This document shows, in pieces, positions 1-26,093 of a DNA stretch of 26,093 nucleotides. Position 1 is the first letter of the stretch. Each line of letters opens with the position of its first letter. Source of the stretch: Thermoanaerobaculia bacterium (GTDB taxonomy: Bacteria > Acidobacteriota > Thermoanaerobaculia > Multivoradales > UBA5704); NCBI GenBank assembly GCA_044226625.1, contig JBGAGQ010000080.1, positions 1 to 26,093 on the forward strand, given 5' to 3'. The notes beneath the pieces were generated by a model. The model did no database searches. It was not told the DNA's origin and saw only the letters and a list, made by a program, of their open reading frames with translations. The translations under genes were made by a program, and so were the position numbers.

Positions 1-484
1 AAGAGCGCCGGAAACCTGCGGCCTGAAAGGCCGCTAGAGCGAGGGCTCGTCTCCTCTAGCGGCCTTTCAGGCCGCGGTACCCTGACGACAACCTGACCCA
101 GGGCGTCGGCCTTCGGCCTCGGCCCTGGGCTGGACTCTTCCGGCCCGTTGGGCCGGTAAACCGCTGGCGCGTTCCGATTGCGTCGGTCTTGCGCCTCGGC
201 TCTGGCTGGAAACTTCCGGACCATTTTGCCGACGACCCTCCGGCGCTTTTTGATTCCGTGGGTCTTGTGCATCGGCCCTGGGCTGGATTCTCTCGGCCCT
301 CGAGCGCTTCATGGGTTTTCCGCTTCGGAAGTCGACGATCGTCGGGCCCAGGGTGCGGCCCAACGGGCCGCTAGAACTCAGCCTAGGGCTGAGGCCGAAG
401 GCCGATGCCCTAGGTACAAGAGCGCCGGAATCCTGCGGCCTGAAAGGCCGCTAGAGCGAGGCTCGTTTCCTCTTGCGGCCTTCA
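1..484. repeat. REP/REPIN-like nested palindromic repeat cluster (probably continues left of the window)
   Basis: Perfect 22-bp inverted repeat 18-39/54-75 (GCGGCCTGAAAGGCCGCTAGAG). 96-155 recurs inverted at 356-415, 1-69 recurs directly at 418-484, and a partial copy lies at 272-299. Each unit contains short GC hairpins (GGCC-TTC-GGCC, GGCCC-GTT-GGGCC). Confidence 0.85.
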
Positions 485-1669
485 CGCCGTCACGAAACGC
501 CAGGCGAGGCGCGCGGCGCCGTCGAGGCCCAGGCTCGCCACGGGTAGCGCTCGGGCGTGGATGCCGAGCAGGCGGGAAAAGAGGGTGGGATCTTTCGCCA
601 GGGCGCGCAGGGCGCGGCGGCGCAGGCGCGGTCGGCGCTCGAAGGCCATTGTGACGGCGGTCATCGCGTCCGGCAGGCGGCTCGCGCGGCGATGGGCGGC
701 GGGATAGCGCGAGAGGTCCCCTTGCGCGAGGCAGTCGGCGAGCGCGAGCGCCTGATGGAGCCCTTTCGCGATGCCCTCGCCGGTGATCGCGTCGCGATAG
801 CCCGAGGCGTCGCCGACCAGCGCGAGGTTTCCGCGGCAGACGGCGGTGACCCGCCGGTCGAGCGGACCGGCGCCGAGGTCGCGCGAGGTGGGCGGCGCGT
901 GGCGCAGGCGCTCGGCGACTGGTGGGAACCGCTCGAGCAGCTGCTCGAAGGTCGCCTTTTCGCCCGACCAGAGGAGGGCGACGCCCATCTCGCGCGGGCC
1001 GAGACCGTAGACGTAGGCCTCGCAGCCGGGACCCCAGTAGACCTCGACGAAATCGCACCAGGGCTCGGCCTCGAGGTGGCGGCGCATGCCGAATCGCACC
1101 GGGGCCGACGACTCCTCCTCGAGCCCCGCCCAGGTGCGTACCTTGGAGCGGAGGCCGTCGGCTCCGACCACGAAACGGGCGGGGACCAGGCCGGAATCGG
1201 TCTCCACACCTCGCACGGTTTCTTTCTCCGCGGCATCGTCGAACGCCAGCCCGCGCGCCGGCGTGTTCCAGAGCAGCTCGACCCCGACCTCCTCGGCGCG
1301 GGCGGCGAGCGCCGAGTGGAAATCGGCGCGGTGGACCGCGAGCCCCGGCCGATCGGGGAAGGTCCCCTCGACCGAGAGGTCGCCGTCCAGATAGCGGATG
1401 CCGCGGAAGCGGAAGCCGCCCATCCGGGCGACGTCCACGCTGAGCCCGGCGAGCAGGTCGACCGCGTCGGGCATCAGACCCTCGCCGCAGGCGCCGACGA
1501 TCGGCGGCCGGCTTCGGTCGAGCACCGCCACGGAGAGCCCCGCTCGACGGGCGGCGATCGCCGTCGCCAGACCGATCGGCCCGCCGCCGATGATTGCAAC
1601 GTCAGTCGCTCCCCGGCTGACGCGTTCAACGTCCATGGCTTCGCGCGAGGCTCGAACGATCTCAGCCAC
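482..1669 (-). CDS. FAD-dependent oxidoreductase/monooxygenase (SrsC/FtpE-like)
   Basis: DVAIIGGGPIG Rossmann motif, ACGEGLMP, VVGADGLRS and LVGDASGYRDAITGEG. GTG at 1669 overlaps the upstream stop (GTGGCTGA); ATG at 1636 is an alternative start. Confidence 0.88.
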   Translation of the reverse strand: MAEIVRASREAMDVERVSRGATDVAIIGGGPIGLATAIAARRAGLSVAVLDRSRPPIVGACGEGLMPDAVDLLAGLSVDVARMGGFRFRGIRYLDGDLSVEGTFPDRPGLAVHRADFHSALAARAEEVGVELLWNTPARGLAFDDAAEKETVRGVETDSGLVPARFVVGADGLRSKVRTWAGLEEESSAPVRFGMRRHLEAEPWCDFVEVYWGPGCEAYVYGLGPREMGVALLWSGEKATFEQLLERFPPVAERLRHAPPTSRDLGAGPLDRRVTAVCRGNLALVGDASGYRDAITGEGIAKGLHQALALADCLAQGDLSRYPAAHRRASRLPDAMTAVTMAFERRPRLRRRALRALAKDPTLFSRLLGIHARALPVASLGLDGAARLAWRFVTA

Positions 1670-3491
1670 GAGCCCTCGCCTTCTTCCGGAGCCGGAGCCG
1701 CGCGTAGGCGAGACCGGAGCGGGCGAGCGTCCCGGCGAGGCGGAGCGGGGTGACCTTCTCGGGCGGTGACAGCTCGCCCGCGAGGTGCAGCCGCAGGCTT
1801 TCGCCGCGGCGCAGCTTGCCCGACGAGGTGCGGGGGAGCGTCCCGGGGGCGAGCAGGACGATCTCTCCCACGGGGACTCCGGCGCTCCCGAGCACCGCTT
1901 CACGCAGCGCCTGCGGCAGGGCGGCCCGAGTCTCCGGCGTGATCCCGCGCGCGGTCTCGACCAGCAGGACGAGCGTCTCGCCGTCCGCGCCTTCGGGCAG
2001 GTAGCTCGCGGCGACCGCGCAGCCGGTGCGCACGCCGGGGACCGGATCCACCGCGCGCTCGATCTCCTCGGGCGCGTAGTTGCGGCCCCGGAGGATCACC
2101 ACGTCCTTCGCGCGTCCGGTGAGGTAGAGATCGCCGCGATGGAGGAAGCCGAGGTCGCCCGTGTCGAGCCAACCGTCGCGTAGCGCGCGGCCGGTCGCCT
2201 GGTCCTGGCCGAGGTAGCCGGTCATCAGCGACGGCCCGGAAGCCCAGACCGTGCCGATCGTCCCGTCGGGCACCGGCAAGCCGTTCGCGTCCGCCACGCG
2301 CACGGCGTAGCCCGGCAGCGGGCGGCCGACCGAGGCGATCTCCCGCCCCTCCGGATCGACGCGCGCCACCCCCTCGCGGCCGAGCGCCTCGCGATCGAAC
2401 CGCTCGGCGAGGAACGGCGCCGCGAGATCGGAGAACGTCACGGCGAGCGCCGCCTCCGAAAGGCCGTAGACGGGAGTGAACGCCCGCGCGCTGAAGCCGT
2501 ACGGCGCGAATCGCTCGGTGAAGGCCCGCATGGTCGCGGGCACCGCGGCTTCGGCGCCGTTCAACGCCGCTTCCCAGGCGGAGAGGTCGAGCCCGGCGAT
2601 CTCCTCGTCCGAGACGCGCGAGAGGCAGAGCGCGTAACCGAAGTTTGGGGCGGGCGAAATCGTGCCGCGGTATTTCGAGAGCGCCCGCAGCCAGAGAGCG
2701 GGGCGCGCGATGAACAGCTCCGGCCCGATCAGGGTCAGCCAAGCGTCGCGCGAGAGCGCCGGAAAGACGCAGCCGATCAGCCCCATGTCGTGGTAGAGCG
2801 GCAGCCAGGAGACGCAGCTGTGCTTGTGCTCCGGCGTGTCGCTCCAGAAGCGGTTGAGCGCATCCACCTGGGCGACGATCGCGCGGTGCGAGAGGGCGAC
2901 CGGCTTCGGATCGACCGTCGTGCCCGAGGAGTACTGGACGAGCGCCAGCGCGTTCGGATCGACGGTCAGGTCATCCCGGTCGCCAACCTGGCCGGCACCT
3001 TTCGACAGCTGATCGAGCGCTTTGCAACCGAGCGGTGGCTGGGCGAGGGCGATCGCCTCGCCGAGGATCCGTTGGACTCTCGGATCGGCGAGCACGAGCC
3101 GGGCACGGCTGAGCTCCAGCATCCGGGCTGTGCGGCGGAAGTACTCGTCGAGCCGGCCGAGGCGCACCGGCGGATAGAGCGGCACCGGCACCGCGCGGGC
3201 GAGCAGCGCGCCGAAGAAGGCGGCAAAAAAGTCGATTCCGGTCGGAAAGATGAGCGCCACCCGGTCGCCCGGCTCCACGCCCGCGGCGACGAGCCGCCCG
3301 GCGACCTCGCGGGCCCGGCGCCTCACGTCGCTCCAGGAGTGCTCCGTGGCGCTCTCGTCGCGGGCGACGAAGCGGAGACCCCCTTCGCACTCCTCGGGGA
3401 CGCGGGCGAGCAGGTCGAGCAGCGTCGCCGCCTCGTCCGTTTCGCGCGCCGTGGTCACGGCCGCCGTCCTGTCGTCCGCGCGAGTCGTCAC
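1662..3491 (-). CDS. Fatty acyl-AMP ligase (FAAL, FtpD-like)
   Basis: QYSSGTTVDPKP P-loop, SWLPLYHDMGLIG, PNFGY, YGLSEA, DTGDLGF, GRAKD and PRTSSGKLRR. GTGA overlap with the ACP stop sets the start at 3491. Confidence 0.92.
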   Translation of the reverse strand: MTTRADDRTAAVTTARETDEAATLLDLLARVPEECEGGLRFVARDESATEHSWSDVRRRAREVAGRLVAAGVEPGDRVALIFPTGIDFFAAFFGALLARAVPVPLYPPVRLGRLDEYFRRTARMLELSRARLVLADPRVQRILGEAIALAQPPLGCKALDQLSKGAGQVGDRDDLTVDPNALALVQYSSGTTVDPKPVALSHRAIVAQVDALNRFWSDTPEHKHSCVSWLPLYHDMGLIGCVFPALSRDAWLTLIGPELFIARPALWLRALSKYRGTISPAPNFGYALCLSRVSDEEIAGLDLSAWEAALNGAEAAVPATMRAFTERFAPYGFSARAFTPVYGLSEAALAVTFSDLAAPFLAERFDREALGREGVARVDPEGREIASVGRPLPGYAVRVADANGLPVPDGTIGTVWASGPSLMTGYLGQDQATGRALRDGWLDTGDLGFLHRGDLYLTGRAKDVVILRGRNYAPEEIERAVDPVPGVRTGCAVAASYLPEGADGETLVLLVETARGITPETRAALPQALREAVLGSAGVPVGEIVLLAPGTLPRTSSGKLRRGESLRLHLAGELSPPEKVTPLRLAGTLARSGLAYARLRLRKKARARG

Positions 3492-3736
3492 GCGAGCTTC
3501 CGATGCACGATCTCGACCAGATCGCCGACCGTTTCGAGGGAAGCCTCCTCCCGTTCGTCGAGCAGGACGCGGAAACGGTTCTCGACCTCGGCGGCGAGCG
3601 TGAGCAGCCGGACCGAATCGAGCGAGAGATCCTCGACCAGACGCATCTCGGGCGCGAGCGGGCCGTCCCAACCCAAATGCTTGCGGGCGATCTCGGCGAC
3701 TCCGGAGAGGATCTCTTCGCTCGTCCGGGTGCTCAT
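3488..3736 (-). CDS. Acyl carrier protein (82 aa)
   Basis: Small acidic protein with the EDLSLDSV phosphopantetheine-attachment motif and a TVGDL C-terminal motif. ATGA overlap with the upstream gene. Confidence 0.92.
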   Translation of the reverse strand: MSTRTSEEILSGVAEIARKHLGWDGPLAPEMRLVEDLSLDSVRLLTLAAEVENRFRVLLDEREEASLETVGDLVEIVHRKLA

Positions 3737-4332
3737 TGCGACGGCGCCTCGGGGCCGGAGGGGATGAACCGGGGCCGCCCGGAAAACGCCCGCTCGTAGC
3801 CGGACGCTTCGTCGAGCGCCCGCTCCTCCGCGGCGATCCGCACGCGCAACAGCGCGGCGTTCGCGGCCGAGAAGACCGCGGCGGTCAGCCAGGCGGTGTG
3901 GACGAGCGGCAGGAACGCGATCTCCAGGACTACCGCAAGGTAGTTGGGGTGACGCACGAAACGGAAGGGCCCGCCGACCACCGCCGGCGCGCCGGGCAGG
4001 ACGACGATCCGCGTGTTCCAGCGTTCGCCCAAGGTGCCGATCGCCCAGTAGCGGAGGGCGGTCGCCAAGAGCAGTACCGCTCCGGAAACGATCGCGAGTG
4101 CCGACACGAACGGCCGGTCGAGCGCGTAGACCTCGAGCGGGCAGGCGATCAGGAACGCGGTGTGGAGGACGACCATCGTCGGGTAGTGCCCGGAGCCCAC
4201 CTCGCGCCCTCCCGCGGCGAGGGCCCGCGCCAGATTTCGCTTCGAAAGCGCAAGCTCCGCCAAGCGTTGCACCGCGACCAGCGCGATCAGGCCGAGATAG
4301 AGCGAGCGGGAATCGAACGGCGTCGCGACCAT
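3733..4332 (-). CDS. Isoprenylcysteine carboxyl methyltransferase-family membrane methyltransferase (SrsB/BpsB/FtpB-like)
   Basis: QRLAEL, GHYPTMVVLH, LRYWAIGTLGERWNTRI, GPFRFVRHPNY and RIAAEERAL motifs; several hydrophobic helices. Confidence 0.9.
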   Translation of the reverse strand: MVATPFDSRSLYLGLIALVAVQRLAELALSKRNLARALAAGGREVGSGHYPTMVVLHTAFLIACPLEVYALDRPFVSALAIVSGAVLLLATALRYWAIGTLGERWNTRIVVLPGAPAVVGGPFRFVRHPNYLAVVLEIAFLPLVHTAWLTAAVFSAANAALLRVRIAAEERALDEASGYERAFSGRPRFIPSGPEAPSQ

Positions 4333-4341
4333 GGCCGAGGC

Positions 4342-4350
4342 ATCCTAGCA
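4342..4350 (-). promoter_or_regulatory. Extended -10 promoter (TGCTAGGAT) for the methyltransferase-ACP-FAAL-oxidoreductase operon
   Basis: TGn-TAnnnT in the 53-bp gap, 9 nt upstream of the ATG at 4332, with no clear SD. Confidence 0.55.
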
Positions 4351-4385
4351 AGCGGTTGCGTGGGTGCGGTCCGTGGGGGCGGTGC

Positions 4386-5696
4386 TCAGAAGATTCGCCC
4401 GCCGGCCCGGTAGACGAGGCGCCCTTCGCGCACGACGGCCGCGATCGGGTTCACGCCGTAGTGGTAGGCGAGATGGAGCAGGTTCGGCGCGTCGAGCAGC
4501 GACAGATCGGCGCGCTTGCCGACCTCGATCGTCCCCACCTCTTCGCCGAGCCCGAGCGAGCAGGCGGCGTTGAGCGTCGCGGCGGTGAGGCTCTCTTCGA
4601 CCGACAGGCCGAGCGCGAACACGGCCAGCGTGACGATCATCGGCATCGATTCGGTGTAGGAGGAGCCCGGGTTGCAATCGGTCGCGAGCGCGACGGGAAT
4701 GCCCGACTCGATCATCCGCCGGGCCGGGGCGTAGCGCTCCTTTTTGAGGAAGAAGCTGGTGCCCGGCAGGAGGACCGCGGTCACGCCGCTTTTCGCGAGG
4801 GCCTCGATCCCGTGGTCGGAGACCGCCATCAGGTGATCGGCTGAATAGGCGCCCAGCTCGGCCGCGAGCTCCGCGCCGCCGGAATCGGCGAACTCGTCGG
4901 CATGTAGCCGCGGCAAGAGCCCGTGGCGGATTCCCGCTTCGAGCACCCGGCGCGACTCTTGGGCCGAGAAGACCCCCTTCTCGCAGAAGACGTCGCAGAA
5001 CTTCGCGAGGCCGCGCCCGGCGACCGCCGGCACGATCTCGTCGCAGACCAGGTCGACGTAGCGCGCGCGGAGCTTCTCGTCGCCGCGGTGCTCGGCCGGG
5101 ATCTCATGGGCGGCGAGAAGGGTGGGGAGGATGCGGACGGGATGCTCGGCCGCCGCGCGCTGGAGCGCCACGAGCTGCTTCGTCTCGTCGGCGAGGTTCA
5201 GCCCGTAGCCGCTCTTCGCCTCGACCGTCGTCGTTCCCCCGGCGAGCATCCAGTCGAGATGGCGCAGGACGTTGCCCGCGATCTCGTCTTCCGAGGCCTG
5301 CCGCGTCGCGGCCACGGTCGACAGGATGCCGCCGCCGCGTGCGGCGATCTCTTGATAGGTCGTCCCGGCGAGACGCTCGAACAGCTCCGTCTCCCGCGTG
5401 CCGGCCCAGGGGATGTGGGTGTGCGGATCGACGAAGCCGGGGATCAACGTGCCGCGCTTGCCGTCGAGGCGCGGGGTATCGGAGAGATCACCGAACTGCG
5501 CGCGGCGCTCGGCCGAGGAGCCGACGAACGCGATCCGCCCCGCGCGGCAGAGCACCTCCACGCCTTCCCCGTGGCGCAAGCGACGGACGCGGCCCTGGTC
5601 CGCGCCGCGCCGCGGGGTGCTGCCCTCGGCGGTCGCCACCTCTGCCAGGTTCTCGATCAGCAGGTCGCCGGCCATGCCGGTCCGAGTCGCGTTCAT
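4386..5696 (-). CDS. hutI: Imidazolonepropionase
   Basis: PGFVDPHTH, GGGILSTV, GTTTVEAKSGYGL, DVFCE, LHADE, SADHL, LLPGT and ATDCNPGS. ATG 5696 overlaps the upstream TGA (ATGA). Confidence 0.95.
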   Translation of the reverse strand: MNATRTGMAGDLLIENLAEVATAEGSTPRRGADQGRVRRLRHGEGVEVLCRAGRIAFVGSSAERRAQFGDLSDTPRLDGKRGTLIPGFVDPHTHIPWAGTRETELFERLAGTTYQEIAARGGGILSTVAATRQASEDEIAGNVLRHLDWMLAGGTTTVEAKSGYGLNLADETKQLVALQRAAAEHPVRILPTLLAAHEIPAEHRGDEKLRARYVDLVCDEIVPAVAGRGLAKFCDVFCEKGVFSAQESRRVLEAGIRHGLLPRLHADEFADSGGAELAAELGAYSADHLMAVSDHGIEALAKSGVTAVLLPGTSFFLKKERYAPARRMIESGIPVALATDCNPGSSYTESMPMIVTLAVFALGLSVEESLTAATLNAACSLGLGEEVGTIEVGKRADLSLLDAPNLLHLAYHYGVNPIAAVVREGRLVYRAGGRIF

Positions 5697-6418
5697 TTCG
5701 TCTCTCCGAGCCCCGCGTGCTCGCGCCCGAGCTCTCGGACCCGCGAGGCGAACCACCCGGCGACCTCGCTCCATTCGAGCGTCTCGGCGAGCTTCGGCAT
5801 CGGCTCGTCCTCGGCGGCGGAGAAATCGGCGAGCCCTTTGAGCGCCTGGAGCGGAAAGTCGCGCACGTGGCCGAACTTGTCTTCGGCTCGCGCGAGGAGG
5901 ACCTCGAGCGGGAGCCGCTGGCTGAGCAGATAGAGGTCGACGAAATCGCGCCGCGTCCCGCGGCTGATGATCGCGCCGAGCTTCATGAGCCCCAGGTCGA
6001 CGGCCGAGGCGACCATCAGGCCGTCGATCTCTTCGAACGCGTCGGCGAGCGGATAGGGATAGTAGAAAAAACGAACGCCCGGTCCTGTCTCTCCCGGCAT
6101 TCGAACGTAAAGATAGCCGTCGCGCGCGGTTTCCACCTCGGTCCGGGGCTCGATCTCGAGCAGGGCGCCGAGCAGGTCGCGGCGGTCGGCCGGGACGAGG
6201 CGGTTGGCGTTGCTCATCAGGTCGAGGTCGCGCACCGGCCGGTGGCCGAGATAGAGCGCGAGCGCGGCCGAGCCGGCGAGGTAGAAGTCCTCTCCCCAGG
6301 GGGCCGCGCCGAAGCGGGCGACGAGCGCCGCCGTCGCGGGGGAGAGCGCTTGAGGAAAGTCGAGGCCGATCCGGACCCGTTCCGGGGTCGTCGCCGTGGA
6401 GATCGCTTCTGGGGTCAT
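5693..6418 (-). CDS. AbiEii/AbiGii-family nucleotidyltransferase (type IV TA toxin-like)
   Basis: FYLAGSAALALYLGHRPVRDLDL (G-G/S...DxD nucleotidyltransferase motif) and MKLGAIISRGTRRDFVDLY. Confidence 0.85.
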   Translation of the reverse strand: MTPEAISTATTPERVRIGLDFPQALSPATAALVARFGAAPWGEDFYLAGSAALALYLGHRPVRDLDLMSNANRLVPADRRDLLGALLEIEPRTEVETARDGYLYVRMPGETGPGVRFFYYPYPLADAFEEIDGLMVASAVDLGLMKLGAIISRGTRRDFVDLYLLSQRLPLEVLLARAEDKFGHVRDFPLQALKGLADFSAAEDEPMPKLAETLEWSEVAGWFASRVRELGREHAGLGETK

Positions 6419-6474
6419 TTCGAGGGGAAGGATTTCACAACTGGATTTCGGAATCGGACCTCATGTACCCGCCG

Positions 6475-6792
6475 TCACAGCGGCCAGAGATCCGCGCGCG
6501 CCGCGGCGACCGGTCCGGGCGGCGTTCCGAGGACGGTCTGCCAATAGGCGGCACTTCGGCGCGACAGGCTTCGACCTCCGAACGTGGCGACCCAGGCGGC
6601 GATCTCCGGCTCCGGCAGCACGGCGAATAGCCAGGCGAGGTCGTCGCGGTCGCCGTCCTCGAGCAGCCGGGCGAGCACGAGAGAGCGGGAGGATGCGAGG
6701 TTCAGATCCTCGTGGGAGACCTCGGGGAAGAGCCGTCCGGCGAGCGCCGCGGGGATCTCGGTCCGAGCGGGAGCCGAGGACGGCTCGGGCAT
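6475..6792 (-). CDS. Small helical partner of the AbiEii-like toxin (DUF6922-like, putative antitoxin)
   Basis: 105 aa with LFPE...VLARLLEDGDRDDLAWL...LSRRSAAYW, the pattern of small proteins found upstream of AbiEii nucleotidyltransferases. SD-like GAGG upstream. Confidence 0.7.
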   Translation of the reverse strand: MPEPSSAPARTEIPAALAGRLFPEVSHEDLNLASSRSLVLARLLEDGDRDDLAWLFAVLPEPEIAAWVATFGGRSLSRRSAAYWQTVLGTPPGPVAAARADLWPL

Positions 6793-6801
6793 GGCGGAGC
6801 G

Positions 6802-7314
6802 CTACGCCTCGCGCTTCTTGCGCGGCAGTTGGACGACCGTGCCGCCGGGGCCGCGCTCCTCTTCCATCTCGGCTTCGAGGATGCGCTGGAAGAGATCGAT
6901 CGTGTTCTTGAACTTGAGCTGCAGTTCCTTGCGCATCGTGCGCAGCTCCTGGATCCGCGCCTCGATCCGCGTCGTCTGCTCGACCGCCTGATGGACCACG
7001 CGATCGGCCACGCCTTCCGCCTCCCGCACCACCAACTCCGCCTCGCGCCGAGCGTTCGCGGTGATCTCGTCCGCCACCTTCTGCGCCCGGACCAGCGTCT
7101 GCTGCAGCTGGTGCTCCCGCTCCTCGGCCTCTTCCAACCGCTGCCGGTAGTAGCGCGTTTCGCGTTCGAGCTTCTCGACCTGGCCGATCCGCTGCGCCAG
7201 CTCCTCGGCCACCAGCACGAGGAAATCCTCGACCTCGCGAGGGTCGTAGCCGCGCATCTTGTTTGCGAATTTCATCCGCTGCACGTCCAGCGGGGTGAGG
7301 GGGGAGATGGCCAT
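6802..7314 (-). CDS. divIVA: DivIVA-domain coiled-coil protein
   Basis: LTPLDVQRMKFANKMRGYDPREVEDFL N-terminal signature followed by a coiled coil. GGGAGG SD; downstream of yggS. Confidence 0.9.
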   Translation of the reverse strand: MAISPLTPLDVQRMKFANKMRGYDPREVEDFLVLVAEELAQRIGQVEKLERETRYYRQRLEEAEEREHQLQQTLVRAQKVADEITANARREAELVVREAEGVADRVVHQAVEQTTRIEARIQELRTMRKELQLKFKNTIDLFQRILEAEMEEERGPGGTVVQLPRKKREA

Positions 7315-7359
7315 GACGTCCTCCCTGGGGCCTGCGCCAGGAACCTGTAAAGGCGGCGC

Positions 7360-7368
7360 ATCTTAGCA
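7360..7368 (-). promoter_or_regulatory. Extended -10 promoter (TGCTAAGAT) upstream of divIVA
   Basis: TGn-TAnnnT in the yggS-divIVA gap, about 45 nt upstream of the ATG. Confidence 0.5.
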
Positions 7369-7438
7369 TGGGGATTGAGTTTTCTGCGGAACGGCTCTTC
7401 GGGGTCAGTCCCCGGGTGGCCTTGTGAACAGGCCGCCC

Positions 7439-8143
7439 CTACCGCTGTCCGAAGATCGCCGTACCGACCCGGACGTGGGTCGCCCCTTCTTCGATCGCCA
7501 CTTCGAAGTCGTCGCTCATGCCCATCGAGAGCCATCCGGAAAAATCGGTGGCGTCGGGGTGGGTGGTGAGCTGGTCGCGGAGCGCGCGGAGACGCTGGAA
7601 GTGGGGGCGGGAGGCCTCGGCGGCGCGGCCGAAGGGGGGGATCGCCATCAGGCCGCGGACGCGGAGGTTCTTGAGCCGAAGAAACCGGGGGGCCACGTCG
7701 AGAAAAGTTTCGGGCGGGAATCCGTGCTTCGTGACCTCGTTGCCCGAGTTCACCTCGAGGAAGGCGTCGACGACGACTCCCCGTCGTTCCGCCTCGGCGT
7801 CGAGCGCGAGCGCGATCTTTTCCCGGTCGATCGAGTGGATGATGCGGAAGAGGTCGAGCGCCGGACGCACCTTGTTCGATTGGAGCGGTCCGATCAGATG
7901 CCACTCGATGTCGGAGGGCAGGACGGGGATCTTCCCGGCCGCCTCCTGAACGCGGTTCTCGCCGAAGCGACGGAGCCCGAGCTCCCACGCCGCCTGGAGC
8001 GTCTCCGGCGGGTGGGTCTTGGTCACCGCGATCAGGGTGACGGAATCGCGTGTCCGGCCGGAACGCTTACAGGCCGCAACGATCCGCTCCTCGACCGCGG
8101 CGATCGCCTCGCGGAGCCCCGAGGCTTCGGCGGGGCCGCCCAT
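7439..8143 (-). CDS. yggS: PLP homeostasis protein YggS/PLPBP
   Basis: LIAVTKT (PLP lysine), FGENRVQE, WHLIGPLQSNK, GLMAIPP and LSMGMSDDFEVAIEEGATHVRVGTAIFG. Confidence 0.97.
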   Translation of the reverse strand: MGGPAEASGLREAIAAVEERIVAACKRSGRTRDSVTLIAVTKTHPPETLQAAWELGLRRFGENRVQEAAGKIPVLPSDIEWHLIGPLQSNKVRPALDLFRIIHSIDREKIALALDAEAERRGVVVDAFLEVNSGNEVTKHGFPPETFLDVAPRFLRLKNLRVRGLMAIPPFGRAAEASRPHFQRLRALRDQLTTHPDATDFSGWLSMGMSDDFEVAIEEGATHVRVGTAIFGQR

Positions 8144-8151
8144 CTAAGCGC

Positions 8152-8895
8152 CTAAGCCGCGGGTTCCGGCACGATCAGGATCCGCTTGCAGGCGTCGCAT
8201 TGGACGAGCGTGCCCTGCGTGCGGATCTCCACCACCACCTGCGGCCGGACCCTGAAGTTACAGGCGCTGCAGTGCCATTCGAACTGGCTGCTGCCGATCC
8301 GCTCGAACTTCAGCACCTCGGTGATGCCGGAGCCGGCGTAGCGCTCCCGGATGCGCTCGAAGAGCGCGAGAACGCCCTTGGGCAGCTGGCCGCGCAGCTC
8401 GTCGATGCGCTTGCGGATCTCGCCCGCCTCGCGAGCGACTCCGGGCTTTTCGCCTTCCCACTTGGCGGCCTCGGCGGCGTACTGCTGGTCGATGTCTTGG
8501 AAGCTCTCGCGCAGCTCGGCGAGCGTCTTGCCCGTCGTCTCGATCTTCTCGATCGCGGCGAGGCTTTGCTCTTCCAGACCGGTGATCTCGCGCTTGACGG
8601 TGTCGATCTCCTGGAGGAGCGCGCCGTATTCGCGTTGGTTGGTGACCCGGTTGATCTGCTGCTGGTAGCGCTTGAGCTTCTCTTGCGCTTCCTTGAGGGC
8701 CTCTTCGGCTGCCGTTCGCTCTCGGCCGGCTTCTTCGGCGGCGGTTTCGGAGGCGAGAATTTCGGCGGAGCGCACGCCATGCTGCTCGTGCAGCTCGCGC
8801 ATCCATTCGGGGACTTCGTTGATTCTACGTTCGGCGTCCTGAAGCTGATCCAGGGCGCGCTGGAGCTCGACGATGGTCGTCAGTTGGGGCGTCAT
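8152..8895 (-). CDS. Coiled-coil protein with C-terminal C4 zinc ribbon (CT398/HP0958, DUF164-like)
   Basis: LQRALD N-terminus, long coiled coil with NQREYGALLQEI, then CSAC...CDACKRIL. Confidence 0.9.
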   Translation of the reverse strand: MTPQLTTIVELQRALDQLQDAERRINEVPEWMRELHEQHGVRSAEILASETAAEEAGRERTAAEEALKEAQEKLKRYQQQINRVTNQREYGALLQEIDTVKREITGLEEQSLAAIEKIETTGKTLAELRESFQDIDQQYAAEAAKWEGEKPGVAREAGEIRKRIDELRGQLPKGVLALFERIRERYAGSGITEVLKFERIGSSQFEWHCSACNFRVRPQVVVEIRTQGTLVQCDACKRILIVPEPAA

Positions 8896-8954
8896 GGGGG
8901 GCGGGTGTCGCTCTCTCCTAATCCTGCTCCAATTGGGCCCCGCGGCTCGCGATG

Positions 8955-9027
8955 TGGGTCCACCTGGATTTGAACCAGGGACCTGCCGGTTATGAGCCGG
9001 TTGCTCTCACCGCTGAGCTATGGACCC
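8955..9027 (-). tRNA. tRNA with CAT anticodon, most likely tRNA-Ile2 (lysidine-modified); CCA not encoded
   Basis: GGGTCCA TAGCTCAGCGGTGAGAGCA ACCGG CTCATAA CCGGC AGGTC CCTGG TTCAAAT CCAGG TGGACCC A. Paired G1-C72, so not an initiator. D-arm and anticodon arm resemble known Ile2 tRNAs; elongator Met is not excluded. Confidence 0.9.
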
Positions 9028-9053
9028 GGGAGACCCCGGCGGGGCAGAGGGCG

Positions 9054-9062
9054 AGTATAGCA
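9054..9062 (-). promoter_or_regulatory. Extended -10 promoter (TGCTATACT) for tRNA-Ile2
   Basis: Near-consensus TGn-TATACT about 26 nt upstream of the tRNA, followed by a GC-rich discriminator. Confidence 0.65.
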
Positions 9063-9087
9063 CCGGGTCCCGATCGCCGCTCGTCCG

Positions 9088-10467
9088 CTAGAGCGGCTCC
9101 GCGATTCGGCGCTCCCTCGCCTCGTCGGCGGGCGACCGCTCCTCCGGTACGAAGCGCCTCCACGCCCGCTCGAGCTCGGCGGCGAGAGCCTGCCGTTTTA
9201 CCGCGTCGGGCAACGGGCGGCTCCCTCCGGGTCCCCAGCGGAGGAGGTCGAGGAGCGGCGGTCCGTTCGGGCCGTGGAGCGGCAGGGCCGCCGCGAAAGC
9301 CGCGGCGCGGGCGCCGTCGGTTTCGTTGGGCGCGGCGAAGCGGGTTCGCCAGAGCAGCTGGTCCGCGCCGAGCAGGAGCGAGAAGTGATTCGCGCCGTCG
9401 GGGGCGCAATAGAGATCCGAGAGGATCGCGGCCGGCGCGGGGCGGAAGAGGCTCGGCGCCGTCGCCGGAGGGAGCGCGAGCCCGGCCGTCTCGGCGATCG
9501 TCGCCCAGAGCCGGGCCAGTGCCACGGGGCGTTTGGCGGGCACCGCGATCGGGCGCGCCGCGCCGGCCGGGAGCGCCACGGCGAGCGGCACCTCGAGGAT
9601 CTGTCGGCCGAGGCCCCCGTCTCGGCCGCCGAGGCGTCCGGGACCGAAGTCCTCGCCTTGGATCGACGCGACGACGACCAGCGTCCGGTCGCGCTTGCCG
9701 CTCGCTTCGAGCGCGTCGAGCAGCCGGCCGAGCCGTTCGTCGGCCCACGCGACGTTCGAGCGGTACATGGCGCCGAGCTTCCGCTGCACCTCCGGGTCGG
9801 CGGCCTCGCGATCGAGAAGCTGCTCGACCTGCGCGCCGGTCAACCGCCGCGGCAGGTGCGGCGGCACGTCGCGGAGCCGGGCGAGCAGCCAGTCGCGCCG
9901 CACGAACGGCGGGCGCGGCTCGGCGAGATGGATCCAGACCAGCTCGCGGCCGCCGGACAGGCGCGACAGCCGGTCCATCGCCGCGTGCCCCTTGCCGAAG
10001 TCACCGAACTCTTCGAAACCTCGAGCGAGGCCGAGCTTGACCTCTCGAGCCGAGCCGAAGCCGTAGGTTCGGTATCCCGCACCGTGAAGCGCCTCGGCGA
10101 GCGTCAGCACGCCCGCCGGCAGCTCGCGCATTCCGGGAGCGAGGAGTTGGTGCTGCCAGGAGGAGAGGCCGGTGAGCAGGCCCGCCATCGAGGTTTCGGC
10201 CCAGCCGGAGCCGGCGATCCCCCGGCCGATCCAGGCATGCTCGGCGAGCGCGTCGAAACGCGGGGTGAGCCCGGGCTCCCCGCCTCCGAGCGCCGAGACC
10301 GCGTCGTCGCGCAGCCCCTCGAACGTGATCAAGACGATCGGACCGGTGTGCGCCCCGGCTCGTTTCGGCTTCGCGTCCGCGCAAGCGGCGAGAAGGAGAA
10401 TCGAAACCAGGGCGCCGACTGCGAGCAGAGTCCTCGCCGCCGGACCCGAGACGCGTCGGCCGGGCAT
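9088..10467 (-). CDS. Sulfatase/alkaline-phosphatase-superfamily lipoprotein with degenerate active site
   Basis: LLLAAC lipobox. PIVLITFEGLRDD, TPRFDALA, GLLTG, TLAEALHGAGYRTYGF and Y...V...DERLGRLLDAL...TLVVV match the sulfatase scaffold. Confidence 0.82.
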   Translation of the reverse strand: MPGRRVSGPAARTLLAVGALVSILLLAACADAKPKRAGAHTGPIVLITFEGLRDDAVSALGGGEPGLTPRFDALAEHAWIGRGIAGSGWAETSMAGLLTGLSSWQHQLLAPGMRELPAGVLTLAEALHGAGYRTYGFGSAREVKLGLARGFEEFGDFGKGHAAMDRLSRLSGGRELVWIHLAEPRPPFVRRDWLLARLRDVPPHLPRRLTGAQVEQLLDREAADPEVQRKLGAMYRSNVAWADERLGRLLDALEASGKRDRTLVVVASIQGEDFGPGRLGGRDGGLGRQILEVPLAVALPAGAARPIAVPAKRPVALARLWATIAETAGLALPPATAPSLFRPAPAAILSDLYCAPDGANHFSLLLGADQLLWRTRFAAPNETDGARAAAFAAALPLHGPNGPPLLDLLRWGPGGSRPLPDAVKRQALAAELERAWRRFVPEERSPADEARERRIAEPL

Positions 10468-10480
10468 CGGAACGCCGAGG

Positions 10481-12691
10481 TCAGCCCGCGTTCGCGCCCG
10501 AGCCTGGGTAGAGACGCCGATAGCTGTCGGAGAGGATCAGGATCCGCTTGACGTAGATCTTCGGCTCGGAGAGCGCGAGCCCCTCGACGAAGGCGTCGGT
10601 CTCCTGCGTCGGGGCGTTCTGCCAGAGGCGCCGGATGCGGTTCGGGCCCGCGTTGTAGCCGGCCAGCGCGAGCTCGACGTTGCCGCCGAAGGTGTCGAGC
10701 ATCTGGCGGAAGTAGGCCGTCCCGAGGCGGACGTTGAGCTCCGGCTCGTCGAGCCCCGCGGTCGAGAACGGAATCCCGAACCGGCGCGAGATCTCGCGCG
10801 CGGTGGCGGGCATCAGCTGCATCAGTCGGATCATGCCGTAGACGAGATCGACCGGCAGGCGATGCGTCTGTGCCCAGGTCGCGATCGGCTCCTCGAAGGC
10901 CACGGGATAGTAGAGCTGCTGCGCCTCGACCGGGACGGAGGCCTGGAACGGCCCTCCGAGCGCGGGGAACGCCTCGCGGATCGCCAGCACGCTCTTCCGC
11001 CGGTCCCCCTGCCGGGCGAGGATCACCGCGCGCAACGCCGCGGCCGGCCGCTTGGCCGCGCGCTCGCTCACCAGCTCCATCTCGGTCGCGGCGAGATCGT
11101 CGAGCCCGTAGTCGGACAGGAGCCGCGCGCGCGACAGCGTCGGGTCGGTCGGCCAGAGGGCGGGGACCTCTTCGGGCTTCGCGGTCGCCTCGCCGCCCGC
11201 GCTCTTCGGGCCGAGGCGGGCGAGCGCGTTCTTGCGGTAGAAGTCGGACGTGTCGGCGCTCGCCACCTCGCGGTAGATCTGGAGGCTGCGCTCGGTCTCT
11301 CCCAGCCGCTCGAAGGAGCGGGCGGTCCAGTAGCGCGCCGACCGGGAGGCGGTATCGGTCGGGTAGATGGTGACCAGCTCGGTCCACCAGCCGATCGCGC
11401 CGGTGTAGTTCGCGCGGCCGTACTCCAGCCAGCCGCGTCCCCAGAGGTAGGTGGCGCCGGTCGAGTCGGACGGATCGAGGCGGCGGAGCTCGCGCAAGGA
11501 GGAGAGCGCTTTGTCGGTCTCCTCCTCCCCGGAGAAGCGGACGAACAGGTTCTTGAGCGCGAGCTGGGACAGCGCCCGGTCGCTGCCGAGCTGGACCACG
11601 CGGAGGAGGTGCCGGCGGGCCCGGTCGCGCAGCTCCGCCCGCTCGGTCGCGTTCGGGCCGGAACGCCCGCGACGCACGGTGGCCGCCTCGTCGGCGGCCT
11701 GGGCGCGCGCCCATTCGAGCGCCGCCTCCTCGGCGGGCGTTCGCCCGGTCAGCGGCGAGAGCTCGGCGTACGCCTCGGCGCCGCGCTGCGCGCGCGTCGC
11801 CGCTTCGGCGTCGAGCAGATTCCAGGCGAGATCCCTCTGGGCGAACGGAACGGCGGAGAGGGCGGTGGCGGCGCCGTCGAGCAACCCGAGGCCGAGCAGG
11901 GCGCGCGCCCGCCGTTCGAGCTCCTCGCCAGTGAACAGGCCCGGCCAATCGATCCGACCGTCGGGGGAGCGGAAGCTCTCGATCACCGAGAGCTCCGAGG
12001 CGCGAAGCGGGAAGTCGACGAGCAGCCGCCGCGCCGCTCGCGCCCGCTCCACCGGGTCACCGGCCTCGGTCGCGACCTGCCAGGCGAGCGCCTCCAGGTC
12101 GGCGAGCGTCTTGCCGGCGGCCTTCGAGGTGGAATCGATCCGGCGTCCCTGCTCGGCGAACCCCAGGGCGGCTTTCGCGTCCCCGCGATCGCGCGCCAGC
12201 TCCGCCGCGGTCAACAGGGCGCGCGGCCGAAGGGGCGAGGCGGGGTAGTCGCCGATCAGTCGGGCGAGCGCGGTATCCGCCGCGGAGGGGTGGCCGGCCG
12301 TACGCGCGGCTTCCGCGAGCTTCCATAGGCGCCAATCTTCGAGCAGACCGCCGGGCGTCGAGGCGGCGCGGAGGCGCGTCTCGGCGAGGTCGGGTCGGCC
12401 GCACGATCCGGCGTAGAACCCGCCGGCGATCCGGGCGAGCGCGGCATCCTGACCGACGGCGCTCGCGGCCAGCGCATCGACCGCGGCGAGCGCTCCGGTG
12501 CAGTTGCGGTTGCGCAGGAGATCGGCCGCCTGCGCCCAGGCGGGAGGGCGCGCGACGGAGGCGCCGGAATCGGCCAGACGCCATGCCGCGCCGAGCAGAA
12601 GGGGGAGAACCAGGAACAAGAGGCCCCCGAGGGCCAATCGCGAGCGGCGGACGTCGGCGGTTGGTCTCAAGGTCCTTCGCTCCTTTCTCAA
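10481..12691 (-). CDS. TPR-repeat soluble lytic transglycosylase (Slt70-like) lacking the catalytic Glu segment
   Basis: N-terminal TM/signal segment, Ala-rich TPR-like repeats, and C-terminal LMQLMPATA, LNVRLGTAYF, LAGYNAGP and YVKRIL. The TTG start is uncertain. Confidence 0.85.
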   Translation of the reverse strand: MRKERRTLRPTADVRRSRLALGGLLFLVLPLLLGAAWRLADSGASVARPPAWAQAADLLRNRNCTGALAAVDALAASAVGQDAALARIAGGFYAGSCGRPDLAETRLRAASTPGGLLEDWRLWKLAEAARTAGHPSAADTALARLIGDYPASPLRPRALLTAAELARDRGDAKAALGFAEQGRRIDSTSKAAGKTLADLEALAWQVATEAGDPVERARAARRLLVDFPLRASELSVIESFRSPDGRIDWPGLFTGEELERRARALLGLGLLDGAATALSAVPFAQRDLAWNLLDAEAATRAQRGAEAYAELSPLTGRTPAEEAALEWARAQAADEAATVRRGRSGPNATERAELRDRARRHLLRVVQLGSDRALSQLALKNLFVRFSGEEETDKALSSLRELRRLDPSDSTGATYLWGRGWLEYGRANYTGAIGWWTELVTIYPTDTASRSARYWTARSFERLGETERSLQIYREVASADTSDFYRKNALARLGPKSAGGEATAKPEEVPALWPTDPTLSRARLLSDYGLDDLAATEMELVSERAAKRPAAALRAVILARQGDRRKSVLAIREAFPALGGPFQASVPVEAQQLYYPVAFEEPIATWAQTHRLPVDLVYGMIRLMQLMPATAREISRRFGIPFSTAGLDEPELNVRLGTAYFRQMLDTFGGNVELALAGYNAGPNRIRRLWQNAPTQETDAFVEGLALSEPKIYVKRILILSDSYRRLYPGSGANAG

Positions 12692-12816
12692 CGCGGCCGC
12701 GCCGTCGCGTCCGGCCGGGCCGCGGGTGGGGGCGGGTGCCGTCCCCCCAAATCGTCGAGCGTTGGCGTCCGACCGGGCTCGACCGGTTCGGTCGACGATC
12801 GATCGCCGCGGAGGCG

Positions 12817-14619
12817 TCAGATGCCCAGGGCGCGCGAATCGCCGGCCGCGAGGATGCGTACCAGCTCTTGATAGAAATAATCCGTCGACTCGACCACTTT
12901 CGGATCGACCCGGTCCTCGTACATCTGGCGCGAGCGGTCGATGTCTTCCTTCAGACGCTCGTAAACGTCGCGGTTCCGGCGACCTTCCTCGACCTGCTCT
13001 TCGTTGTACAGCTTGATCTCGCTCACCAGCAGCCGAGCGAGGCGGCGCGCTTCTTCATGAACCGGCTCGTCGTCGAGGGACACCGCGGGCATCCTCCCGG
13101 TCGAGAAGGCCCAGCCGGGTCCTTGGACCCCGCTGGGCGGTCGGACCTCGGCCGTGCGCCCCGCGTCGCCGGACACCGCGCGCAGCGGCTCGGTCGGTCC
13201 CGCGTCGAGCGGAGCCCCGGGCAGAGCCGGTTCCGCGGGCAGGTCGGACGGCAGATCGGCGAACGGAGACGTCGCGGGAGCGGCGGCCGGCGGGGCCGCC
13301 GGCGCGGTCGGCAGCGTGCGAAGCAGGACCGTCTCGTGGCCGCTGGCCTCGTCTGCCGGAAGCTCGGGCGACGGGGCTTCGGCCGCCGCGGGCTGGTCCA
13401 GATAGGGGCTGGGCGCCGTCCACGGGGAGGGCTCCGGCTCGGGAAGCGGGATCGAGTCCAGGTCGAGCGGCGGCAGGACCGGCTCGTGCTCGATGAAGAG
13501 CGCGCCGGTGCCGAGCGCCTCGACCCCGACCGCCTCGACCTCCGCCTCGTCGGCGGGCGCATCCGCATGGGGATGCCCAAGGATCGCCGCGGTCTCGTCG
13601 AGGTCGATCGTCGCGCGCGCGGCCTCGACTTCCTCCGCCGGCTCGGCAACAGGCTCGATGGTCGGTGCCGAGAGGGCCTGGGTCGCCGCCGGCTCGGGTT
13701 CGGGTTCGGGCTCCGGTTCGGGCTCGATCGGTGCCGGCGGCGGGGCGATCGGTAGGGCGACCGTGGGCGCGGCGACCGGCTCCGCCGCTCGGACGGCCGC
13801 TTCCCTCTCGGACCGCTGGAGCGTCGCGGTCTGGGCGCGCTCGCGGAACGGCAGGGTTTCGATCGATAGCGCCACCAGATGCGCGAGAGTTTGAAGCGCT
13901 CCGGTCTCGAGCGCGCGCCCGTCGAGCGCATCGGCGTAGACCGCCGCGGTCACCCGGTCGCGCAGCACGAGAGGAATCAAGATGCCCTCGCGAGCCGCGT
14001 CGGCGCCCAGGTCCCCCAGGAGGGCCGCGCAGTCGTCGGAGGTCAAGGCGATCGCTCCGTTTCCGTCGATCATCCCGGCGGCGAGCGCATGGTGGCGCGG
14101 CACGCTCAGCTGTCGGACTTTCGCGGCGTCGAAGCCTTGGCCGCCCCATCCGGCGAGTCCATCCGGCCGAACCAGAAGAACCGCCGCTCGGGAAGCGAAC
14201 CGCAGGCTCTCCGAGAGCAGGGCGTCGAGGATCTCGCCTTGGCTGCGGGCGCGGTCGATCGCCGTGGCCGCGGCGTGGAGGTCGCTCTGCGCGGCGGCCC
14301 GGCCTTCCCCTCGTCCCGCCACGTGGCCTTCCGCGTGTCCTCGGGCGTGGCCTTCTTCGCGGCCGCGAGCGGCGATGGCTTCCTGGTCGACCGGTTCGGG
14401 GAGGGCTACCGGTTCCGGCGCGGGCACCGCGTTGGCGATCTCAGTGACCGGCACGTAGGCGCCGGGCAGGTCGGGGCGCAGCTCGCGCACCTGTCGCAGC
14501 GTCTCTTCGTGACCCGCCTGCAACCGCCCTTCGATCTCGGCGCGCAGCTTGGCGAGGCCCGCCTCGACCGCATCCGCGATCTCCCGATCCAGCTTCTCGA
14601 GTCGTTCAACGAAAGACAT
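12817..14619 (-). CDS. Hypothetical protein: coiled coil, GxxxG repeats, GAF-like domain, Pro/Glu/Ala linker and conserved-looking helical C-terminal domain
   Basis: 600-aa ORF with host-like codon usage. IDRARSQGEILDALL...RAAVLLV...LIPLVLRDRVTAAVYAD is GAF-like; the C-terminus is HEEARRLARLLVSEIKLYNEEQVEEGR. ATG 14619 is preferred because 14709 overlaps a promoter motif. Confidence 0.8.
   Translation of the reverse strand: MSFVERLEKLDREIADAVEAGLAKLRAEIEGRLQAGHEETLRQVRELRPDLPGAYVPVTEIANAVPAPEPVALPEPVDQEAIAARGREEGHARGHAEGHVAGRGEGRAAAQSDLHAAATAIDRARSQGEILDALLSESLRFASRAAVLLVRPDGLAGWGGQGFDAAKVRQLSVPRHHALAAGMIDGNGAIALTSDDCAALLGDLGADAAREGILIPLVLRDRVTAAVYADALDGRALETGALQTLAHLVALSIETLPFRERAQTATLQRSEREAAVRAAEPVAAPTVALPIAPPPAPIEPEPEPEPEPEPAATQALSAPTIEPVAEPAEEVEAARATIDLDETAAILGHPHADAPADEAEVEAVGVEALGTGALFIEHEPVLPPLDLDSIPLPEPEPSPWTAPSPYLDQPAAAEAPSPELPADEASGHETVLLRTLPTAPAAPPAAAPATSPFADLPSDLPAEPALPGAPLDAGPTEPLRAVSGDAGRTAEVRPPSGVQGPGWAFSTGRMPAVSLDDEPVHEEARRLARLLVSEIKLYNEEQVEEGRRNRDVYERLKEDIDRSRQMYEDRVDPKVVESTDYFYQELVRILAAGDSRALGI
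13691..13726. repeat. Degenerate hexamer tandem repeat encoding (Glu-Pro)n
   Basis: GGCTCG GGTTCG GGTTCG GGCTCC GGTTCG GGCTCG, inside the linker of the 12817-14619 CDS. Confidence 0.7.
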
Positions 14620-14699
14620 GCGATTGGAGCCCCCGAAATCGGTCGAAGAGTGATTATGGAAATCGGCTCCTGTGGTGTCAAGCCGAAAGAAGCGCGGAA

Positions 14700-14778
14700 A
14701 CTCTAGCATTCATGAGACTTTTTGCGCCCGGGCGGTTCGCCCGTCGCCTTGCCGCTCGCTTTGGCGCCGTGCTACCTT
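14700..14778. promoter_or_regulatory. Divergent pair of extended -10 promoters
   Basis: TGCTAGAGT on minus (14700-14708) and TGCTACCTT on plus (14770-14778), each upstream of its divergent CDS. Confidence 0.5.
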
Positions 14779-14820
14779 GCCGGCACTCGGGCGTACCGCC
14801 CGCACGGTCCTCCACCCCCC

Positions 14821-15642
14821 ATGGCGATTTCCGACCCCCGCCTTTCGACCTCGAGCCCCTCCCGGGTCTCGGTTGCGGCGCTCTGGGCCCTGCTGTTCGG
14901 CGGCTGGGCGGCGGCATCCTGCGCGCCGGGAGAGCCAGCTCCCGACACCTCCGTCCTGGTCTCCGAGTCGGACTGGCACCGGCTTGAAAAGGAACGGCGA
15001 GAGCTGCTCGACCGACGCAACCAGGTTTCGGCGACCGTCGACGAGGGGCGGGAGGACGCGGCGGGGGCCGAGCCGAAGCGCGACCTCGAGCGGCGGGCCG
15101 ACGAATTCTCCCGCCACTTGGTGGCTTTTCTGAACGCGGATCCCCCGCGGGAAAATGAGCCCCTCACCGCGCGTCAGGCCCAGGCGATCCGGTGGAAGAG
15201 CGAAGAGGACATCCTCCTCGCGCGCGACTATGTTCAGCGAGCAGGCGATTTTCGCCGCGCGATCGACATCCTCGAGGCGGCGCTCGCTCTCGATCCGGGA
15301 TACGAGGCGTTGCGAGAAGAGCTCGTGCTCGTGCGCGCCGCCCGGTTCGTGACCGCAGAACGTTTCAACCAGGTCAAACCCGGCATGGGGCCGGACGACG
15401 TTCGCGGTCTCCTCGGCGCGCCGAACCCCCACAACGTCCGCGAATACTTGGAACATGGCCCCGGCCGGGGAGTGATCGGCTGGTTCTATCCAAAGGACGA
15501 CCACGGCTCGGCCGCCGGAGTCTGGTTCAGCCGAGAAACCGGTTCCCCCAAGGTCTATCGGGTCGACTTCGCCGCGATCCAACCCGACGGGGAGCCGCGC
15601 CCCGCCGCTCCCCTCGCCACCCCGGAAGCGCCGCCGTCGTAG
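14821..15642 (+). CDS. Putative lipoprotein with TPR-like helices and C-terminal SmpA/OmlA(BamE)-like domain
   Basis: Hydrophobic signal ending WAAASC; GDFRRAIDILEAALALDP (TPR); FNQVKPGMGPDDVRGLLGAPN...WFY (SmpA/OmlA-like signature). Confidence 0.78.
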   Translation: MAISDPRLSTSSPSRVSVAALWALLFGGWAAASCAPGEPAPDTSVLVSESDWHRLEKERRELLDRRNQVSATVDEGREDAAGAEPKRDLERRADEFSRHLVAFLNADPPRENEPLTARQAQAIRWKSEEDILLARDYVQRAGDFRRAIDILEAALALDPGYEALREELVLVRAARFVTAERFNQVKPGMGPDDVRGLLGAPNPHNVREYLEHGPGRGVIGWFYPKDDHGSAAGVWFSRETGSPKVYRVDFAAIQPDGEPRPAAPLATPEAPPS

Positions 15643-15730
15643 ACGGGCTGTCTAGGCTCTTTACCCCGCGGAGGCCTAAGCCAACCCGACCGGGTCGACT
15701 CCTGCCGCAAAGCGATCAGGTCGGGAATCT

Positions 15731-15759
15731 TTGACACCGGTCACCGGTTATGAGACACT
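15731..15759 (+). promoter_or_regulatory. Sigma70-type promoter of tRNA-fMet
   Basis: Perfect TTGACA (15731-15736), 17-nt spacer ending TGA, then GACACT (15754-15759), followed by a GC-rich discriminator. Confidence 0.7.
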
Positions 15760-15786
15760 GCCGCTCCCCTGGAGACAGGGGCACTA

Positions 15787-15865
<79 letters not shown>

Positions 15866-15873
15866 GAAATTCT

Positions 15874-15910
15874 CGAGGCAGGCCGAAAGGCCTGCCTCGT
15901 TCTGTTTTGT
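15874..15910 (+). terminator. Rho-independent terminator after tRNA-fMet
   Basis: 11-bp stem CGAGGCAGGCC-GAAA-GGCCTGCCTCG followed by TTCTGTTTTGT. Confidence 0.88.
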
Positions 15911-18900
15911 GTGCTCCCCTCGAAGGCCCTGCTGCATGCCCAAACCTGTCGACGCGATGCACATCTTTGGATAATTGCATGGTGTGTAATTCGTGAAATC
16001 CTCCACGAAGGCGAATTTCCCAGAGGCGCTAGCCTGCAAGCCTAGTCTTTCACTCTAATCTTTCACGTGACGAGAAGTAACTGCGGCGGGGTCGTTGGTA
16101 GGGTATTGATCCGTCCTTCCCTCTCCCCGTGCGGAGGACACATGAGTGGCGACGGCAACTATGCGGGTGTCAATTACCAGGCAAGTGTCATTGCATACGT
16201 CTTTGTCCATGCACTGACTGATACAAAGCTCCGATGGCTGCCTTTAGCTGATGACACTCCTTCGGCAATCGCGGGCGAAGTCCATGGGCCTGGAGATGAC
16301 GCCCGTGTTGAGTTTCGGGCTGGAACGGCACCAATCGAAATTCAGGCAAAATTCGGCCTGAAGCCACAAAAATGCATTGAGGCATTTCAGACCATCCGCG
16401 ATGCATCCACGCCATCCGACGACACTCTTGTATGGCTAGTCGTCGATCCAACCTCCAGCCCTGCCGTCCGCAATGAATTAAGCCGAGATTTAGATCGACT
16501 TCGAACAGGTCGCACGGACAGCCTAAGGCAGCTGACACAGGGAATACTGTCTGCTCTTGGGTCAAGGGCTGACGACGTCATGCGGCGAACTCATATTCTC
16601 ACACTAGACCTGGGGAGGCTCTCAAATGCCAGCACCTCGAGAGCGCTTGAGATCCTGGCCGAAAGTTTGGACGATGAATCTCAAGCAGCCGCTGCCTGGG
16701 CCGTCTTTGAAAAGGATGCTGCCCTCATGTGTGCCGAAAAAACTAGACGCACGAAGCAAGCATTGATCGACGTTCTAGCTGGCGTCAAGATTGGGGTCCG
16801 GCCCCCTCGTCGGACTCGAAAATGGCACGATGACCTTCGGCACACCAAAAAGTTGCTCGAAGACGAGGAACCCGCGCTTGCGTTCTCTCTCCTAAGGCAG
16901 ATCGAGTCTGATTTCCTCAGCACTGGAATACAAGATGGTCAAGTTCTTTACAAGATCAGTCAGCATCGATCTAGTGCCCTCCTGAAGATGCAGCGATGGC
17001 AAGAAGCCATTAACTCGGCCGAAAGAGCCCTCGATCATGATCCGCACGGAATTCATGCACTAGTAAACTTGGCCCTGGCTCAAGAACTCAGCGGCGATAT
17101 CCAGTCGGCGGTGGCAACCGCAATACGGGCGACCACTACGCACGCGCAGTCGCCGTCCGCGTGGCTGATTCGACTTCGTCTACCGGTAGAAGCTGGCCAG
17201 CCTCCGATCGAGGTTCCCCCGGAGGTCGCCTCGACCAGCGAATTTCGATTCGGTCTTGTTGGTAACCATCTCTTTAGCGGTGAGGCGGCTCCGGCCCGGG
17301 ATGTCATCGCATCATTGATAAGAGATGGCGACAGGTCGCCTCGTGCCCTACTACTACGCGCAGTAACTCTCTTTGCAGATATAGAAAATGTCACCGATGG
17401 CGAACGACTAGATCGTGCTCGGGAAGTCGAGCGCCTTTGCACCGAGGTTCTAGACAGCGATGCCAGCCTATCGACCTCACAGACTCAGGAAGCGCTCATA
17501 AGCCGCAGCCACGCCCGGCGAATACTTGGAAATCGTTCCGGTGCTCAGGACGACAGCGAGCGAGCACATTCAATTCGGCCTGATGACGCCCGTGCATTGT
17601 TCATGGCTGCCTCGACTCGCGTCCTTGCTGGCGACGAGGACGGTGCGCTCGATATTCTGTCTGGACCAGTAGTCGAGAACAATCCATTTCTGCGTGCACA
17701 GCGCGCAAGTTTGCGGGCAGCGAAGGGGCAGTTAGAAGGTGCACAAAAGGACCTCGAAGCGGCTTTGCGGTCAATTCCAACAGCTGCTGAGCCCGATGAA
17801 CTTAGATCAGCCGCAGCTGAAGCCGCCCTGCGTATCGGCGATGTGGATCTCGCCAAGAAGCTGACGGCAGAGATGGCCTTAAGCGAGCAAGTGCACTCGG
17901 TAACTCACCTGGTTACGCTGGCCCGTATCGCTGCGCTCGAAGGAGACCTTGGCGAAGCAGAGAACCGCTACCGTGAAGCAATTGAAGCATTCCCGTTTAC
18001 CCGAACCGAGCTGCTTGTCGAGCTAGGTTCGAGCCTGTTGGCAGCCAAAAAACCCGCGGCTGCGGCACAAGCGCTAAGAGAGGCCGGAGCTCTCGATGAG
18101 ATCGCGGAGCGCATGCTTGTGCGCGCACTGGTGTTGTCGGATCAGCTTCTTGCGGCCAATCAAGCGCTGGAAGTTGTTGCCAACAAAGGTCCCATGCCCG
18201 ATTGGGCGGTTGGCATCGCCGCGCAAATTGCACTAAGGAGGAATGACCCGGAAGCCGCCGCGGCACATCTTGAAGATCTGTTTGTTCGTGGAATGACAAC
18301 TGCCGGCGGCCACCTGAAACTTGCCGAAATCCTTGTGGGGCTCAACAGGCGCGACCGCGCTCGAGTTCATTGTGACGCTCTCGCTTCCGACCCAGATCTT
18401 TTGCCTCACGAAAGAATGTTTCTTGCACATCTGCAATCAAAACTCGGGAATTTCAGTGTCGCCATCCAGCAAGCACTGAAGGCATTCAGAGATCAACCGG
18501 ATGATGCGGAGATGAATCGAGCCTTCGTGTCGTTGGTGGTTGGCACGAAATCGAAGCCTGTCGAGGTTGGTTTCGTAGGGCCCGATACGCATGTATTTCT
18601 GGTTGGGGATGGCAGCGAGATTCTGGAGTACGTTCTGTTCGCAGACTCTGCCGCGTCGAGGCTCACCAATGAAATTTCGTTAGAGGAGGCTCACAAGATC
18701 GGCCTGGTTGGCCTTCGCGTCGGAGATTTGTTTGCTCGGAACCAGGGTGCATTCTTTGAAAGTCGATTCAGGGTCGAGAGGATTCAGTCGGCCGTCAAAT
18801 ATCTCGTGAATGACATCATGGCTAGCTACGGAAGGAGGTTTCCAAGCGAGGAGTTTTTTGTGACCACATTCAGTTTCAATAAGGACAGTTCAGGGGTCAG

Positions 18901-20090
18901 TGAGTTTCAACCCTTAATTAGCTCCACTCACGAACGGAAACGTTATCAAGATCAGATTTTCAAGCTCTATCTGGAGCACTGCCTTCCTCTCGCGGTAGTG
19001 TCGAAACTCACTGGCGGGACGGTGCCTGACGTGATTACTCATGTATCCCGGCCCCAAAGTGACCTGCCGCTGTACGTGGAGTTCCACGACGAAGGGCGTG
19101 TCGCTTCCAGGACTGCCGCGCGATCGCAGCTCCCAACAATTCTCTCAAGATCAGCCCTCCATACAGCGCAAAGGTTCGAGTTTCTCTCGCTCTTGGCGGA
19201 TGGACGACGGTGTCTGGCGCCAATTTCTCTAAGAGCCGAGATCGACGCGGAAGTCGAAGAGGCTGAAGATCGAATCAAGAGTGGCTGGGCAGTCGTTGCT
19301 CCTAGCGAGCGTGGCTTTCTGTTTCACCAAACGGATGCTGGTGATCCCTCTCTCGTCCGCGAACGAGATTCAATAGTCGGGCTGCGCGACTGGGTCGTGG
19401 CGAATGTCACCTTCGTCCCTCGACCGCTGGAAGTGTTTAGTGATCCACGAACAAAGGATCACGAAGAAATTCGGACCAATCTGGGAGCCAGCTCGAACGA
19501 CGCGCTCGAACTATCGATGTTCGTGCCAGGAGTGCTACATGCTGATGATTTGGGCTTGAGGAAGTTGGCTAGTGGTTTGGGTCTTTCCTCGTTTTCAACT
19601 GTTTCGCTGATCCAGATCTGGGCCGAGGGAGGAGCATTGAGTGCGCGCGAACGGGACCAGCGTCTGGTTGACTTGGCCGAGGTCCATTACTACCAAATTG
19701 AAGTGTCGCCCGAGGTTTTAATAGAAGCTCTGGCGCCCGGGCGACCACAGCAGGCCTCGCGTGAAGTCTTTTCGCTGTTGGCAGCAGCACCGTTGGAAGT
19801 TCAGTCATCAGCCGCGATGCTGGTTCGAGCGGTCAAATTGGTGGCAATGCAGAATGTGAAGACGACAACCGCGGAGCGAGTCATTCGGGAAGGCTTAGAG
19901 GCTATGGCGGAACGGTTTCAGGCCGTGCCAATCGCCCATGCCCTACGGCGGGCTGCAGATATTGATCTCGCCCTTCTCCCAAGAGAGCGACAGATTGTTG
20001 TGAATGCCGCCAACAACCTCCTAAAGACTCGGCTTATTCATTGACAGGCGCAGCGGTCAGAATTGAGAGGATTTAGGCTCTCCGGCGATT
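15911..20090. mobile_element. Lower-GC single-gene genomic islet downstream of tRNA-fMet (no integrase or att repeat seen)
   Basis: Abrupt switch to many A/T-ending codons and visibly lower GC right after the tRNA terminator, returning to host style at the convergent MFS gene. Boundaries are approximate. Confidence 0.6.
16142..20044 (+). CDS. 1300-aa putative defence protein: PD-(D/E)xK-type nuclease, TPR array, GreA/B C-terminal-like domain and PIN domain
   Basis: GGAGGA SD before ATG 16142. N-terminal AGVNYQ...E.HGPGDD...IEIQAK; many TPRs (e.g. WQEAINSAERALDHDP); EISLEEAHKIGLVGLRVGD (GreA/B-C-like); C-terminal NDALEL...LHADDLGLRKLA...FST (PIN-like). Confidence 0.8.
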   Translation: MSGDGNYAGVNYQASVIAYVFVHALTDTKLRWLPLADDTPSAIAGEVHGPGDDARVEFRAGTAPIEIQAKFGLKPQKCIEAFQTIRDASTPSDDTLVWLVVDPTSSPAVRNELSRDLDRLRTGRTDSLRQLTQGILSALGSRADDVMRRTHILTLDLGRLSNASTSRALEILAESLDDESQAAAAWAVFEKDAALMCAEKTRRTKQALIDVLAGVKIGVRPPRRTRKWHDDLRHTKKLLEDEEPALAFSLLRQIESDFLSTGIQDGQVLYKISQHRSSALLKMQRWQEAINSAERALDHDPHGIHALVNLALAQELSGDIQSAVATAIRATTTHAQSPSAWLIRLRLPVEAGQPPIEVPPEVASTSEFRFGLVGNHLFSGEAAPARDVIASLIRDGDRSPRALLLRAVTLFADIENVTDGERLDRAREVERLCTEVLDSDASLSTSQTQEALISRSHARRILGNRSGAQDDSERAHSIRPDDARALFMAASTRVLAGDEDGALDILSGPVVENNPFLRAQRASLRAAKGQLEGAQKDLEAALRSIPTAAEPDELRSAAAEAALRIGDVDLAKKLTAEMALSEQVHSVTHLVTLARIAALEGDLGEAENRYREAIEAFPFTRTELLVELGSSLLAAKKPAAAAQALREAGALDEIAERMLVRALVLSDQLLAANQALEVVANKGPMPDWAVGIAAQIALRRNDPEAAAAHLEDLFVRGMTTAGGHLKLAEILVGLNRRDRARVHCDALASDPDLLPHERMFLAHLQSKLGNFSVAIQQALKAFRDQPDDAEMNRAFVSLVVGTKSKPVEVGFVGPDTHVFLVGDGSEILEYVLFADSAASRLTNEISLEEAHKIGLVGLRVGDLFARNQGAFFESRFRVERIQSAVKYLVNDIMASYGRRFPSEEFFVTTFSFNKDSSGVSEFQPLISSTHERKRYQDQIFKLYLEHCLPLAVVSKLTGGTVPDVITHVSRPQSDLPLYVEFHDEGRVASRTAARSQLPTILSRSALHTAQRFEFLSLLADGRRCLAPISLRAEIDAEVEEAEDRIKSGWAVVAPSERGFLFHQTDAGDPSLVRERDSIVGLRDWVVANVTFVPRPLEVFSDPRTKDHEEIRTNLGASSNDALELSMFVPGVLHADDLGLRKLASGLGLSSFSTVSLIQIWAEGGALSARERDQRLVDLAEVHYYQIEVSPEVLIEALAPGRPQQASREVFSLLAAAPLEVQSSAAMLVRAVKLVAMQNVKTTTAERVIREGLEAMAERFQAVPIAHALRRAADIDLALLPRERQIVVNAANNLLKTRLIH

Positions 20091-20094
20091 CCCC

Positions 20095-21372
20095 CTACTG
20101 CGACGTTGCGCTTGGAACCGGCTGAATCGCCCCGGGCTCAAGCGTTTCCGCGGGTAGAGAGGACTGTGCCTGATCCGCGGCTGAGGGCGGTGCTTCCCTC
20201 CGCGGCTCGGTGACCCGTCGCGTAAGCCCTCCCACGCCGAGCATCAGCGCGGCGGACATCCAAAACGGGGCCTGGGGGCCGAGGAGGTCGAAGGCCTTGC
20301 CGGCCCAGATCGGACCGAGCATGCGGGCGACTCCTCCGAAGGCCTGTTGGACGCCCATCACCTGACCGGTTTCTCCCTCCGGCGCGGAGCGCGAGACGAG
20401 CGCGGTGGTCGCCGGGAAGAGGAGCGCGGTGCCGACCGGGACGAAGAGGACGGCGACGGCGAGCACCGGGATCGCTGGAGCGAAGGGGATCGCGGCAAGG
20501 CCGATCGCCAGGGAGATCGCGCCGAGCTTCATCACGCCGACCTCGCCGAATCGGCGCACCATCGGCCCGAGCAGGACGGCGCGCATGACCAGCGAGATGC
20601 TGCCGACGTAGGTGTAGAACCAGCCGATCGATTCCTTGGTGACGCCGAACTTCCGGGCCAGGTAGAGCGCCAGGATGCCGTTCATCGCCATGAACGCCAT
20701 CATGCCGACGGCGTAGACCCAGATCAGAGAAGCGACCGGAGAGGTCGGCTCGCGCAGCACCTCGACCACCGCCTTTTGGAGCGAGCGGCTCGGTGCGGCG
20801 TTCGCATTCGGCGCGTGCCGCCTCGGCTCGGGGAGCCAGAGGTAGGCCGAGATCGCGTTGGCGATGCACAGCGCGGCGGCGACGAAGCCCGGACCTGAAG
20901 GCCCGAGGCGGGTGGCGTACGAGCCGATCAGCGGGCCGATCATCACCCCCGCACTGGTCGCCGCGGTGATCCAGCCGAGCGCCTTGGCGCGTTCGTCGGG
21001 CGGCACGGCGTCGCTCACGTAGGCCTGGACCACGCCGACGGTCCCGCCTCCCACGCCCTGGACGAAACGGAACACGAACAGCATCCAGATCGACGTGGCG
21101 AAGCCGAACAGGCCGAACGCGGCCGCCGAGATGAGCAGGCCGGCGATCAGCAGCGGGCGCCGGCCGTAGCGGTCGGACAGACGCCCCCAGTAGGGCGAAG
21201 AGAGCAACTGCGCCGCGGCGAAGATCGCCACCAGGAGCCCCACCATCGTCGCGGTCGCCCCGAGGCTTTCGGCGTAGAACGGCAGCAGCGGATGGACGAT
21301 CAGGAAGCCGACCATGTCCACGAACACCGTGGCCATGAGGACCGAGAGTTGGCGCAGCGTGCTTTTTTCCAT
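20095..21372 (-). CDS. MFS transporter, DHA1/TetA-like drug:H+ antiporter
   Basis: About 12 TM helices; VFVDMVGF, motif A GRLSDRYGRRP, RFVQG and motif C GVMIGPLIG. Confidence 0.92.
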   Translation of the reverse strand: MEKSTLRQLSVLMATVFVDMVGFLIVHPLLPFYAESLGATATMVGLLVAIFAAAQLLSSPYWGRLSDRYGRRPLLIAGLLISAAAFGLFGFATSIWMLFVFRFVQGVGGGTVGVVQAYVSDAVPPDERAKALGWITAATSAGVMIGPLIGSYATRLGPSGPGFVAAALCIANAISAYLWLPEPRRHAPNANAAPSRSLQKAVVEVLREPTSPVASLIWVYAVGMMAFMAMNGILALYLARKFGVTKESIGWFYTYVGSISLVMRAVLLGPMVRRFGEVGVMKLGAISLAIGLAAIPFAPAIPVLAVAVLFVPVGTALLFPATTALVSRSAPEGETGQVMGVQQAFGGVARMLGPIWAGKAFDLLGPQAPFWMSAALMLGVGGLTRRVTEPRREAPPSAADQAQSSLPAETLEPGAIQPVPSATSQ

Positions 21373-21459
21373 CGAGGACGACCCCTCAGGCGAGGCGATA
21401 CCGCGGGCTCGAGCCCGAGACAGTGAACGTAAAACCGGGGTCGCGGGTTGCGTCGCTCA

Positions 21460-23166
21460 TCACGTCGGTTCCCCTTGGCCCCAGAGGAAGAAGACCGTCG
21501 TGCTGCCGATCGCGAGCAAGACGCCGTACGCGGCGGCCAGACCCAGGTCCTGAAGACGGAGCGCCGAGAGGATCTCGATCGAGATCGGCCGGGTGTCATA
21601 GGTGTAGAGGACGATCGATACGATGAAATCGCCGAACGCCGTGAGGAAGGCGAGGCCCGCGCCGGCCGCGAGTGCCGGGCGCAGGAGCGGCGCGACCACG
21701 CGGGACAACGTGCGGAACGATCCCGCTCCGAGTGAGGCGGAGGCTTCTTCGAGCGCCGGGTCGAGCTGGCGCATGCCGGCGAGCGCGGCTCGGCCGGTCA
21801 CCGGCAGGCTGCGCACGAGGTAGGCGAGCGGCAGGATCCACGGCGTTCCGATCAGGACGAAGCGAAGCGTCCACGGCGAATGGACGCTCCAGGCGGTCGC
21901 CATCGCGACGGCGAACACGGTCCCGGGGATCGCCCAGGGGAGGGCGACGAGCGCCTCGACCGCGCGGGCGGCCGGCCCGCGCCGTCGGGTCGCGATGCGC
22001 GCCGCGGCGAATCCGAGAGCGATCGCCGCCACGGTCGAGACCGCGGCCATCCAGAGCGAATTGAGGATCGGGCGCAGGCGCTCCGGATCGGCGAGGCCGC
22101 GATAGTTCGAGACCGAGAGCACCGGCGGAACCGGCTCGTTGGTCCAGGTGAACGGCGGAACGAACGAGATGAGAAACAGCACCGCGTGCGGCAGGAGGAA
22201 GAGGATCGCGAGTCCCGCGGCGATCCCCGCGAGGGCGATGCGCACGCCGCGCCGCGCCGGCCGGCGTCGCGCCGGGGCGACGCCACGGACTCCGGACGAG
22301 CCGGGGATCGCCGCTCGTCTTTCGAGGAAACGGAGCACGCCGAGCGCGATCAAGGCGACGGCCGCGAGCAGGAGCGTCTCGACCTGCGCCGCGGCGAGCT
22401 CGCCGTTCAGCTTCGAGGCGACGATCTGGGTCGTCATCACCCGGAAGTTGCCGCCGAACAGATAGGGCGCCGAAAACGAGGCGAGCGCGGTCATGAAGGT
22501 GAGGAGCGACGCCCCGAGGAGAGCCGGCCGGAGGAGCGGCAGGGTCACCCGCCAAAGTGTGCGCGTGGGCGAGGCGCCGAGGCTCGCCGCCGCCTCGAGC
22601 AACGCGCCGTCGAGCCGGGCGAGGCCGGCGCGGGTGAACAGGTAGAAGTAGACGTACATCGAATAGGTGTGGACGAGCAGGATCGCAACGGGACCGAGCA
22701 GCCGCCACGGGGGATGCTCGAGGCCGAGGAGCGCCTGAACCCCGCGGGTGGCAAAGCCGCTTTCGCCGTAGAGGAAGAGAAAGGCGATCACGCCCACGAG
22801 TGGCGGCAGGGCGACCGGCAGGGCGGCGGCGGCGGAGAGGAGCCGTCGACCGGGGAACTCCGAGCGCTCGAAGGCGAACGCGAGCGGCACGCCGACCAGA
22901 GCGGCGAGTGCCACCGAGGCGAGCGAGGTCCAGACGCTGCGCCACAAGGCCAGCCACTCGTCGCGACGCGCGAGGACGTCGAGCAACGCGCGCGGCTCGC
23001 GGAGCGCCTCGATCAACGTCGCGAGCAGGGGATAGCCGACCAGCCAGCCGAGCAGCGCGGCGAGCGCGAGCGTGCCCCAGGCCGGGCGCCAGGGCGAACG
23101 CCCAGCCGGAGCGTCCTCGGGGGGCGCCGTGCTCGCTGAGGTGGCCGCTGCGGGCGAGATCGTCAA
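21460..23166 (-). CDS. Fe3+/FbpB-type ABC transporter permease (two fused TM domains)
   Basis: Two EAA loops (LLEAAASLGAS, LEEASASLGAG). The TTG start overlaps the ATPase stop (TTGA). Confidence 0.9.
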   Translation of the reverse strand: MTISPAAATSASTAPPEDAPAGRSPWRPAWGTLALAALLGWLVGYPLLATLIEALREPRALLDVLARRDEWLALWRSVWTSLASVALAALVGVPLAFAFERSEFPGRRLLSAAAALPVALPPLVGVIAFLFLYGESGFATRGVQALLGLEHPPWRLLGPVAILLVHTYSMYVYFYLFTRAGLARLDGALLEAAASLGASPTRTLWRVTLPLLRPALLGASLLTFMTALASFSAPYLFGGNFRVMTTQIVASKLNGELAAAQVETLLLAAVALIALGVLRFLERRAAIPGSSGVRGVAPARRRPARRGVRIALAGIAAGLAILFLLPHAVLFLISFVPPFTWTNEPVPPVLSVSNYRGLADPERLRPILNSLWMAAVSTVAAIALGFAAARIATRRRGPAARAVEALVALPWAIPGTVFAVAMATAWSVHSPWTLRFVLIGTPWILPLAYLVRSLPVTGRAALAGMRQLDPALEEASASLGAGSFRTLSRVVAPLLRPALAAGAGLAFLTAFGDFIVSIVLYTYDTRPISIEILSALRLQDLGLAAAYGVLLAIGSTTVFFLWGQGEPT

Positions 23167-24248
23167 ACGGAGGACCTTTCGGCTGGAAAGACTCGCGGCA
23201 GTGCGGCTGAGGCGATCGGGACCACCCCCACCTGGTCGCCCTCCGCGGCGGCCGTGGGAGGGGCGAGGACCTCGATCTCCAGCCCCGGGGTCTCTTCGCA
23301 GCCGATCGTGAACGTCGCCGCGGGAGCACCGTAGCGCCGTTCGACGACGCGGCCGGCGATCGCCCCGGGAGCCTCCGGCCCGACAAACTCGAGTGCCTCC
23401 GGCCGGGTGATGAGCTCGACGCGCGCTCCGGACGGAAGCTGCTCCAGGGCGATGCCCCGCCAGAGGGCTCCGCCGTCGAGGCGGACATCGACCTGGCCGT
23501 CCGGCTCGCTCCGCTCGACCGCCCCGGAGAGCGCGCTCGATCGGCCGATGAAGCCGGCGACGAATCGGGTGGCCGGGCGCTCGTAGAGGTCCTCGGCTCG
23601 TCCGACCTGTTGCAGATGGCCGCCCGCGATCACGGCGATCCGGTCGCCCAGATGAAAAGCCTCTTCTTGCTCGTGGGTGACCAGGACGGTCGTGATGCCG
23701 ACCCGCTGGATCGCGCTTCGAAGCTCTCGGCGGGTCCTCTCGCGCAGGGACGGATCGAGATTCGAAAGAGGCTCGTCGAGCAAGAGGACGCGCGGCTCGG
23801 GAGCGAGGGCGCGGGCGACCGCCACCCGCTGCTGCTGACCCCCGGACATCTCGCCCGGCTTGCGCGCCGCGAGATGCGGCAGCTCGACCAGCTTCAAGGC
23901 TTCGGCGACTCGTCGATCGACGTCCGATTTCGGGGTTCTGCGCGATTCGATACCGAACGCGACGTTCTCTCCGGCGGTCAGATGGGGGAAGAGCGCATAG
24001 TGCTGGAAGACCATGCCGAAGTTCCGCCGCGCGGGGGGAAGCCCGGTTACGTCCTCACCCGCGACCGAGATCCGGCCGCGATCGGGCGTTTCGAACCCGG
24101 CGAGCAGGCGGAGCGCGGTGGTCTTGCCGCTCCCGCTCGGGCCGAGCAGAGCGAGGATCTCCCCCTTGTCGATTTCCAGCGTCAGATCTTCGAGGACCGG
24201 CTTGCCTCCGAAGGTCTTCCGTAGATTTTCGATCGATAGGTAGGTCAT
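23163..24248 (-). CDS. ABC transporter ATP-binding protein (FbpC/PotA-like, C-terminal TOBE)
   Basis: GPSGSGKTT, VFQHYALFPHL, MSGGQQQRVA, LLLDEPLSNLD and VTHEQEEA. ATG 24248 overlaps the upstream stop (ATGA). Confidence 0.95.
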   Translation of the reverse strand: MTYLSIENLRKTFGGKPVLEDLTLEIDKGEILALLGPSGSGKTTALRLLAGFETPDRGRISVAGEDVTGLPPARRNFGMVFQHYALFPHLTAGENVAFGIESRRTPKSDVDRRVAEALKLVELPHLAARKPGEMSGGQQQRVAVARALAPEPRVLLLDEPLSNLDPSLRERTRRELRSAIQRVGITTVLVTHEQEEAFHLGDRIAVIAGGHLQQVGRAEDLYERPATRFVAGFIGRSSALSGAVERSEPDGQVDVRLDGGALWRGIALEQLPSGARVELITRPEALEFVGPEAPGAIAGRVVERRYGAPAATFTIGCEETPGLEIEVLAPPTAAAEGDQVGVVPIASAALPRVFPAERSSV

Positions 24249-25353
24249 CCGCCGGTCGTCCCCGCGACCGCGCCGCCCGGGGTCTCGCCGCCACGGCTTC
24301 GTACCGTGCGGTCCCAGGTCGCCATCCACTCTTTGCTCTTCGCGGCCATCAGGTTCCAATCGACCTTGGCGGGCACCAGGCGGGCGAGCACGTCGCGCGC
24401 CCACTCGGGAAGATCCGCGGGGGGCAGATCGGTGCGCGCGGGAAGGCGGAACGCCTGCTCGGCCGCGAGCTTCTGGGCCTCGGGGCTTCCCACCCATTCG
24501 ATGAAGGCCTTGGCTTCCTCCGGATGCCGGGAGCCCGTGACCAAGCCGATCGAGTCGTCGATCACCGGCGTGCCGCTCGACGGGAACGCGTAGCCGAGCG
24601 GGGCGCCGCGCTTCTTCTGCCAGAGCATGTCGGTGAGCTCCCAGACGGTCACCAGCCCTTCACGCCGGTTGAGCTTTTCCATCAGCAACGCGGGCGTCGA
24701 GGTGTACTCCTTGGTCTGGACGTCCAGGCGCCGCAGCCACTGCCAGCCCCGTTCCTCCGAGCCGGTCTCGGCGAGCGACCGGGCGAGGATCGAGCCGAAT
24801 AGAGTGCGCATCGTGCCGCTCGCGAGCGGGTCCCGGATCAGCACCTTGCCGGTGAACCGGGGTGCGAGCAGATCGTCCCAATCCTTCGGCGCGTCGGTGG
24901 CCGAGACCGCCTGGTCGTTGTAGACAAGGACCGGGGCGGTCCGGTAGAGGCCGAAATAGAGATCGTCCTCGCGCCGGCTCTCCGGCGCGATCGCGCTCGC
25001 CCAGCTCGGATGGAACTTCGCGAGCAGGCCGTCGGCTGCCCCTTGAGCGAACGTCGCCTGCGGACCGCCGTACCAGACGTCCGCCTGCGGATTCGCCTTC
25101 TCGGAGCGGATCCGGTCGTAGACCTCCTGCGCGCCCCCATGTCGAGCCAGCGCACGTCGACCTTCGGGTGCAGCTCCTCATACCGCTTCTCGATCAGCGA
25201 GAGCAGGTCGCGGCCATGCGGGGAGTAGAGGACCAGAGGGGTTCGGCCATCGCCCGCGCAGGCCTCCAAGGAGATGATCGAAACGACGAACGAACAGGCG
25301 ATCGAAATCGCGCCCGCCGCTCGGACCAGGGCCAGGGGTTTCTTGCGGATCAA
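24245..25353 (-). pseudogene. ABC substrate-binding lipoprotein (FbpA/AfuA-like), frameshifted near 25130-25138
   Basis: Frame 1 from TTG 25353 (GAGGAG SD): signal peptide...LEAC, LVLYSPHG...RWLDMG. It continues in another frame as QEVYDRIRSEKANPQADVWYGG...PKDWDDLL...RDPLASGT to the stop at 24245. Two extra nt at the junction; may be a sequencing error. Confidence 0.85.
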
Positions 25354-25492
25354 GGGAGGCTCCTCGGCAAAGCGATCGAACCGCTTCGGGTGACGGAGAA
25401 GTCTAACCGTTTGCGGCCGAGGGGGATTCCAGGGGGGACAAGACGACGGATTCGTCTCACGGAGGGCAGAAAGGGCGTCCTCTCCGAGGCCT

Positions 25493-25501
25493 TGGTAGAC
25501 T
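25493..25501 (+). promoter_or_regulatory. Extended -10 promoter (TGGTAGACT) for the second TA-like pair
   Basis: TGn-TAGACT 25 nt upstream of ATG 25527, with a GGGAGG SD in between. Confidence 0.5.
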
Positions 25502-25526
25502 CAGCCCTGGGATTGGGAGGTTGGTG

Positions 25527-25820
25527 ATGGCAGGCGCATCTTTCATTTGGGACTACGATCTCGACGAGCAGGCATTTCGCGAGGTGCTGTCGGGCCGTCG
25601 TCGGGTTGGGCGCCTCGATCGGACTTGGGCCGCCGTTCGCTTGCTCGAATACGCCACCTACCCGGAGATCCTCAAATATCTTTCGTTTGCCGAGATCGTT
25701 TCTGGATGGCCCGCTTGGCGCGAAAAAGTGCGCTCCGAAAGCCGTCGCCGCGGATTTGATTTTTTGGTGAGCTGGCTTCCGACGCATCGCCCGGAGCTAC
25801 TGACGTATGGCCCCCGATAG
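25527..25820 (+). CDS. Small partner protein of an AbiEii-like toxin (putative antitoxin)
   Basis: GGGAGG SD; FIWDYDL...WAAVRLLEY motif; overlaps the downstream nucleotidyltransferase start by 14 nt. Confidence 0.75.
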   Translation: MAGASFIWDYDLDEQAFREVLSGRRRVGRLDRTWAAVRLLEYATYPEILKYLSFAEIVSGWPAWREKVRSESRRRGFDFLVSWLPTHRPELLTYGPR

Positions 25821-26093
25821 CGATTTCTATTTCAAGCGGCTTTATCCGCTACAGGACGAGGTTCTCAAGATCCTGTCTGGGGTCGATACCCGCCTCTATC
25901 TTTCAGGAGGGACGGCAGTTTCTCGCGGCTATCTCCGGCATCGCTTTTCGGACGATCTCGACCTTTTTGCCAACGACTCCCCGCATTTTTCGCTGTGGGT
26001 GGACCGCGCCGTGTCGGCGTGGTCCGAGGCGAAGAGGTGGCGAGCCCGATTCGCGGTGCGGGATCCCCGGTTCGTGCGGCTCTGGATCGAAAC
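25807..26093 (+). CDS. AbiEii-family nucleotidyltransferase (5' part, truncated by the window edge)
   Basis: Not in the ORF track. Translated from ATG 25807: MAPDSDFYFKRLYPLQDEVL...LYLSGGTAVSRGYLRHRFSDDLDLF, a canonical GGT...HRxSxDLD motif, open to the end. Confidence 0.9.
   Translation, partial: MAPDSDFYFKRLYPLQDEVLKILSGVDTRLYLSGGTAVSRGYLRHRFSDDLDLFANDSPHFSLWVDRAVSAWSEAKRWRARFAVRDPRFVRLWIE

Follow-up and report, generated by a model that had tools for sequence, protein, structure and literature searches.

A single gene of low G+C content, standing next to a tRNA gene in the window (the whole stretch of 26,093 nucleotides that was analysed), raises the question of whether one protein may serve as a complete phage defence system and which of its domains would do the killing. 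The gene belongs to the TPR-GreA/B-C-PIN (TGP) family and occupies positions 16142-20044 of the forward strand (1300 codons plus stop). Its open frame, 16067-20044 on the same strand, opens with GTG. The true start is placed at the ATG at 16142 and not at the GTG at 16067, because a Shine-Dalgarno-like GGAGGA (16133-16138, forward strand, read from the sequence) lies 3 nt upstream of the ATG and homologues start at the equivalent Met. The earlier note had described one intact 1300-aa gene with a series of motifs, and their positions are confirmed in the translation: AGVNYQ at residues 8-13 (16163-16180), GPGDD at 49-53, IEIQAK at 65-70 (16334-16351), the Gre-like EISLEEAHKIGLVGLRVGD at 844-862 (18671-18727), and HADD at 1133-1136. 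The foreign codon usage beside a tRNA, also noticed earlier, is borne out as well. G+C is 0.54-0.58 across 16001-20000 versus 0.65-0.76 in the flanks, and GC3 of the gene is 0.54 versus 0.82-0.91 in the adjoining genes.

On its left, the insertion site is marked by a tRNA-Met (anticodon CAT; 15788-15864, forward strand; ARAGORN, and Rfam RF00005 at 65.4 bits), which shows 91-95% DNA identity across four genomes of the same genus. It is followed by its terminator-like hairpin (15874-15899, forward strand), with an 11-bp stem, 9 GC pairs, and a T-run. The right landmark, which lies outside the system, is an MFS transporter gene (20095-21372, reverse strand; Pfam MFS_1, 1.2e-67), whose orthologues in same-genus genomes are 84-88% identical. 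Between the tRNA terminator and the MFS stop codon lies a low-G+C, single-gene island of ~4.2 kb (15905-20094). In two same-genus genomes (G003 and G006) the site is empty, with the flanks 110-137 nt apart, and similarity to these empty sites stops just past the tRNA hairpin (blastn junction). At the equivalent site G001 has a different, NRPS-like gene, and G002 has a 65%-identical copy of the TGP gene. Neither direct repeats nor an integrase turned up at the island, and no open reading frame of at least 80 aa exists in the 236 nt upstream or the 50 nt downstream of the gene within it. Because the site is empty in two same-genus genomes, the gene is the sole cargo of the ~4.2-kb insertion; it was acquired horizontally, alone, between the tRNA-Met and the MFS gene. 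The same comparison establishes what had been claimed before, a stand-alone foreign gene beside a tRNA.

The domain order proposed earlier (N-terminal domain, TPR array, GreA/B-C-like domain, PIN-like C-terminus) holds at the level of the family, and the window protein is assigned to the TGP class on that basis. Of 17 aligned homologues, 16 match PF20698 (PIN-TPR-GreABC), the best at 1.5e-10; the score of the window protein itself, 15.5 bits (E 0.021), is under the curated cut-off of 27.8 bits. The TPR array (residues ~236-800; 16847-18541, forward strand) is presumed to be a sensor or scaffold. Pfam TPR matches fall within residues 276-650 (TPR_2 9.9e-11, TPR_19 1.8e-10, TPR_14 6e-09, and TPR_16 2e-08), and TPR chains of solved structures match out to profile position 777. 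The next segment (residues ~810-900; 18569-18841, forward strand) resembles the C-terminal domain of GreA/B. When its profile (A5) was searched against solved structures, GreA (0.019), GreB (0.023), Gfh1 (0.19), and Rnk (0.91) made up 4 of the 11 weak matches, all aligned to their C-terminal domains. GreA_GreB (PF01272) matches 3 of the 17 aligned homologues (best 2.7e-4) and the TGP protein of Bosea (6.3e-4), and does not match the window protein itself, either alone or in a genome-level search. The C-terminal 500 aa retrieve 412 cluster representatives at E<=1e-3. The same N-terminal domain is found on 99 of 101 relatives of at least 1150 aa, and other N-termini take its place in distant TGP proteins (e.g., those of Bosea and P0022). 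The linker between the Gre-like and PIN domains (residues 901-995; 18842-19126, forward strand), delimited by conservation, has no family match, and its P949, L950, and E980 are invariant. By eye only, this linker appears HTH-like. The helical-looking C-terminal tail (residues 1191-1300; 19712-20041, forward strand) is the least conserved region, with a mean identity of 0.30.

The PIN domain (residues ~996-1190; 19127-19711, forward strand) is of the PIN-TPR-GreABC type, as judged from PF20698 and from alignment with the PIN of the Bosea TGP protein, which has a PF20698 match of 1.1e-28 and provided the residue register. While the plasmid-borne Bosea protein keeps the canonical beta1 Asp (D998), the clade of the window protein does not. 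The position is occupied by Ser1002 in the window protein; among 135 relatives, 123 have Thr there, 6 have Ser, 4 have Ala, and 2 have Asp. The other acidic residues are E1033, D1120, D1135, and D1136 (kept in 80, 128, 132, and 133 of the 135), all of which the window protein retains; E1037 is found in 105 of these 135. VapC-type PINs are inactivated by loss of the beta1 Asp. A canonical PIN nuclease with four conserved acidic residues is ruled out here, since the beta1 Asp is replaced by Ser1002. The PIN-like C-terminus of the earlier note is therefore a PF20698-type PIN at family level, and a non-canonical one, as the beta1 Asp occurs in only 2 of 135 members.

The N-terminal domain (residues 1-235; 16142-16846, forward strand), a predicted effector, was delimited by conservation and by homology to the N-termini of PDC-M54A-like proteins. 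Its core is formed by residues 1-110 (with YQ, E46, D52, D53, Q68, and K70), and residues 111-235 form a helical part. G9, Q13, E46, D53, and Q68 are present in all 88 family N-domains, D52 in 87, and K70 in 84, the other four having Arg. Since these residues are near-invariant across the 88 domains, the alignment indicates that the motifs are more than chance. The proposed PD-(D/E)xK nuclease assignment has no statistical backing from profile searches. Pfam, a check suggested in the earlier note, matched none of 24 N-domain members; PF14130 (Cap4_nuclease) matched none of the 24 at E<=10 and nothing anywhere in the protein's own genome, and sequence searches of solved structures with the N-domain found nothing relevant. 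In hhalign comparisons with 4-8 Cap4_nuclease domains, E was 0.03-0.5 with a probability below 2%, which is not significant; in these non-significant alignments the YQ, E, DD, and QxK motifs line up with the Cap4 domains. In the ESM Atlas, Cap4_nuclease was the commonest named family (13 of the 30 named nearest clusters, score 0.94), which serves as a lead only. E46, D52/D53, and Q68-x-K70 would best be read as a Cap4/Mrr-type PD-(D/E)xK nuclease site, and the domain is possibly a Cap4/REase-like nuclease.

Another scaffold carries the same domain. The whole N-domain recurs at the N-terminus of P-loop proteins of 1650-1770 aa (74, 59, and 41 bits), which are its only significant relatives outside TGP proteins; in the two architectures together, 141 database proteins have it. 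The P-loop proteins are full-length matches (E = 0) to the PADLOC candidate PDC-M54A, so that the N-domain is reused on a second defence-candidate scaffold. All 24 N-domain sequences match the PDC-M54A model (6e-14 at best, 3.6e-5 for the window protein), with window residues 3-70 matching profile positions 4-72 of 1657. G9, D52, D53, and K70 are conserved in both scaffolds. Of 69 P-loop versions, 43-44 have Q13 and E46 exchanged to E13 and Q46, and 43 have Ser in place of Q68; E66 is not conserved. In PD-(D/E)xK enzymes a carboxylate can move between helix 1 and strand 1, and the Q13/E46 swap would be compatible with such a shift. Weak N-terminal matches to the PADLOC 'Effector Endonuclease' in one P-loop relative (0.0086) and to HamA in another (0.016) are leads only. 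PDC-M54B was not found in the five genomes searched.

Defence databases and gene neighbourhoods give a divided picture. PADLOC, a check that the earlier note had called for, left the full window protein unmatched, and no model calls it a system. The genes neighbouring the island are ordinary and non-defence. The expectation that homologues would lie in defence islands agrees with 4 of 7 loci (10 proteins), while the other 3 loci have nothing defence-related. The four loci with a defence context have a HigB/Gp49-like gene (L001), DUF4365-TPR with HsdS (L006), RelA_SpoT-TPR with TatD (L038), and an MmeI-like methylase (L040).

The best explanation, to which we give a probability of roughly 0.6, is a stand-alone TGP conflict protein that was acquired horizontally as a single cargo and acts through its N-domain as effector. 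We infer that the window protein acts as a nuclease, binds RNA polymerase, and protects against phage. The GreA/B-C-like domain would dock it on RNA polymerase at the rim of the secondary channel, where the long TPR array may sense a phage protein or some change brought about by phage. Activation would free the 235-aa N-terminal effector, so that DNA is cut and infection aborted. The PIN would be a weakened RNase that attacks the transcript, or else a module with a structural or regulatory role. A more specific version is put forward tentatively. In it the 235-aa module is an unnamed effector family (probably a very divergent Cap4/REase-like DNase) fitted to two unrelated sensor scaffolds, namely the TGP core, docking on RNA polymerase, and the P-loop core of PDC-M54A, and the PIN, its first catalytic Asp lost, is now a pseudo-nuclease or regulatory module. 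If this version is true, DNA cleavage by the N-domain would have replaced RNA cleavage at the polymerase as the means of killing, in a one-protein abortive-infection system for RNA-polymerase surveillance that travels as a naked single gene.

The N-domain may instead be no nuclease at all: an effector of some different type, or an adaptor or sensing module common to TGP and PDC-M54A-like proteins, with the PIN or a partner doing the killing. The failure of profile and sequence searches to match nuclease families, the non-significant hhalign scores, the Ser in place of Q68 in many P-loop versions, and the loss of E66 are all as this would predict. It is nevertheless rather unlikely, as the invariant acidic, Lys, and Gln residues are arranged and spaced as D...(Q/E)xK sites usually are, the domain holds the N-terminal 'effector position' in two scaffolds, and Cap4_nuclease is its commonest named language-model neighbour, a lead only. 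Less likely still is a working PIN RNase that cleaves the transcript in the secondary channel of RNA polymerase, the N-domain being a back-up or regulator. Such a model is proposed in the cited sections of PMC8195603, an Agp PIN mutant was defence-negative, though destabilised (10.1101/2024.11.07.622273, as excerpted), and D1120, D1135, D1136, and E1037 are well kept; the rarity of the beta1 Asp in the family and Ser1002 in the window protein speak against it.

That the protein has no immune role, and is a housekeeping or regulatory factor associated with RNA polymerase, is suggested by its Gre-like domain and ordinary neighbours. We consider this very improbable for a gene that is the sole cargo of a foreign island, at a site empty in two same-genus genomes. 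Of 41 related genomes only 2 have a full-length homologue, as do only 2 of the 401 genomes of a phylum sample; copies are often decayed (of 32 loci, 3 are frameshifted and 3 are stubs), and distant relatives sit on conjugative plasmids. This frequent decay would also fit an inert passenger, a remnant decaying without selection in this genome. The gene itself, however, keeps its frame intact through all 1300 codons, has a good Shine-Dalgarno sequence, and retains all family-invariant residues, bar those variable family-wide, and we give the passenger reading just as little credence as the housekeeping one.

Among known systems, the Avs/STAND anti-phage NTPases are likewise single large proteins with a sensor repeat array and an N-terminal effector, in their case a nuclease, but an NTPase module is absent from the window protein. 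The earlier note had excluded this identity for want of a Walker motif, and rightly so: no P-loop family is matched in Pfam, and neither [AG]xxxxGK[ST] nor GK[ST] occurs by regular expression over the whole 1300-aa protein. Avs/STAND identity is rejected on these grounds. PDC-M54A is an untested phage defence candidate in PADLOC (Payne et al. 2024 preprint, 10.1101/2024.01.29.577857). PDC-M54A-like proteins share a homologous N-terminal domain of ~230 aa and, unlike the window protein, continue into a P-loop with Walker A (weakly matched by nSTAND3, nSTAND5, and NPHP3_N) and HEAT-like repeats. The window protein is not a PDC-M54A, since only residues 3-70 match and Walker A is absent. With the Cap4/DUF4297 nuclease of CBASS (PF14130) and related effector nucleases the N-domain has co-linear motifs, putatively a G-x-x-[YF]-Q helix and Glu, (E/D)-D, Q-x-K, and hydrophobic strands, while no HMM or profile-profile match to Cap4 is significant.

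It is reported, in the available part of 10.1101/2024.11.07.622273, that Bab/Agp, a TGP member, defends E. coli against T5, that this protection relies on its GreA/B-C domain, and that a PIN mutant of Agp lost defence, the protein also being destabilised. Agp, from E. coli ECOR25, is a protein of 1094 aa that bears a short amyloid motif at its N-terminus and acts with a second, small protein, the executioner Bab; the N-domain of the window protein is instead enzyme-like and 235 aa long, and the island contains no partner gene. A two-gene system of the Bab/Agp kind is rejected, as the island carries one gene, with no other open frame of 80 aa or more beside it. The earlier note knew of no experimental work on this exact fusion; the novelty of the class is reduced by the tested Bab/Agp and by REase-bearing TGP proteins, already listed in PMC8195603. 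In the sections of that paper cited here, Kaur, Iyer, Burroughs and Aravind (2021) predict TGP conflict systems and their mechanism, with REase among 13 N-terminal effector types. The N-domain of the window protein may be this REase type; unlike the TGP core (PF20698), it has no Pfam model. The window protein is a new member of this already described, mostly untested class. It has the same core order of TPR array, GreA/B-C, and special PIN, and, like the TGP systems described in those sections, it stands alone with few conserved neighbours and a variable N-terminal effector.

The TPR-GreA/B-C-PIN (TGP) gene can be read in its longest form from a GTG (16067-20044, +). Judging from the sequence, the ATG at 16142, rather than the GTG at 16067, is the biologically sensible start. 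GGAGGA (16133-16138) lies 3 nt ahead of this ATG, the product has 1300 residues, and the homologues start at the same Met. No sigma-70-like promoter was found. The motifs that an earlier note had picked out are all where it placed them: AGVNYQ (residues 8-13), GPGDD (49-53) and IEIQAK (65-70) in the N-terminal domain (N-domain; residues 1-235, core 1-110), the Gre-like EIS...GLRVGD (844-862), and HADD (1133-1136). The same note saw no Walker motif, and a motif scan of the protein found no Walker A. Averaged over 16 homologues, identity peaks in the N-core (0.49) and is lowest in the C-terminal tail (0.30), the linker being at 0.35 and the TPRs at 0.36.

The gene is foreign single-gene cargo. 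Its G+C content is 0.54-0.58 compared with 0.65-0.76 outside, and its GC3 is 0.54 compared with 0.82-0.91 in adjacent genes. It is the sole content of an interval of ~4.2 kb between a tRNA-Met(CAT) gene (15788-15864), which is followed by a terminator-like hairpin (15874-15899), and an MFS transporter gene. In two genomes of the same genus (G003 and G006) this interval is empty, and the MFS gene reaches, with its 3' end, to within 110-137 nt of the tRNA and hairpin. When the window is compared with these empty sites, similarity ends just past the hairpin and picks up again within the MFS gene. Direct repeats were not found at the island borders, and an integrase is absent. The foreign origin, stand-alone character and tRNA neighbour claimed for the gene are borne out by G+C, GC3 and the empty sister sites.

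Other genomes of the genus carry different contents at the same tRNA-Met/MFS site. G001 has a single-module NRPS-like gene of 1421 aa (formyl transferase, AMP-binding, PP-binding, and thioesterase; L027:7753-12018), and G002 has a TGP copy, 65% identical and with 54-57% G+C, flanked on both sides by extra MFS 3'-end fragments. This intergenic site is a hot spot for large, single cargo genes. In the G002 locus (L031, G002:C102:27000-43000), the TGP copy lies between tRNA-Met and an intact MFS gene, and the fragments are ~300 nt before the TGP start and ~150 nt after the stop, hinting at repeated insertion, or at recombination, at the 3' end of MFS. Downstream is a small ORF whose helix-turn-helix is XRE/HigA-like by eye. 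Adjacency to a tRNA is not general in the family: of 24 loci scanned, few have a tRNA within ~1.2 kb.

The remaining genes of the window are ordinary, including a sulfatase, an SLT transglycosylase with TPRs, the MFS transporter, and ABC transporter parts. Rfam over the window gave nothing except two tRNAs. The second, also tRNA-Met(CAT), is at 8954-9027 (-), on the other strand and 6.8 kb upstream, in a local dip of G+C to ~0.66. An ORF of 630 aa at 12817-14709 (-) has good coding statistics and no Pfam family; it is 65-72% identical across five same-genus genomes.

The TGP class was predicted by Kaur et al. 2021 (PMC8195603). There, the core of the class is described as constant yet fast-evolving, and it is fused to EAD10 or one of 13 effectors, REase and HNH among them. 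The genes mostly stand alone, and action on hijacked RNA polymerase is proposed. It is reported, in a preprint (10.1101/2024.11.07.622273), that the TGP member Agp and the small protein Bab protect E. coli from T5, and that mutating the GreA/B-C domain of Agp abolishes the protection.

The window protein is a member of this class, because its TPRs are significant in Pfam, PF20698 (PIN-TPR-GreABC) and GreA_GreB match at the level of the family, and its Gre-like segment aligns with Gre C-terminal domains. PF20698 stays under its cut-off for the window protein, at 15.5 bits (E 0.021). It matches 16 of 17 aligned family members (best 1.5e-10), and GreA_GreB matches three of the 17 (best 2.7e-4). 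Searched against solved structures, a profile of residues 800-905 gave GreA (0.019), GreB (0.023), Gfh1 (0.19) and Rnk (0.91) among 11 weak matches, each of the four through its C-terminal domain. S846 and L855 are opposite GreA S121 and L130 in the same alignment. The TPR, GreA/B-C and PIN architecture read earlier is largely right at this family level.

A word-indexed search found 20 relatives at 38-66% identity and one at 26%. Searching exhaustively with the last 500 residues brought up 412 cluster representatives at E<=1e-3, of which 126 reach E<=1e-30. Of the 101 collected relatives that reach 1150 aa, 99 share this protein's N-domain. A full-length homologue is found in two of 41 related genomes (the window's own, G000, included), with partial matches, to the TPRs only, in seven more, and, in a sample spanning the phylum, in two of 401 genomes.

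Distant TGP genes exist on eight plasmid records, four of them conjugative, and TGP genes had no match in phage records. An example is the conjugative plasmid of Bosea sp. AS-1 (NZ_CP022370.1), where a 1332-aa 'hypothetical protein' (L069:3835-7833) is a clear TGP, matching PF20698 over the whole model at 1.1e-28. It keeps the canonical PIN beta1 Asp, and its N-terminus differs, with a D...IQCK motif that is Mrr-like by eye. A PF01272 match on contig C6 of G000 was considered as a second TGP and rejected. It belongs to a Gre-like factor of ~640 aa (L077, G000:C6:33500-42500) that is extended far at its N-terminus and has a Gre-like coiled-coil motif and, C-terminally, a GreA/B domain (G000:C6:38490-38633, 6.5e-9); a 1486-aa frame there is a high-G+C artefact. 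The PF01272 search of the G000 contigs returned no ordinary GreA of ~160 aa.

Ten neighbouring proteins at seven homologue loci were examined, and defence- or addiction-type neighbours are found in four: a Gp49/HigB-like gene (L001), a DUF4365-TPR protein with an HsdS subunit (L006), a RelA_SpoT-TPR protein with TatD (L038), and an MmeI-like methylase immediately upstream (L040). Neighbours at the other three are ordinary or uninformative, namely DprA (L043), an FG-GAP/EGF protein (L005), and a protein without any match (L036). The DUF4365-TPR protein (664 aa, L006:5144-7138, +) and the RelA_SpoT-TPR protein (626 aa, L038:237-2117, +, with a weak PADLOC PDC-S33 match) each adjoin the TGP homologue, and these fusions may be further single-protein conflict systems. 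Among 32 fetched loci, three copies are frameshifted (L003, L004, and L056) and three are stubs of the first 46-62 codons (L007:10001-10186, L008:914-1090, and L059:3493-3630). These fit rapid turnover and decay, with metagenome-assembly errors as a possible alternative.

The N-domain is reused on a second defence-candidate scaffold. The whole domain of ~230 aa is found again at the N-terminus of proteins of 1650-1770 aa (per-genome E 2.6e-9 and 3.9e-6; family HMM 74, 59, and 41 bits), which have a Walker-A P-loop, weak nSTAND3, nSTAND5 and NPHP3_N matches, and HEAT-like repeats. Examples are L070:1590-6851 (-), L071:1025-5986 (-), and L072:543-5786 (+). These proteins match the PADLOC model PDC-M54A over its full length (E = 0), and conversely the model matches 24 of 24 TGP N-domains (best 6e-14; the window's own, 3.6e-5). 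With the 110-aa core as query, 141 database proteins of these two architectures came up, with a Pfam call on the domain in none. According to the preprint of Payne et al. (10.1101/2024.01.29.577857), PDC systems are 145 untested candidates obtained via 'guilt by embedding'. PDC-M54B was not found in five genomes, nor beside the P-loop proteins in the three genomes searched for it there, and this carries little weight as the search matched nowhere.

G9, D52, D53, and K70 are conserved on both scaffolds, and the 88 TGP N-domains all keep Q13, E46, and Q68. The conserved residues form a putative active site. The P-loop proteins fall into two N-domain sub-types: 25-26 of 69 have Q13/E46/Q68, and 43-44 of 69 have E13/Q46/S68 jointly in their place. 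The coupling of the Q13/E46 to E13/Q46 charge swap suggests a common site, faced by both positions. Migration of acidic residues is typical of PD-(D/E)xK enzymes.

The YQ / E / DD / QxK pattern of the N-domain is the one seen in Cap4-type domain sequences. Two leads point the same way: Cap4_nuclease is on 13 of the 30 nearest ESM Atlas clusters that have a name, and at the N-terminus one P-loop relative matches PADLOC's 'Effector Endonuclease' and another HamA, both weakly. Profile searches gave no family. Pfam at E<=10 over 24 N-domains returned no recurrent family, the scattered single matches being led by HEAT_EZ (2/24), and Pfam on the whole window protein and on 17 homologues returned no known nuclease family. 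PF14130 had no match in G000. A single N-domain and two N-domain profiles (A4 and A7) found nothing relevant among solved-structure sequences. By hhalign, neither Cap4_nuclease domains from nine genomes (E 0.03-0.5, probability <2%) nor, for A4, the Bosea N-terminus (E 0.24) was significant. A search for short proteins bearing the N-domain found fragments of TGP genes only. The motifs claimed earlier are conserved; no significant match to a PD-(D/E)xK family appeared. We put the probability that the N-domain is a nuclease of the REase superfamily at roughly 0.6; the nuclease claim rests on this domain and is the weakest part of the reading. The architecture lists of PMC8195603 may already catalogue the exact domain as REase.

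The PIN domain was read in the register of the Bosea TGP (PF20698 match from position 1, beta1 VLDTYT, D998), with counts over 135 family members. Four acidic positions are kept to differing degrees: E1033 (80/135), D1120 (128/135), D1135 (132/135), and D1136 (133/135). The HADD aspartates noted earlier are therefore conserved, but the domain is not a canonical PIN: the beta1 Asp position is Ser1002 here, and Thr (123), Ser (6), Ala (4) or Asp (2) across the 135. By this comparison the PIN domain may be weakened or non-catalytic. The model of PMC8195603 has two steps, PIN cutting the transcript first and the effector acting second; that the first PIN Asp is lost throughout the family is directly relevant to it.

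From literature and anatomy together, the Gre-like domain would dock on RNA polymerase and the TPRs would sense infection. The N-domain would be the effector, probably a DNase, and the outcome would be abortive infection. Of the earlier interpretation, architecture and origin largely stand, the account of the PIN domain was incomplete as to the lost beta1 Asp, and the nuclease is unproven. TGP is a widespread predicted immune class, barely tested and proposed to watch RNA polymerase itself, and this locus is a clean natural case of it: one gene with precise borders, and empty and differently filled sister sites.

TGP proteins are already a published class, for which REase-type effectors are on record and one member has been tested. 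Two points may be new, the N-domain common to TGP and PDC-M54A-like proteins and the first PIN Asp lost across the family; neither was found in the literature searched (supplements of PMC8195603 excepted). These findings refine a known class and do not overturn current knowledge. The link to PDC-M54A places the same presumed effector on two independent scaffolds: PDC-M54A has an N-terminal domain homologous to that of the window protein, but PDC-M54A-like proteins add a P-loop and HEAT-like repeats, while the window protein is without Walker A.
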